This document shows, piece by piece, positions 1 through 64,000 of a stretch of 64,000 nucleotides of DNA. A program made the translations under genes and the position numbers. The stretch comes from Haliotis cracherodii (lineage: Eukaryota): positions 70,680,001 to 70,744,000 of the forward strand of contig NW_027266286.1 in NCBI RefSeq assembly GCF_022045235.1, written 5' to 3'. Position 1 is the stretch's first letter; each line of letters starts with the position of its first letter. Under the pieces are notes generated by a model. That model saw only the letters and a list, made by a program, of their open reading frames with translations. It was not told the origin of the DNA and searched no databases.

Positions 1-2
1 AG

Positions 3-51
3 GATCCTAGTTCATGCTGGTTCTGGAGGAATAGGCACATTTTCTATACAG
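3..51 (+). CDS. RTN4IP1: RTN4IP1 internal exon (ILVHAGSGGIGTFSIQ, NAD(P)H-binding glycine motif); gene starts upstream of the window
   Basis: AG at 1-2, GT at 52-53; 49 bp; matches the RVLILGASGGVGTFAIQ segment of RTN4IP1/MDR quinone oxidoreductases. Confidence 0.9.
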
Positions 52-255
52 GTAATTCACCTGTACATAGTCCTGTGAAACAACACATTGAAGCAGATGA
101 ACAGATAGACAAATGATGCAATTAATGACACAGTTGTCATATAGTGATGATATTGTGAGAGTTACACTGATGGAGAGAAACAAGTGAACAGATACGAGGA
201 AGTTTGTCTTTAACATGACCTGCTGCATGTAGCCAATGCCAACAGGGGGTTGACA

Positions 256-878
256 CTACCAGTGCCTATAACGAGTGATGTCCCTTCTATGTCCCTCATG
301 GGGGCATGGGTGGCCCAGTCGTCTAAGGCGCCGCAATTCACTATGCAGAGTTGCGTCCCCTGGACACACCAGAAACCTATGATTGTGGGTTCGAATCCCG
401 ATCCAACCCTGATTATGTTTCTAGGTTTGTCAGTACCATACCCGTGCTCGTGGGTTTCACCGAAGTGGTAAACGTCTGAGACCTGCATCACTTCGGGCTT
501 TCCTCCCACATTAAGCTGACACGCCGCGATATAACTGGAATAATGTTAAAAGCGATGTTAAACCCAACTCACTCACTCACACATTATGTCCCTCATACTG
601 ACCAACCATAGTCCATCTTTCTTCTGAAGCATTAGCTTCAAACAAAATGGCAGCACCCAGTCAAAATGATCTGATCGATAATCAAGATCTATATTGTAAT
701 AAAACGGGTCTTTCTTTGCGAAGTGCATCAAATCACGTGAGCTCTTTGTTTGTAAGCGGTACACATGCAACTCCTGCAGTCGATCGATATCTGCATGTTG
801 AAATCCATTTTGTTTACGAACTGAATGTCTAGTTCATTACACGATTTTGATTGGACTATGCCTAGAATCGTTAGTCCA
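256..878 (+). mobile_element. Family D internal fragment carrying the family C insertion
   Basis: Aligns to about 1975-2338. Confidence 0.75.
300..584 (+). mobile_element. SINE family C, full length (tRNA-derived head, V-domain-like body, shared 3' tail, (TCAC)n)
   Basis: A-box-like TGGCCCAGTCGTCTAAGGCG, B box GGTTCGAATCCC, CGGGCTTTCCTCCCACA; 12-bp TSD tatgtccctcat at 288-299 and 585-596. Confidence 0.85.
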
Positions 879-1211
879 ATATATCGTTTAGTTATCGTGG
901 TATAACATTTATACTAAGTTTGCATATAATAATTAGATCCACAGCAAGTACACAGATATGCACATCAATATATATGAGTGCAAAAATCTCAATGGTTTTA
1001 AACCCCATTTCACCACACCTATTGCTCTTTGTTGTGTTCCCTTATTTCTTTTTTTTGAGTATATCTTTTGAAAACTCACCAAAAACCATATTTATGAACT
1101 TATCATATCATTGATATTTTTGTAAGTGTAATCATAATTATTTTTCCTATAATCATGATAATATGTTGATGTGTCAGTTCATTGTGATGTAAGGTTCATG
1201 TGTACACACAG

Positions 1212-1348
1212 TTACTGAGTTCGTGGGGTGCGGACGTAACGACGACCTGCAGTACGGATGCTGTAGAGTTGGTCACAAGCCTTGGAGCTAACACCGTCAT
1301 TGACTACAAGACACAGGACGTACAAGCCGAGCTGCAGAAACTCGACAA
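1212..1348 (+). CDS. RTN4IP1: RTN4IP1 exon (LLSSWGADVTTTCS...ELQKLD)
   Basis: cag| and |gtacgt boundaries; 137 bp; phase 0 to 2. Confidence 0.92.
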
Positions 1349-1884
1349 GTACGTCTTATCACTAGAGCTCGAGATGAGCTGTGTATTTGCGTAAAATATG
1401 CATTAAATAAACTGAAATACACAGACAAATCGAATCCTAGCGTATCAAATACACAAGAACAACTATAAATACACTATTGAAATAAAATTAATGCGTATAT
1501 TACAACTATAAGATAAAATGATTGTTTATCAGCTGGTTGCGAAATTCACTTACCGACAGTTACATTTGTAAAAAAGCTTGTGCGAAGAGCATACTTGTAG
1601 ATGCCAATTGAGAAGTTGTCATGCCTGGTCAGTGTACATGTTGTATCTTAAAGAGTCGCTGATTGGTGAAAAAAGAAAAAGCTCCTTTTTGTACAATGCT
1701 AAGTTTTGCAAACAAAATGGCTTCCAGGGGAGGGAGGCACAAGCAGACTCAGACGGGTATACTACTATTCATATATTTTCAGTGAATTACAGGGATTGTT
1801 ATGAAAATGGGCTTACAGTTGCTACAAGTTGGTCCACACAGTGGTCAGAAATGGGGCACTGTGTTTAGGCATCTGGATATCTGT

Positions 1885-2429
1885 CATCTTCGCGAGGCAA
1901 GAGAGTTAACTGACTTTAAAAGTCCAGTTTCAACCCTTGCCGAACTAGGCTGGAATTCCTGGTCTTGATCGGAGCGCCACCAGTGGTTATTACAAATTAT
2001 GTCCCTTCTATGCCTCTCTTATGAACCAATCAGATACCACCTCTCGTATCACATGCATTTGTTTCAAACAAAACGGCGGCGCCCAGTCAAGACGATCTGA
2101 TCGATAATCAAGATCTATATTGTGATAAAACGAGTCTTACATCGCGAAATGCATCAAATCACGTGAGCACCTTGATTAAAAATATGAAAAGATTTAGAAA
2201 ATATCTGTTGACAATGAGTTAACGGTGCAAATGCTTTGCAAATCCTGTAATCGATCGAAATCTGCACGACAGTTTACGAACCGGATTTAGATTTCGGTGC
2301 GCGATTTTGATTGGACTATGCATAGACTCGTTAGTCCAGCCAAAATGTAACTCCATAATACCAGCCAAGTTCTGCAAGGGTGGAAACTGGACTTTTATAG
2401 TCAGTTAACTCTCTTGCCTCGGGAAGATG
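1885..2429 (+). mobile_element. Family D MITE, about 67-bp TIRs, 9-bp TSD (Mutator-like)
   Basis: CATCTTCGCGAGGCAAGAGAGTTAACTGAC... and ...GTCAGTTAACTCTCTTGCCTCGGGAAGATG; TSD gatatctgt. Confidence 0.88.
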
Positions 2430-2571
2430 GATATCTGTATGATGGGGTAAAGTACCATGACAAACTGTTCAGGGAAACCTGATGCTCCTAAACTGTTGAA
2501 GTGATTACGTTGAAATTGCAAGTAATTCATCTACACTTTCATTTGACTAATTCTTGGATTAAGAAAGCAAA

Positions 2572-2870
2572 CCTTGAAATTGGGTGTTTGTTCTTACCTT
2601 GAAAAGGGCTTGATTCACCTTGAAAAGTGATGGGTTTACCTTGAAAAATGCTTGAATTACCTTGAAAAATGCTTGATTTACCTTGAAAAGTGCTTGATTC
2701 ATCTTGAAAAGTATTTGATTTACCTTGAAAAATGCTTGATTTACCTTGAAAAGTGCTTGATTCATCTTGAAAAGTATTTGATTAACCTTGAAAAATGCTT
2801 GATTTACCTTGAAAAATGCTTGATTTACCTTGAAAAGTGATTGATTTACTTTAAAAAGTGATTGATTTAC
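2572..2870. repeat. 21-bp minisatellite (CTTGAAAAATGCTTGATTTAC), about 14 units
   Basis: Direct periodicity; explains ORFs 2559-2765 and 2652-2840. Confidence 0.95.
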
Positions 2871-2900
2871 CCAAAAGAACAGTATGAATGTTGGAACAGC

Positions 2901-3090
2901 AGGGTCGAATCCATGTTTGCCTGATTATGTTTCTAGGTTTGTCAGCACCATACCCGTGCTTGATGGTTTACCAAAGTTGTCTGTGACGTCTGAGATTTGC
3001 ATCATTTCCGGCTTTCTTCCCACATTTAGCTGACACGCTAGGATGTAACTGGAATACCGTTGAAAGCGACGTTAAACTCAACTCACTCAT
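2901..3090 (+). mobile_element. SINE family C, 5'-truncated
   Basis: Aligns by eye to about 387-580. Confidence 0.8.
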
Positions 3091-3134
3091 CTTCTCTTCA
3101 ATACAAGAAGTGACTATTTGTGGATGTGTTTCAG

Positions 3135-3318
3135 GTTCGATGTAGTGTTAGACACTCTTGGAGGCGAGACGCCAAACTTTTCCCTGGATCTGTTGAGCAA
3201 ATATAAGAATGCCAAATACATCTCGCTGGTGACGCCATTTCTGAGGAATGCTGACGCCTATGGTTTGGTTAAAGGTTCTGTGAAGACTGCAGTTGATATC
3301 ATCAAGGATGTCACTGGG
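3135..3318 (+). CDS. RTN4IP1: RTN4IP1 exon (FDVVLDTLGGE...DVTG)
   Basis: tttcag| and |gtaagg; 184 bp; FDxxLDxxGG motif. Confidence 0.93.
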
Positions 3319-3769
3319 GTAAGGAAAGTACAGACAGCTGAAGTGTTCTGTGTGTTATAGATCATCTCTGCAAACAGGGCAAAACCTGGCAGACTCACTC
3401 ACTTACTCACTCACTCACTCACTCACTCACTCACTCAAACACTCATTCATTTTGACTATTAATATAAAAAAAATGACAGGTGTATTGCACAAAACAATCT
3501 ATTTATTTTTTCATGACTGCCAAGAAACTTCATTTTGGGCATATTTCTGGACAAACTATTCATATAAATAATCTTCCTACCGACCCCACAGAAATCAAAT
3601 GGATGCTCCCTTAAAAAATAAACAATTCACCAGAAATCATTGGTTCTTGAAAAATGTATTGTCAAATCAGTGTACACAACTTAAGATTCTGTGTTTTGAT
3701 ATGCATGTCATGGTGACATTATGTGTTTTACTGTTAGTAGGAAGTATTTCAATATTATTTCCTTCACAG

Positions 3770-3862
3770 GGTTTCAAAGATGGCCGAAGCTATCGCTGGG
3801 CTGTGTTCGTCCCTAATGGTCGGGCTCTGAGAAAAGTGGCTGAGATGGTGGACAACTCCGAT
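3770..3862 (+). CDS. RTN4IP1: RTN4IP1 exon (GFKDGRSYRWAVFVPNG...VDNSD)
   Basis: cacag| and |gtaggt; 93 bp; YRWA motif. Confidence 0.92.
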
Positions 3863-3885
3863 GTAGGTCGACCCTTGGATCCCAG

Positions 3886-3992
3886 GGCCCCGTTCCACAA
3901 AGTGATTGTAGTTCTAAGACAATCATAATTCCCATACTTCAACATAGACTTATGACAGTCATAACGCTGAGATCACTTTGTGGAATGGGGCC
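3886..3992. mobile_element. Family E short palindromic MITE (Harbinger-like, CWG flanks)
   Basis: GGCCCCGTTCCACAAAGTGAT and ATCACTTTGTGGAATGGGGCC; further copies at 14601-14697, 52362-52474 and about 16347-16470. Confidence 0.75.
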
Positions 3993-4162
3993 CTGGGCAT
4001 ATTCAATGTAGCCTTTGTGTATCAGGTTTAAATCTCAGATTAGCTCTGAGAACAATTCTTTAAATGTCAATATAATGCATGTGTTCGTGAGTTTCATGGG
4101 AGTCACGTGGGCTTTCCTCACTCAAAATGTCAAGAAACTTTATGACTATGATACTGTTTAAA

Positions 4163-4378
4163 GATCTGTGAAGATCTGGGTTAGAATTGGTCTTGAGTAA
4201 CCCATGCATGTCGTAAGAGGTGACTAATGGGATCGGTTGGTCAGACTCACTCACTTGGTTGATGCATGTCATCATATCCCAATGTGTGTAGATCAATGCC
4301 CATGATGTTAATCACTGGATTGTCTGGTCCAGTCATTTTCAGACTGTAAATGTAGTGCAGTGTAAATCAACAAACAAA
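4163..4378 (+). mobile_element. Family B short retroposon (no tRNA head), single-module type
   Basis: GATCTGTGAAGATC...CCCATGCATGTCGTAAGAGGTGACTAATGGGATC...GGATTGTCTGGTCCAG; (AAAC)n tail. Confidence 0.8.
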
Positions 4379-4578
4379 ACTGTTAAAGCGATGTTATGTC
4401 CAACTCAGACCCTGACCTCGAAGTGTATTCCAGCATCTATTCTGGGGATTGGGGGTATAATGGCTGCCGGACAGATTGGGTACTGTACTACAGGGGAGGA
4501 CACTCTCTCGCCACAGAGGCAATCCAATATTCCACATCAATTTGTGTTTCTCATCTCTCTGCTGTAGACATTGTAAAA

Positions 4579-4752
4579 GGGGCGGTCGGGTAACCTTGTG
4601 GTTAAAGCGTTCGCTCATCATGGCGAAGATCTGGGTTCGATTCCTGACATGGGTACAATGTGTGAAGCCCATTTCTGGGGTCTCCTGCCGTGATATTGCT
4701 GGAATATTGCTGAAAGCGATGTAAAACCATACTCACTCACTCACTCACTCAC
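4579..4752 (+). mobile_element. SINE family A (about 170 bp, tRNA-derived)
   Basis: A box (GTGGTTAAAGC), B box GGTTCGATTCC, (TCAC)n tail; TSD tagacattgt. Confidence 0.9.
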
Positions 4753-5076
4753 TAGACATTGTGATTAGTGCCTTGTGTCAAACACATTGTCTATGTAAGC
4801 AACTGTTAGATCAATACTGTAAATCGTGAAATGAATGTGTCACTTTATTAGTATAAGTTTGACCCATGACCTAAAATGCGAGAAGGTTGAGCAGTATTTT
4901 GCTTGTAAGATTATTTGACAAGGTTTCCAGGAACAAGACGCTGTCATACACGGATGGCGACTTTCATAACTGCTTGACCAACTTGTGTAAACAAACTGAT
5001 CACATTTGATATAGAGGTTGGCGAGAAGCACTGTCTAAATCTAGAGTTCAATTACATTGTTTATTAGAGCTTTGTT

Positions 5077-5432
5077 AGACTAAAAAAATAGTTGTCTTGG
5101 TCCTCAGGCACCACTTGTATCATCATAAAGTCTGCTGCACGTTTAGTTTTTATTTCCATTTTAAAAAAAAAAAAAATTAAATAAAAAAATCCTAATACCG
5201 GTACTAAAAACAAATGTGATCCAATATAGCTCGCAGTTACTTCCCTTTACATGCTTTACTCGCATCTCGTGTATAGGAGTTTGTGTGCTAATTTGTAGGG
5301 AGGCCCTTTCCCAGGTTGATGGTACTCAACTGTTTATAGGGTTACAGAAAAAAAACAAACACACTGTCCGCCCTCACTACATTTTCAAAAGTCATTGCCT
5401 GAGAAACCAATTCTTTTATTTTTTTTAAGCCT
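5077..5432 (+). mobile_element. Non-autonomous DNA element, tentatively Kolobok-like; second copy at 11855-12173
   Basis: Two homologous copies with (A)GGCTAAAAA...TTTTTAGCCT-type ends. Confidence 0.55.
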
Positions 5433-5557
5433 TACGTATGTCCTTGTTTCTGCCTATTTGCAGTAAACCTAAACGACAATGCACTACTGCAGTATCTTCA
5501 GATATGAATGTGACACTTTTTCAATCTGAGCAAGGTGCACTTGCACTTTTTGCATTA

Positions 5558-5901
5558 CCGTATTCGACATAATAAGCGCCCGGGGCGCTCTCAAAATTAG
5601 AAATAGGGGGCTCTTATTAGAATATTATTTTGGTGAAAAAAATCATAGTTGAGAGATAAATTTCGTTGTTTATGCTGACAGCCTGACATGTTTATGTACG
5701 ACAGATATTTTTTTCCAGATTTTAATTGACCATAAATAACGGTGCATATAACAAACGAGTGTGTATTATACCGAATAAATAAGTCTTGTGTACATTGATC
5801 AGTCGGAAGGGATGCAAATTGGGCTTGTTCACTAGCCAATATATCAGCAAATATCGCCGTGGGCGCTTATTAGAGCGGGGCGCTTATTACGTCGAATACG
5901 G
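5558..5901. mobile_element. Tc1/mariner-pogo-type MITE (TA TSD)
   Basis: TA|CCGTATTCGACATAATAAGCGCC ... GGCGCTTATTACGTCGAATACGG|TA. Confidence 0.85.
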
Positions 5902-6167
5902 TAATTTCATGATTTACAGTATTTAAAAGAGGTTGATCAAGGGTTTTGAGGTAGGGTGCACACAGAGTGATCAAGAGTGGGTGGATGTTCAGGTGAGGAT
6001 CCTCTCAAGCGAGTATAGCCACCTTTAGGGTTTATTATTAATCTTCTCTCTATATTCCGATAATTTGAAAAACAGCTGTCATCTATGAAAAATATTTAAA
6101 TGCAGGCTGTTAAGATGGCTGATACTAATGGCTATGTAGTTATACATTACTGAAATGTTTTTTGCAG

Positions 6168-6275
6168 ATCAAGCCTGTGGTAGAAAAAGTGTTTGAGTTT
6201 GAGGAGGTCCCGAAGGCTTTTGAAAAGATAGCCACTGGTCACTCCAGAGGCAAGACTGTCATCAAGGTTGTGTAA
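6168..6275 (+). CDS. RTN4IP1: RTN4IP1 last coding exon (IKPVVEKVFEFEEVPKAFEKIATGHSRGKTVIKVV*)
   Basis: ttgcag| acceptor; TAA at 6273-6275; GHxRGKTVI C-terminal motif. Confidence 0.93.
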   Translation: MKPVVEKVFEFEEVPKAFEKIATGHSRGKTVIKVV

Positions 6276-6572
6276 AGACGACCATTGAGAGTGATCTCCC
6301 TTGAATTCAGAGGCATTGTGATCAAGATCAAAGGACTAATTATTGCTTTTCTGCTTGTGAGGTTCATATACATTATTGTGTCTATTTAAGGATAAAATGA
6401 TAACTTTTATATGAAGATATGAATTTACGAAAGACTTATTATCACTAGACAAAATGCGTCTTATAGTAGTGAGTGAGTTTAATGCTGTATTAAAATAACA
6501 GTATTTCAGTTATATCACAGATAAAGAGTGTGGATGTTTCATAATTTGATGAAACCCATAAGCATTGACTGC

Positions 6573-7235
6573 TGGACACCCAGCCTCAAACACTGATGGC
6601 ACCCAGCCTCAAACGCTGATGGACACCCAGCCTCAAACACTGATGGACACCCAGCCTCAAACACTGATGGACACCCAGCCTCAAACACTGATGGACACCC
6701 AGCCTCAAACACTGATGGCACCCAGCCTCAAACGCTGATGGACACCCAGCCTCAAACACTGATGGACACCCAGCCTCAAACACTGATGGACACCCAGCCT
6801 CAAACAATGATGACACCCAGCCTCAAACACTGATGACACCCAGCCTCAAACACTGATGGACACCCAGCCTCAAACACTGATGGACACCCAGCCTCAAACA
6901 CTGATGGACACCCAGCCTCAAACACTGATGGACACCCAGCCTCAAACACTGATGGATACTCAGCCTCAAACACTGATGGACACCCAGCCTCAAACACTGA
7001 TGGACACCCAGCCTCAAACACTGATGGACACCCAGCCTCAAACACTGATGACACCCAGCCTCAAACAATGATGGACACCCAGCCTCAAACACTGATGGAC
7101 ACCCAGCCTCAAACACTGATGGACACCCAGCCTCAAACACTGATGGATACTCAGCCTCAAACACTGATGGACACCCAGCCTCAAACACTGATGACACCCA
7201 GCCTCAAACACTGATGGATACTCAGCCTCAAACAC
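6573..7235. repeat. 24-bp minisatellite (TGGACACCCAGCCTCAAACACTGA), about 28 units
   Basis: Near-perfect tandem array with 23-bp variants; explains the cluster of repetitive ORFs. Confidence 0.97.
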
Positions 7236-7719
7236 CAAGATCAAATGTGGTTCTGTCTGAGGCTGACTTACCACTGTGTTTAATGCCCAGGATGTTTGAT
7301 AAGGGTTATTTTCATGTTCAACTTGTACAATAATCTTGGGTGGTTATCTGTTGCCAATGACTGAGAGTATTTCTCTGTGGATGTAAGATATCCTCACAGA
7401 TTGCTCAGCAGTCAATGTTGTTTGGTTGTTTGTTTGCACATGCATAACTAGCTCAAAAAGACATTTAAATGTTGAGTAGGGCCTGTGCATCCCATGACAC
7501 AAAATCAACCACAACTATATGCAATTTACATCATTTTCATTTTGTAATATATGAAAGATCAATGAATTCACTCATATCATGAAATATATTTATTTGATCA
7601 AACTTTGTTTCGTTGATGTGTTTTTGTAACCATGTAAAAAAACACAAAGTGTTTGAGATATAATCTTGCTGATTTTTATTTCTTCTTTGAGAGGCATTTA
7701 GAAGTTAGAGTACTAAGTA

Positions 7720-7860
7720 AGGATAAGATTGATGGATGAACAACTTCTTTATTACAATTAGGAGCAACGTTTCGGTGTAGGTTCTAACACCGTTATCAAG
7801 CAAGTGATATACAGTATGGTTGACAAGTATATATATACAGGTAGGAGGCAGTGTTTATAC
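7720..7860 (-). mobile_element. Penelope-like element terminal repeat fragment
   Basis: Minus strand has a minimal hammerhead followed 12 nt later by AATAAA, the arrangement typical of PLE pseudo-LTRs; boundaries approximate. Confidence 0.65.
7763..7803 (-). ncRNA. Minimal type I hammerhead ribozyme motif (U3-A8 variant)
   Basis: gc-TTGATAA-cggtgt(tagaacct)acaccg-GAAA-like core, read as ...acaccGAAACGTT-gc; perfect stem II, loopless palindromic stem III, stem I only 2 bp. Confidence 0.6.
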
Positions 7861-8025
7861 AGAAGAGTAGATACCAGACGTAGTTACACTGAAGTGGAGA
7901 AGTCTGTTATGTACTCAAAATGGTAGTAAACATATTGACCGGCGAGGTCAGTAATATAAAATTAACAAAAGGGTGAAGCCAGTAGTATAAAAAAAAGATT
8001 ATGGCTGATTGGGGTCTTTGATGGC

Positions 8026-8100
8026 ACCCATATGGGGAATCGAACCCGGGTCTTTGGTGTGACGAGCAAACGCTTTAACCACTAGGCTACACTGCCGCCC
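8026..8100 (-). mobile_element. SINE family A, head only
   Basis: Reverse complement of the tRNA-like head. Confidence 0.8.
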
Positions 8101-8260
8101 TCAAACAAGAAGCTTAGCGTACTTGAGATCCAGAAAATCCAAACTCACAATTGGAATCCCAAGAGGATCGATCTACCTTGTGTGTGTTCAAAGAAGCATC
8201 AAGTAAAGTAATCAGTGGCACTGTGCCTCACTCTAAACCAACACATGAATGATATCCTGG

Positions 8261-8431
8261 TGGGTGGTCGGGTCTCCTAGTGGTTAAAGCGTTTGCTCTT
8301 CACCCGGAAGACCCAGGTTCGATTCCCGACATGGGTACAATGTATGAAGCCCATTTCTGGTGTTCCCGTTGTGATGTTGCTGGAATATTGCTAAAAGCGG
8401 CGTGAAACCATACTCACTCTCTCACTCACTC
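8261..8431 (+). mobile_element. SINE family A
   Basis: Full length; TSD atatcctgg. Confidence 0.9.
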
Positions 8432-8441
8432 ATATCCTGGC

Positions 8442-8738
8442 ATTTATTTAGGTTTATTGTCTCGTTCAAGATTATTGCACTTAAATAGCAGCATGCATGC
8501 GTGTACTTGTCCGGACTAATGCTGGTTTTATAATGCTAGCCCACTGAGATACCACCCTGCTGTTTTAACATGGATTCACGTTTCAGACACCATATATCAG
8601 CACCAAGCAAACCGGTCCTGGTTTTATCCCCTAATGCTGAATGCCAGGCAAGGTGTCAACAAGTACCATCTTTTGGTATGAATCAAACCTCCAACCTTCC
8701 ACTCTCTGGGCATACACTCGAACCAGCACACCATGGAA
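8442..8738 (-). mobile_element. Decayed SINE with a Meta-domain-like body
   Basis: Minus strand shows a degenerate tRNA head followed by cataccaaaagatggtacttg...gcctggcattcagcattagggga, resembling MetaSINE cores. Confidence 0.5.
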
Positions 8739-10337
8739 GCAGACATATCATGGCTTTGCAGAGCTTAACACGTCGGGTGCAGGGAAACCCGTACTGAATT
8801 CCACAATTGTATTCTGCTCAAGTGATCATGATTTTGGGGGTGTTCCTGAAATATTTGTTCAAAATGTTCATCAACAATCATATTAAACTCAAATCCTAGG
8901 GCTCGCTTCTGCAACACAGAGAAACAAAAAGCGAGCACCAAGATCTGATTTTAATGAAATCGGTGTATCAGTATCTTGAATGTAGGGTCTCCTTCTCGGG
9001 TGACTTCTGAAAAGGCTGTTTCATTCTTCTTGAAACAATCTGACAAATATTCACAAATGACAGCTGACAATTCATGTATGTTATCTCTCGTTTATTGTAC
9101 AAAACTTCTACACTGTACACAACCAGACAATAATGATTATGGTCTACATACATTCAAACATGTTGATGGTTGCTATGGCAGTGGTAATATGGTCAATGGG
9201 AATATATGACAATGAAGTTTCTGGGAAATATTAACACCATTTTTCTCTCTCAAATGAGCCAAATTAAGCCAATTTATTCAATTTAGAAAAAATTTGACCA
9301 GCAAATTCTTTGCCATTAAAAACAATCTGTACAAGTTAACAATAAATAAGGGAATTGATAACATTTGATTCATCTCAATTAATTCTTTCTTTTTTTTTGC
9401 TTTATGGGAAGATTTACAAAATATCAATGGACATTTGAAATGAAATTTAAAAAATCATAAAATCATTTTTTACATAAAATAAATCACTATATAGTTTACA
9501 AATTACACTAAATTCTGTTAGAATAACAACAGCAACTGACAAATTAACAAATACTATCATGAAGACAAACTGTTGGGTAACGTAACCACATACAAATATG
9601 TCAAACCTATACAAAATATTGTGGTTCTATTGCTGTACCAAGGTACTTAACATAAACTTATTGATGAAGGCAATGTACCACCTGGCGTAGACATCTCGAA
9701 AGTGGTAATGTGTACAATACAAGACATACATCAAATAATTCATTCATTTAATATATTGTACAAATTTCTTAAATAAAATAAATTTATTTGCTTGCATGTC
9801 GGAACAGATTTGGTTAAAATTCCTTGCAGTATACTGTATAGGAAAATTGATAAGGACTGTCAAAGCTAATTATATATCATTAACTCTATGGATTAATCGG
9901 CAAAATCTGAAAGAGAACTATATTTTCTTTTGTAGAATATTTTTTTCACAGAAAGGTCTTTTGATTATTGATTGCAAAATCACTGGTGTAATAATATGGG
10001 GTACTGTTAATAGAGTCACCGGTCAAGAACAGGAGCAAAGGTCAAAGGTTTTAGGTCAAGAAACACAAGATGAGTAGCAAATATATTTAACCATGTCTAA
10101 TAACCTTGAATCACAAAATTTCAGTTACTGATGTTTTGACTGGGTTCTCTCCTGCTTGCTCCAAGCTTCATCTGAAGTAAACCAGTGACCAAGTTGCAGT
10201 CTGTACAGTGCCTACAGGGCAGCTACTCCAAAACGGGATCTCACATTATAAACAGTTAAAGTGCTTATTACATACAAGAAAACACAGACGTTATAACAGC
10301 TACTTTACTTTTAGTTTGCTGGATTTCCCCTTGTTTA

Positions 10338-10809
10338 GGGACCAGTTCAAAAGTTTGATGCCGATAAAGATCTTAATTCCTAAGGGGTGGGGGTGGGTTT
10401 GTGTTACCGGCCCTGTTACCTTACCTGATTTCTCAAGAGTAACTGAACTGAACCGATCTTTAGCCTTAATATGCTGTCAGGAGAAGTCACTGAAGACATC
10501 CAGTCTTTCCACAAGGTTGGGTTTTATCATTACCGGCAATAGTCCGTCTAGTGCAGAGCGTAATATATGATGACAGATTTGATCTATAAAAACCCTACCA
10601 ATGATTGTTGTCAACACCTAGTAAATAAAATTCATCCAATAAACGTTCCGGGGAAAAAGCACAGGGCAAAACATGAGAATGCATGACAAAAGAGGCCTCT
10701 AGATTCGGAAATTCAACATTTTCAGAATTAAGTTATTTTTGAGGGGTAGGGGGTATGTCTCACAACTTAAGAACTGTTTTATCCGACATCGAACTTTTGA
10801 ACTGGTCCA
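10338..10809. mobile_element. PIF/Harbinger-like MITE (TTA TSD)
   Basis: TTA|GGGACCAGTTCAAAAGTTTGATG ... CATCGAACTTTTGAACTGGTCCA|TTA. Confidence 0.75.
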
Positions 10810-13107
10810 TTAGTACTGACAAGGTATGATAGAAGTAATTCAACACTGATGACATATGCAATGAGTACATGCAGTCGCTTTAATAGAAAAATAAACATCT
10901 CTCTATCTGAAGGGCATTTGTTTACAAGGACAAGGCAAACCTTCTCCACACATCTTCATGACCTGAACAAAACCTGTATGGTTGTCTAGGACTGAACCTA
11001 CACTTTCTGAACTACCAGAGAGTCTTGGCTTTCCAGAACTGATGTATTATATTTACATGTTTTTTAAGCAAAACAACAAAAACTGCCTAGGAATTTGTTA
11101 ACTTGAGAGGGGATTTAAATCTATGCATATTTTCAGAATGAATACTCATAAGGCTCTTCATACAAGGCATATTTCTGAAAAAAGTAAATTCTTTTTTTAC
11201 TTTATCAATATTTCTATTGACAAAATCAAACACGTCTACAGATCTATAAACATATTTGACAAAATTGACAGAGCAGAGCAGCATATTGCAATAATATTCA
11301 TTTGGCGAACAATGAAGTAGGTAGGTTGTGGAATTGGATTTTTTCAGTCTTCAGTGTACAAAATACGTAAAGTTCCCACAAGTAGATAATAACTGTGGGG
11401 AATTGAACCATGGTCAGAGTGAAGATCTAACACCTTCACACAGATTGTACATACCAGTCAAATGTAATCAAAATGCAATCTTTTACCAGACATGAAGCAA
11501 CTGCGAGCACTGATCCAATACCTTCTTTGTTATTGTAATCTGGTCAAGAGCAGGACTCAAGTCCGATGTCAACCCAATGCTTTGTTTCCACCAGATCTAC
11601 TAGTCAAATGCCTCTATAGTAAAAAATATGTCCCATACAGTGTTATCAACTGTACAATAACATAAATAAAAATTTACATACAGTTTCTGTACATGGTGAA
11701 TATAACTGATGACCGTTGGTTTATGACAATCCCTACTAAACAGCGGTTGTGAACTGTCATGACACTCTTACTGATATGTGAGCAGGATGACGTGAAATGA
11801 GAGGATGTGAAAACATTTCAAAGTTTAACATTCACATGACATTGGATAAAACATGGCTAAAAAAAATAATAGTCTTAGTTCTGAGGCACCACCTGCATCA
11901 TCAAAAAGTCTGCTGCACATTTCGTTTTTATTTCCCAAAAATTTAAAACCTTGAAATATTCCACGCTTTGAATACCTGACCCCAGCAGTGAAATGCTACA
12001 ATACTTAAGAACAACATGACTTTGCCACAATTATTGTAAACAAAATTTGCTTACATACTAGCTAAAAAGTAGATTGAACAACAACAAAAAAAACAAAAGA
12101 AAACACACCGCCCACCCACACTATATTTTCAAAAGCCACTGCCTGAGAACCAATTCTTTTATTTTGTTAGCCTATCAAATAACGGTAAATCTTACTTCAC
12201 TCTGCCATAAGTTAGCAGACATTCTGAAACTGTTATTAAGGAATAACAATTAATTGGAACATTGAAAATTGCCTGCACATTCTAAAAGAAACATCAGTCA
12301 CAAAAATAATTTTCTGTTATAAAAATTCCCTTTAAAGTGTTCTGGAAGCTATCATTTCATCGGTGGCCATAGTGTCACACTAACTACTTTTTGGCATCAA
12401 CATAAAATATTCCAAAGATGATAGATGAGAAACAATGATGGGAAATTGCACAATGTTAAAAATAAAACAAACTAAATGGCAACTGAGGAGACAATGCAGA
12501 TCAAACATGATACATTTCTTGAAACAGCCAATAAAGAGCTAAAGCTACTTTGATGTGTATTGGCTGCAAATTGAAGTTCTGCAAGTCAAGGAAAATTAAG
12601 TAAGACTACCATTTGACATTTTGTCTAAAACAATGCCATGGCTAACATTACATATTACCTTTGAAAATAGGGCAGGTAGGCTGAAGCTGTTTTCTAAAAC
12701 TACTACTATGATGGTGCAAACTGTAAAGGTACGCATGGCTCAGACAGATTCAACATACCTTCAATCAAAACACACAATTCACATAATATCACTGAGACAA
12801 GGACCTTCTCCTTGTTATGGACAGAAGGAATAAGAAACATGTGAAAGTAAGGAAGGATTTTTCAATGTTGATATATATGTATAACATGATACTATTTCCT
12901 ATCTTCAGGGATTAGAATGGATACTTTCCTTTTCAGCTGGAACTTCTTTTCAATTATAGCGTGGTCCATAATTTTTGGGGTCTGGGAGACTTGGTCCCCC
13001 TGAATCCATAAGATTTCAACAAATTTGTGGTCACTTAAATTCACAGATCCGCGGAATATTCTCACCCCTGTCTCAAATTATTCACCTTCAGGTCATCCCA
13101 AAAGTCA

Positions 13108-13278
13108 CTGAGTGAGTGAATGAGTATGGTTTTATGCAGCTTATAGCAATATTCCAGCAATATAACGGCGGGGGACACAAGAAATGGGCTTCACACATTG
13201 TACCCATGTCAGGAATCGAACCCGGGTCTTCAGCGTGACGAGCGAACGCTTTAACCGTAAGGCTACCCGACCGCCCCA
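13108..13278 (-). mobile_element. SINE family A
   Basis: Full length; TSD caaaagtca. Confidence 0.9.
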
Positions 13279-13509
13279 CAAAAGTCAATGAGCAAACAAG
13301 TTCAAGTGACAGAGATTGTAAAATATGATTATTCAGAAAGAATAGCTTTAATTCTAGTTCATAACATGTAATATGCTTAAAACCTCCATTAAAATGTTTT
13401 TATGAATGGGAATCATTTAATTTAAGATGCCAACCTAAAATACAAAAATTAATTACAAGCAGTTAGGGAGCTAAGGATGGGGCAGTACATATTACAAATG
13501 GAGACAGTT

Positions 13510-14004
13510 CAGGGCTCGATTTAAGGAACTGGATTTTACTTGCACCAGGTGCATGTTGACACGAAAACCTAGTTGCACCAGGTGCATGTTGACACGAAAA
13601 CCTAGTTGCACCAGACAAATCCGGGCTACACCTTGGTCCCATAAATTTTATTCAATTTTGAAACATAGGTTCATCTGGTGCCAGTGTCAGTAAATTAATT
13701 ACGTATTGCTGTCAGACGTTATGGGAACATGAGCACATCATCTTAAAGTGCCCACTTTTTGATGACATCAAGCCCAAGAAAGCATGACAAATTACACATA
13801 ACTCAGGGATTAGTGATATAGTATGGTAAATAGACCTTAGAGGTATTATGTACCCCTAAGATTGATGTGTGAACAATTAAGGGCTAGTCAGACACATATT
13901 AACTTTTTTACATGCACTTGTTGCATGTAGATATAACTATTAGGCTGCATTTTTCAATAGTAGGTTGCAAAGGTGCATGTTTTATATCGTTAAATCGAGC
14001 CCTG
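13510..14004 (+). mobile_element. Family G hAT-like MITE with 5-bp TSD
   Basis: TIR CAGGGCTCGATTTAA/TTAAATCGAGCCCTG; flanks cagtt/cagtt; decayed relatives at about 34706-35133 and 53598-53740. Confidence 0.8.
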
Positions 14005-15804
14005 CAGTTAACTATTGTTGACAACAGCAGAAAACCTGAGGCCATGTACCATTACAGATCTGTGATCAAACTGAGGAAAACTGCTTAATTATACCCGTAA
14101 CATTCAAGTAAAAGATCACTAGTCCTTCCTTCAGATATACCCGGAGATATCAGCGATTTGCCAGCTCACAAATCAGTGTTAGTCCTATTATGTTACAACA
14201 TGACAAAGCCCAGGGCACACCCCGCTAGTCTTCACAACTTGAAATAGAACCATGGAATAGATGGTATGCATCGAGAACTTGGTCAATAGTGCTTTAATTA
14301 CATATGCTGGTACTATATGTACAGCGCTATTGACCCAGTTTGAGATTCACACACTGCCAAATATCACTGCTTAGTCACATGACTGCAGATCCTTTCCCAC
14401 CAGATTGTAACCCTGTGATCAAATTCAATGATGATGTTTAGCGCTAGCAAAAAGTATATTTCTTGAAAAGAGTACTTTGCAATTTTTGTCTTTACTATTT
14501 ATGCCGGAATAGCTTGTTTTCACTAAAGAGTATTTAAGCACACATGCAGCTATCATCAGCTAATAATCGTGATACTTTGTGATTCTATTTCACATGGCCA
14601 GGGACCCGTTCCACAAAGCGATCTTAGCGCTAAGACTGTCGCAAACCTATGTTAAAGTATGGGAGTCTTACCGCTAAGATCGCTTTTGAATGAGGCCAAG
14701 GACTATAAATGCACTTTATGTGTAACTCTATGTGATGGAATCAGCAGGTATGTCTCATCTTCAGTCAGTGGGGGTACAGGTAACACCAGTAACATATAAC
14801 CACTTTATACTGCATGTATTCTATGCCTAGCTGCTGTGCCACAAAACATTCAGATTTACACTTAACAGGTGAAATATAAATCAAATATTTACATATATGT
14901 AAATATGTCTCTGTTTTAACTGGAGATATTTAAATGACTGTATTTAATTTCACAAAGTCCTCAAATATAATCGATTAACAGGTACATTTTGACAACAATA
15001 CTAAAGAATGGCCCAACGATTAATTAGTCAACTGGTTCACTATTGCTGATCAGTATTGTTCAAATGATTGTGCAAAAACTGTTGCAAAAGATGAATCAAA
15101 TTTGGTTGACATCCACAAGCATTAGAGCCATTTGAAATTCAGCCAATCGGGTGACTGCTGATCTCATTGTCAGCCTTCATACTTAAACGCCTATTTGCAA
15201 ACACTGAATTTCTCCAGTTGTAACAAAAAATATATATTTGGTGGAAATTACTAGGAATTATAGTCATTTGAAATTCATCAAACAAGATGGAACATGTCTC
15301 ACCGATTTATAAATAAATACATAAATATTGAGGTCCCAATACAGAGGTGAAAGTCACTCATGTACTGTAGCGCATACATAAGGAAAGTCACAAAATAAAC
15401 ACACAACACTGAAACATGTAGGAGAGCAATTTGTGACGTGTGATTAGTTTGTGAAACATTTTATACATGTGCTACTGTACACGTTTTTCTTCATATTTCA
15501 ATAAATACTTTCATTTCCAAAGCTGCACAAGGAGACAGCATGCCATCCCATAAGCTACCGGTATAATGGCCCAGGAGTCAGATGAACTAAAACCAGTTGG
15601 GCAAACTGACACTCACAACGACTTGCTCACAGAGCCAAATATATATTGCTGAGTACATGGTACTTGATCTCTGACACCTGGTGTCCAACAAAGACTGTTG
15701 TTACTTTTAGGCTATCAAACACTTTTAGATCATGCCAGGATGAATAAAGGCTATGGAATGAAGTACAACATCCTCCTATTTCAGTCAATGTCCACAGGGC
15801 CCCC

Positions 15805-16346
15805 CATCTTCCCAAGGCAAGCATGTCCACTAGCCTATATCAAAGCCTAGTTTCTATCCTTGCCACATCAAACCCACTTTTCTTGGCTCAACCCTGGCGC
15901 CACCTCGCGCATATCATGAGTTGTGCCCCTTGTAATGAAGACGCGATATCCTGTCAGATCGTTCTTATTCACAAAGAGCTTATTCATATCCAGTCAGATC
16001 GTTCTTATTCACAAAGAGCTTATTCATATTCATAGAGCTTCACAAAGATGGCGACTACCATAGGCGACGACCTAGTCAATCAGATAATGAAAACATTTGC
16101 TATTTATCCGTGACACAAAAACCTAGGAAAAAGACATATTCGTGTCAACAAAGACAGGCAGCGGTAAATCACTTTTATATGTAGGTGTATCATTCGTGGA
16201 TGTTGATTTTGTGAATGTTCTCTGATTGGACTTTCGATCTGTGCGATAGTCCTTTCATATTTAGCACAGGAAAGTGGGCTTTATGTGGCAAGGGTGGAAA
16301 CAAGACTGATAAAAAGGCAAGTGGACGCTCTTGCCTCGGGAAGATG
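15805..16346 (+). mobile_element. Family D' MITE (same terminal 17 bp as D, different interior)
   Basis: About 75-bp TIRs; TSD agggccccc/tgggcccac (7 of 9); internal duplication of about 40 bp at 15947-16030. Confidence 0.8.
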
Positions 16347-17695
16347 TGGGCCCACTTGCACAAAACAATCTTAGCAATGACACTGTCATTATGTAAATCT
16401 ATGTTAAAGTACAGGCATTTCAATAACCATAGTACTACACTGCTACAGTAACTTTGTGTGAGTGGGCCCTGGTGTTGTAGATATTAAGGGAGGTCCTGGA
16501 GGTCCTCAATCGAAAGTGAATCTAAGGACACCATTAACCTTTGATAATAATATTAGAGCTTTGACAAGAACTGTTGACTGTTATCCATAAACTCAAACAT
16601 CTGTCATGTTTGTAGGGTGATGAGATGCACATACAGCCCCACCCAACCCCACATATAAAATAAAACAAGAATCCAGGTAAGAACCCTCCAGATCTAATTT
16701 GTAGAAGAAAGTACAAGGTTAATGCAAATGTTCATCATAATCATAGTGGAGACGTCCCAGAGTGTGCCAGGCATATGCAACAGCAGTGTACAATACTTCA
16801 TACATTTCAACATAAATCTCAATAAGCTGCACTGTCCATCACTAGAATCTTCAACCTGTAGCCAAAATAATTTCCAGTAACTCTTTAACACCTCACCTTG
16901 CAGTTGCCACATGTAAAACACAAACTAGAAAATAATGCCAAACGACTTCTTTATGTCAAAATGAACATTCAGGAGCCTGTTCACAAAGTTTCTCAAAAGT
17001 ACACATGTAACTGATCTGAAGTTTGAGCTTTGGACTAGTCCTAGTGCACTGACCGTTCTTTGAATGGAACTCGGAAAAACAGGGTGATAAGGTTACGAAC
17101 TTAACCGTCAATGGATAAATGGAAGCCATTTTTCATGGTTGCTCTAGGTATGTCATGAAACTTCTACATTCTTCTCACAATAATAGCCCCATCATGATAG
17201 ATGTATAATGTCCCTGATAAAATGTGTTTAAAATCAAACTAATTTGTGAATGAATGTAACAAATATTGTTGCCATGAAAAAATATCAAAACATAGGAATA
17301 ATTAAAACAGGACTAAGATCATAAAAAATAGGAGGGTTGACATAAAATTAGAATTGGTCAAGCAGAAAAGAGGTTTCTGTTGATGTTCAATATGACACCT
17401 TTGTACCAACTTTCTAATTAGCGGCAAAGCTTGATGAATCTCTCACAACTGACCTAACAATAAAACACATATGTCCCTGTGTAATAACACACAAGTATGG
17501 TCAGCTTCGTTCACTGGACAGTATACCATGTGTTAAAAGTAATTGTCATTAAGAATCAAATAGTTGGCAAGACACATAATGAAAGCATAAAACTGCTAAT
17601 TAAATATCTGTTACATTCATAGAAAACTAAAGTAATCTGCTACTTTACAAAGGTCACACAGAGGTATTCAGTAATGTCTATAACAGATACTATCC

Positions 17696-17782
17696 TCATA
17701 AATGTGGACTTTCTGCAACGACGGTCTTCTTGCTGGTTTTTGATAAGGCTGAAACTTGACGCATTAATTCACGGTTTTTTAC
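17696..17782 (-). CDS. FAM76: FAM76 last coding exon (VKNRELMRQVSALSKTSKKTVVAESPHL*)
   Basis: tttcag| acceptor; TGA at 17698-17696; KNREL..Q..ALSK motif; total CDS 1254 nt. Confidence 0.9.
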   Translation of the reverse strand, partial: VKNRELMRQVSALSKTSKKTVVAESPHL

Positions 17783-17865
17783 CTGAAAAACAAATATGTT
17801 ACAAATTAGTCATTTATCTAATGTACAAACACATGCAAAACAAAACTACAATGTTACCAATGTTA

Positions 17866-18181
17866 GAGAAGAAGGAGAATGAGGAAGAGGAGGATGATGT
17901 TGAATGAGGACCGGAAAGAGAAGGTGGAGGTTGGAGGAGGAGAATGAGAAGAAGGATGTTAGAGGATGAGGATTATATTGGAGGAGATTGGAGGAGAAGA
18001 AGCAGGAGAAGAAGATGCAGGAGGAGGATGTTGGAGGATGAGGAGAAGGAGGATGTTGGAGGAGGAGGATGTTGGAGGAGATTGGAGAAGGATGATGATG
18101 ATGTTGGAGGATGAGGAGAAGGAGGATGTTGGAGGAGAATGATGTTGGAGGAGGAGAAGGAGAAAAGAAGGAGGAGGAGGA
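17866..18181. repeat. Purine-rich (GGA/GAA/GAT)n low-complexity tract in the last FAM76 intron
   Basis: Composition. Confidence 0.9.
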
Positions 18182-18317
18182 GTTGCGTGAATCGATGCTC
18201 ATAAAGTCAATCAATGGATTGTTCGGTCCAGACTTGATTATTTACAGACCACTGTCATATAGCTGGAATATTGCTGAGTGAGGCGTTAAGTAACAAATAA
18301 TCCAACAAAACAAACAA
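18181..18317 (+). mobile_element. Family B, 3' half
   Basis: gatgctcat...tagctggaatattgctgagtg...aaac tail. Confidence 0.8.
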
Positions 18318-18699
18318 TAATGATGGATACATGCAATAGTAACTGGGGTTGTGCAGTCTTCTGTTTTCCGTATGAATAGACAAACTTTAAGGAAGTTGTA
18401 CTCATTTGGTCTTATGATTACATTTATTTCTCTTAAGCATATCAGTATTAACTTTTTCATTATTAATACCAAACTGTTATTCAGCAATATCAAACTATTT
18501 GGGTTATACAATGACAATTTCCAATTTATCCCAGCCCAATCTTCCCTTATAGTGATATGAGAGCAGCATGTTCAATTACAATAAGTACACAATGTGAGAC
18601 CTCATTTTTAGGACCTCTGACATACCTTATCAAATAAATAAGTCTCTAGAAATCCTGTGACATGAATCATTTCCACCTGCAGAAAGTATGGACACTTAC

Positions 18700-18801
18700 C
18701 TGTAGAGTATCTATTGTGTCTGAACTTTGTTTTTGTAGAGTATTCAGTTTTGTTCGTGATTCTTTCTCAAATTCCCATTTTTCTGCTTTAAGTTCATTTA
18801 T
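18700..18801 (-). CDS. FAM76: FAM76 exon 8 (INELKAEKWEFEKESRTKLNTLQKQSSDTIDTLQ)
   Basis: ttccag| and |gtaagt; 102 bp; phase 0/0. Confidence 0.9.
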
Positions 18802-20426
18802 CTGGAAGAAAGGGAAGGCTGTATGAAACTCACAGGATCATCAAACAAATTCTGTGTTATATGGCAATGTATTTTATAGTTTAACAATGATCGTAACTGT
18901 GTTATGTTGTTTCAATAGAGATTCGGTAGAAGCTGCATTGTGTTTGTGCAGGGATTAGTCGTCAGGAATTAAGTACTATTAAATCAAAGCAGTCGTCAGA
19001 AAGTTACTATATTAAAATACAAGTGTGCAAGCTCCTCACAGCGATAGCCTGTTCGTGGAGCTCTCTATACTATCTCTGCCACCAGTGAAAGCTCCCTACT
19101 GTGATAGGTGACCACAACCATGCTTTGAGTTGAACTCACAACCGACTACTATGTTTACCATGTTTACAAACAAATGATGCTGCTGAATAATCTTACCTTT
19201 GCTAAATTATTTTCTTTCTTTGTCAATTTGATTACAACTATCATGTAATTGGTATAGTAAGAATGTAAGGGAGAAGTTGGTTGATTTTCTGTTCATCTGC
19301 AACCTCGAACCAATCCGATCAAACAAACATTAAGGTCAATTCATCTGGAATATATGGTCAGTCGTAAACCTTTTTCAAAATTAATTGTGATGGCATTCCC
19401 ACAGACATTAAGAAAAGTATAAACATTACTACATTTGGGGTTAAGGGGCAAAGTTTTAAGATTCTTGTAATGACGTGCACACACTGGTGGCAGCAATGTT
19501 ACCAGGAGTGTAACAAAAGTGTCACACGCTGGGGAGCTTGACAAGTGTGGTGTGTAAACTCCCAGTATACCATGGACTATGGAATATTCTGTTCTGGAAG
19601 CGACTTGGACTGTATAAAAGGGGACAGTAACGTGTTTACGCATCTATCGCATATTTGGTCTCTGACACACATGCATTTTCATCACATCAAAACCAGCTTT
19701 TATGTGAGGATCACCCATCATCCCCGATTCCCTGCCTTGTGTATCACGGAAGCTTGACCACTGTCACCACAGGATGAATATATATTATTATCACTGACTT
19801 TTGCTGTCACCAGTGTATTCTTGTATTTGATACTGACCTCTGCCATCATATTATTTCTTGCCATTGAATATTGCACTACCACTATATTGTGAACTGATAT
19901 TGTTATTGCTGAGCACTAACTTGTTTTGATTTGTAAATTATTTGTTGATAGTATACCACTTGTTTGTGGTTTGTTGGTTTCACACTAAGTTCATTTATGC
20001 ACAGATTTCTGGATTAACATCTTGGGAATTAACACATAACATCTGACAATGTAAATAGTCAATAAAATTGTTTACTATGCTTAGTGAAAACACTTTCAGA
20101 ACTATTTCACTTTGAATAGTACATGCATGTGTTCCACATTCAACAGTATGCAGATAAATCATGGAATGCCAGCATAATGTGGGAGGAAACACCTTAACTG
20201 ATGCAGATTCGGATGTTCCCAAAGCCACAAGTAATAATATGGTGCTAACAAACCAAGAATCCAAATTGATTAAAATCTGAGATTTGATCCCGCATCCACC
20301 ACACACAACTTACAGCACCTTCACCCCCCTGGGCCCTGTGGTATTGGTGCTATTGTGACTTTCAAACTGGTTAAACTCTAGCCCGACAGCTGTCCATGAA
20401 AATAATAACAAGGAAACACATGCTAC

Positions 20427-20577
20427 CTTCTTATCCTTCTCTTTGAGCTGTTGGTCTTTGCCTTGCAGCTGTTTCTTGAGAGATTCGAGCTGTTCTCTAA
20501 GCTGTGTGATGGCAATCATCTGGTCTGAGGAACCGATGTCCATAGTAGCTGCTGTGTCTGTTATACTGCTGCTGGTA
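20427..20577 (-). CDS. FAM76: FAM76 exon 7 (...DQMIAITQLREQLESLKKQLQGKDQQLKEKDKK), coiled coil
   Basis: ttacag| and |gtagca; 151 bp; matches the FAM76 C-terminal coiled coil. Confidence 0.92.
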
Positions 20578-20924
20578 CTGTAACAACAGCTTACGATTAA
20601 CAACAAATCTTTATGTAGCCAGCAGGGCTTGCTCCTTTCAAAAATTACTAGCCCTTCTCCAAACTAACAGGCCCAAAACTAAATGCTGGAGGCCACCCAG
20701 GTAGCTCAGAAAATTTTAGAACTCCTCACCCCTAAAACACCATTTCCTGCACTCTGAAATTAAATCTTGGCTTCTATTGCCTCATTTCATGGCGATTTTA
20801 TGAGCAAATAAAGAATTTGTTGTTGTACAGAATATTATGAAATGGCTGCCAGGTGTGTCATTCTACCGAGGTGATCACACCATTCAGACAACCTCATCAA
20901 AATTTGAAATTTTAGCAAACCGGT

Positions 20925-23613
20925 AAATTGTATATTTATATACTTATCCTATCTCACACTTTGCATTTCTCCCTTCTTCTTCGATCCTATGTGGCAACAT
21001 ACTCTGATTTTGAAAACTGTCTAGCCTTGTGAGCGGGAAAAAAACCCACACAATCAAACGGTTAACGATCCCGATACATGAGCATGAGATCGGGTATACA
21101 TGCCGAACGTTTTTTCCCATATGTCATTGACATATAGAATGACCCTGTAGCTGTAAACGCATAAGCAAAACGGCAGACGACTTAAAATCCAACCAGGAAG
21201 GACATCGATTCTTCAAACAAAACACAGCAACTACCTCCCACGGACCATAGAGTGCGCTAGGTTTGGGTAACTCTTTTAGAGGTGAGCGGAATAAAGGTTC
21301 GGGACACCGATCTCTTTTTCTTTTCTTTTTCGTTTTTGGATCGGCCACACCAAATGGTGACTTCATACATTAAGACTGAGAAGTCTGTACAGAGGATCTA
21401 ATCCACCCTCCTAAAGGGACTCGATCTGGGAAACCCAAACAAGCAAAAAACATGTAACACCACGTAAATGTTTCATGATTTATTCTGTATATACAATTGT
21501 AACCCGCAAGGATTACGAAGTATAACAGTTTATGTTCTGCATGAACTGGGGCGAAGGTAGTGAGACGCGAAAACAGTATCAGACTTCAAAAAGCATCCTC
21601 CATGATGGTTGAAAGGGTGCAGTTACTGTGGAGGGCCATGGTAGAAGCAACAGCACGAATCTCGTGAGGATAAGACGTTGTAGGTGGAGGCAGCCCAGCG
21701 AAGGAATATGCTTGCAGGATGATGTAGCGCAGCCAGAAGGATAGTGTCATACGAGAAATTTCCCATGTAGACGGGAAGTAGATGACAGAGTTAATAGAAC
21801 GCGAGGTAGGTTGCTAACGTGGATCCCCAAACTTTCCATGTTAAACGCAGGTTATGTAAATATTTGGCGATCTGTTGAGGCCAAGCCGAGGCAGGAGTGG
21901 AAATATCACAAGCACGACAATAAGTCTCAAAAGCTGTCCACTTGTGGTCATAAAGGCGCCTGGTGGAAGAACAATGGGCAGCAGTGATGGTCTTCACTAC
22001 CTACTGGGAGTAGCCTTTTGCGACGAGGGACTTCGGCAGATGGAGTGTTGTCAGGGACTGATGGAGCTACCGAGAGTGAGGTTGAAAGATGAGGTTGTCG
22101 CGGAGTTGAAGACAATGAAATAGTTCGTCAGCGAGCCTTAGCAAGGTGGGGAACCAGTTGTGTGTTGGGCAATAGGGCGCAACCAAAATCAGAGACAGGC
22201 AATTGGTGGCTGCTACCTTCTGCAGGACCTGAGGGAGGAACCCTCTCAGGGGGGAAAAGCGTAGGCATTGAGACTTTCCCACGAGATTGCCAATGCTCCC
22301 AAGCTAGGGGTCAGGGAAGGGAGATACAAATTGGGATAGTTGAGTGTTGAAGCTGGTGGCGAAGAGGTCTTCTTCTGGGGTCCGATAAAGTTGGCAGATC
22401 CATTGGAAAGATTGTGGATGATGACACCACTCAGTTGGTGATGGTCTGTCTGGTCTGGATAGGGAATCTGCTATGATGTTGGATATCCCCAGAATGTGCC
22501 GAGCGTGGACATGTATTTTGAGGGAGTCGATGAGATGAAAGAACTCAAGAGCAAGTGAGAGTAGGGACATCGACTCTGTGGATCTCATCCTGTTGATGTA
22601 CCACACTACCGCCGCAGACTGGATCATGAGGGAGGAGGACCGGAGGAGGTTCGACCAATGCGAATTCGCAAGAATGGCTGCCTGGCACTCGAGATTGATG
22701 ACAGACAGTTGCAGCGTCGACAAACAGAATCCTCGGGAAGATTCGATGGCGCCCTTGGGTCCGGTATAGGAATCCGATCGACACGAAGAGGGCTTTGAGC
22801 CACGTCTACCTCTCTGGCCTCTGCCGCGCCTGAGAAAGGGATTAGGCCGGGAGGAAATAAGCTCGCATAAATCACACTGGGCAGGAACAAATTGGTGATA
22901 TTGGCGTTCCTTTTTCTCTTGATCCTCCAATTGTCTTTTCTGAAGACATAGGAGGTCTACAGTGACCTGAAGGCTAGAGTCTCTCTGCACATCCTGTGTG
23001 ACCTGCTGTATCGCATCAGCAATCAAGGAGCAGGAAGACCAGGGTTGCTGATACAGTTTGGCCTTGACCTGATCGTCCCAGGAAGAATGTTGCAGTACAC
23101 TCCCCGAGTAAAGGCATCTTCTTCGGAATGAGTGGAGAGAGGCCACTTGTGGCGTCCAAGTGCGTTAGGTCCCAACCTTCAACCACATAAGACGATGTCG
23201 AGCACTTCCAAATCGGGAAAGGGGACCGCAGTAGATAGTCGCAACATAAGGAGTGAGGATGTGACATGGAAAAGGTACGTCTGCATTGTCTACACGCAGG
23301 ATGTTGTTTGTCCTTTTTTCCCATATTTATCAGCCGAAGAATACTTGACAACTTGACAACAATATTCTCTGATATTACAAACACGATGAGAAAGAGAATG
23401 ATTTGGTAGGTGTACATGTGGTCAGTTCAAGCCGTCTTGGCGTGCACAAGAGGCACATAATTGACCTGCTTTGGACATAATCATGGAGATGCGGAGGGCT
23501 TGGGGGGCTATCTTTATTTCAGAAGCTGGAAAAATGATTAAAGCATGTTCCCACATAGGATAAAAAAATAAGGGACAAATGCAATGTGTGAGATAGGATA
23601 AGTTTAAAAATTT
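20925..23613 (-). mobile_element. Internally deleted, decayed DIRS1-type tyrosine-recombinase retrotransposon in FAM76 intron 6
   Basis: About 80-bp inverted terminal repeats (acttatcctatctcacac...cctatgtgg); gag-like CxxC ORF; RNase H (YINR...ARHILGISNIIADSLSR); methyltransferase-like (DLFATSFNTQL, LILVAP); YR (PHEIRAVAST...FASHYLR); RT missing; stops and frameshifts. Confidence 0.85.
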
Positions 23614-24005
23614 ACATGATTCAAGAGCAGTGTCCAAATTAAAAAAATAAAACAGACACAGAGAAGGGGTGAAATTTTGACTAGCCTTTATGTTTCAGCA
23701 AGCCTTTCAAAATTCAGTTAAATCAACCCTAACAATTACACTCCGCTCTATTGCCTACATGATCTGGTTCGTTTCATTATTGAACAGCAGTATTTCAGCT
23801 ATATCACTGCAGCATTAATAAAACCTGACAGGAAAACCAGTGCATCGCAGTTCACAGCATCATCAATGCTCCAACCTGACAACAACTAACAGCTAAGCCA
23901 GTGACCCTGACAAACCGAACCCATTTTGAACTATAATCTGGTAAACAAGCAGGAGTTCCTGAGTATCCAGTGTGTGCCAAAACCTTTTGTGTATACTAGT
24001 CTGAA

Positions 24006-24140
24006 CATGCATGTCATTGTATCCCAATTGTGTAGATCGATGCTCATGACATCAATCCCTGGATTGTCTGGTCAAGACTCGATTACTTACAGACCGCCAT
24101 ATACCTAGAATATTGCTGAGTGAGGCATTAAACAACAAAC
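24006..24140 (+). mobile_element. Family B, 3' half
   Basis: Aligns to the other B copies. Confidence 0.8.
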
Positions 24141-24230
24141 TACAATGTGTTAGAGCAGTATTACTCTTTTTTAATCGTACAAACAGTGTCCTGCCCTGTC
24201 CTTAATCTCAAGACTGATATAGACACTTAC

Positions 24231-24317
24231 CTTTTTGGAGTAGATACGCCATTTGAGGAATTTTTTTCTGTTCTAGCTTTCTTGTTTGGACTAGTGGGAG
24301 ATGAAGTGTCTTCCGAC
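24231..24317 (-). CDS. FAM76: FAM76 exon 6 (SEDTSSPTSPNKKARTEKNSSNGVSTPK)
   Basis: ctcaag| and |gtaagt; 87 bp; phase 2/2; basic KKAR motif. Confidence 0.82.
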
Positions 24318-24611
24318 CTTGAGATGCAAAGTACATGAAATAAGTGTCAACTTATATTGTTTAAGTGAAAGAAACTGAAGATGAAGACTCGGACAAAAAT
24401 GTTAGGACCAGAATACCTCCCCATACAGCTTCCAAATGTCATTAAGGAGAACTACTACAATATGGATGATAAAAGTTTTAATCAGAAGAACACTCGAAAA
24501 TTTAATTACAACCAAACATTTTCACATTAACTATTGACGAAAAATAAATGAACAAAGTCGGTAATACAAAAACAAATATTTACAAAATATGTCCTGTCAT
24601 GTTCTAAAAAG

Positions 24612-24780
24612 TGAGTGAGTGAGTGAATATGGTTTTACGCCACTTTTAGCAATATTCCAGCAATATCACAGCGGGGGACACCAGAAATGGGCTTCACACA
24701 TTGTACCAATGTCAGGAATCGAACCAGGGTCTTCGGCGTGACGAGCGAACGCTTTAACCACTAGGCTACCCGACCGCCCC
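24612..24780 (-). mobile_element. SINE family A
   Basis: Full length; 12-bp TSD tgttctaaaaag. Confidence 0.92.
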
Positions 24781-24972
24781 TGTTCTAAAAAGAGTATTGC
24801 ACATGAAAATCAGTACATTTGGTTCTCCGACTCTTTTAGCACCATTCCAGTCATACCACAGCAGGGTTAACATCAAGATTGGATGTACATTGTAACCATG
24901 TCTTTGGCATAATAAACCAAAACTTCAACCAATATGTCATCCAAACACCCCTAGCCATTGAGAAAGAACTCA

Positions 24973-25539
<567 letters not shown>

Positions 25540-25734
25540 CTATCTTTGCATTAGCTGCCATCATCAGTATTCCCAGGACAAAAAACAAGATGCAGTGTCA
25601 AACACTTGACATCATATCACTACTGAAAAGTGAATGACGACAAAACGGAACTCCTGGTCATCATCTCCAGACAGATGCAGCCAAGGACATCAGTCCCCAG
25701 TCTAACAATTAGCAAAAGGGGCACGAATTGGGTT

Positions 25735-25919
25735 TGGGTTTGAATTCTGGTTCAATTATTCAATTCCGCCCCGATTATGTTTGTAGGTTTGTCAGCAAAC
25801 CAAAGTGGTGGATATCTGAGACATGCATCACTTTGGGCGTTCCACCCATATTAAGCTGACATGATGTGATACAACTGACACACTGTTAAAAGCAGCATTA
25901 AACCCATCTCACTCTCACT
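25735..25919 (+). mobile_element. SINE family C, truncated and decayed
   Basis: Aligns to the body and tail of 300-584. Confidence 0.75.
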
Positions 25920-26061
25920 ACAGTGTCATCTTCAGTTACAGTACTGGCACTATATCAAATACAAACTTCAATATTATCATTATCATTGTGATGTTCAAAC
26001 ACCTAATGATTAAAAACCCAAAACAAACTGTAGGTGGACAAATTCAGCCTACAAAAAGCCT

Positions 26062-26290
26062 GACCCGTGAAGAAAGGAGGCTATACTTGTTGTGAGAGGC
26101 GACTAACGGGATCGGGTAGTCAGACTCACAGACTTGGTTGATGCATGTCATCGTATCCCAATTGCATGGATTGATGCTCATAATGTCAGTCACTGGACTG
26201 TCTGGTCCAGATTGATTATTTAATGTCGCCGTCATATAGCTGGAATATTGCTGAGCACTGCGTTTAAAAAATAATAAACAAATAAATACA
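26062..26290 (+). mobile_element. Family B with an internal deletion in the 5' module
   Basis: GACCCGTGAAG start, GGCGACTAACGGGATC, shared tail. Confidence 0.85.
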
Positions 26291-26513
26291 ATAAGCCTAC
26301 GAGCACTGCGATGTTCATTGGACTGCATAATGCTCCAGAACATCAAGGCATAATGACATACAGTCATCCCACACTGCCCTTCGGTCCTCACTAGTCAGCT
26401 CTAAGCATGGGGCACTGAGGAACCCTTCTAACCTGGAGTCCCCACGGGGATTTAACAATCTCATATCCACTCTTAAAATTAATTGTGAGAGCAGTTTATT
26501 CAAATCATTATCA

Positions 26514-26726
<213 letters not shown>

Positions 26727-26747
26727 TCAGTTCTTCAGCTACACATA

Positions 26748-27935
26748 TGAGGAACGTACAATAAGTTTTGCAACTGGGGCATTTGTGTTAATACAAACAA
26801 TGTCAACTTGTGGTAGGTGTGACACTAGTCATAACATCAGGTTGACACGTGTCATAACAAGTTCCAGACACAACAATAAGTTAGATGTGATGGCTTCATT
26901 CACCTAAGGGTGGTCACAATCAAGGATTCTCTCAAACATTAACAACCCGCTGTAATAAAGTTCCTAACCAAGGAGGGATGCGAAGCAAAAGAAATCCATG
27001 ATCGCATGTGTAAAGTGATGGGTAAGGATGCTCCTGACTATTCCACAGTTTGCCGTTGGTCTCTACAGTTTAAAAGGGGTAGGGAGTCCATAAACGATGA
27101 CCCAAGGTCAGGCAGGCCTTCAGATGCCACCCAACCGGAAACCATCGCTGCTATAGAAAGAAGAATTTTGTCTGACCGACAAGTGAAAGTATCTGAACTT
27201 TCTAGGGAATTCCAAATATCATTTGGAACTGTTGTAACCATTATTCATGAGCATCTTGGTATGTCCAAGGTGGTACCTAGAAACCTCAGAGCTCAAGATC
27301 GCCATCAGAGAACTGAAAGTTGTTGAGACCTCCTGGATCTCTATACTGCTGATGAAGCCAGATTTCTAGTGACAGGGGATGAAACCTGGATCCACCACTG
27401 GGACCCAGAAACTCAATTGGAATCCATGCAATGGAAGCATCCCAATTTTCCGCCTCCGAGGAAGTTTCGCACACAACCATCGGCTGGCAAGGTAATGGCC
27501 ACCATATTTTGGGATGCAAGAGGCATATTACCGATTCATAACATGACACCAAAAACTACAATCAATGGACAGTATTATGCAAATGTAATGAAAGAATTGC
27601 GAAAATCTGTTCGCCAGAAAAGCTGTGGGATGTTAACACGTGGTATTCTACTTTTGCATGACAACGCTCCAGTTCACAAGTTGAAAATTGCACAGGCCGC
27701 CATATGTGAATGTGGATTCGAACAGTTAGTCACCCACTCTACAGCCCAGACTTATCCCCCAGTGACTATTTCCTGTTCCGGCAAATGAAATCTGGCCTAC
27801 GTGGAAGATGCTTCCAGGATGACGAGGACATAAAGAGTGCCACCGAGGTGTGGTTAGAGGGCCAATTTGCGGATTTCTATAAAAGTGGTATTAAAAGGAC
27901 AAATGGAATAAGTGAATTGAGGTGCATATACAATG
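26748..27935 (+). mobile_element. Decayed mariner (DD34D, irritans/Himar-like) transposon with pseudogenised transposase
   Basis: TA followed by TIR-like TGAGGAACGTACAATAAGTTTTG; VPRNL, TGDETW, SAGKVMATIFWD, HDNAPVH, YSPDLSPSDYFLF spread over broken frames; right end lost next to a family D MITE. Confidence 0.9.
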
Positions 27936-27939
27936 ATAT

Positions 27940-28314
27940 AGATCAATTGCAGGATTTGCAAAGTATGTGTACCGTCAATGGGGCATTGACAGATATTTTC
28001 CAAATCTTTCCATGTTTTTAATCAATTTTCTCAAGTGATTTGATGCACTTCACACGGTAAGACGTTTTGTTACAATATATAGATCTTGATCATCCATCAG
28101 ATCATCTGACTTGGCACTGCTATCTTGTCTGAAGCAAATGCAATTGATATGAATCTGATTGATCAATAGAAGGGACAGAGACAGGCACAACGTAATCATG
28201 GTAATAGCCACTGGTTGCTATACGATTGAGCAACGGAATTCCAGCCCTGTTTGGCAAGGAAGGAACTGGACTTTTAATTTTACAGTCTGTTAACTCCCTT
28301 GCCTTGAAGAGATG
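27940..28314 (-). mobile_element. Family D partial copy
   Basis: Reverse complement of about 1885-2255, including one TIR. Confidence 0.75.
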
Positions 28315-28698
28315 GCCTTTGAGACATTTGAACTTTGATAGAGACTAAACATGCTAAAGGGAAAACACTTATCGTCTTCAGCATGTTATGAATTCTCCTC
28401 TGTTATACCTGCTTCAACATGCTCAGCCATCACTTCCTTCAACTCACAAAACTAGACTCATGATATAACGATTTCATGAATGAACATGATGAAGCAAATA
28501 TCATCTTAATTAAAAAAATAGTCTCAGAGCATGTCTTCAAGTGATGCCCCAATTCACAAGAAACATTCTTTTAGCCTGCATAGTTATTTTAGATGAACAA
28601 ATTTCTTTGATGTTCCAACGGAACTGTTGAGGTTAGTCTCCAGTGCAACAATGAAAAAGGTCTTATTTAGCAATTCGACACCATGTCACATTACATAC

Positions 28699-28759
28699 CT
28701 TCCCATATACTTTAACATTGTAGGCACATTTCTTACAGATAGAGTGGGTGCTGCCTTTA
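28699..28759 (-). CDS. FAM76: FAM76 exon 3 (KGSTHSICKKCAYNVKVYGK)
   Basis: tttcag| and |gtatgt; 61 bp; ICKKCA motif; phase restores the frame. Confidence 0.92.
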
Positions 28760-29090
28760 CTGAAAAAAGAAAAAAGGACAGTTAGTGAAAGACATACGAC
28801 AAACATGGAAAGACTTTACTACATATCTACTATCTAAAACACAATATTGTGATCAGAATATGTAATCAACTGAAATAACTGGGGTGGTCCGTATAAGTGC
28901 TGTATCAAGAGGAGTCCCAGTCTCGATAGTCTTGTCAGCAAGGGTTATAATCATAGGAATGTGACCAATCCCGACGATGATAGTAATCCACATCTGGAGG
29001 ACGGGGAGCCATGGGGAGCAACGGGGAGAATGTTCAACGAAATCTGAGTAATAATCATCATCAGTTCGGATGAGCAGTAGTAGAACGTGA

Positions 29091-29316
29091 TGATTTGGTT
29101 GGTTGATTGGTTGATTGGTTGGTTCGTTTAACGCCACACAATATTCCAGCTATATGGACCAGACAAGTCCAGCGATTAATATCATGTGCATCGATCCACA
29201 CAATTGGGATCAACCAACCCAGCGAGCCTGACCACCCAACCCCGTTAGTTGCCTTTTACGGCAAGCATTGTCGCCTTTTACGGCAAGCATATTCTACCCC
29301 GGATCTGCATGGGTCA
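29091..29316 (-). mobile_element. Family B, two-module type, minus strand
   Basis: Reverse complement reads gacccatgcagatccggggtagaat, two tgcttgccgtaaaaggcRac modules, then taacgggg. Confidence 0.8.
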
Positions 29317-32034
29317 CGTGAGGGTTTGGAAGGGTCCTAGATTTCTGTTCTGCATGCAAATCTATATTAAGTGGATTAAAATATGTGATCGCCACAAGCT
29401 ATACATGATTGAAAAAAACATATCTCATAGATTTAAAGATGCCTTTGTAGAGATAGAACATCACCCTGAAATGCAACAAAATTATTACTATTATCATCCA
29501 GGCAATTCTGACCTTTTGATTGTGGTTGTAATGACCTTTTTTGTTGCTGATTTGACTATGATTGAATTGTGGCCATGTTGACATTTTCGTGACCATCTTG
29601 ACTTTTGAGGCTATTCTGACATCAGGCCTTTTTGACTACAACCCTGTCAGTCTGTCAACATGGTCACTGTCAGTGCACCATGTGAAGCTTTCTGTATTGG
29701 CTAACATTACTTGTGGTCGTCAAGTATGTGACACCAGGGTCATTTGAAGCAGAAACATCATTGGCATTGTGGGAAGACGGTTTAGGCTGTGTTAACAACG
29801 AAAAAAACTTTCATATTTGTCTATCTATGAACCTTTTCGGATTCTCTGCTCTTGGGTTTTGCTGTTTGGTCATGATTTATTAGTGACGGTTGAGAACCAA
29901 TGAAAATCGTCCATATGACTTTTTATTTATTTTCTGAATGGGCCATTTGTGACTTTCAGCCAATGAAAGGCCCTAATAGTAAAGTCAGAAACGTAAGGTA
30001 ATGAAAATCATGGCGTTTACATTTAATAATTATAAACAGCTGTCCGAGTGATGTAAAATAATATTGATACACTCAGTGACTCCCATAATTATATAAAATA
30101 AATCCATCCACAAGAGTATCCCCAATGTCCCACTGAGCCGAAAAGTTATGCACCAATCAGTTTATTATTGCGTGAATCCTGTGAGACTGCTGCTTCAGCA
30201 GTTCACTGATGTTTTGCTTTTACAAACAAAAATATCCCACCAAGGAATCAACCAGAAATGTTTTGCAACCACATCTTCATGCTTTCTTAAATCTGTTGGT
30301 TTTCAAATGTAATTGGATCCTGGGGTCCTTGAGGTTTGCTCCAATAGTTAAATACAGGGATGTTTTTCCCTTTTTACATTTAGAATGTGACATGGACCCA
30401 GGGACTTTAATGCTTAATTTGAAGTGTCTGTGATCACATTTGGTCATAGTACTTGAGACGCAATTGTTGAAAATCTGTACCAATGACTGTGGTGTTATTG
30501 TACATGACCTCGATGAATGAGTTGGGTTTCATGCCGCCTTGAACAGTATTTCAGCGATATCAATGTGTCAGCTCAATGTTGGAGGAAAGTCTGAAGTGAT
30601 GCAGCTCATTAGATGTTGCCATTTTGGTGAAACCCACAAGCATGGTCTTTTTGCTGACAAACCAAGAATGAATTGGGCTAACCTTTAGAATACAGTACCA
30701 CAAACTTTTTAAACACGTGACAATACCTGTTGACGTAATTTGTAGTATTTTGTTGAAGTCACACCGGCAAAACAATGCCCTGTGATGTCAGGGGGTCATC
30801 GAGTGTGCATAAGCTCTTCCCAGTGATCTATCAAAAGTATCATCTCCACACACAATGTCACTGAATACGCCAAGCAGTGTTGAGAGTTTTGAATATATGT
30901 TTACTAAATATAGCCTGCGGCGGCGCATTTTATAGCAAGCGCTGGTTTACGAAAGCACTTTTATTTTTTATATATTTTTTATTTCGTTTTTCTCGTAATT
31001 GAAGTGACTAAAATGGTTATAAATAGGAACTATTATACATATTTTATTTTTTCGGTTCATTAATTTTCATTATTTTGCACAAGAATGCAGTTTAATAGCG
31101 CTGAACACATCTAAATGTCGCCAGTGTTAGGGTAGGTTACCCCTAACTCTATCCTTAGCCCTTGGATCCCCTTTACGATCAATCACCCCTTTTCAATCAT
31201 TAAGGTAAGGTAGATCTACCTGTTTAGTGGATATTATGGATTCTATAGCGGCTCATAATATTCTTCACACAAAAACGGCGAATAAAAAGGATGAAATGGT
31301 TTTGTGTCGAATACTTTGGCTACTGGAAACTGTCCTGATTCAAAAACTCACTGTTGTTTCGTCACTAGCCATGCACATGCCTCCCTCGTTCTTTACTATT
31401 ATCCACATCATCCTTACAGTGTTCCCTAACACACTTTTCTGTCACAAAATCCACCCAACGAATTATTAAATACCATGTCATTTATGCGTACTCGCGAGTT
31501 CGACGATTGACGTCTGGTGCCAATTTCAGTTTGTGCCATATCGGTCATTCCATGCCACTCGGTATCTTGTAGATTACGGATTGGGACGACAGTGCCAAAT
31601 GGCATTGGGATCATTCGTAAGTGTCCGTAGATGTCACGAGACACCATGCCTACATGTAACCTTAGTAAGTATCCATCATCTATTCGACACTTTTCGTTCA
31701 GTTCCATAACATCGTAGACATGACTAGGTAAATTTGCACTTTGTTTTACAGTGTGGACATAGCTCAGTCGGTTAGCTGTCGGGCTAACAATCGCAAGTTC
31801 ACGTCTGACGGATTCTCGCAAAAACTGGTTGCTTATCTTTGAGACATGTGACCTACGGCAGAGATCGTCCTCACGAGAAGTTGTGGTACAGTATTCTAAA
31901 GGTGCTCCGTGAATTGGGTTTAACACCACTTTTAACAGAATTCCAGTAACATCACAGCATATCAACTTTGTGTGCGAGGAGACATTATGATTGTTGATCA
32001 AACAATAGAAATATGAATTAATCATGTTACTTAC

Positions 32035-32099
32035 TTTACTTGCTGGAATTCTGCTCGACAATATGTGCACTTGACTATAGGATAATTATTTCGACAGTC
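32035..32099 (-). CDS. FAM76: FAM76 exon 2 (DCRNNYPIVKCTYCRAEFQQV)
   Basis: tttcag| and |gtaagt; 65 bp; PIVKCTYCR motif. Confidence 0.93.
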
Positions 32100-32328
32100 C
32101 TGAAACAAGAATCATATGTTATTACTAATTTTTATCAAATATTGGAAGTGAATGAACAATTTGATAGTGGAACCATCTCTAACTGAAAGTACAAAGCTAC
32201 CATGGATACCATTATTTTTACCATGCACACTTCAGTTAAGCTCACTATTGATTGTCAAAAAAATATTCCTCATTGGAAATATTAAAAATCAGTATTTTAG
32301 AGTCAAGGGATCACCAATTTTAACTATT

Positions 32329-32484
32329 CAGCGTTAGAAATTGGCACTAGTCCTATAGTCCTTGCCAAACTGACAAATGGTAAAGGTAACATAAGGACAA
32401 GTAGAAATTTGCCTTTTTTAAGGGTTTTGCTATATGTTATCATTATAAGGACTAGTGGACGAAAACTGTTAGTTTCTAACCCTG
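32329..32484 (+). mobile_element. Family H 156-bp hAT-like MITE
   Basis: CAGCGTTAGAAA...TTTCTAACCCTG; TSD ctatt. Confidence 0.82.
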
Positions 32485-32854
32485 CTATTCATTGTATTAT
32501 TATCTCTATTCTATAGCACACCAGAGGTTTGAACCTCAGGACCTTCTCACTGAATTAGGTTTGGATAATATGACATTTCTTTGGTAAATGAAACGTGTTC
32601 AGATTTGTTGTCATATTAAGGTAGAAATATTGACATGATTGTTATTCCATAATCTGCTTTCTTACCATGCTTCGTTAAATTTCAATTTAACTACAGAAAC
32701 TATAAGACATGGAGTCAGTGATAGAAGTACATGTAAAAATATTCTAGATTCTTAGACGTAGATAACCTTTGTCCCCTTTTTTTAAAATCACCACATGATG
32801 TAAATGTAGATTTAAACATTGTTTGTGTTGTTTGACAAGTGGAAGAGTGTTTTA

Positions 32855-33406
<552 letters not shown>

Positions 33407-33427
33407 ATGGATGAATCTAATGCCAAA
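33407..33427 (+). CDS. CEP57: CEP57 putative exon 1 (MDESNAK)
   Basis: Good Kozak context (acaATGg), strong |gtaagt donor, phase 0 matches the next exon; sits at the divergent promoter. Too short for homology support. Confidence 0.65.
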
Positions 33428-34127
33428 GTAAGTTTGATACAACACCATTCATTCTCTGTATGGCACTTGATTCAAATGTAGTCATGTTTGATGAGTGATC
33501 GCAAGCAATGTATATTTTATTGACACTGAATCACAGGTCTGATCATGCAATTTATTATGCTCCCGTTGCTGTAACCAGCTGGTAACAGTTTCACCGCTAC
33601 TGATTTTTGTTTTTCAGTTTCTAGCAATCCAATCACATTTTAAGTTAGTGTCAGAAACTTTATCCTCGTTTATATTTTACAGCCAGAGATTCTAGGTCAG
33701 TAAATGTGCTGGTTATTCTGTAGGATCATGTGTGTGTGTTTTTAAAATAAAAAAAATAGGCTACAAGGATATTATTGTCACTGACATGGATGTTGCAAAT
33801 ACATTCCTTTGCTATTTAATCATACACACTTGATGGCAATGGTGCAGTTTACCTTGTGCAGCTGTATAGTGCTAATTGGCTCTGGCTTTCACTTCACTGA
33901 TCTTGTGTGCCTGTTTTAGTCTTTAGGGCTATAGCCTATAGTTGTGTTAGGGTTTTTACCCTCAACTCTATCTTTATCCGATGAATCCCCTTTCCAATCA
34001 AACATCCTTCATGATCGTTAGGTTTTGCACCCCTTGCCGATCAAACACCTTTTTATGATCAAAGGCTTCTTTTAGCCCATTGTAAATTCATCAAAGATGT
34101 GAGAGAGTAATGAATTAGTCCACTGGA

Positions 34128-34376
34128 GACCCATGTAGATCTTGGTTTTAATTGGTCTTCAGCAATCCATGCTTGTTGTAAGATGCGACTAACATGATTG
34201 GGTGGTCAGAATCATTGACTTGATTGATGCATGTCATTGTATCACAGTTGCGTAGATTGATGCTCATGATGTGAATCACTGGATTGTCTGGTCTGGACTC
34301 AATTATTTGTTGACTGTCGTCATACAGCTGGAATATTACTGAGTTCAGCGTTAAACAACAGCTAAACAACTACAAA
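34128..34376 (+). mobile_element. Family B, full length
   Basis: TSD agtccact; GACCC start; tail present. Confidence 0.85.
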
Positions 34377-37129
34377 AGTCCACTATAATCCAAAGTAAAT
34401 CTGTACAATTTGCATGCAGTTTTAAAAAGTGTGTAAAATGCCCAGTCACAAATGTGCTCATGACTAGTGCCCATGGCCCCATGGCTCTTCACAATCCATC
34501 AGTCAGGTAGACACTACATAGCTTGAAAACATCCATGAATATCATAAGTACTGTGACCAAGAAATGGGGATGTCATTGATTGGAAGATTTGGTTTAGACA
34601 TATTGACTTAAGAGTATCACAATATATGTAAATATTTCCAGACTGACCAGATTATGCTTTACAAACATTTAAATATTTCAACATGATCAAATTCTTGTGT
34701 AACTTCAGGCGTTATTATATTATCACAGGCATGTCCGACGTCTCTAAAGAAATACTCTACCAATTGCACCAAACAAAACTAGGTTGTACCCTGACACCAA
34801 AAATGTATCAAAGTTGAAACATAGGCCTGTCTGCTGCCAGTGTCACATAAATTAGTAAGACATTGCTGTTAAACGTAATAGGAACATGTGCACATAATCT
34901 TGAAGTACCCACAATTTGATGATGTCACGCCTAAGAAAGCATGACAAATTACACGTAACACAGGGATTAGTGATGTATGATGAGGTATGTTCAAAGAAAG
35001 ATTTTGTGTGGACAAGTAAGGCAAGTCAGACAAAAGAATACATGCACTTGGTTCATGTTGACATAAATATTGGGTAGCATGTTTCAATAATAGGTAGCCA
35101 TTGTGCATGTTTTATTCAGCTAAATCAAGCCCCACCAGGACACCTTCATTTTTATGTTTAATTTTAAACTATGACAATCATTATAATAATTTGTACACTG
35201 AACCTGAAGTAGGTGCTTTAACAGTGCCTCACAAGGGAAGTTATGTAGTTTTGAAATTGTCCAAACTCAGGTTTGAAGACTACATTACTGTCTTTATATA
35301 CAGAATGTTTTCCTTAGTTTTGGAAAAGTTAGTGACAAGTGATATCTGTCCATGAGGTGAAAGAACATGATGACTTAAGTGTTGCTTTTGCCTTATCACA
35401 ATTTCTTCTTTCCTTAAAATTTAACGCAACTACTTTATCACAAACAAGACAGTGATAGCTGCCTGACAAACTGAATATTTATCACTGCAATAAATTAGAT
35501 TTGACGCCTGTCATCTGGTCATATTCTTTCCATATATCTGTACAAATAGAATGTGTTATCTGTCCAGAAACTCCAAATGCGGACATATTGACCGACATGT
35601 ACGTATCAATGTATGGTAGGGTTGGGATAGACTGCATGATCCGAAGAAATTGAAGCCTGGCTTTATTACACATGACATGCTTCAGCAAGTCTGGATTACA
35701 GCTGATCTGTATGAGGTTGTCCTTTTCCATGTTCACCAGTCAATGACGCTGTTGGTACACCTCTCTATTAAATGTCATGTGATGTTGCTTTCAATTGTCC
35801 CATGTCAATTTCAAATAGATCCCTGTCAATTTCAAATTGTTTGCTTAGACAAAATTGGTGCGAAGTGAGTTTGCATAGAGAGGTGTGCACTTTCACTTTC
35901 TTGAATCAGTGTTTGAAGAAATGTTTGCTCAGAGTTGAACATTGCTAAATGAATCATTTATTCTCTACCCTGTCTCATTGTCAGTCGGCATGTTGATAGA
36001 AGGATTGATAAAAGTGCTACATGTGTGATTGTGGCTTAGTGATCAGAATATTTGTAGGTTGAAAACTTCATGCTTCCCTGAGTTGTATACAACCTCTTGA
36101 CATGTGTAATTTGTTTAAACTGATAGGGGTAAAATGTTATTGAAATATGAATCAGTTAATGTTGAGAAATTTCTTTTGTATTCCACTTAATCTCTTCTTG
36201 CGTTATCATGTTATGGTAGCCTATCTACAGTGCTTTTGATCGTGTAGATTTTTTGTCTTGAAGATTTGAAAACAGATTTTTGTTACGACAGTGAAACAGC
36301 AATAACTCTGATAGCTATGTATGTAAGGTAGGGTGCACTAAAGTAACATTCTGTTGACTCAGTGGGATGTACCTTTAGGCCAAGACTTGAGGTCAGTAGG
36401 TTGAAGAAACATTTATTTATTAATATTTCCTCAAATGTCAGGTGGCTAGAAATTATTATTTAAGAAAATAGATTGGGGCATGAGTTTTAAAGATAAATTT
36501 TCAACATGTTTTAGCTGAAGTCATTTAGATAATTTATTTATATTGTGGCAGGAAGTGAATTTTTGGCTATTACCTCTGGTTGGAGGAATATAAAAACCTG
36601 CTGCTTTAAATTTTTAAATTGTTTTAAATTTGTAGGAGTCAGATTTGTAAAGAAAATTTTTGAAAAAATATTTTGTTTGGACGAATGTTTAACATGTTTA
36701 ATAACTGTATTAGATACCATATCCATATCAGAGAAATTCTTTTTTATCTATCATTGTAACATTGTTGCTTACCCGGTATGTTGAAGGCAGATAATCAATT
36801 GTTTTTCTTGTCCTAGGCATCAAATATATTGTACATGTATTTCTAGAGGCTTAATGATCATGCTGATGAGTCACAATACCTGGCCTCCTTAATCAAGAAG
36901 AGATTGCTGGAAATTCCATCATTCTAGGAAATGCTGATCAGTAGGTAATGACGGTAATCACCATTACTTTTGTAGATTTACAGAGGGATTTACCTGGGTC
37001 TATTGAGTTGTATGTCTGGTTTGGTTTTCAAACTGTTTTATGTCATCGCATCATAGATTCATACTACAATTTCAGAGTGTATTCCGCTGAATATTGATTT
37101 CCCTTCCTTATTTTGTAAATAATGTGCTC

Positions 37130-37412
37130 AAGGTTCTCAAGCGATTTGATGCACCTCACGAAGTAAGACCCATTTTATCCCAACATAGATTTTGATAATC
37201 AATCAGATCGTTTTGACTGGGTAGCGCCATTTTGTTTAAAGCAAATGCAAGTGATATGAAAGGTGGAATCTGGTTGGTCAATAGGCAGGTCATAGAAGGG
37301 ACATAACCCGTAATAGTGGTGGCGCTACGATCGAGCCCAGGAATTCCAGCTTAGTTTGGCAAGGTTGGAAACTGGACTTTATAGTCAGTTACTCACTTGC
37401 CTCGGGAAGATG
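37130..37412 (-). mobile_element. Family D partial copy
   Basis: Reverse complement of about 1885-2175; ends cttgcctcgggaagatg. Confidence 0.8.
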
Positions 37413-39994
37413 AATAATGTATTGCAAAGGCAAACTTTGATATTAATTTAAGAACTTGCATTCCTCATGTTCACTTGTTATTATTCCTGAGTAATGGCAT
37501 TATCAGAAGATGAAAAATGTACGCCGGAATATATACCCTTGTACATTTGTAAAAAGCACAGTAGTTTTGAAAATACCCAATTTGCTTGATTGCATATATA
37601 TATTTTTTCTGAGGATTAATTAGACACCCACAGGGGCTGAGATTGTTATGAGGTTGACATTCCTGAATTATACATTTGCCTGACACATACATTTTGTTTG
37701 GAATCTGAGAGAAACCACTGTAATAATGTATGGTCATGATGATGCATGAAGGAATGGTGATTATTAGCCTGGGACCGGGTGATACGGTCATAGACTTTTA
37801 TGAAGCCCCATGCTGACATTTGCTGAGACGACCGACAGGACAATATCCTGTCACAAGCCCTTGCCAAGTTGCATGATCAGTTGTCATAAATCAATCTTGT
37901 CAATATCGGATGTTTGTCGTCAATAGACTCTCCATTTGTCCATTGCACCAGTCTATACGAAGGTCATATTGCACTATTGATCGGACTGACTATCAATAAA
38001 TGGATCAGATCTTTTTTCAGCCTTTGTTGAAAGGATACTGTTGAATTCCTGACTGTTGTGGGATCGAGACATTTAGTGCCTGAATACTTCATGGTTAGGA
38101 TCCTTTTACCCATGATCAGGATAATGCAGGTCAATTTCTCTAGTTTCCTTTATTGTAAAAATACTCACTTATGATACTGTTATTAGGCTATCATGGGCTA
38201 TATGTCAGTGGGATTGTGGGAAAAGAAAATCTATAAGATGTAACATTGAGTGACTTAGCCATTAATCCATAGCCTGAGTCTAGTCAAGTTTCTTTCCGTC
38301 TAGTAAGCTTGGCAGCAAATTGCAAATAAACACGATAAAGTACTTTCATTAACTCTGAAATCTACTGAAATAGATGTGAAGTGACAGGTTTGGGCTAGTA
38401 GTCTCAAAAGGTTTTTGCACAGACTGATGTTTACATGGTATAAGTCTGGGAGAAAGGAACCTTTAATTAAGTTTAGACCCATCATCTGTGAAACAACACT
38501 ACATTAAATTTAGAGGCCATTAAGTATGTTAAGGGCAGGAAACAGGTTGTGCTGACTGATATCGTCTGTCTTCATTATGGTGACATAACAACCATGGTCT
38601 TCCATTCAAAACTTCCTGTTCAGAAGTATGCAAAACAGATTCATGATTTTGAATATGATAAAACAAACTGAGCAAAGCATGACAACATACCATCCTGTTC
38701 AGCAGTGTCCGTGAGTTGTTCTAAGTTCATTGTGACCTCTGGTCCATAGCTTGTGACATTACCAATACCATATCATGGAGGAAATGACAGTCTCCCACTG
38801 AGTTCATAAGCAGGGACTTGGCCCTTTGTAACATTTTCATTACCGGTACATTTTAGTGTTGCATCAGGCCCAAAAGTTAAATTTTTTACGAAGTAGCCAT
38901 ATGGCTTCAGGTATTTTTTTCTGGGTAGCCAGTGGTAAAATAAAAAAGTCAAGCTAATATTGTAGGTCAAAAGCATTTGAAATGATTTTTTATCAAATAA
39001 CTTCTATAATATGTACAAGTCATTGCACTAGTTTTGGAATTGTTTATTAGTGGAAACTGTACTTGATTTTTGTTATTTGTGACTCAAACAATGATGCAAT
39101 TTATGTTACTAGATTGTATGGGTATATCCTTGCTCATCCAATGAGCATTCCCAACTAATCTAAAATACTAATTACATTAATGTTTATGTATTTTGGTTCA
39201 TTGTCGACTTATTATTTATGAGAACAATTATTAGCATATGTGTTTACCAATATCAGCTGTTATTTATTATTGTGTCTACAGATGTGTAGCAACGGAATTT
39301 AGTCGCCTCAGATATTTTCAAGGTAGTCGTTTTGCTACCTCTGAATTTTAGGCAGTAGAAAAATTTAGATTTAGGTATTGGCGACATTTTAGTTGCAACT
39401 TTGAGGCTAGTCCTGCACCATGACCGTGGAATATATTTACTTTATGAAAATAAATAAATCTAGAAACACATACAAAAGCAAGTCTAGCCAGCCCAAGCTA
39501 GCTCTGTCTGAAATCATCATTGGGACATTTTTCAAGAAAGATATTGTGTAATATAAGATTTCAGAGACTTAATGTTAGTCTACTTTGAGCCCTGTACATG
39601 GAGTTGTATTAGCTCTTTGTTTAGAATGTTTAGAATTTTACTAGACTTGGGCTTTGGACTAGTGGTTAAAGTCGCAGACTCCCCATCAGGACAACGTGGA
39701 CAGTAGCAGAAGATATTTAATCAAGCACTTAATGTGATCAAATACTTAATGTGATCAAACCTTTTTCAACACAATTTCTGAGCATGCTTAGTGCATGTGA
39801 AATACTAAGGAGAAGTCACAAGATTTCAAGCTTGGGCCAAAACAAACTCATATCTTTTCATTGGGATTGACAGTTCTTGGTCTTGCTTAGTGTTTATTTT
39901 AGGGGTGTGGTCAACATGGTGGTGACTTTGGACACAGATGACTGTAATCCTGGTAGTTAGCTAAAAATTACTTCCCAGGGGAAATTCTTTCCTA

Positions 39995-40383
39995 CCCAAG
40001 TTAAAAATAGTTTAATGCCTCAAATGATGACCCATATGCCCAAGTTAAAAATAGTTTAATGCCTCAAATGATTACCCATATGCCCAAGTTAAAAGTAGTT
40101 TAATGCCTCAAATGATGACCCATATGCCCAAGTTAAAAATAGTTTAATGCCTCAAATGATGACCCATATGCCCAAGTTAAAAATAGTTTAATGCCTCAAA
40201 TGATGACCCATATGCCCAAGTTAAAAATAGTTTAATGCCTCAAATGATGACCCATATGCCCAAGTTAAATATGGTTTAATGCCTCAAATGATGACCCATA
40301 TGCCCAAGTTAAAAATAGTTTAATGCCTCAAATGATGACCCATATGCCCAAGTTTAAAATAGTTTAATGCGTCAAATGATGAC
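39995..40383. repeat. 44-bp minisatellite (CCCAAGTTAAAAATAGTTTAATGCCTCAAATGATGACCCATATG), about 9 units
   Basis: Near-perfect tandem array inside the TAGTCC-TIR element. Confidence 0.95.
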
Positions 40384-40896
40384 ATTTTTCTTGAGAGTGT
40401 GACAAGTTTAAGGCTCGGTAATGATGATCAGAGAGCATGCCCTCAGGTTATTTGAATATGTCTACCTTTATTGTTTTTTATTTAATGAGGAAAAGTTACT
40501 GACAAATGTTAAAATGTATATGTCTGTAAGATTCTGTGCAGGACATTTTGATGCAACATCTATAAAGTCTTGAATTAAACATGTCTAATTTGGTGGGAAT
40601 GTTGGAATATTTGACCATGGACATCATCCAACTTATCCACAAGCAATTTTGGAATTGTTGTGAGTGAAACATTTCTACATTTTGACCAATAATTTCTTGT
40701 CCTTGGAACTTTTTATGCAAAATAGTATTTGGTTTATAGTTTAATTGACATAGTTATGTCAGTCTGTGCTAAAAGCTTTAAGCCTACTCGCCCGAACTTG
40801 GCTCTGAGCAAAATTATCAGTTGATGTCCTGTGAATTATTATTTGTTAAACATACTAGACCAAACAGAATGTTACCAGACTCATACTTTAGGTAAC

Positions 40897-41160
40897 GACC
40901 CGTGAAGGTCCTGGTAGAGAATAGGTCTTCAGTAACCCATACGTGCCGTAAGAAGGCAAGTATGCTCTGTTGTAAGAGGTAATGGGTGGTCAGGCTCGCT
41001 GACTTGGTTGATGCATGTCATTCCCAATTGCGTGGATCGATGCTTACTATATCAATCACTGGATTGTCTGGTCCAGACTAGATTGTTTATAGACCACCGA
41101 CATAGCTGGAATATTGCCAAGTGTGGCGTAAAACAACAAACAAAACAAGCAAACAAGTAA
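40897..41160 (+). mobile_element. Family B, full length, two-module type
   Basis: TSD actttaggt(a/g)ac; starts GACCCGTGAAGGTCC. Confidence 0.88.
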
Positions 41161-42440
41161 ACTTTAGGTGACCTAATAAAATTTGTGGGGTACAAAACAG
41201 TTCAGCAGCATTAATGTTAGACTAACATTTAGTCTATGACATCTTATATTACACAATACCCTTCTCGATTCAAAAAATAAAAAAAATAATAGAGCTAGCT
41301 AGAGCTGGCTAGACTTGCTTTTGTATACATTTCTAGATTGGATTTTTTCATAAAATAAATATATTCTACAGTCATGGTGCAGGACTACATTAATGAATAT
41401 AGTACTCATATGAAAAGAAAAGTCCAGCAGTATTTATAAATATTGTACACTTTAAAAGGAAACAAAATAAGGTTGTTTCAAAATCAAATTACTTTCTGTT
41501 TGTTTTTGTTTATAATTTATTTTAAGAATATAAAATTAACCTAAAAGGAGACCTGTCAGAAATCTGTATGAAGAAAGAAATATATTGATGTGGCCTTATA
41601 TTAACAGATTAACCATGTTACCATATCTAAAGCTGGTTGAAGTCATTCATTGCCTGTACACTTCCTCGTGTATATTGTCCTGATCCTTTAAGGAACACAT
41701 TACCACTTAATATGTCATGCCAGTTGATATGTGTAATCCACTGACCAAGGTTATGTCATGCTGTATAACAGCCCGATCTACCCAACACCGTGTAGCTTTC
41801 AACATGTGCACGCTTCACAGAGTCTTGTAATCCTGTTCTAATCCGCTTCATATCTGACCTAGTCCTTGCAATCCTCCCTAATCCCAATCAGATCTGAAAT
41901 AATCATAATCTCATAGATTTTTCAACCAAACCTCAGCTACATGGCTCTCGAACAACCAGAGTAAGGATATTTCAAAATCAAGACGAAGTAGCTATCAGTT
42001 GTTCTGTAGGTACAGAGTGATAAGAGACAGCCGTAATTAGATCCAACACCGATTACATTCTAAGCTCTCACTTCATTTTACACACCAGCGAAAGCTTGCT
42101 TTATTCACCGTATCGCCCTTTTGACCTAGGCATTATTGGTGGAACCTATATACCCATTGTGTGCCATTATAGTCAATCTCTCCAACACACAAACGGGTTG
42201 CAACCTGCCGAGTGATCCTTTCACGGTCCCTCTTCCAGTCAGGAGGGCCGTGTAATCAAACCACATCAATTCCAGCCGAGTTTGTTTACTACCCTATCTG
42301 ACAAGCCTCGCTCTTTGCAGGCTGATTGTTAAAATAAATCAATCTCTCGTAAGTATTGTCTGGCATTGAACAAGGTGAAGGAGTTCGGGAACATTACCTC
42401 CACAGCGGAGGAATTCTTAACATAGACTTTCATCATCTCT

Positions 42441-42473
42441 ATGCCAACCAACATGAGTGTCTCAAGTCCACAG
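42441..42473 (+). CDS. Possible alternative CEP57 first coding exon (MPTNMSVSSPQ)
   Basis: ATG...CAG|gtaaat, phase 0 and in frame with exon 51709; no homology support. Confidence 0.3.
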
Positions 42474-44202
42474 GTAAATTTAAGTTTCGTGTTAGCTGTA
42501 AACTTTATTTGATGTAGTTTACATTGTTCAAGAACTATGTTTGGAATTTATTATATTATTCCATACTTTACTTCATTTTGCTTTTGAAAATATTACCAAC
42601 ATGATTACAGCTTGAAGCTTCAAATTTAAGTCATGAACTTACGTATAAGCTCATCTGAAAATTATTAGAGTTCAAGGAAAGAACTTAGCAATACCTGCTC
42701 CCTCAAAATCCCTCAATATTTCCCCTTCTTTCAGACTTCCCCTGAAGGGAAACAATGTAGTTTTTGTTTCTCATTATGTACACATGACGTTTTACCTGAA
42801 ATCCCTACCCCAGAATGGGGATGCATATTATACTCCAAGTGTGTATTATAAGAAACTAGGGTTGTTTTAGGCAAGATAATCGCCTGGTTAGCCAATCAAA
42901 TGCCTTTGAATGACTTGCAGCTTACTTATTATGCTATGAACAGTATTTCAGTTATATCAGCCGATCATGCTATCTTACTGTGGGAGGGCAGACCAATACT
43001 GTGCAAGGGCTGGCTACAAAGATTGATAATCAGAATTATCGCCAATGGGAAGAAATATTATCGATTATCAACATGAAATTGTTGTCATCGATAATAACTT
43101 ACAGTAGATATTGTGATGAAGTAAATTTTACATTTACTGAAACAGACTTAGTATTGTCAATCTTGTCAATTGTCGAAGACAGATAACAACTGTTTTGGTT
43201 ATATCTAAAAAATATCCACAAAGTCATCCATGTATCAATGCGTCACTGCTCAACAGTGGCGTGGACTCGTTCGGGAATTTCTTGCATATTTGTTTAAAGT
43301 TACTTATTTATTGATAATTGATCAATATTTTGTTACTGTTTATCGATCTCTATGATCTATGTCGATAGCCCGTCCTATCATAAACACCTACTCTTGGTGC
43401 TACTAGACCAAGATTCATAATCAGAATGAAGCTGGGATTCAAACCCATGACCATTACTCATATCCTGGCACAGGTGAACTATGGCGTTTGTCGACCACTG
43501 GGCCACTAGGTGTCTTAAACAACTTTTACTCACAGATTTCAGTCAGTTTGGCAAGTTGGGGGATTAATATTCCAGGTTTGATTACCTTTGTAAAATTATT
43601 ACCATCATAATTTCAGTGACTAGTTTATTTATGATGTTTATTATGTGTATAACATTTAACTCAAGCAAACATGCCTACAAGTTGATCAAATCTTGAACAA
43701 GTTTATCATGTTTATGATCCGCTGAGCACAGAAGTAGATTAAAAGGATCACCAAATGCAATTTAACACCGTGGTGTGGGAAATAATACCCGTGTCTTGGG
43801 CGAGATAGGGGTAGGGGAGTGTGTGAGCTGGAATCCACTTCTCTGCTCATCTACTCCCCACATAGCAATATGGTGTGTGCTACACGACCTAGATTCTCAC
43901 TTGCGGAGGCTATGAATTGTCTTTGACAAGGTTTGAAAACTGTGTGATGTTTGTAATGCCTACTGTGAAAGGGTTTGATTGTTTGTAAGGAGGTGTGGAG
44001 TGATTTCCTGTCATGTTGCCAATGTCTGTGGACAAAGGAAGTCACCTAGTGAGGGCAGGGGGTGGGCGTGATATAGACAGGAATTTTCATTTCAAGACAC
44101 GACCAGCTTCTGACTGAAAGTGCTTGTAAGGTGTTTGGAGTGTGCTGTGTTCAGGACATGCTATTAAGGTAATCATACAGTAAGAACTTAGCCAGGGTAG
44201 TC

Positions 44203-44642
44203 CACAGCTACAGATAAGCTGCATATTTGTGTAAAATACTCCCCAAATATATTCAAAACCCAATTTCTTTCAAACAACTTGCATACAGAAATGCATGCGT
44301 TAACTGAAAAACTCGAATGTATAAAACAGCACGTGTAAATACCCAATGAAGCTTTTTCAGCATGCGTGCAAAGGAGCTAATTTCCGCAACACAGTTACAA
44401 GCTAATTTACTTTCCGAGGCAAGCCTATATATTGAGAACAGTTATCATTGTTATTTACATCTAATACATTATTTCCTTTATTTTAAATCTTAAAATGTTC
44501 ACTTTTGGGGGGGAATACCCAGTAGAGTGATGAATAGATGAGTGAAACAATATTGGTTACCCAATGAAAAATGTAATAACCCAATTAAAATAGAAACCCT
44601 AAAATAAAAACTCAATTGCTCAAAAAGTTATCTGGAGCTCTG
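44203..44642 (+). mobile_element. Family I hAT-like MITE (CAGAGCTCCAGATAA-type TIR)
   Basis: cacagctacagataag ... ttatctggagctctg; flanks gtagtc/gtagtc; relative at about 1364-1883. Confidence 0.7.
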
Positions 44643-44660
44643 GTAGTCCAAGCTCGAACT

Positions 44661-44822
44661 GGGACGGTCAGGTAGCCTAGTGGTTAAAGCTTTCGCTCGT
44701 CACGCTGAAGACCCGGGTTCGATTCCCGACATGGATACAATGTGTGAAGCCCATTTCTGGTGTCCCCCGCCGTGATATTGCTGGAATATTGCTAAAAGCG
44801 GCGTAAAACAATACTCACTCAC
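44661..44822 (+). mobile_element. SINE family A
   Basis: Full length; TSD tccaagctc(g/a)aact. Confidence 0.9.
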
Positions 44823-44879
44823 TCCAAGCTCAAACTCTTGGTACACTGGAATCAACATATTGTGTCACTGTGTAATTGT

Positions 44880-45210
44880 TAGGGGTAAAATGATACAGTA
44901 AGGTCACGATACATAGCATACGATATGTATCACAATATGCATATTTAAGCCAAATTGCATGGTAACTTGACAATCAATATTTCTGAGCAGGCGCAAAAAG
45001 AAAAGCTAGCTGTAGACACATGTTTGAAGCGGCTATTTTTTGTTGCGAATGTGAAACGCTAATTACAACACATTTAGCAGAATCTGACTGACAAAAATAC
45101 CAGGGATGATTTAACAAGTATTAAATCATTTTGTTTAGCAAGTGTATCGATTTCAATACAAAATCAATGTATCGTGTATCATATTGTCACATGAAAACAT
45201 TTCACGCCTC
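44880..45210 (-). mobile_element. hAT MITE (TAGGG termini)
   Basis: Exact 8-bp TSD gtaattgt; same family as 52831-53222 in opposite orientation. Confidence 0.75.
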
Positions 45211-45263
45211 GTAATTGTTGCTAGATAAGCAGTTATATGGCAACATGTCTTTTAAGTGTTTTT

Positions 45264-45990
45264 GAGTGGACAGTGAACATTCAGGAGTTGTCTTGTTTTG
45301 AGTTGATAGTGACTAGTCCTATGATGTATTGGTGGGAATTGACTAGTCTTGTGCTCTTGTTTGGGAGTGGACATAGATGAGCTGTTTGGGGTGGATGTTG
45401 ACTGGTCTTGTGCTCTTGGGGGTGGACATTGACTTGTCTTGAGCTGTTTGGGGTGCAAATTGACTAGTCTTGTGCTGTTGTTAGGAGAGGACATTGACTA
45501 GTCTTGTGCTGTTGTTAGGAGAGGACATTGACTAGTCTTGTGCTGTTGTTTGGAGAGGCCATTGACTAGTCTTGTGCTGTTGTTATGAGAGGCCATTGAC
45601 TAGTCTTGTGCTGTTGTTAGGAGAGGCCATTGACTAGTCTTGTGCTGTTGTTAGGAGAAGACATTGACTAGTCTTGTGCTGTTGTTAGGAGAAGACATTG
45701 ACTAGTCTTGTGCTGTTGTTAGGAGAGGACATTGACTAGTCTTGTGCTGTTGTTAGGAGAAGACATTGACTAGTCTTGTGCTGTTGTTTGGAGAGGACAT
45801 TGACCAGTCTTGTGCTGTTGTTAGGAGAAGACATTGACTAGTCTTGTGCTGTTGCTAGGAGAGGATATTGACTAGTCTTGTGCTGTTGTTAGGAGAAGAC
45901 ATTGACTAGTCTTGTGCTGTTTTTAGGAGAGGCCATTGACTAGTCTTGTGCTGTTGTTAGGAGAGGACATTGACTAGTCTTGTGCTGTTT
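45264..45990. repeat. 34-bp minisatellite (GACATTGACTAGTCTTGTGCTGTTGTTAGGAGAG) with a degenerate, slightly shorter-unit leader
   Basis: About 15 homogeneous units from about 45460, preceded by about 6 diverged units. Confidence 0.93.
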
Positions 45991-47093
45991 GGGGGTGTAT
46001 TTCCACAGAAATTTTAACCCAGCATTTGATTAAGGATGAACAACAAAAGGTCCATTATTTCATCCTGTTGATAGAAATATTTCAGTGTCCTACCACAATA
46101 GGATAAATACTGAAGCTAAATGACACCAAATGATGAGGACACTTTGATTTCTAACCATTCTAACAATGATATTACCTTTTCAGAACAGCTATCCCTAATG
46201 GTTAGCCTACTAACATGCATTTGTAGCACAGCCTGGCCAGCATGGACATTTTATAAGCTGCGGCATAGCAGTTGAGCTGTTAGAATTACATACATATTGC
46301 ACAATACTGAACACTTTCTTTGAAACTTTACAAGTATACCATGTGTACAGTATGAATGAAACACTTTATGATTGTCACAACCAAGCTTGCAAATAACTCA
46401 AATATTTCCAAGCTCCTGTACGTGAGTGAATGCACTTTTATCCACATCTGCAAGTTGTATAAGAGCTACATACGTGCTCAATGCTTTGATAATCTCCGCC
46501 CCGTGTCGTAGTCTTTATGATGGAGTGAATACATTCCCTGTGATAATAGCCAACACTATGCCTTGCATAATAAACTCCCAGTTGTAAACCCTCCATTGTG
46601 GAGTCGCCAGCGGGATTGAGCTGGAGTGTTTGTCCCGACCCTGAAGAGTGTTCATAGTGGAGAACCCTCTTGTCAATGTTAGCGTAAGTAAAAACAAACA
46701 GACAAACTGAGTGATTTATAAGAATCCTGTTGAGCAGGTCATGACTGCAGATTGTCAGTTCTCATTGAAGAGAGGATTAGGTCCGAAGTGTTTGTTTAAG
46801 TGTTCAACATGTTGAAAGTGAAATTTTTGTTAGGCTATTCATATTCAGGTTTGGACTATACCTATTCATGAATGTAGAGGGGAAATGTTTTTTGCTACAG
46901 TTGAGATATTCTTGTGTGTTCATGTGACAACTTATTACAGTCCTTTGTGTTTTGTTATGAGTTGTTATTACGTGTTTAGGATAAGATATGTTTGCATAAT
47001 ACGCTTATGCCATGTTGTGAATAGGGAAATTGAAACGTTTATCATGGCTGTTTTAGTTTTTCAAGCAAACTTTATTGCCGTAAAAGGTGATTA

Positions 47094-47953
47094 CCGTCTT
47101 TCGACCCAATAAGCGCACAGGGCGCTTAAAAAAAGACAGAAGGGGTGGGCGCTTATTGGGACCAATTCAGAGTCAAATTGGCGTAAATTCATCAGTAAGC
47201 CTTTTTGTATTTTCTTGAGAAAAGTGCACACTTTTTTTCCAAAAAACACAGCTGTGTAGAAGGGGGTGCACATTATATACGAATGAATGAGTTTTGATGG
47301 TTTTTCCCCCAAGGAAAGACATTACTGTGAGCATGTAGCACCAAAAATACCATGTCAACAAATTCATCCTGAAGTTTGCAAATTATTCATGTAATTACAC
47401 TGTCTGGCTATAAAAAGTGTTCTTTAAATATCTGGACTTATGTTTGTAACTAAATTCATTAATTTTATTCAAAATTCCTTTTAGTATTGTTTTAATCAAT
47501 TTCGGCGAAATCGTGTGTGAAGCGATCGGGAAGATAGCCCAACTCACAGTTATTAACAGCAGCCACAGTCAGATTACCGCTACTGACGCCTGGAAACAAA
47601 CTTTAGTTGACAGAGAATGGATACATATATCATAAATGCCATACTTTGATTCGTTAAAAGTCAGCTTTGTTTTTGTTGGACGATTCTATGTCAACACGTA
47701 ATACTCGCGATCACGCGATCACGTGCACGGGAGCCTTGACAGTAACTGGTCAGACTGGTTCCATGTAATAAATAATACCCGGCAATAACGATCAGCTGCT
47801 TTGCTTAGGGTTATTATTATTTTAAGTATGTTATTGAAAGCTGCATCTAAATTAACAAGATATTGGAATATATTATTCCTGATAAAAAAAATAGTTTCAG
47901 ATACAACTGGGTGGCTCTTATTGGGGGAGGGGCGCTTAATGGGTCGAATACGG
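47094..47953. mobile_element. Tc1/mariner-pogo-type MITE related to 5558-5901
   Basis: TA|CCGTCTTTCGACCCAATAAGCGC ... GCGCTTAATGGGTCGAATACGG|TA. Confidence 0.82.
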
Positions 47954-48170
47954 TATGCTTGTCGTAAGAGGCAACTAGTGGGATCAAGTGGTCAGTTTCG
48001 TTGACTTGGTTGATGCATGTCATCATATCCCAATTGCGTGGATCGATGCTCATGATGTCAATCACTGGATTGTCTGGTCAAGACTCGATTATTTACAGAC
48101 TGCCGTCATATAGCTGGAATATTGCTGAGTGCGACGTTAAACAACAACAAACAAACAAACAAAACAAACA
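47954..48170 (+). mobile_element. Family B, 3' part; its 5' part (about 47075-47093) is separated by a TA-targeting MITE
   Basis: ttgccgtaaaaggtgatTA | MITE | TAtgcttgtcgtaagagg. Confidence 0.82.
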
Positions 48171-48870
48171 CAAAGACTGTATTTACAGGTTGCCTTGATA
48201 TCACTGAAATATTGCTGACCGTGGTGTCATGCTGCCTCCAACACATACTTCACAGACGGCAGACTCGGTTAAAATTGTTTTTATCATTGTTTAGGTTTAC
48301 ATTAACCTGAAGAAGTACTTGAATTTCATGAGAGTACTTAAGTGTACCTGAACTTAAATAAAAGAGTCTTTTTCCTTGTAAAGTACACCAATTTCATCAA
48401 GAACTCCTTGAACTAATTTAGACGTTATTGGGAAGCATGTTGTGATGTATTTCATTGCGGTCAATTTCCGTCACCCAAATCCTTAACTGAATGGATGTTA
48501 TAGCATGGATTGTTTGATATTGTAATGACAGTATGTAGGTTGTTAGTTATTATTTTCTGTCACACCTATCCACTGTTTTCTACCCTATACCACATGCATT
48601 ATATGCACATGTACAGGTGATAGTGTCTGTGTGGAAATGAGCATAGCGTCAATAGTGTACTGAAAAACCTGGTGTCGTGTGTTGCAACTCTCAGTTTTTC
48701 TTCCAATGAGCTTTAAGCTTTCCTGGGCAGAATCTCCCACCTGTCCAGTCATCCAGAAATAAAAATGTAAATACAAACAAGAAAATTCCTCCAAACTAGC
48801 TAACAGTTTCAGAGCCTAGATTAACTGATGTTCCAATTGTGTATCATCGTTCAGTTAGTTGGGCGTACAG

Positions 48871-49336
48871 TAGGGCTGTTATGATTCACTCAAGTATTCA
48901 GTGAATCGAACTGTATCCATTCATGAATTGAATTCGTTATTTGTGGCCACCAGAATCGAATAATTATGAATATGCAATCATGTGTATTTACATACCCGTA
49001 CCTACAAATATCCTTAAAAACATATATGATTTGCATAGATTTCTTTCAAAGACAGCACTCTGATGATATTTAACTTGACAGTATTGTGGTCATTGTCGCT
49101 TTTGAGCAGATATTAGTACCTGGATAAGTGCAGTATATAAATGTTTAATATATTAATAATTAACAAACCATGTCAAATAATTTATGTTGTTAATGTTTCA
49201 CTGAATGTAACAAATAATCATAATAATACATCAACTGCTGTCTTGTTATTGTATTCATGAATTAATATTCGTATTCGTTACCCTACATTCGTGATACGAA
49301 TCATATTCGCCTCATAGTGTATTTGTTGCAGCCCTA
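48871..49336. mobile_element. hAT MITE (TAGGGCTG...CAGCCCTA)
   Basis: TIRs; imperfect 8-bp TSD gcgtacag/gtgaacag. Confidence 0.72.
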
Positions 49337-49504
49337 GTGAACAGTTGCGATGATTTGTACTTACACATCTTATGAAAGTGGAAAATGTACTATAAAAGTA
49401 TTGGCATTGCTTTATCCGACAGACATAACCATGGTAACAATATTCTGAATATTGTCAACATTTGTCAATCTTGTTTTTTCAAGAACAGGGTATTGAAATC
49501 ATTT

Positions 49505-49660
49505 CAGTGTTAGAAATTGGCACTAGTCCTATAGTCCTTGCCAAACTGCCCAATAGTTAAGGTATCATATGGACTAGTAGAAATTTGCCCTTTTTAAGGG
49601 TTTTGCTATATGTTATCATTATAAGGACTAGTGGTCTAAAACTGTTAGTTTCTAACACTA
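49505..49660 (+). mobile_element. Family H 156-bp MITE
   Basis: TSD cattt; a partial minus-strand copy lies at 50177-50312. Confidence 0.85.
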
Positions 49661-51073
49661 CATTTAGTATTGATTAGTCACTTGGTTAAGATTGGTTGAT
49701 ATACATGTATGGATCAACAAAGCACTTGCTTTTATATTAGTGTATGTCAGGTGAGCTATAGTGCTTCAACACATTCTGGTCTTCGACAACAGACAGTACA
49801 GCATGCTCAAATTGTGAGTGTATTCAATGCACTGGGTATTGTCATACAGTTACTGACAGGAAATAGCTTGAAATTAGATTTCAGTTTCTTAGATAAAAAG
49901 AGAAGCAAATACGACATTTTAGTTTGCAAAGAATGGCCTCCAAGGAAGTGTCTCAGTTTTGTGTTTGTAGTTGGTGACACATAGTATCCAGGAGACTGCT
50001 GGTTAATGATGCACATGATGTTATTCATGAACTGTTATGGTAACTGATCTGGCTACAATGTTTCTGACTTAATTGTGCATGTAAACTGATTTTTACAAAT
50101 GTCTCACAATGGAACGAGATTTTGTTTCCTTTTTGCATGTCTTTGTCCAATTATCAAATGTACACTGTTTCAAATTCAGTGTTTGAAACTAACATGTCTA
50201 GTCACCTAGTCCTTATAATGATAACGTATAGCAAACCCCTTAAAACGGGGAAATTTCTACTAACCCTTATGATACCTGATATTGGGCAGTTTGGCAAGGA
50301 CTATAGGACTAGTATATATAAATCTTATGTATTTACCATGATATACTGTTCAATAATGACTTGAGCAATTTAAAGTGATAGATGGTGAACAAAGTGAATA
50401 TATTGCTTAAATTTATGCATAAGAGATGATATATGGTGTGAGAGTAACTATGGCAACAAAAGTATCGTGCTAAAATACTTTCAGTTATGTTTAGCATGTA
50501 CCTTGACTGATCATTCAGATAGGATTCCAGAGTAGAATATATCCCGAGCACCAATGCTTGTTGAAGAGCCGACTTCTACGCATAACATGATTACAGTGAG
50601 CATGGTGAGTGACCAGGCTCAACATGCAGATTGTGTGTCATGGTACTCATGCTATCGGCCACCAGTTTACCTAGCCCTATATGTATAGATTAACATGGAA
50701 TATTGCAAACTGTGGCATTAAACAGTATTCACTCACTTGCCTGTATGAACAAAAAGATAAACAACAAGTGTGTTAAGTAGTCTGTTTAAGATTTTGTACC
50801 AAAGAAATAGCTGGAACGTTTAATATTCTTCTGTTTTATTAGTGACAGCTGCAACAATGGGAAGTATCTGACATAAGTACATTTCATCTGAAGCATGTCA
50901 CGTGGAATCAGCACAACTGAAAGCCTCCAGATAACTCGATACAAAAACTTGGGGCTGGTCCTGCTTTGTTCATCATCATTTGACTTCTATTACAAGATTA
51001 GTGAGGTAGAAATTCTGGATACATTTACGGTTTCACTTGAGTCTGTTGAATTGTTTAACGAGACGGGGGCATT

Positions 51074-51229
51074 CAGCGCTAGAAATTGGCAGTGGTCCTC
51101 TTGTCCTTGCAAAACTGCCCAATAATTAAGGTATCATAAGGACAAGTAGAAATTTGGCATTTTTGTGGGTTTTGCTGTGTGCTATCGTTATAAGGACTAG
51201 TGGACTAAAAATGTTAGTTTCTATCGCTA
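51074..51229 (+). mobile_element. Family H 156-bp MITE
   Basis: TSD ggcatt (6 bp). Confidence 0.8.
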
Positions 51230-51708
51230 GGCATTTATTAAAACAGTCTGGTGACAGATCCCTAATCACAGGCTGCAATAGACGGCTTATCACTGATTCA
51301 CTCACAGCTGGCAATGTCTGGCTGACAGTTGTTGATTTGGTTGGTTTTGTCACTGCTCCAGATAACTTAATGAGTCAATGGGCATTGATACTTTTTTGTT
51401 AGTGTCAAATCAATGTTTGATTCCAGTCTAGGGGCTATTTTAAAACCTATAATTAGACCTATTTAAGAATTATTCTGTCACATATGAGCAACTTTTTTAT
51501 CTGTTGTGCAAAATAGGGGTTGTACTTCAGTACCTGCAAAACTATTGCCTGAAGTTGTCTTTTTGTATCCTTTCTGTAGATATTCGTGACTGGCTAAGTA
51601 ATATAGCAATTTTTACATTCCTGAAACAAGAGGTATGATATTGTTAATTGTTTACTCTGAACATGCTGATTGAGATTGGGACTAACAGGTTGGACTGTTG
51701 TGTTTCAG

Positions 51709-51895
51709 GAGGCAATGAGCTCCAGCCAGAAGTTCCCCATGTCCCCGGGGTCGCTGTATGACACGTCTGTCCAGGACAACTCGATCAGCCTCACCCAGTA
51801 CCACGAGTACCCCTCCACACACCCCTTCATCAACACAGAGTTCAGGAGAGCTGCAGGCAAACTGTCTTCATCATATCCAGAGAATAACCGAGATG
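51709..51895 (+). CDS. CEP57: CEP57 exon 2 (EAMSSSQKF...PFINTEF...YPENNRD)
   Basis: tttcag| and |gtagga; 187 bp; YP..xPFIN and YPE.N motifs of CEP57. Confidence 0.9.
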
Positions 51896-52032
51896 GTAGG
51901 AAGCTGTAGGACTCCATCTAGAACCATGCTTCACTTTACTTGGAGTCCAATACCTGTAGAGTGTATAAGGCGTGCTATGTCTTGACTACATGACAGTGTA
52001 TGCATATTGTAGGAGTGAAGGTCATCTCAGTG

Positions 52033-52799
52033 ATAAATAGAGAATACTAAACGAGCTCCCGTGTAATACCAATGTTATGAAACGAGTGAATAGTTGTGGT
52101 ATTTGACGAGCGAAAGCGAGTCAGATACCACAACTATTCACGAGTTTCATAACATTGGTTTTACACGGTAGCGAGTTTAGTATTTTATTTACTACTTGCC
52201 ATTTAAAACGTTTTTAGAATTATACTGTCGAGTGTGAATAGTCTGACACCTACACGATCCACGGCATAATACAATTGAGTTTAACAGAATAATACTTCAA
52301 ACACGTCAAAAGTTGAAACGTATGAATTTAATACCATACAACGGTCTATCTTTAGAATTCAGGCGTCCGTTCCACAAAATTATCGTAGCGTTAAGGTTAT
52401 CGCAACTCACATACTTAAACTTAGACCAACGACTGTCGTTGCGCTACAGCACGATCGCCTTGTGGAACGGGGCCTTGCACCTCAAAGTTTACAATCACGT
52501 CACAATACCCGATGACGTAATTTGTGGAATTTTGTTGCAAGATCCTTCGGTGAAACAGTGCCATGTGACGTCAGCCTAGCAATAAGGTTGCTGTGGTCAT
52601 CAAGTGTGCTTAAGCTCCCCTCAGTGATCTATCATCTCCACACGCAATGTCGTTGAATAAGCCAAGGGATGTTGAGAGCTTTCAATATTTTTCGTGAAAC
52701 GTGTTCCGAGCACGCGTTTTGGCATTACACAATGTGTAATACAACTGTATGTTTATTAAACGGGTGATCTCTTCACGGGCAAGTAATAAATAGAGAATA
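52033..52799 (+). mobile_element. TIR-less element with terminal direct repeats and a long left-end hairpin (tentatively Crypton-like, non-autonomous)
   Basis: 14-bp direct repeat ataaatagagaata at 52033 and 52786; hairpin 52043-52184; asymmetric inverted repeat 52186-52200 / 52778-52792; a homologous interior fragment at about 30710-30900. Confidence 0.6.
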
Positions 52800-52830
52800 T
52801 CACCCTAGAGTCTTTTGATATAAAATATAT

Positions 52831-53222
52831 TAGGGGTAAAACAATACATCAGTGCACCAGTGGCTCGTGAGTTTTCATGCGACGATACAAATCGATACAC
52901 AACGATTATTTGTGATATAGATACAAGACAATACACTTGCTAAAAGAAAATACTTACTACTCGTAAAATGACACCCAACAGTCCGTCAAATGTCATGTAA
53001 AAAATGTTTTGTAATCAGGGTTTCATGTGCACTATGAAAAATAGCTGCTGCGAACATGTATCTGTAGTTAGCTTTACGTTTTTAAAGTTCCTTGAAATTT
53101 GTCTAGGCAAGAAGTTTCCATGTGATTTGACGTAAATATGAGTATCACAATACATATCATATTGTGACTTATATATTGTGATATGTATCGTATCGTGACC
53201 TTGCTGTACTGTTACACCCCTA
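52831..53222 (+). mobile_element. hAT MITE (TAGGGGT...ACCCCTA)
   Basis: TSD aaatatat/taatatat; CGATAC subterminal motifs. Confidence 0.78.
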
Positions 53223-53337
53223 TAATATATCGATGAAAGTATAAAACACTGCGGCTATGCCGTATGCACCTTGTATGACATTGATTTGTTACTGCTGAAA
53301 GCTGCATATTCATAATTCACTCACTCACTCACTGCAG

Positions 53338-53517
53338 CGGTGGTCTCAGCTCTGCGGAATCTTCAGGACAAGGTCCGGAAGCTGGAGCTGGAGCGGTCTG
53401 CGGCGGAGAACAACCTGAAGTCGCTGGCGTCGGAGACGTCCCGCTACAAGGACATGCTGCAGGGGGAGCAGGACAACAAGGACTCCACCAGCATCCTCGT
53501 CAACAGACAGACCAAGG
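53338..53517 (+). CDS. CEP57: CEP57 exon 3 (AVVSALRNLQDKVRKLELER...)
   Basis: ctgcag| and |gtgagg; 180 bp; SALxNLQDKxRxLELER centrosome-localisation domain. Confidence 0.95.
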
Positions 53518-54359
53518 GTGAGGGCACCTTCACGCTGTAGCATCAACTCAGACAGGATTGTCTTGTGGATTTCCCCTTTGTTATTTCAATTATACATTCA
53601 GAGCTTGATTTAGCTATATAAAAGATGCACCAGTGCAACCTATTATTGAAAAATGCGACCTAATATTTATGTATGCATGCACATGTGCTTGCACAAGTGT
53701 AAAAAAAATTCAAATTTGTGTCTGACTAACCGTTACAAACGATAGAAGAAAGGCAGATATTTGAAAACAGTTTGGCTTAAAAGGCTTGGGGAGGATAGTC
53801 TATAGAAACACTGCAGTCTGTAAAATCTGCACTGCACAAATGATCTGGCCGAACAACCAATTTAACAACATTGTCATCGTCATTCAACATCGTAACGTGT
53901 GGCATTGTCATCCACTTCAGCTGTGAGATCATTACAAAGTGGGAGCTGCAATGTATTGCAATACAGACTTTCTGCCAATACCCATCCCTGTTATTTACCA
54001 TACTATATCACTCATCCCTGTGTCCTGTGTAACAGTGCAGGTTGAGTCAAGGTCATCAAATCAAACCCTGTCATTTCGGTACAATCTCTGGTTCTTTTAT
54101 CAAGTAAACTACCCATAAACCTATCTTTCTGTCCAGTGCAACATCTGGGCTAAACTCTCAGTATTGAAGAAAACAATGAAAGTACACCTGCTGGAGAAGT
54201 GTTCAGACTAATCTTGTAAGAGAACACAAAATACAACAAGAAAGTATGATAGCATCCACAAACCCGAGCAATATGTACACAGTCATGTGCCCAGTCAGTG
54301 CCTGTAAAGATGCAGTGTAATTTGGTGATGTTCATCTGCAACCACTCAATCTTTTGTCA

Positions 54360-54610
54360 GACCCTTGAAGATCAGGGGTAGAATACGTCTTCATGCTTGC
54401 TGTAAGAGGCAACTGCTTGTCGTAAGAGGCGACTAACAGGATCAGGTGGTCAGGCTCACTGACTTGGTTGATGCATGTCATCATATCCCAATTGCGTGGA
54501 CGATGTTCGTGATGGTAATCACAGGATTATCTGGTCCAGACTCGATTATTTACAGACTGCTGCCATATGGCTTTAAAATTCCTTAGTTTGGCGTTAAACA
54601 ACGAATGAAA
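54360..54610 (+). mobile_element. Family B, full length, two-module type, abutting the CEP57 exon 4 acceptor
   Basis: Flanked by an imperfect duplication cactca(a/t)tctttt(g/c)t(c/t)ag. Confidence 0.85.
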
Positions 54611-54628
54611 CACTCATTCTTTTCTTAG

Positions 54629-54870
54629 AGTTGGGGTCGCAGTTGTCGGCCGCGGAGACGAAGTGTGACGTCCTCGAGAAGCAGCTGAACTACATGAGGA
54701 AGATGGTGCACAATGTGGAGCGGGACCGCCTGGACACCGTCGCCCGCAGCGTCGTCGTGGAACAGCAGAGGGAGGAGGTCATGCCCAGGAAGTTCAAGAT
54801 TCAGGCGGAACGCATCTCCGAGCTGGAGCGAGAACACCTCAAGCTCACAGCCACACAGAATCTAGCAGAG
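54629..54870 (+). CDS. CEP57: CEP57 exon 4 (ELGSQLSAAETKCDVLEKQLNYMRKMV...LTATQNLAE)
   Basis: cttag| and |gtacgt; 242 bp; AAExKCxxLEKQLxYMRxM motif. Confidence 0.95.
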
Positions 54871-55248
54871 GTACGTTACGCATGCCGGGTATAATGTCGA
54901 AGTGAATGAGAAGCTTACCATCATTTGATCATGTTGAGTTAAGACTTTCAATTATTATGATTATTGTTGGGATTTTGGTTATTGTTTGGTTATCTTGAAG
55001 GGTTGAAAATTGGTTGAAGTATGTCAAATGCCTCAAACTGCACAGACTATTGAGAATGTTCATCTTTCCAGGGAGTACTGCGAGACATGTGAACAGTTTG
55101 ATTTACCAATAGATGGGACATTAAAGCAATTACTACAGTTAATTCTGGATATGAGGCGTGGTATTGTTTCATATCACTTCTATACCTTGTCCATGTATTG
55201 ACATTTGTCAAATACAAGACAAGTACAAGTGTAGTGTTTCTTCTACAG

Positions 55249-55326
55249 TCCAAGATACGAGAACTGGAAGACAAGCTGAGAGATGAACGGTTGACCAGAA
55301 GGATGACACAACAGAGAGCTGCAGAG
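55249..55326 (+). CDS. CEP57: CEP57 exon 5 (SKIRELEDKLRDERLTRRMTQQRAAE)
   Basis: ctacag| and |gtactg; 78 bp; phase 0/0. Confidence 0.9.
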
Positions 55327-55589
55327 GTACTGGATTAATGGGCAAGAGTGGCCCTGTGCCCTTCATCCATCTGTTACATGTATTAAATCTTAGCTGCGTT
55401 ATTGCCCCTGTGAACGTCCTCACTTCGCTAAGGTATCAAAGATAAGACATATATTACAAGTTTTTGGTTGCAAAGGAAAAATTATCTGCTTTCACACTTC
55501 TTCCTTTGGCATTTAACATGTTTGAATATTTCTCCAAGTAGGTTATGATGCTTGAAATATTAAAGCATTAATGTTCTTGCTATTGATAG

Positions 55590-56068
55590 TTCAGCTCCAG
55601 TGTATCTGAGTATGGTAGGTCAGTTAACCTTTAACCTTTCAGTTGCATCTCTTTGTAATGCTAGGATCCGGGATAGGTCTTCAGCAACCCATGCTTGTCG
55701 TAAGAGGCGGCTAACGGGATCGGGTGGTCAGGCTCGCTGACTTGGTTTATGAATGTCATCGTTTCCCACTTGCATTGATCGATGCTCATGATGTCAATCG
55801 CTTGATTGTCTGGTCCAGACTTGATTATTTACAGAGCGCTGTCATATAGCTGGAATATTGCTGAGTGTGGCATTAAACAACAAACAAACAAACTGTAATG
55901 CTAGGATCTGCTTATTGTGGGTTTGAATCCAAGATTCTGCCCTGATTATGATCCTTGGTCTGTCTGCACCATACCTGTGGTCAAGCTTTCACTCCTGTTA
56001 TATATGTCTTCCATCTGCTTTACACTGGGTTTTCCTCCAACATCCAGCTGACATGATATATAACTGAC
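55590..56068 (+). mobile_element. Decayed family C SINE interrupted by a family B copy
   Basis: Flanks rejoin to agttgcatctct...ttgtgggtttgaatcc...ctgattatg...gggttttcctccaacatccagctgaca. Confidence 0.65.
55669..55893 (+). mobile_element. Family B, young, slightly 5'-truncated
   Basis: Perfect 15-bp TSD tgtaatgctaggatc at 55654-55668 and 55894-55908. Confidence 0.92.
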
Positions 56069-56104
56069 CTCCCGTTCAACTCATGCCAATATGTCGTCTT
56101 CCAG

Positions 56105-56308
56105 CGGGAAACAGATGCTGCAGCTCAGAGAGTGTACTTCGCTGCAGAGGCCAATGGTCGACCGCCGGTGAAAGCCAAGAAGCCAACAAAGAAGAAAAAG
56201 AAGAAAGTAGTGGCCCCTAAGAAGACGAGCAACCACAACACCAGGAAGGCAGAACCCTCCAAACACTACAGGCTGAACCTGGCAGAGATTCCCTTTGTGG
56301 CTGGGAGG
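56105..56308 (+). CDS. CEP57: CEP57 exon 6 (RETDAAAQ...KKKKK...HYRLNLAEIPFVAGR)
   Basis: ttccag| and |gttagt; 204 bp; HYRL...PFVAG motif. Confidence 0.92.
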
Positions 56309-56325
56309 GTTAGTATGGTTAGACG

Positions 56326-57468
56326 CAGGGGTCCGGAAAATTTAAAATCCCATTCGGACATTTACATTTATGCCACGCCCCCTTCAAACAGCGTGTTTTA
56401 GTACGACTTTTTACACACAAATTACAAGTTGTTACGTATTCATAATATGATGAATTATGAATTGTTTCAATTTAAATTGTTTAATTCACCAAACAATTAA
56501 TAACAAATAATATCATTTTAGATATATATGGAAAACATACGTTTGTTTCTGTTATAATAACGATCTGTCAACGTTGTGAACGGTCTAATTAATATTCATG
56601 AGTCTGCTCAAGTGTACGCGTTGTAACATTTGGATCGAGACTATTATCCCATATTTGGTTATCACGTGACCTCACGGGAAAAGTTTGTTTAAAACTAAAG
56701 ATTATTTAAAAACAAGACAGATAATATAATCATAAATCCTAAACTATCGTTGATAGCAATAGTTATTTGAATACTTTTTCATCTGTACTTAATTATTGAC
56801 CATAAAAAAAATTGATATCGATCGTCACAGAAAGCAAAATGGCGGTCAATCAAGATTCTTATATACGACTAGCTACTGAAAACAATAAAATCTGCAAATC
56901 CTCATTGTATGTCAACCAAGTAAAAGTCGTTAGCCACGACTTACAAAATGATCATTCAGACTTTGAGGGTTTGGCAGATCCGCTCGACTGATCTGCATCG
57001 GTCGACTGGCTGTGGTCACGCTTTCGCTTTTTGTCTGAGGTTACATATCGTAGCATTGTGAGGATAATGAGGTACATCGATGATGCAAGGTATTTATGTA
57101 CAGTTGTAAACACATTTTACTCAAATTAACAAGATGCTCTCAGTAATAAATCCTCGATTAATCAGTGTCAACTCAGTTTATTGCCTATTACAGTGATTGA
57201 CCGACTGGACTAGTACGATGTATTTACAGCAATCAAAACAAACAAAGCTTGTCAGTGTAGATAATCTTCATTGTGTTACAACTGCTGACAGAAATTGCTC
57301 AGTCCTAACTGTTGATCATGTCCGGTCAAAATTTAAGAATGTCCGGACAATACTTTTTAAAATGTCCGGACAGAAAAATTTAAATGTCCGGTAAGCAATA
57401 TTTCAAACCGGACATTTGAGATTCCCAATCGGACATGTCCGGCGCATTTGACGGTTTCCGGACCCCTG
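56326..57468. mobile_element. Young non-autonomous hAT element (1143 bp)
   Basis: TIR CAGGGGTCCGGAAA/TTTCCGGACCCCTG; perfect 8-bp TSD gttagacg; TGTCCGG subterminal repeats. Confidence 0.92.
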
Positions 57469-57646
57469 GTTAGACGTTATCAGAGATTGACTTTTCCTTG
57501 ATTTGATTGGCTGCTGTAGAATTACAGCTCTCTATTGGTGGGATTAATCTATATGTCATTGTTATACCAGTACATTCCATGGATTTACCCTTTCACTATG
57601 AGTGACATCTCTAATAGCACATTGGTAAATTGATGGAGGACTACTA

Positions 57647-58116
57647 TTTTTTATCCACCACAACACCTTTTGCAAGGGGTATTAAAATGCTCAATGCAGT
57701 CCATCTGTTCGTTCGTGCATCTGTCCATGCAAGGTGTCACTTCTGGAGCAAATATTGAAAACCCTACAGTATTTCTTTACTAAACTTGGCACATAGATAG
57801 CTCTAGTTGTGAACTGGTTCCTTTTGATAGTTTTGGATTTTCGACAAAAATATTTTTCGACTTTCCATGGCAACAACTTTGACTTAGAGTGAAAATGGTG
57901 GTAGTTCTCGTTTCTGGAACAGATCTTGAAAACCATACAATATATCTTTACTAACTTGGCGTGCAGATAGGTCTAGTGGTGAACTGGTGCCTTTTGATTG
58001 TTTGGAATTTTTTAAAACTTTATTTTTCGAGTTTCCATGGCAAACTATATATATGTAACTTGTTGATATATTCAAGACAAGTATTTTGAGGAGGATATCA
58101 ATGACGTCCTCTTGTT
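57647..58116 (+). mobile_element. Helentron/HINE (pearl/DINE-like) non-autonomous element
   Basis: TTTTTAT start, degenerate (GTCC/GTTC) microsatellite, about 170-bp internal tandem duplication, short hairpin before CTTGTT end. Confidence 0.6.
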
Positions 58117-58265
58117 ATTATAATTACCTAAGTTTTAATTCAATCCATACTTTAGGTACAGGTTAATGGTATCTCCATCAAGTTTGATTCTGTTAATGTT
58201 CTGGACACATGCTGTTTATGGTAAAGTTCTTGATGTAATGTAAGTGATGACGTTTTTCTACACAG

Positions 58266-58477
58266 GCAACAACCCCAAGCCATGCTGTAGGCGCCAATGT
58301 CCAAAGGGTTCTTGCTTGGATGAAGACCCACAGCACAGCCCTGTGCCAGGAACACTACCAGAATGGTGACATTCCCAGCACCGAGAGCGCCTCCTCCAGC
58401 TCCAGCAGCAACAGCCTCGACAACGACCTCTCCGACATCCTGCTAGCACTGCAGGATGAGTTTGGGCAGCTCAGCTG
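58266..58477 (+). CDS. CEP57: CEP57 exon 7 (ATTPSHAVGANVQRVL...LSDILLALQDEFGQLS)
   Basis: cacag| and |gtaaga; 212 bp; PSHAVxANVQ and LQDEFGQ motifs. Confidence 0.94.
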
Positions 58478-59075
58478 GTAAGAAGAACTTCCTATAGATC
58501 ATGGGGTGAAGGCCGTCTGTAAGATGGTCATCAGGGTAAACCTTGACTTACAAAAGTGGGGGTTCAGAGGACCCCAGTAATTAATTTTTAGGGTCCTTGT
58601 AAATTAATGAAATGGTGTAGTGTACTGTATGTTTAGATAATTACTTTGGAGCCTGGAATGAATCAATGGTCATGTGGACAGTGGTCATGATTGATGGGTG
58701 ATGGGTGAAATGACAGGCGCCCATCACTGCTGTTGATTCACAGAGATTTATCTAGTCCTGCCCCAAAGCTGATATTTGGCCCCAAGTGTGCAGCAAATTT
58801 CAGTAAAATTTCCCAAAATAAATTAATAAATTCCCAATATTGATGAGTGATGAGTTAAGCAACAAGCAAACCACAGTGGCCATGCTGGTGTTTCAGACTG
58901 ATCGGTATGCTGTATCACACCTTTTAGGTTTAGATTCCAGCCAAAACAACAAGATGACTTGCTTTAGAATCTGTTGATATCAGGCAAGTCCCAAATTATT
59001 GGTTGGAGTTTTGAAAAAAAAATTGCACTTGCTCCTGAACATGTTTTTTTGATGAGTCATATTTGATGCTACACA

Positions 59076-59329
59076 CCTGTGGATATCCGAGGTGAATAGG
59101 TCTTCAGTAACCCATGCTTGCTGTAAAAGGTGACTATGCTTGTCGTAAGGATAGGGTGGTGTGGTTCGCTGACTTAGTTGATTCATGTTATCGTCTCACA
59201 GTTGTGAGGATCGATGCTCATGATGTCATTCACTGGATTTTCTGGTCCAGACTCGATGATTTTTCAGACTGCTGTCATATAGCTGGAACATTGCTGAGTG
59301 CGATGTTAAACAACAAACAATCAATCAAC
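59076..59329 (+). mobile_element. Family B, two-module type
   Basis: 11-bp TSD gatgctacaca. Confidence 0.88.
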
Positions 59330-59471
59330 GATGCTACACATTCCCATTTGTGAGAACTAGTTTATACAAAAACATCAAAGGGACTGTAACAGAAGTCTGG
59401 ATCTGCCCACACCTGTTATGTATGAATCTATAATCAGATAGCTGTTGAGGGTAATGTTCTCCTTTCACCAG

Positions 59472-59616
59472 CGAGCACCAGGAACTGGTCAAGCAGATCA
59501 ATGAGGTGGCTGACCTGCGGGCAAGGGAAGACATGGAAAGGGAGTTAGACAGTCTCATTGTCAAGATGGACGTCAAGGGGCAACAAATATCAAAAGTCAG
59601 ACAGCATCAACAGAAG
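59472..59616 (+). CDS. CEP57: CEP57 exon 8 (EHQELVKQI...ELDSLIVKMDVKGQQISKVRQHQQK), microtubule-binding domain
   Basis: accag| and |gtcagt; 145 bp; phase 2 to 0. Confidence 0.93.
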
Positions 59617-60210
59617 GTCAGTCTGAGTAACTTCATATTGGAATAAAATATTCCTGATAAAATAATAGTTTCAGATACAATTCTTTTGATCATTGTATAA
59701 AAATTCTTAAAAGTTATATTATTGGGTAATTATTAACCCAATCACCGGTAGATTCAGAGAAAAGTGTGTACAGCTGATTGCTACTTCCGGCTTAGTTTAC
59801 GAGAAAATAAACACGGTAATCTTAATCTCTACAGGAAATACAATTTAGTCGGTAAATCATCATGTCTAGTTGGGTTTTTTTGTCTTAAATTTTAAATTTG
59901 TATTGACCAGGTTTAATTGTTATGATCTGTTTGTTTCCCTGAATACGAAGGATATGATGTAAATATTTCTGCGGAAGACACATTTTTATTGCAAATGTAG
60001 GGATTGCGCATGCGCTGGTGTTGTGCTTCAATCCGATTCGCTTTATAGACGGGGTATATACGTTACACGTTTCTGATGGAAAGTTTTGGGGCATTCAGGA
60101 AATCGCAGGAATGGGGCTATTTCTGTTTTTGCAATGATGCAACACCTGTCTAGTTTTAATACATATTTGCCACTTTTTATCAAATAGATCATAATTTTCT
60201 TCATTCACAG

Positions 60211-60474
60211 GTGGAAGATATGAAACGAAAAATGAAGACAAAAAAGTCGAAAGATGCCCCTTCTCACCCACGCCCTCAGTCTGCCATGGCAAGTTTCCCA
60301 GCTAGGAGAACCTGTGAAAGTACACATTCCAATTCCAACCCCAAAACTCAGTGCTGTACAAGTCGAACGTCGCGGCAACACACTGCCAGTGCCCGACAAG
60401 TTTCACTGGACGTTCTCAAAGACATGAAAAAATTACAAACAACATTACGGAAAGACGACCTATGCTGGGAATGA
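60211..60474 (+). CDS. CEP57: CEP57 last coding exon (...LKDMKKLQTTLRKDDLCWE*)
   Basis: cacag| acceptor; TGA at 60472-60474; conserved L+DM..LQ..L...D.CW C-terminus. Confidence 0.94.
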   Translation: MEDMKRKMKTKKSKDAPSHPRPQSAMASFPARRTCESTHSNSNPKTQCCTSRTSRQHTASARQVSLDVLKDMKKLQTTLRKDDLCWE

Positions 60475-61039
60475 GACGTGGCGCCATTGTGATATTATAA
60501 CGAATTGTACAGACAAACCTATGGAATTATTTATTTATGTATATACAGTGGTCACAACAGAGGCTTTTGCCACCATCTTTTAACCACACTTGCTACAAGG
60601 AAATCTCAACAGGAAGGCTGTGTTATTTTGTTATCTTGTTTTTGTCTTGTTTCTGCATGTTTGGAGGCAACCAGATCTGCGTTTTTGAGCATTTAGGCCA
60701 AACTGTTTCATTTTTGTCTATTTTCAAGGGTTTTTTTCACAAAAGAAGATTTGAGGTTATAAAATATAATACTGTTGTACATAACAACATACAAACCAAA
60801 CGGTTTTTAAAAAGAGCGTATTTTCAATGACACAGGATTTATGTGTTTTTTTCCATAATTCTAAATCCATAGAAAATGACAATAATTGTTCTGGCTGTAA
60901 ACAAAAAAAGGAAAGAAATTTGAACTTTTTCAGTATTATTTGTATATGAGATTGAAAGTATTTGACCTAGGACCTTATTGCGTACATATATTTCAAATTA
61001 GCAAATTAATTATGCAACAGCATGTACTAAGGTTTTTTA

Positions 61040-61700
61040 TAGTCCTCGTCACTTGAAATGGAATCATGAAATATTGCGATGATTAATTAACGAGAATAGC
61101 TGCATGTGTGCTAATACTTACAAAGTGCAAACAAGCCATTCCGCCGATAAGGAATATTACTTACTGTAGAGTCAAAACTTACGAAGTAAGATTTTCAAGA
61201 AATGTCCATATTCTCTGTGATAAACATCATCATTCAGTTTTGATCATGTGGTTACAATCCGACTGAAGAGTGGCAATCTGGTAACGGCGAGCAACTATAC
61301 TGAGCAGTGTGTGCAGCGGAAGTTCATTACCAGCACGAACTGAAAGAGAAGCATGTGCAGATGTGGTATTTGAAGCGCTACTGATTTATAACCACTTGCA
61401 GGCACCTGACTGCCGATTCACACTCGTACTCTAACCATGTGATCAAAACTCAATGATGATGTTCATCACAAAGAAAATCACACATTTCAATTTCATTACT
61501 GTTATGAATATTCTTGAATGGCGGAATGGATTTGTTTTCAAATTTATAAGTGAACGAGTTAAAATTTAAATTTAACCTCACATCGGCATTATTTCAGCTA
61601 TATAGCGACGATAAATATATAAGTATTAGCACACATGCAGCTTTCTCTGTTAATTAATCATTGCAATATTTCGTGATTTTATTTCAAGTGGTGAGGACTA
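61040..61700. mobile_element. Foldback MITE with about 80-bp TAGTCC TIRs plus an inner inverted repeat; decayed relative at 14226-14705
   Basis: tagtcctcgtcacttgaaat...gtgctaatactta vs taagtattagcac...atttcaagtggtgaggacta; inner arms at about 61223-61253 and 61433-61463. Confidence 0.75.
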
Positions 61701-64000
61701 GACTATAGTCCTGGAGTGCTATAGGATCAGTAGTGAGCTTCAAGGAGATTTTCTGCAAGAGACTAGCAACATGAGAGACAGAATATTTGCAATTCCTGTT
61801 ACAAATAGGTTGTTTGGTTTACTACCCATGGTTATTTTTGGATGAAATGTTAAAAAATATTTGGGATAACCTTTATTATGTATTTAATAATCATTATTCA
61901 TTTAGGATGATATGTCTGTATATATCAGCTATATTTATATACTCAAGCCTTCATTCTTGATCACTTGGTTTACATGTTTTGTTATGAAATTAAAATGTCT
62001 TTTGAAAGATAAACGTCTATAAAGAATTCTTTTAAATATTGTTGGAGGAAACTGAAAAGGGTTTGATTTTTTTTAACTTCACTTCCCATTTTGCTTGACT
62101 TTGAAGATTTCAACAGATTTGGAGGGATTTTTTTTTTCTGAAACAATTTCTGTTTTCGTACAGTGAATCAAGTAATTAAAAAGAAAAGTTTGAGAAATAT
62201 GTACAAATCAAATAACCTAAGGTGCAAATATCCGTACACATACCTCAATACTATTGCTTTTACTTATGTCTGTATTGCTCAAAGTGTTGTATTAGTGCTA
62301 CATAGTATCTGTTTCACAAGAGTATCCTTTATCTCATGTACTTATCTGGAATACCGTTCACATGTCAAATACAGAACCTTGAAAAGGTTCACATGCTTAT
62401 AACAAATTTACAGTAATTTTATCTACTTTTAAACTTTTGATTTTATATGACAGCCTAGGCTAGTCATGAATTTTACAATTTTCTCATTTATTCCTCATCC
62501 CTGACTCTAGATGCTCCATTTCTTACACACAGGTAAAACACATGTAGATCCCCAGTACATTAATGAGGTAGACTATGTTGTCATTTTTTGTGTCCGAACT
62601 TTTTTTCTACTTTGTTATATTTGCTCATAGGATGAGGCGACTATAGCATGTATAGTGACATGTTTCAGTTTACTGCATTCCACAGTCCTGCTTATTCCAG
62701 CCTGTTACTTATTCCTCAGTGTCTCCATTCCTTTATAGTTTGTTGTTTCGGAGGAGACTGACACTGAATCTGTTCACAGAAATACACACATGCATACAGT
62801 GTATGATCTGGGGCTGCACTGATGCTCATTTTCATAAGGCTTGTCTTATTGATTTTGATCTTGTTTTCGTTGATGCTATAGCTTGTAAATGCCACTGTTG
62901 AAATACATGTAGGTCAATATCATTGGGTCAATATCACTGCATTGGTGTTCCTGTGAGATACAGGCAATTGTCATGATGCATTAGAGCATCAGTTGATCAT
63001 CCATTCCCAGTGTCATCAACACCTCCCTCAGAACATGGTATTATGGGATTCCACTGCAGGTGGGTTGTTGTGGAAGTGCTGCACACATGTACTCACGGTG
63101 TATAGGTTCGGCTGCACTGATGATCAACTTAAGTCGTTTTGGAGCATCCTAATCGTCCAAGTCATTTATGACTGCTGGAATTATGACAATTAAAACAGTT
63201 TATTCAAAAGTTGATAGCTTCTGAGAGTAATAGGTAGTACCCCATGCTTGACATACCAGCTGACTGAGGATTGGCGGGTTACAGTGTTTAACCCAGGGCT
63301 GCACTGATGGTCATGTTAGAGGAAATTGTTGACATGGATTTCCATCCTGTCTTCATTGGCTCTGAAAGAAATCTGCCTCATTACCATTGCAGATACTGAT
63401 AGTGTCTAGATACATCAGTGCATCAGTGGAGTCATTTCGTCATCAACACCTTCATCAGTGTAGTGTGGGTCCAGAGCAGGTGAGGTACACAAAAATTGAC
63501 GTAACAGTCCACTCATGGATACTGTGACATAGTTGGAATATTTGTGACTTCAGCGTAAAACAATATTCGATCACTCACCCGTCAACATTCAATCACTCAC
63601 CCGTAACTACATTTATCAGCCATATAAAAATCAAATAATGTCAACGTTGTGCCTTTCTTAGACAGAAGAATCATTGTGCCATCATTATGCCTTTATAGCT
63701 GTAAGTGTAAGCTGTTGTCTGTAGTACCTGGTGTGATCCTGTCACTGTCCTGCTGTTGTCACTGGCTTGCTGTTGTCACTGTCCTCAGTAAATGAACTCA
63801 CGCTTGACCTTTTCCGAAGAATGATTATGGAGTTCTTCCATATGAGGGAGTGATAGGTTAAGCTAGTTGTTAAGGTGTCCATATTCATACATATTTCAAG
63901 ACAGACAAATTTCTGTCCTTGTGCTACAGATTCTCTTTGTGAATTTGCAAAGAGGCAGGAGACATAAGTTTAGAGGGTATATATACTAATTTCCATTGAA

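Follow-up and report, generated by a model that had tools for sequence, protein, structure and literature searches.

A covarying RNA motif with a predicted pseudoknot heads a Haliotis SINE and recurs in LINEs and RNA-virus-like contigs: a candidate block to 5'-3' exonucleases

LP-SINEs (Hdi_LP, Hmi_LP) of Haliotis and oysters were described by Matetovici et al. 2016 (PMC4758252). Their approximately 70-bp head resembles the 5' ends of two Nimb LINEs and one RTE LINE and was proposed in section 10 of that paper as a promoter (untested there), with the ribozyme of L1Tc named as an analogy only. The passages of the paper considered here give no head structure, upstream HDV ribozyme, partner LINE or viral copies. 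Structured RNA units at the 5' end of non-LTR elements are known in other forms as well. The HDV-like ribozymes of R2, RTE and L1Tc are 5'-terminal pseudoknotted units swapped between LINE clades, and the twister variants at the 5' end of Schistosoma Perere-3 are RNA units that abut a non-LTR target duplication (PMC8501958). Viral xrRNAs (flavivirus classes, the Tombusviridae/Luteoviridae class, coremin) form pseudoknots with tertiary-looking conserved linkers; they lie in 3' UTRs, on the coding strand just past the last stop, sometimes in tandem, and depend on a ring braced by the pseudoknot (PMC8374639), which has 15-16 nt and encircles the 5' end. Xrn1 is not stalled by simple pseudoknots of the frameshifting kind (PMC10321173), and a 2021 review noted that xrRNAs in cellular RNAs were still to be found (PMC8374639).

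Here, we analysed a window of 64 kb of Haliotis cracherodii DNA (the whole stretch, 64,000 nucleotides). At least 11 copies of a retroposon family had been predicted there, and BLAST recovered 11 loci, 10 on the + and 1 on the - strand. No tRNA was found in the 64-kb window, and no Rfam family matched in it at gathering score. The exact 22-nt core of the head has 27,063 matches in the 1.18-Gb genome (reversed control 0). A profile search found 145 copies in 600 kb of spaced samples, from which approximately 2.9x10^5 copies and 4.3% of the bases can be extrapolated genome-wide. Exact target duplications of 8-14 bp, close to the 8-15 bp given in the original prediction, flank 58 of the 111 full copies examined, and 26 of these 58 abut base 1. 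The start that had been proposed for full copies, GACCCGTGAAG, was confirmed at a G corresponding to G40897. The element is a non-autonomous non-LTR retroposon (SINE), as judged from target duplications of variable length, a tail in common with LINEs, a short tandem repeat at its end and its high copy number. Its head is homologous to approximately 70 nt of LINE 5' ends and no tRNA head is present. Hence, the family, which had been called uncharacterised, is most likely the Haliotis LP-SINE of PMC4758252. The profile of the present family has 253 positions, compared to 255 bp for the Hmi_LP consensus, and the scallop 'Nimb-17 homology' sequences (PMC4758252, Fig. S2) contain the identical core and fit the same helices that are described below.

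The named copy occupies 40897 to approximately 41157, is flanked by a 9-bp duplication and ends in an (AAAC)n tail. It is decayed and belongs to a younger subfamily in which the core is duplicated. The features of this copy, with the helices labelled P1 to P3, and the other family copies are:

40885..40893, + strand, 5' target-site duplication of 9 bp (sequence and script), followed by three extra bases, 40894-40896
40897..40982, + strand, LP head of the named copy with pseudoknot and duplicated, decayed core (covariance model; R1 match 40897-40969, 36.6 bits, E 1.3e-6)
40899..40914, + strand, 5' half of the predicted pseudoknot: P1a 40899-40902, single-U loop 40903, P2a 40904-40910, P1b 40911-40914, with one mismatch (register from homologues, mapped by eye)
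40918..40930, + strand, conserved AGAAUA linker 40918-40923 and P2b 40924-40930 (homologue comparison)
40936..40982, + strand, P3a 40936-40940 and two tandem 22-nt core units at approximately 40941-40962 and 40964-40982, both mutated and the second with a deletion
40983..41104, + strand, SINE body, no known domain identified
41105..41157, + strand, LINE-derived tail, then (AAAC)n (alignment); common to this SINE, the I/Nimb-type LINEs of the genome and a tRNA-headed SINE
41161..41169, + strand, 3' target-site duplication (sequence)
4159..4346, + strand, family copy with single-core head, R1 58 bits (BLAST and covariance model)
18181..18320, + strand, family copy, 5' truncated
24007..24140, + strand, family copy, 5' truncated
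26062..26294, + strand, family copy with internal deletion in the head
29103..29315, - strand, family copy with duplicated core
34128..34387, + strand, family copy with single core
47953..48170, + strand, family copy beginning at the core
54360..54612, + strand, family copy with duplicated core
55655..55893, + strand, family copy, slightly 5' truncated, in sense between CEP57-like exons
59074..59328, + strand, family copy with duplicated core, in sense between putative CEP57-like exons

Several other features were seen in the window. An extra degenerate head at 26384-26450 (-) was found by the covariance model only (E 4e-4), a broken mariner-type transposase lies at 26943-28021 (+), and the tRNA-headed SINE with the shared LINE tail, which served as a control, is present at 4575-4753 and in other copies. 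Exons of FAM76 (20310-25539, -) and CEP57 (54598-54894, +) are divergently arranged; these two genes are neighbours in vertebrates as well.

The core is duplicated in 36 and single in 16 of 56 heads, and the duplicated-core subfamily is younger as well as commoner (7.1% vs 10.4% divergence for single-core copies), which indicates that the architecture tolerates change. Small-RNA reads on the element were few in three runs (7, 100 and 13) and left the head almost uncovered. In the SINE body (locus L026:1674-1704), antisense small RNAs of approximately 31 nt start at one site in a piRNA-like manner, with 63 and 9 molecules in two runs.

For the analysis of the RNA fold, homologues were taken from a metagenome scan with the core alone, which gave 50 loci and 54 matches, 27 of them non-redundant and 19 of these with the AGAAT anchor. 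The cross-pairing test used the 19 non-redundant homologues, chosen on their 3' core only, the 8 of 27 without anchor being dropped from P2. Own partners paired more stably than crossed ones in P2 (-10.3 vs -6.9 kcal/mol) and in P3 (-5.7 vs -3.4 kcal/mol, permutation p <= 1e-5 in both), with the own partner as the single best one in only 4/19 (P2) and 2/19 (P3) cases. In a structure-blind alignment of 15 heads, which were picked by eye as intact, 86.6% of the cells pair compared to 33-48% in slid controls, and both sides changed in 13 of 20 pairs (P1 2/4, P2 6/7, P3 5/5, P4 0/4); as the sequences share ancestry, the values of these pairing tests are not R-scape statistics. The resulting fold begins with a 5' H-type pseudoknot, consisting of P1 (mostly 3-7 bp), a 7-bp P2 and a variable linker ending in AGAAUA, with a single U between P1 and P2 in 23 of 27 fits. 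On its 3' side, P3 closes an internal loop and the hairpin GUCG/CGAC (P4). The mean pseudoknot fit was 10.1 vs 7.9 +/- 0.2 with shuffled upstream sequence, and four held-out viral motifs from outside the model showed P1 of 3-5 bp, the U and 6-7 of the 7 pairs of P2. Hence, the approximately 72-nt head is a covarying RNA motif with a predicted 5' pseudoknot and hairpin core, in which covariation supports P2 and P3 and, more weakly, P1. The hairpin core is near-invariant across phyla. P3 is weak in this species, where a nested version of the originally predicted fold competes with it and has the lowest energy among pseudoknot-free structures in 3 of 4 copies folded.

The original prediction of a conserved pseudoknotted module, derived from a LINE 5' UTR and lacking a tRNA head, is borne out in this general form, whereas most of its helices have to be replaced. 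Its closing stem CCCGT/ACGGG and its pseudoknot between GGGT and ACCC did not pass the cross-pairing test on the 19 homologues (p = 0.88 and p = 0.11, respectively) and can be formed in this species only. The pairing of TGAAGRTC with GGTCTTCA survives, but it serves as P2 of another pseudoknot and not as a hairpin. A further hairpin, TTGYC/GGCRA, has a predicted probability of <= 0.10 compared to 0.51-1.00 for GUCG/CGAC in 27 heads, and its register suits only unit 1 of the core duplication; since the P4 pairs barely vary, covariation cannot settle the register of P4. Its Y/R variants, read as mostly preserving pairs, do not covary. The Y differs between the duplication units (C in 70/75 of unit 1, T in 74/75 of unit 2), one R is a position of the hairpin loop, and the frequency of the variant in GGCRA is at CpG-decay level. 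Finally, the CTAA said to follow unpaired is absent from the named copy, and the C of CUAA is predicted to be paired in P4.

Rfam searches, which had been proposed along with the fold, were run on 12 and 6 loci besides the window and matched no ribozyme family, with twister, hammerhead, pistol and hatchet considered, and no viral family at E <= 5. A hammerhead regular expression matched 0 of 54 strands, a coremin loop expression, used without positive control, likewise 0/54, and a loose twister expression, used without helix check or positive control, 4/54. The anticipated misfit to the canonical HDV fold was seen in every case, with the HDV descriptor fitting the module alone in 0/68 (0/39 LINE modules, 0/29 other heads). 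Compared to HDV-like ribozymes, the module shares the C-N-R-A run after the hairpin, but lacks the P1/P3/L3/P1.1 arrangement, and a true HDV-like ribozyme is its separate neighbour in the LINEs of this genome. From twister it differs in helix order and in the missing Rfam twister match. The likeness to viral xrRNAs lies in the pseudoknot with conserved, tertiary-looking linkers and in the position of the viral copies. Moreover, P4 resembles hp1 of coremin, whose stem also begins with GUC and ends with GAC, but the module does not follow the coremin loop consensus YGAD/YGNNAD (PMC10520033). With a simple H-type 5' domain, a separate 3' domain and no Rfam match it is unlike the known xrRNA classes. 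Furthermore, the known xrRNAs are viral, whereas the module occurs mostly in chromosomal retroelements, where resistance is a prediction.

A gag-like ORF behind one homologue led to at least 150 LINE copies in this genome, the ORF2 of which encodes APE-RT-RNase H. The tail of two aligned LINE copies resembles that of the SINE, and this I/Nimb-type LINE is likely the partner LINE type of the LP-SINEs. The clade names used here (RTE-like, Nimb-like, Tx1-like, RLE-type) follow from the order of domains and from typical motifs rather than from a tree. Among 40 LINE loci found by ORF1 alone, i.e. blind to their 5' ends, 39 carry the module, as do 12/12 in an overlapping LINE sample. In 39/39 it lies directly 3' of one common 57-nt sequence, which fits the HDV descriptor in 37/39 (the descriptor follows the general HDV consensus, and these 37/39 LINE ribozymes are its positive control) and matches RF02682 in 6/6 tested at 27.5-29 bits, below the gathering score of 44 bits. 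Of 14 LINE copies with the tail found, 8 have their target duplication immediately next to the ribozyme, and the ribozyme-side junction is kept in 587 exact copies genome-wide. No LINE copy starting at the module was found with a pattern that catches approximately 56% of such starts; its 2 matches both still had the ribozyme, and control boundaries gave 3 and 4 matches. The lack of such copies disfavours self-cleavage of the module as well as transcription start at its own edge. The LINE modules show compensatory changes in P2. After the hairpin loop, GACUAA is found in 17/39 of them and mostly CAA, CGA, AAA or GAA follow GAC in the rest. These variants still fit C-N-R-A and may thereby leave room for a catalytic C. 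At loci L237-L276 the minimal HDV-like ribozyme is near-identical across many LINE families, abutting the target duplication with the module gapless behind it. A dense LINE cluster was observed at 20.9-21.75 Mb (G000:C2), which holds more than 60 of the first 100 matches listed in less than 1 Mb.

The module also occurs in other carriers. In a core-only scan of viral contigs 9 loci were found, 7 of them with the whole motif (E 5e-7 to 5e-17), two of these seven having belonged to the model training set. Six of the seven contigs, five of them distinct, are RNA-virus-like by their RdRP or capsid domains, and the five encode a peptidase A21 capsid, RdRP_4, RdRP_3 with a nodavirus-type capsid, RdRP_3 and an RdRP-like ORF, respectively. 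As in viral xrRNAs, the motif lies on the coding strand after the last ORF in 5/5 distinct contigs, 4-99 nt past the last stop, with the end of the contig 27-119 nt away. On one contig it forms a tandem whose differences are compensated; every viral copy shows compensatory changes of its own in the helices, and none has the SINE body. Two looser viral scans gave no full motif among 20 new loci. The viral core-only matches L200 and L204 and the bacterial-looking L065 and L078 were treated as chance. Four matches in prokaryote genomes were read as host DNA, three of them being in animal-symbiont assemblies; one lies beside a gag-like ORF and one beside low-complexity sequence. The seventh whole motif is an intact intergenic module (71 bits) in a 212,482-bp contig of a large DNA virus (L198 / L210), approximately 150 nt before the next start codon and with an NAD-dependent ligase nearby; the HDV descriptor has no match in 5 kb around it.

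In elements other than the genome's own LINEs, including RTE-like and RLE-type LINEs, a ribozyme upstream of the module was found in 0/29, where the metagenome LINEs are single copies with 5' ends as assembled. One of these carriers, an element with RT, CCHC and a restriction-like endonuclease, begins at the module within a (TAA)n tract (L058), and an atlas search named no family for its ORF. Head-only tandem arrays occur in L076 and L039 with periods of 74 nt and 76 nt, and the array in L039 precedes an RTE-like ORF. A pattern search for heads outside SINEs in this genome yielded 2 matches, both of which were mutated SINE copies. A search with an RTE-like protein returned only a Tx1-like LINE family with intact 1327-aa frames (L085-L101), one member of which (L086) starts just after a tRNA-like fragment; none of its 17 loci carries the LP head.

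The 5' ends of the ribozyme-less elements, scallop copies included, lie 0-2 nt from P1, which places the predicted P1/P2 pseudoknot near the putatively protected end. The first base of the SINE is not G in 23/86 copies compared to 3/35 in the tRNA-headed SINE (p 0.03). Among young SINE copies this holds for 12/48, against a background of 2.3% and 0/39 in the ribozyme-led LINEs (Fisher p 4e-4). Scallop copies, as judged by eye, mostly have A or C as the first base behind the duplication, a G beside a C-run being seen in 1 of 9 readable full-length copies. Cap-derived G can be copied at element 5' ends (PMC3287187), and the labile first G would agree either with a nuclease that stops imprecisely or with copying of the cap.

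In summary, the module leads ribozyme-less elements, takes second place behind a ribozyme in the LINEs and follows the last stop in viruses. A block to 5'-3' exonucleases is the sole activity compatible with all three contexts, and for this reason we favour an xrRNA-like function, predicted from sequence comparison and held at slightly less than an even chance. SINE copies would be transcribed passively, as parts of host genes or downstream of them, and Xrn1/Xrn2-type decay would remove the upstream host RNA until it stalls at the pseudoknot. The stall would leave an uncapped RNA with a nearly fixed, slightly ragged 5' end, which the LINE enzyme may copy from the shared tail. In the LINEs, formation of the 5' end would fall to the ribozyme, with the module as a second line of protection, whereas in viruses the block would yield a short subgenomic RNA from the 3' end. 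The conserved core may brace the pseudoknot or bind a host factor. Against such a block stands the lack of LINE insertions starting at the module, though they would be expected if the block were often reached; the two can be reconciled only if the ribozyme-cut end is assumed to resist decay. The weak P3 of this species, the tolerated core duplication, the failure of plain frameshift pseudoknots to stall Xrn1 and the chance that the viral contigs are chimeric also count against it. With a little less confidence still, we hold the wider view that the module could represent a new xrRNA class of chromosomal origin, which LINEs, SINEs and RNA viruses of several animal phyla would have exchanged and which would set a 5' end without promoter or ribozyme.

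Alternatively, the module might act as a cap-independent translation enhancer or as a host-factor dock for uncapped LINE and viral RNAs, which would bring SINE RNA to LINE-translating ribosomes. We regard this as rather unlikely as the main role, and it may coexist with nuclease resistance. It would agree with the near-invariant hairpin core, with the tolerated core duplication and with the placement of the module, which belongs to the 5' UTR in ribozyme-cut LINEs and to the 3' UTR in viruses whose polymerases are tombus-like and toti-like; moreover, a role in translation has been suggested for the HDV-like ribozymes of retroelements (PMC6765202). However, it leaves the start 0-2 nt before P1 in ribozyme-less elements unexplained.

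The published proposal for LP-SINEs (PMC4758252; untested there), i.e. an internal promoter, here for RNA polymerase II and with RNA structure as a second function, appears improbable. The sharp start, a labile first G that could be a copied cap and the tandem head monomers (L076, L039) would fit it. Nevertheless, a promoter in DNA would be of no use to RNA viruses, the compensatory changes speak for RNA of one strand, the 587 LINE copies extend upstream with none found starting at the module, and the scallop starts are mostly not G.

For a new class of self-cleaving ribozyme cutting at its own 5' edge, the self-processing RNA of the original prediction, we see a slim chance. The module occupies the same 5' position as HDV or twister ribozymes in RTE and other LINEs (PMC6765202, PMC8501958), combines a compact pseudoknot with a conserved core, stays after P4 within the limits of C-N-R-A in most LINE copies, much as might be expected of an HDV joiner, and occurs in tandem (L076, L196); linear RNA viruses do have ribozymes, reported mainly in 5' UTRs (PMC13725137). 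Yet LINEs with an intact module begin 57 nt upstream at the separate HDV-like ribozyme, and cleavage at its 5' edge in the viruses, where the module precedes the 3' end, would sever that end from the genome. In addition, the SINE ends are more ragged than ribozyme-made ends, neither the HDV descriptor nor an Rfam ribozyme matches, and the C of CUAA is the one predicted to pair in P4.

Least likely of all, the RT encoded by the retroelement would bind the module, and the viral copies would be captured passengers or assembly chimeras. A 5' pseudoknot is bound by the R2 protein (PMC6765202), and invertebrate samples are rich in host retroelement RNA, but the module is common to APE-RT-RNase H, APE-RT and RT-RLE elements with widely differing proteins, and the viral copies keep to the same strand and place with compensated helices of their own and no SINE body.

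The SINE itself is of a known kind. In the open literature searched (outside subscription journals and Repbase/Dfam), no structure of the LP head, no link of xrRNAs to retrotransposons, no tandem of ribozyme and module and no viral copies were described, and an earlier description may exist. Whatever its function, the module is a structured RNA of 75 nt outside Rfam that is conserved in animals, molluscs among them, as well as in three types of LINE and five lineages of RNA viruses. The published 'LINE promoter' head can thus be placed behind a separate ribozyme. Promoterless elements have so far been thought to obtain their fixed 5' end from internal promoters or ribozymes; a nuclease block, if true, would be a third way. 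If the wider reading as a new xrRNA class is correct, an xrRNA of chromosomal origin would be present at approximately 3x10^5 copies in this genome.
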